A DNA stretch of 5,461 nucleotides from a virus, in the IMG/VR virus record IMGVR_UViG_3300010288_000109, one strand, 5' to 3'. The notes beneath the pieces are model-generated. The model searched no databases, was not told the DNA's origin, and saw nothing but the letters and a program-made list of their open reading frames with translations. Positions 1-5,461 of the stretch are shown in pieces (the first letter of the stretch is position 1; each line of letters starts with the position of its first letter). The position numbers and the translations under genes were made by a program.

Positions 1-123
1 AACCCGTCGTGGGTTGTCACCGGAGCGAAAGATGATCAAAGTCGAAATCGAGTCCTCGGAAGTCCGCGAATACTCTGGCCATTCGAAGTCCACGGGTAAA
101 GCGTACCATCTCCGCATTCAGAG
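1..123. repeat. Left copy of the exact 123-nt terminal direct repeat (identical to 5339-5461).
   Basis: A base-by-base comparison of 1-123 with 5339-5461 found no mismatch. The repeat runs to the window end, so its true extent is unknown. Confidence 0.95.
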
Positions 124-322
124 TGGGTATGCGTTCATCGTCGGGTCGGACGGTAAACCAGCTAAGTATCCCGAGCGGTTCGAGTTCATCCTCGATGCTG
201 ACCAAGCCCCCTACCCGGCTGGTCTGTACCAGCTGCACCCCTCCGCCATTCGTGTCCGCGATGGCCGTCTGACCCTCGCGGCGGTGGCCCTCGCTCCGGT
301 CAAGCAAGCTGCCACGGCGTGA
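32..322 (+). CDS. ssDNA-binding protein, gene V / Pf3-SSB-like (96 aa).
   Basis: ATG at 32 follows GGAG (22-25) with a 6-nt spacer; the track's TTG at 14 has no RBS. The size and pattern (MIKVEI..., an alternating beta-like pattern, YPAGLYQL near the C-terminal third) resemble my recollection of the 78-aa Pf3 SSB (MNIQITF...IPAGSYQV...). It lies directly downstream of the best promoter. Confidence 0.7.
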   Translation: MIKVEIESSEVREYSGHSKSTGKAYHLRIQSGYAFIVGSDGKPAKYPERFEFILDADQAPYPAGLYQLHPSAIRVRDGRLTLAAVALAPVKQAATA

Positions 323-332
323 GGGGTGCCCC

Positions 333-554
333 ATGTCCGCGCCCAAGCGTGAGGAATGGACGGATGCCCAAAGCGCTGCCGTCTCCGCGCTGCTCGGCAT
401 CCTCCTTCGGGCTGATGCGCAGCAGATCGCCGACGACACCCCGGGCGGCGCCTCGATGGTTACCTATCGTGTTGCCCCTGAGGGGCAGCGTCTTGTCGTG
501 GAAGTGACCGTTCACGGCGCGGGTGGTGTACCCGTCGCCGGGTTCACCCTGTGA
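333..554 (+). CDS. Hypothetical 73-aa protein with no recognisable motif.
   Basis: ATG at 333 follows GAGGGG (321-326). Third-codon positions are GC-rich, like the neighbouring genes. It fills the gap between SSB and Rep exactly. The competing frame (319-507) is Arg/Pro/Ser-rich junk. Confidence 0.55.
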   Translation: MSAPKREEWTDAQSAAVSALLGILLRADAQQIADDTPGGASMVTYRVAPEGQRLVVEVTVHGAGGVPVAGFTL

Positions 555-563
555 GTAGTTTCC

Positions 564-1451
564 ATGGTCGGTCAATCCCATGTCGAGCATGGGCAGGCGG
601 CCAACACGGCCGCCGCGCACGCGCGCAGCGCGGGCGCAGAGGCCGGGGCGGCCGGCGGGCTTGTCTCATCAGAAACAAGTGTCCGCGATGGTCTCGTACC
701 CGAATCGTGGATTCCCGTTACGTCTGACCCTGTTCGCATCCGCGAGAGGCGCGTGAAGCGTCTCCGGCGCAACGTCTGGGCTGCGGGCCGTCTCCTCAAG
801 CTCTCTGCCCCTCGTGATCGTGTCCTTTTTGTCACGCTCACCTACGACACCAGGGGTACCCTCGGTCGTGGTGCCCATGACTGGCAACCCCGGCATCTTC
901 CGGACGCCATGAAGCGCTATCGTCGGTGGGCAAAGGGTCTAGGCATTCCGGTTCGTTACGTCTGGGTTGCTGAACTTCAGCAGTCCGGGACGATGCATTA
1001 CCACATCGCGCTTTGGGTGCCGCGCCACGTGACCATGCCCAAGTGGGATAAGGCCGGTCCCGGTCGTGGCCCTTTCTGGCCTCACGGCATGACCCGTACG
1101 GAAGTCGCCCGCGATTGCGTCGGCTACTTGATGAAGTACATGTCTAAGGTCGGCGGTTATCATGTATATCCTAAGGGCGCTCGAATCTACGGCATCGGCG
1201 GCGTGGATCGTGTTTTCGCCCCCATTCGCTCATGGCTCAACCTCCCCGAGTGGTGCAAGGCCCTCCACGGCGTCGGTGAAGTCGTCACCCGGTTCGGTCG
1301 TCGTGTGGTGCGCGAAACGGGCGAGATACTCGCGTCCCCGTGGCGACGGGTGTTCCATCGAGGCCGAATGTTCTTGTGCCCCGTTGGTCCGCTTCCTCAA
1401 CGATGGGCGGACGGGCCGTTTTCCTCCTGGAGCAGCGTGACCCATGCGTGA
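564..1451 (+). CDS. Rolling-circle replication initiator, HUH endonuclease superfamily (up to 295 aa; start uncertain).
   Basis: Motif I is VLFVTLTY (822-845). The HUH motif is MHYHIAL (H-Y-H at 996-1004). The two-tyrosine motif YLMKY has Tyr codons at 1125-1127 and 1137-1139. There is no SD before ATG 564. An alternative in-frame GTG at 753 follows GAGAGG (744-749). Confidence 0.85.
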   Translation: MVGQSHVEHGQAANTAAAHARSAGAEAGAAGGLVSSETSVRDGLVPESWIPVTSDPVRIRERRVKRLRRNVWAAGRLLKLSAPRDRVLFVTLTYDTRGTLGRGAHDWQPRHLPDAMKRYRRWAKGLGIPVRYVWVAELQQSGTMHYHIALWVPRHVTMPKWDKAGPGRGPFWPHGMTRTEVARDCVGYLMKYMSKVGGYHVYPKGARIYGIGGVDRVFAPIRSWLNLPEWCKALHGVGEVVTRFGRRVVRETGEILASPWRRVFHRGRMFLCPVGPLPQRWADGPFSSWSSVTHA

Positions 1452-1779
1452 ACTGCTTGGCGTCCTGCCCCTCCTCCTCGGCTATTTCTCGGCGTCCCAT
1501 GCCGATGCGCTGCCCGATGGCCCACCCCCCGCGCGTCTCCCTGACGGTCGCGTCCTCGTGTGGCTCGCTGATCGCGCGGCGTGGGTTCCTCTCGATCGGG
1601 TCCCCAAGATGACGTCGTACGACCAAATCCCGCCAGTCGCCCCCGCGATTCTCGATGGTGCCCGCGTTCTCGACCGGTTTCTGGCGGAAAAGCTCCGCCC
1701 GTCCCTCCCCTGCTCCGTCGACCCCCATCCGGCCCTCATCGGCTCGGGCCATGTCAACAGGATCGTTTGCGGTGATTGA
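1444..1779 (+). CDS. Predicted secreted protein of unknown function (111 aa; Sec signal peptide MRELLGVLPLLLGYFSASHA then DALP).
   Basis: The ATG overlaps the Rep stop by 8 nt (ATGCGTGA). There is strong GC3 bias in this frame. The n-h-c signal-peptide architecture has S-H-A at positions -3 to -1. The mature part is Pro-rich with 2 Cys. Confidence 0.6.
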   Translation: MRELLGVLPLLLGYFSASHADALPDGPPPARLPDGRVLVWLADRAAWVPLDRVPKMTSYDQIPPVAPAILDGARVLDRFLAEKLRPSLPCSVDPHPALIGSGHVNRIVCGD

Positions 1780-1861
1780 CTCGTCTGTCTCCCTCGCCAT
1801 CGTCGCCGGTATCGGCGTCCTCGTGTTCGCTGCCGGGTACTTCGTCGGCTTGAGGATGTGA
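1772..1861 (+). CDS. Small hydrophobic single-TM protein, candidate minor coat protein (pVII/pIX-like). It is 29 aa from GTG 1772, or 36 aa from ATG 1751.
   Basis: The hydrophobic core is SLAIVAGIGVLVFAAGYFVGL. GTG 1772 overlaps the upstream stop by 8 nt (GTGATTGA), the same geometry as the Rep/ORF111 junction, and has AGGA 9 nt upstream. The track's longer ORF from 1655 has an Arg/Pro/Ser-rich N-terminus that is unlikely to be real. Confidence 0.5.
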   Translation: MIDSSVSLAIVAGIGVLVFAAGYFVGLRM

Positions 1862-1863
1862 TC

Positions 1864-1977
1864 ATGGATTGGTCCGAACTAGCGTCCTATGTCGCCGCCT
1901 ATATGGGTGTTTTCGCCGGTGGTTTCGTCGCCGGTGTCGGCCATGCCTGGGTCCGGCGCATCCTGTCGGCGGTCTGA
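1864..1977 (+). CDS. Small hydrophobic protein of 37 aa (MDWSELASYVAAYMGVFAGGFVAGVGHAWVRRILSAV), candidate minor coat protein (pIX/pVII-like). It is not in the supplied ORF track.
   Basis: This was translated by hand. ATG 1864 follows GAGGA (1852-1856) with a 7-nt spacer and starts 2 nt after the previous stop. The layout is an acidic N-terminus, one hydrophobic helix and a basic tail, sitting immediately upstream of the major coat gene as in Ff. Confidence 0.55.
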   Translation: MDWSELASYVAAYMGVFAGGFVAGVGHAWVRRILSAV

Positions 1978-1980
1978 TTC

Positions 1981-2024
1981 CGGGGATTGTCCCCGTACCG
2001 TTGCCGGTCGGCTACCGGCGTTTT
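1981..2024 (+). promoter_or_regulatory. Two adjacent hairpins in the 61-nt gap before the major coat gene. The second is followed by G-TTTT, so it may be a weak attenuator or an RNA processing/stability element.
   Basis: Hairpin 1 is CGGGGA-TTG-TCCCCG (1981-1995). Hairpin 2 is GCCGGT-CGGCT-ACCGGC (2003-2019), followed by TTTT at 2021-2024. Confidence 0.3.
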
Positions 2025-2038
2025 CCTTGGAGAGTGTC

Positions 2039-2290
2039 ATGAAATTCAACATGCAGTCGGTTCGTGATTTCGTCAATCGCAAGGCTCCGGCGCTGGTGCC
2101 GGTCGCCCTCCTCGGCGTCGGTTCGGCGCACGCGCAGAGTGGTGGCGGTTCGTCGGCGTTCACGCAAGCGGTGACGCAAGCTTCTGCCGACATCGCGACC
2201 TATGGGGCGGCCCTCGTCGGTGTGGCCGCTGTTGGCGTCGTGTTCATGGTGGCTATCAAGTACGTCAAGAAAATTCGCGGCGCGGCTTGA
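2039..2290 (+). CDS. Major coat protein, pVIII-like (83-aa precursor; predicted 32-aa signal peptide and 51-aa mature protein).
   Basis: GGAGAG (2029-2034) lies 4 nt before ATG 2039. The likely cleavage is AHA then QS. The mature protein has a polar N-terminus, a hydrophobic core (YGAALVGVAAVGVVFMVAI) and a basic C-terminus (KYVKKIRGAA), which is the classic inovirus coat layout. Confidence 0.85.
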   Translation: MKFNMQSVRDFVNRKAPALVPVALLGVGSAHAQSGGGSSAFTQAVTQASADIATYGAALVGVAAVGVVFMVAIKYVKKIRGAA

Positions 2291-2302
2291 TCGGTGGCGT
2301 CC

Positions 2303-3850
2303 ATGCGGTTCGTGCGTAGCTTTCTGCTCGTCGCGGCCTGCATGGCCGCTGCTGTTTCTCATGCTGCCCTGCGATGGCAGGGCGGCATCGATCAGGCGTC
2401 ACAGGGTGCTGCGGCGTATATCACGTCTCCGCAGGGACGGGTCGCCGGTCTTTTGTACTCTTTAGATCCGGTCGCGACCGGCTGGAGGCTCAATCGTCAA
2501 ACGGGCACGCTCGTGCAACTGCCGTTCCCGTTTCAAGGGGGATATGCGCCACTCCGTCCGGCGTCGGCGTATGGTATCAATTCGCCCGGCAAAGCGGCTG
2601 TCATCGATGTTCCTACTCGCATTACCGTCCCGGGTTCGTCGGCGACTCTTCCGGCTAGAATTATTGAACCTGTTGACCGTTCGACGTTGACCCGCATAAT
2701 TCCTAAAGCGGCGTCAAAATTGGCGCCTCTTATTCCGGTTATTGGTACGGGTTTTCTCATTTACGACGTTCTTCGTGATGTTGGTGTTGAGGTTACGCCA
2801 GACGGTAAATTCAAGGAAACTAGACAACCGTCGCAATATGTTTACGATCCAAACAATACTAGCCCACCGCATGAGACAACTAATCCTCCGCTCAATACAA
2901 TAATTCGTTATCAAAATTACTATTATCTAAGGGTTGCATATAGTCCAGTGGATTGTCCGGAGGGTCGCCCTCCTCCGCCGTGGGAACTCTGGATTGGCTA
3001 TTACCCCAACACTTCTCCGTGCCCAGGCGGTTGGTCGGCGATTTTTCGCGCTCCAGTTTCGTCGTTTACACCGCCGTCCTCGTCCGTTATCGTTCTAACG
3101 GAAAATCAAGTGATTGATAGATTGGCGAATATTCCAGATTCTGGCCTTATTGACGCTGTAAATCAATTACCTGATCATTCCGACGTTATTGACGTTATCG
3201 CGCGTGAGATCAAAGACGATTCGGAAGATGATCGGCTGATGTGGCCCTCGCCGGTCGGCGTGACACCGCCTTCGACAATCGTTGTCGGCGAACCCCGCAC
3301 CTCAACGGAAACCCTCCCGGATGGGTCGCGTCGCATCACGACGATTACCGATACGGCCACTATCACAGACGATATCGTCCAGTTCAACCGAAAAACCGAA
3401 GTCGTCACACAAGATTCGACCGGCCAGCCGACAGGGACGTCGCAGACGGTCAGCCCGGTCACGAATCCCGTCGACGCGAGTACTCCTCCGCAAACAGGCG
3501 AAGATATCGAGTGCGGTTTGCCCGGTTATCCTCCTTGCAAAATTGACGAAACAGGCACCCCGCCCCCGCCACCGGATGATGGGGAGGACAAGTTCAAGTC
3601 CGTTCTCCCGAACTGTCTTAGACAGGACTGGCGAAGCTGTTTCCCGCAACTCCCGGATATCAATTGGTCGTTCTCGTTGCCGTCCAGCTGCGGTCCGATT
3701 CCGGTTCCGTTCGGGAAGTACGGGTTCAGCGAGGTCAACATCTGCCCGTGGCAAGGTATGATTCACGATATCATGTCCATGTTGTGGGCGGCTGCGGGAT
3801 TATTTGGTGCTATCGGTATTCTGTCTGGACGCCGAAACTCTGAGGTCTAA
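2303..3850 (+). CDS. Adsorption / minor coat protein, pIII-like (515 aa).
   Basis: The signal peptide is MRFVRSFLLVAACMAAAVSHA. It is the largest ORF and sits directly after the coat gene. There is a Pro-rich linker (TGTPPPPPDDGED, about 3551-3589). The Cys-rich C-terminal domain has 6 Cys. The C-terminal anchor is MLWAAAGLFGAIGILSG followed by RR. Confidence 0.75.
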   Translation: MRFVRSFLLVAACMAAAVSHAALRWQGGIDQASQGAAAYITSPQGRVAGLLYSLDPVATGWRLNRQTGTLVQLPFPFQGGYAPLRPASAYGINSPGKAAVIDVPTRITVPGSSATLPARIIEPVDRSTLTRIIPKAASKLAPLIPVIGTGFLIYDVLRDVGVEVTPDGKFKETRQPSQYVYDPNNTSPPHETTNPPLNTIIRYQNYYYLRVAYSPVDCPEGRPPPPWELWIGYYPNTSPCPGGWSAIFRAPVSSFTPPSSSVIVLTENQVIDRLANIPDSGLIDAVNQLPDHSDVIDVIAREIKDDSEDDRLMWPSPVGVTPPSTIVVGEPRTSTETLPDGSRRITTITDTATITDDIVQFNRKTEVVTQDSTGQPTGTSQTVSPVTNPVDASTPPQTGEDIECGLPGYPPCKIDETGTPPPPPDDGEDKFKSVLPNCLRQDWRSCFPQLPDINWSFSLPSSCGPIPVPFGKYGFSEVNICPWQGMIHDIMSMLWAAAGLFGAIGILSGRRNSEV

Positions 3851-3853
3851 AAA

Positions 3854-4171
3854 ATGCCAGCCCTTGCTGCTTTGCTTGTCGGGTGGTTCACTCGGTTCTT
3901 CTCGTTTCTCGTCGCAGAGGTCGGCTTCAAGTGGGCAATTCGTATTACGATTGTTGCGGCAGTTGCGGCGGTTTACGTTGCCCTTGTGACGTTGTTCAAC
4001 ACGACAATTAGCCCGTTGATTTCGGCGCTGTTCGCCACGTCGTATGGAACCGTGATCGGTCTGGCTTTCCCGCCGATAGCAGGGACGGTCGTTACCGGTT
4101 TGGCGGTCCTCTGGGCGGCCAAAATTGGGTATTCGTACCTTGAGCGTATGGCGTCGTTGATCGTTGGGTGA
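3854..4171 (+). CDS. pVI-like small polytopic membrane protein (105 aa).
   Basis: GAGG (3841-3844) precedes ATG 3854. There are about three hydrophobic segments. It occupies the conserved position between the pIII-like and pI/Zot genes. Confidence 0.7.
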   Translation: MPALAALLVGWFTRFFSFLVAEVGFKWAIRITIVAAVAAVYVALVTLFNTTISPLISALFATSYGTVIGLAFPPIAGTVVTGLAVLWAAKIGYSYLERMASLIVG

Positions 4172-4174
4172 GTT

Positions 4175-4987
4175 ATGCCGATTTTTAGCGTGGAAGGAAA
4201 GCTTGGCACAGGCAAGACGAAGTTCGCGGTCTGGCAGGCCAAGCGCGCGTTGCTGCAAGGCCGTCGCGTCGCGTCGAACGTGGACCTGTACCTAGACAAG
4301 CTCGTCCCCCATAAGTCGGTGCATTACGTGCGTATTCCCGACAAACCCACGGCGGCTGATCTCGAGGCGGTAGGGCACGGTAACCCTGATAGCTACGATG
4401 AAGAACGTAATGGCGTCATGATCTTAGATGAATTGGGGACGTGGCTAAATGCCCGATCATTCCAAGACAAAGGCAGGGCGGCAATTCTCGATTGGCTCAT
4501 CCATGCCCGCAAACTCGGATGGGACGTGTACCTAATCGTTCAGGATTCCGGCATGATCGACAAACAGGTACGAGAGGCCCTCATCGAGTACCGCGTCAAG
4601 ATGTTCCGGGGCGACAAGATCAAAATCCCGGGCGTCGGCGGCATCCTCAATGACATGTTCGGTGGCCGCGTCGGCTACCTTCCCCGGTTTCATCTCGCGG
4701 TCGCGCGTGTCGGTGATGGCGTCAATTCCGTCGTCGCTGAACGCTGGATGTTTCGCGGTGACGATCTCCATGCGGCCTACGACACCCGCCAGGTGTTCAG
4801 GCCAGACTATCCGCACGGGTCTCATTCGGTGTGGTCGGCGGGGTTGCCTAAAAAACCGACTCTATTGGACCGCGTTGTCCAGGCGACAAAGGCGGTGTTC
4901 AAGCCGTCTCCACGATATAGACCTGTAACGATGTACTGGACGCCGACGCCACGTAACAAAATGCTATCACGTAGCGCGATGCGGTAG
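4175..4987 (+). CDS. Assembly ATPase, pI / Zot family (270 aa), apparently lacking the usual transmembrane and periplasmic C-terminal regions.
   Basis: Walker A is GKLGTGKT (4196-4219) and Walker B is VMILDE (4415-4432). From memory, blocks shared with Ff gene I protein include RIPDKP, DSYDE, LDE-GTW, HARKLGWD, VQD, DKQ and AYDT. No hydrophobic segment follows the ATPase domain. Confidence 0.85.
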   Translation: MPIFSVEGKLGTGKTKFAVWQAKRALLQGRRVASNVDLYLDKLVPHKSVHYVRIPDKPTAADLEAVGHGNPDSYDEERNGVMILDELGTWLNARSFQDKGRAAILDWLIHARKLGWDVYLIVQDSGMIDKQVREALIEYRVKMFRGDKIKIPGVGGILNDMFGGRVGYLPRFHLAVARVGDGVNSVVAERWMFRGDDLHAAYDTRQVFRPDYPHGSHSVWSAGLPKKPTLLDRVVQATKAVFKPSPRYRPVTMYWTPTPRNKMLSRSAMR

Positions 4988-5212
4988 AAATATTTTTTGG
5001 CACTCGTTTCGATGCGGTCATCGAATATCAGCATCCTCGGCGTCGCGCCGTCTTGATCCCGTCCGCGGAATCCATCTAGTCCCCCGATGTTCTCCTCGAC
5101 CTTTGTTCTCGCGTGCCAACAATGCAGGCGGTCCCCGGCGCGGCGCCGTCCGCGCCCGGAGCGCGTCGCAGGTCCGTACCGCGTGTGGTAGCGTCGTTGA
5201 CGGCTTGCTGTA

Positions 5213-5237
5213 GCGCGTCCCGATCCGGTGGACGCGC
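5213..5237 (+). other. Strongest intergenic hairpin: 8-bp GC stem GCGCGTCC / GGACGCGC with a 9-nt loop (CGATCCGGT).
   Basis: The perfect inverted repeat was read directly from the sequence. It is immediately followed by the G-rich tract. Confidence 0.6.
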
Positions 5238-5303
5238 GGAGGGGGACCGGGGGGGATACCGTGCGCCTGTATGACCGCGACTACTACCCAGCGGTTCAGG
5301 CTC

Positions 5304-5332
5304 TTGCATTGGAAACTCGCCTAGGGTATATT
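5304..5332 (+). promoter_or_regulatory. Sigma70-like promoter driving the SSB-first operon.
   Basis: The -35 is TTGCAT (5304-5309), followed by a 17-nt spacer and the -10 TATATT (5327-5332). It lies about 38 nt upstream of the SSB ATG (5370, equivalent to 32). Confidence 0.5.
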
Positions 5333-5338
5333 CCGGTC

Positions 5339-5461
5339 AACCCGTCGTGGGTTGTCACCGGAGCGAAAGATGATCAAAGTCGAAATCGAGTCCTCGGAAG
5401 TCCGCGAATACTCTGGCCATTCGAAGTCCACGGGTAAAGCGTACCATCTCCGCATTCAGAG
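5339..5461. repeat. Right copy of the exact 123-nt terminal direct repeat (identical to 1-123).
   Basis: Base-by-base identity with 1-123. Confidence 0.95.
5370..5461 (+). CDS. 5' part of the SSB gene again, truncated by the window end. It is the same gene as 32-322 after circularisation.
   Basis: It lies inside the terminal repeat and is identical to 32-123. Confidence 0.7.
   Translation, partial: MIKVEIESSEVREYSGHSKSTGKAYHLRIQ

Follow-up and report, generated by a model that had tools for sequence, protein, structure and literature searches.

A predicted pI/Zot assembly ATPase lacking the membrane anchor and the periplasmic domain in a lineage of small inoviruses

Introduction

To our knowledge, the assembly ATPase pI is the single marker common to all inoviruses. 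Descriptions place it in the inner membrane, with a periplasmic domain that links the ATPase to the secretin; the Zot-like proteins of inoviruses without pIV are described as anchored in the membrane, their C-terminal part being periplasmic. In the Ff phages (M13, f1, fd), gene I lies directly after gene VI, encodes a protein of 348 aa with an internal product, pXI, and is followed by gene IV (secretin). The membrane helix of M13 pI spans residues 254-270, and pXI begins at M241 (PMC5408679); a periplasmic domain of ~78 aa with conserved cysteines, which contacts the secretin, completes the M13 protein. Both pI and pXI are essential in Ff, and the Walker A lysine K14 is essential in M13 gp1 (PMC5408679).

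Other inoviruses, such as CTXphi, the Neisseria phages MDA/Nf, Pf and the Xanthomonas phages, possess the Zot P-loop domain and no phage secretin. The Zot proteins of CTXphi and VFJ are described as having both a membrane anchor and a periplasmic C-terminal part (bioRxiv 10.1101/2022.09.21.508815), and for V. cholerae and Neisseria phages without a secretin of their own, the use of a host secretin is presumed (PMC10011098). In the largest survey of inoviruses, a pI cluster had to show one or two transmembrane domains (TMDs), C- or N-terminal, to count as genuine (Roux et al., 2019; PMC6813254). The genome described here shares with the secretin-less phages the P-loop domain and the absence of a secretin gene; however, its pI has neither the membrane anchor nor the periplasmic part of their Zot proteins.

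Genome organization

The first 123 bases of the analyzed window (the whole stretch of 5,461 nt) recur exactly at its end, and this terminal overlap makes the window a circular genome of 5338 bp, in which position 5352 corresponds to position 14. All convincing genes are located on the plus strand and follow the inovirus order: a gene V-like ssDNA-binding protein (14-322, Pfam Phage_DNA_bind), ORF73 (333-554), a rolling-circle Rep (564-1451, Pfam REP_ORF2-G2P), ORF111 with a signal-peptide-like N-terminus (1444-1779), two small hydrophobic ORFs (within 1655-1977), the major coat protein with a signal peptide (within 1889-2290), a pIII-like protein of 518 aa (2294-3850), a pVI-like multi-pass membrane protein of 105 aa (3854-4171), and the pI/Zot-type assembly ATPase of 270 aa (4175-4987, including the TAG stop codon). 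The pVI-like assignment is based on the ORF, its hydropathy and a match to PHROG 17485 (E=6e-7), with a weak match to Pfam DUF5455; that of pI is based on the ORF, Pfam Zot, PHROG 1675, alignment with M13 pI, and AF2 modeling with Foldseek comparison. The pI gene thus lies in an inovirus morphogenesis module: the pIII-like and pVI-like genes precede it, and the small circular genome also encodes a gene V-like protein and Rep. The pVI-like gene is directly 5' of pI, both being in one reading frame with TGA GTT between them. No near-identical DNA was found among deposited phages.

The intergenic region of 364 nt between pI and the gene V-like gene (4988-5351) occupies the place of gene IV in Ff-type relatives, and no secretin gene was found in the window by tblastn. 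A block of this region (approximately 5125-5290) is almost unchanged across five genomes; its predicted fold is no more stable than those of shuffled sequences (z = -0.34). A minus-strand ORF overlapping the pI tail (4822-5034) is probably spurious, since no minus-strand ORF of at least 30 aa is present in the covered part (from 5600) of the corresponding region of L008, the genome encoding a 94%-identical pI.

ATPase domain

Judged by its sequence, the 270-aa product is clearly a homologue of pI/Zot. Pfam Zot (PF05707) matches residues 4-151 (E=7e-24), and PHROG 1675, annotated as 'morphogenesis (protein I of M13)', matches residues 1-228 (E=9e-88); positions 229-353 of the 353-position PHROG profile have no counterpart in the protein. 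The Walker A motif GKLGTGKT (residues 8-15, 4196-4219) and the Walker B motif VMILDE (residues 81-86, 4415-4432), both placed by the first-pass annotation in an intact ATPase domain, are themselves intact: G13, K14, D85 and E86 are invariant in 81 homologues, and D85/E86 align with M13 D88/E89 (BLASTP; PMC5408679). The pI proteins of Ff (M13/f1/fd), If1, IKe, I2-2 and Erwinia PEar are 42-47% identical to the window protein over the whole cytoplasmic part and have in common with it the Walker A K14, the Walker B D/E pair, a basic juxtamembrane helix and membership in PHROG 1675; the position of gene I directly after gene VI is shared with Ff as well.

The conserved cytoplasmic ATPase domain extends from residue 1 to approximately 222 (4175-4840). 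It has a dN/dS of 0.024 in comparison with L008 and pLDDT values above 90, and the DNA-level homology to a prophage of Tepidimonas alkaliphilus (see below) stops at 4841. The AF2 model of pI, built with 81 homologues, has a mean pLDDT of 90.7 and consists of the Zot-fold domain, a helix at residues 230-242 and a poorly defined tail (243-270). The best Foldseek match for the model is 2R2A, the N-terminal domain of the Neisseria Zot; a sequence search of PDB with pI retrieved nothing relevant.

C-terminal end of pI

BLASTP aligns residues 1-247 of the window protein with residues 1-253 of M13 pI at 42% identity, in agreement with the proposed collinearity of the two proteins up to the membrane segment. 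As the M13 membrane helix starts at residue 254, the homology spans the basic juxtamembrane helix and ends one residue before the membrane. Membrane helices were called throughout by hydropathy alone, with a 19-residue Kyte-Doolittle average of 1.6 as the threshold, and the window pI stays below it by a wide margin: the highest value is 0.88 for the whole protein and 0.53 for its last 100 residues. By this measure no TM domain is present at either end of the protein, and Walker A begins at residue 8, leaving no N-terminal extension. The periplasmic C-terminal domain is also absent, as pI ends 17 residues past the point aligned with M13 residue 253, and so is a pXI-like product of internal initiation, since only about 30 hydrophilic residues are left past the equivalent of M13 M241. 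The predicted protein therefore lacks three features by which the literature defines the family, namely the TMD, the periplasmic domain and pXI.

The hydrophilic, basic character of the end of the protein and the stop codon TAG at 4985-4987, both noted earlier, hold. An extension of gene I by read-through or frameshift was considered and rejected: reading past the TAG yields KYFLALVSMRSSNISILGVAPS before a TGA at 5054-5056, this 22-residue peptide is not a membrane helix, and no hydrophobic ORF was found downstream in the other two plus-strand frames, as the first-pass annotation had stated. The shift to AT-richer composition that it placed at about 4845 is real (GC content falls from ~0.61 to 0.535 over 4801-5100) and sets in where the conserved ATPase domain finishes, at about residue 222; however, it is modest and not unique, similar or deeper dips being found at 2600-3300, 3700-4000 and 4300-4600. 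DNA homology to L008 runs 14 nt beyond the pI stop codon (to window position 5001) and then breaks.

Beyond the ATPase domain, the protein has two recognizable segments. The first is a predicted cationic amphipathic helix, LLDRVVQATKAVF (residues 230-242, 4862-4900), which is supported by the AF2 model and by alignments with M13 and If1, and is positionally homologous to the juxtamembrane helix that opens Ff pXI (pI 238-253). Its pLDDT is ~95 (10-residue block 231-240), its muH is 0.62, and its net charge is +2. Clade-wide, the mean best muH is modestly higher than that of shuffled tails (0.52 vs 0.42 +/- 0.20). The high pLDDT of the modeled helix may reflect packing on the ATPase domain rather than association with the membrane. 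The second segment, standing in place of the TM helix, is a basic, proline-rich tail with an aromatic motif, KPSPRYRPVTMYWTPTPRNKMLSRSAMR (4901-4984). The net charge summed over residues 224-270 is about +10, and the tail includes a Tyr-Trp pair; its pLDDT is low (50-74), and its dN/dS is 0.32 at an unusually low dS of 0.15. The motif RP(V/S)(T/S)(M/L)YW(T/D)P is conserved among the nearest homologues, the closest of which carry the tail motif PSPRYRPVTMYWTP. The window pI belongs to a smaller subclade (about 21-28 sequences) ending in 'RP.(T/S)(M/L)YW.P', and most TM-less pI proteins end in '(K/R)PK.P.V......LPP(D/E)ER(I/W)....RL'. Instead of the membrane, the target of the basic tail could just as well be DNA or another protein.

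Conservation and breadth of the TM-less form

Three further assemblies (ENA ERZ27245459, ENA ERZ1744544 and Logan SRR5214706) match the window at 100% identity along the full genome; their contigs are circularly permuted relative to it, and each encodes the exact pI protein. The best 120 homologues are 63-94% identical, 257-364 aa long and mostly found on contigs of 5.3-7 kb, and none of the 120 has a 19-residue hydropathy average of at least 1.6 after residue 200. A prophage in Tepidimonas alkaliphilus YIM 72238, located at about 404-421 kb of NZ_VJNB01000001.1 and with a pI 81% identical to that of the window, forms a tandem array with a period of 5697 bp; in both copies, pI is 266 aa long and has a tail of the same type. 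Further integrated copies were found in genomes of Rubrivivax, Comamonadaceae and Burkholderiaceae, indicating Burkholderiales hosts.

The nearest clusters (40-68% identity) comprise proteins of 250-320 aa without a TM helix, and more distant ones contain proteins of 350-450 aa with a TM helix near residue 250; among the nearest 149 clusters defined at 50% identity, about 45 have no hydrophobic window of at least 1.2 and 84 have a clear TM helix. In a set of 264 non-identical sequences, to which 80 metagenomic loci had been added, 186 are TM-less, and 164 of these fall on one side of a single split in an NJ tree of the ATPase domain, which was built without support values. This distribution indicates that the loss of the TM and periplasmic part is ancient and lineage-wide. 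No record in the deposited-phage collection aligns past residue 216 of a TM-less query, the best matches being Ff, If1, IKe, PEar and VFJ-type phages at 38-47% identity; the lineage thus appears to have no deposited phage genome. Taken at the level of sequence, these data point to a lineage of small (about 5.3-7 kb) inoviruses with a TM-less pI and with integrated copies in Burkholderiales genomes. We found no description of a TM-less pI in the literature within a search of incomplete coverage.

The first-pass annotation had treated the short protein as an anomaly of this phage and had offered two explanations for it, a soluble or peripherally recruited ATPase, or a C-terminus lost or replaced in a defective or helper-dependent element. 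Short TM-less Zot homologues being common in the clade, the notion of an anomaly specific to this phage is not upheld. The data favor the former explanation: a large lineage typically has the TM-less form, which is conserved and subject to strong purifying selection. The latter finds no support for this genome, the stop and the tail recurring in independent assemblies, in all close relatives and in the tandem Tepidimonas prophage. The predicted TM-less architecture is, in short, reproducible, conserved, selectively maintained and characteristic of the lineage, and the 270-aa protein is probably the complete, native assembly ATPase.

Association with the secretin gene

Secretin genes were searched for by tblastn with four secretin queries in loci with 1300 nt or more of sequence downstream of pI. 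A secretin gene, Pfam-verified or identified by tblastn, adjoins pI in all six TM-bearing relatives (L028, L029, L037, L038, L092 and L100), whereas tblastn found none in the 31 TM-less loci (Fisher p = 4e-7). Across these relatives, the TM and periplasmic part goes strictly with an immediately downstream secretin gene.

In four of the TM-bearing loci, the uncultured metagenomic L028, L029, L037 and L038, pI measures 328-330 aa; its TM helix lies at about residue 245, and its periplasmic domain comprises ~65 aa. A protein of 413-416 aa is encoded directly after it and matches Pfam Secretin (PF00263) in L028, L037 and L038, the three tested, and the copy in L029 is 99.8% identical to that of L028 (tblastn). 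Their ATPase domain is 60-69% identical to that of the window pI, their coat, pIII-like and pVI-like proteins are homologous to those of the TM-less genomes, and in the NJ tree (without support values) they are nested within the TM-less group. They share the juxtamembrane helix with the TM-less members and differ from them in having the TM helix, the periplasmic domain and the secretin. The sequence W(L/V)xK(I/V)KEKYK is common to the TM-less L014 and the TM-bearing L037 and L038, and the proteins diverge at the first TM residue; in these alignments, the break point is the exact start of the TM helix.

Alternative explanations

A recent, private loss of the 3' end of gene I or an assembly error, leaving a defective element, is highly improbable. 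Compared with L008, L001 and L010, the window genome does lack a module of ~550 bp (junction at approximately 5288-5296); however, this module, comprising the remainder of a DRDYY-TM ORF and a minus-strand repressor, lies outside gene I. The identical sequence in three other assemblies, the recurrence of the stop position and tail motif in relatives at 77-94% identity as well as in the Tepidimonas prophage (81%), and the failure of alternative frames and read-through to supply a TM helix all argue against such a loss. It is also unlikely that the gene is split or fused, the anchor being supplied by a separate phage product. The candidates are a DRDY/W ORF with one TM helix downstream of pI in L001, L002, L008, L009, L011, L022 and L031, small TM ORFs overlapping the end of pI in L019 and L020, and a pVI-pI fusion, as the two genes share one frame in the window (across TGA 4169-4171), L008, L010 and L001. 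The DRDY/W-TM ORF represents a real gene family, with no Pfam match and a weak match to a PHROG of unknown function in one of two copies scanned; nevertheless, it was rejected as a general anchor, as no more than about 7-8 of 54 TM-less loci have it and the window copy is cut off before the TM helix. The in-frame arrangement of pVI and pI is absent in L009, L011, L013, L014 and M13, and read-through between them was rejected because this arrangement is not conserved beyond the closest subclade. No small ORF is conserved lineage-wide. ORF111, earlier proposed as a possible partner of the ATPase, belongs to no Pfam or PHROG family; the gene at that position varies between genomes, and ORF111-like genes do not recur throughout the lineage.

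An unlikely explanation, though less so than a split gene, is a helper-dependent, satellite-like lineage that would obtain its export site from the pI, pXI and pIV of a co-resident canonical inovirus, or just from pXI-like and secretin components. The membrane part of Ff, pXI, and pIV are both essential (PMC5408679, PMC8563730) and both absent here, and potential helpers exist among TM-bearing relatives, which encode a secretin and share the coat, pVI and ATPase lineage. Yet the very strong purifying selection on the ATPase and its intact Walker motifs would not be expected if a helper supplied pI. Moreover, the TM-less lineage exceeds its TM-bearing relatives by far in diversity and is sampled more often (186 TM-less vs 3 TM-bearing sequences inside the group), and no second inovirus was found within 8 kb at the prophage loci inspected. 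We consider it likely that the whole is explained by a selected, lineage-wide architecture, in which the anchor, the periplasmic domain, pXI and the secretin are absent together.

Proposed assembly and exit

Under this lineage-wide architecture, the 3' part of gene I would constitute, with gene IV, one contiguous 'envelope-spanning' module, in keeping with the VI-I-IV order in Ff; in the simplest account, one deletion would have removed this module, or it would be exchanged as a block. The ATPase left behind would work peripherally at the inner membrane. Candidate means of attachment, alone or in combination, are its cationic amphipathic helix, its strongly basic, aromatic tail and contacts with membrane proteins of the phage (pVI, pVII/pIX-like proteins, coat). 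The filament would pass the outer membrane via a host secretin, as is assumed for other inoviruses without pIV. Having no secretin gene, the TM-less phages probably use a variant exit route from the cell. As far as we know, the well-studied inoviruses without pIV are generally taken to keep a membrane-anchored Zot; if so, the loss of pIV alone does not explain the loss of the anchor.

Peripheral recruitment of the ATPase to the membrane is probable, and the mechanism proposed would be analogous, with no homology claimed, to that of peripheral ATPases of the MinD/FtsA type, which combine an ATPase (with a P-loop in MinD) with a short, membrane-targeting amphipathic helix near the C-terminus. 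The amphipathic signal here is modest, and membrane binding by the helix is putative. A bolder and rather tentative possibility is that the lineage exports its filament without any phage-encoded membrane-spanning assembly component, a soluble or peripheral ATPase acting as the motor and its short tail serving as a docking peptide for a host platform, i.e., the inner-membrane part of a type II secretion system or a type IV pilus together with its secretin. The docking peptide would then exist in two forms, 'RPVTMYWTP' here and a '(K/R)PK..LPPDERI' helix in most relatives.

Implications

As the presence of a TMD has served as a criterion in the inovirus survey, TM-less pI sequences may have been under-counted or discarded, and a TMD in pI should not be made a requirement in pipelines for inovirus detection. 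By retaining the motor without the anchor, pXI and pIV, a diverse and selected lineage would amount to a natural dissection of the assembly machine, and it suggests that the membrane-spanning part serves coupling to the secretin rather than filament assembly as such, an idea that can be tested with the 5.3-kb genome and the Tepidimonas alkaliphilus prophage. If the tail does act as a docking peptide, the TM helix and periplasmic domain of pI, together with pIV, would form one dispensable and exchangeable module of the inovirus assembly machinery.

Deletion between the intergenic block and gene V

Relatives of the phage carry a module of ~550 bp between a conserved intergenic block and the gene for the gene V-like ssDNA-binding protein. 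The module encodes a small protein of the form "M(G)LYDRDYY..." that has a single transmembrane (TM) helix and, on the minus strand, a repressor-like gene product of ~128-140 aa. The positions compared were 6344-6523 in L008, whose pI assembly ATPase is 94% identical, about 8960-9135 in L001, a Tepidimonas alkaliphilus prophage (81%), and 741-1296 in L010, another close relative. The window retains a remnant of this module (5261-5296), comprising just the first codons of the DRDYY-TM ORF (GTG at 5261, YDRDYY at 5270-5287), which at a junction at about 5288-5296 is joined to unrelated sequence reading into gene V. Three other assemblies (ENA ERZ27245459, ENA ERZ1744544 and Logan SRR5214706) match this deleted form at 100% identity, so it is a circulating genotype lacking a repressor rather than an artefact. 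Directly past the junction, close upstream of gene V, TTGCAT and TATATT are separated by a 17-nt spacer (5308-5336); judged by eye, the pair looks like a putative sigma-70 promoter.

The intergenic block itself (about 5125-5290, GC content about 0.70) is near-invariant across five genomes with genes just 72-87% identical at the DNA level. The predicted stability of its fold was not above that of shuffled sequence (z = -0.34). The block probably serves as an origin, a packaging signal or both, or else as an attachment site. At positions 3466-14832 of L001, a locus from NZ_VJNB01000001.1, at least two copies of the related prophage lie head-to-tail with a 5697-bp period, as in some integrative filamentous phages.

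ORF111

The N-terminus of ORF111 (1444-1779) resembles a signal peptide (MRELLGVLPLLLGYFSASHA/DA), and the protein matched none of the Pfam and PHROG families. A homologue is found at the equivalent position in the close relatives L008 and L010; more distant genomes have other small ORFs there, secreted- or lipoprotein-like.

The pI tail and the pVI/pI junction

Synonymous divergence of gene I from its L008 counterpart is uneven, dS being 0.15 in the end coding for the C-terminal tail (4841-4984) and 1.2 in the remaining gene. This suggests either that the tail and the intergenic segment have recently recombined, or that the tail-coding end is under overlapping constraint at the nucleotide level. 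In two more distant genomes with a TM-less pI, an ORF of ~40 aa with a single TM segment overlaps or abuts the pI end (L019, 5749-5868; L020, 1063-1191), which may be due to chance in GC-rich DNA.

Upstream, the multi-pass membrane protein pVI (3854-4171) and pI (from 4175) share one reading frame, with just TGA GTT between them (4169-4177). The same in-frame layout occurs in L008, L010 and L001, and is absent from the more distant TM-less relatives and from M13. Read-through from pVI into pI, if it occurs, would yield a membrane-anchored fusion.
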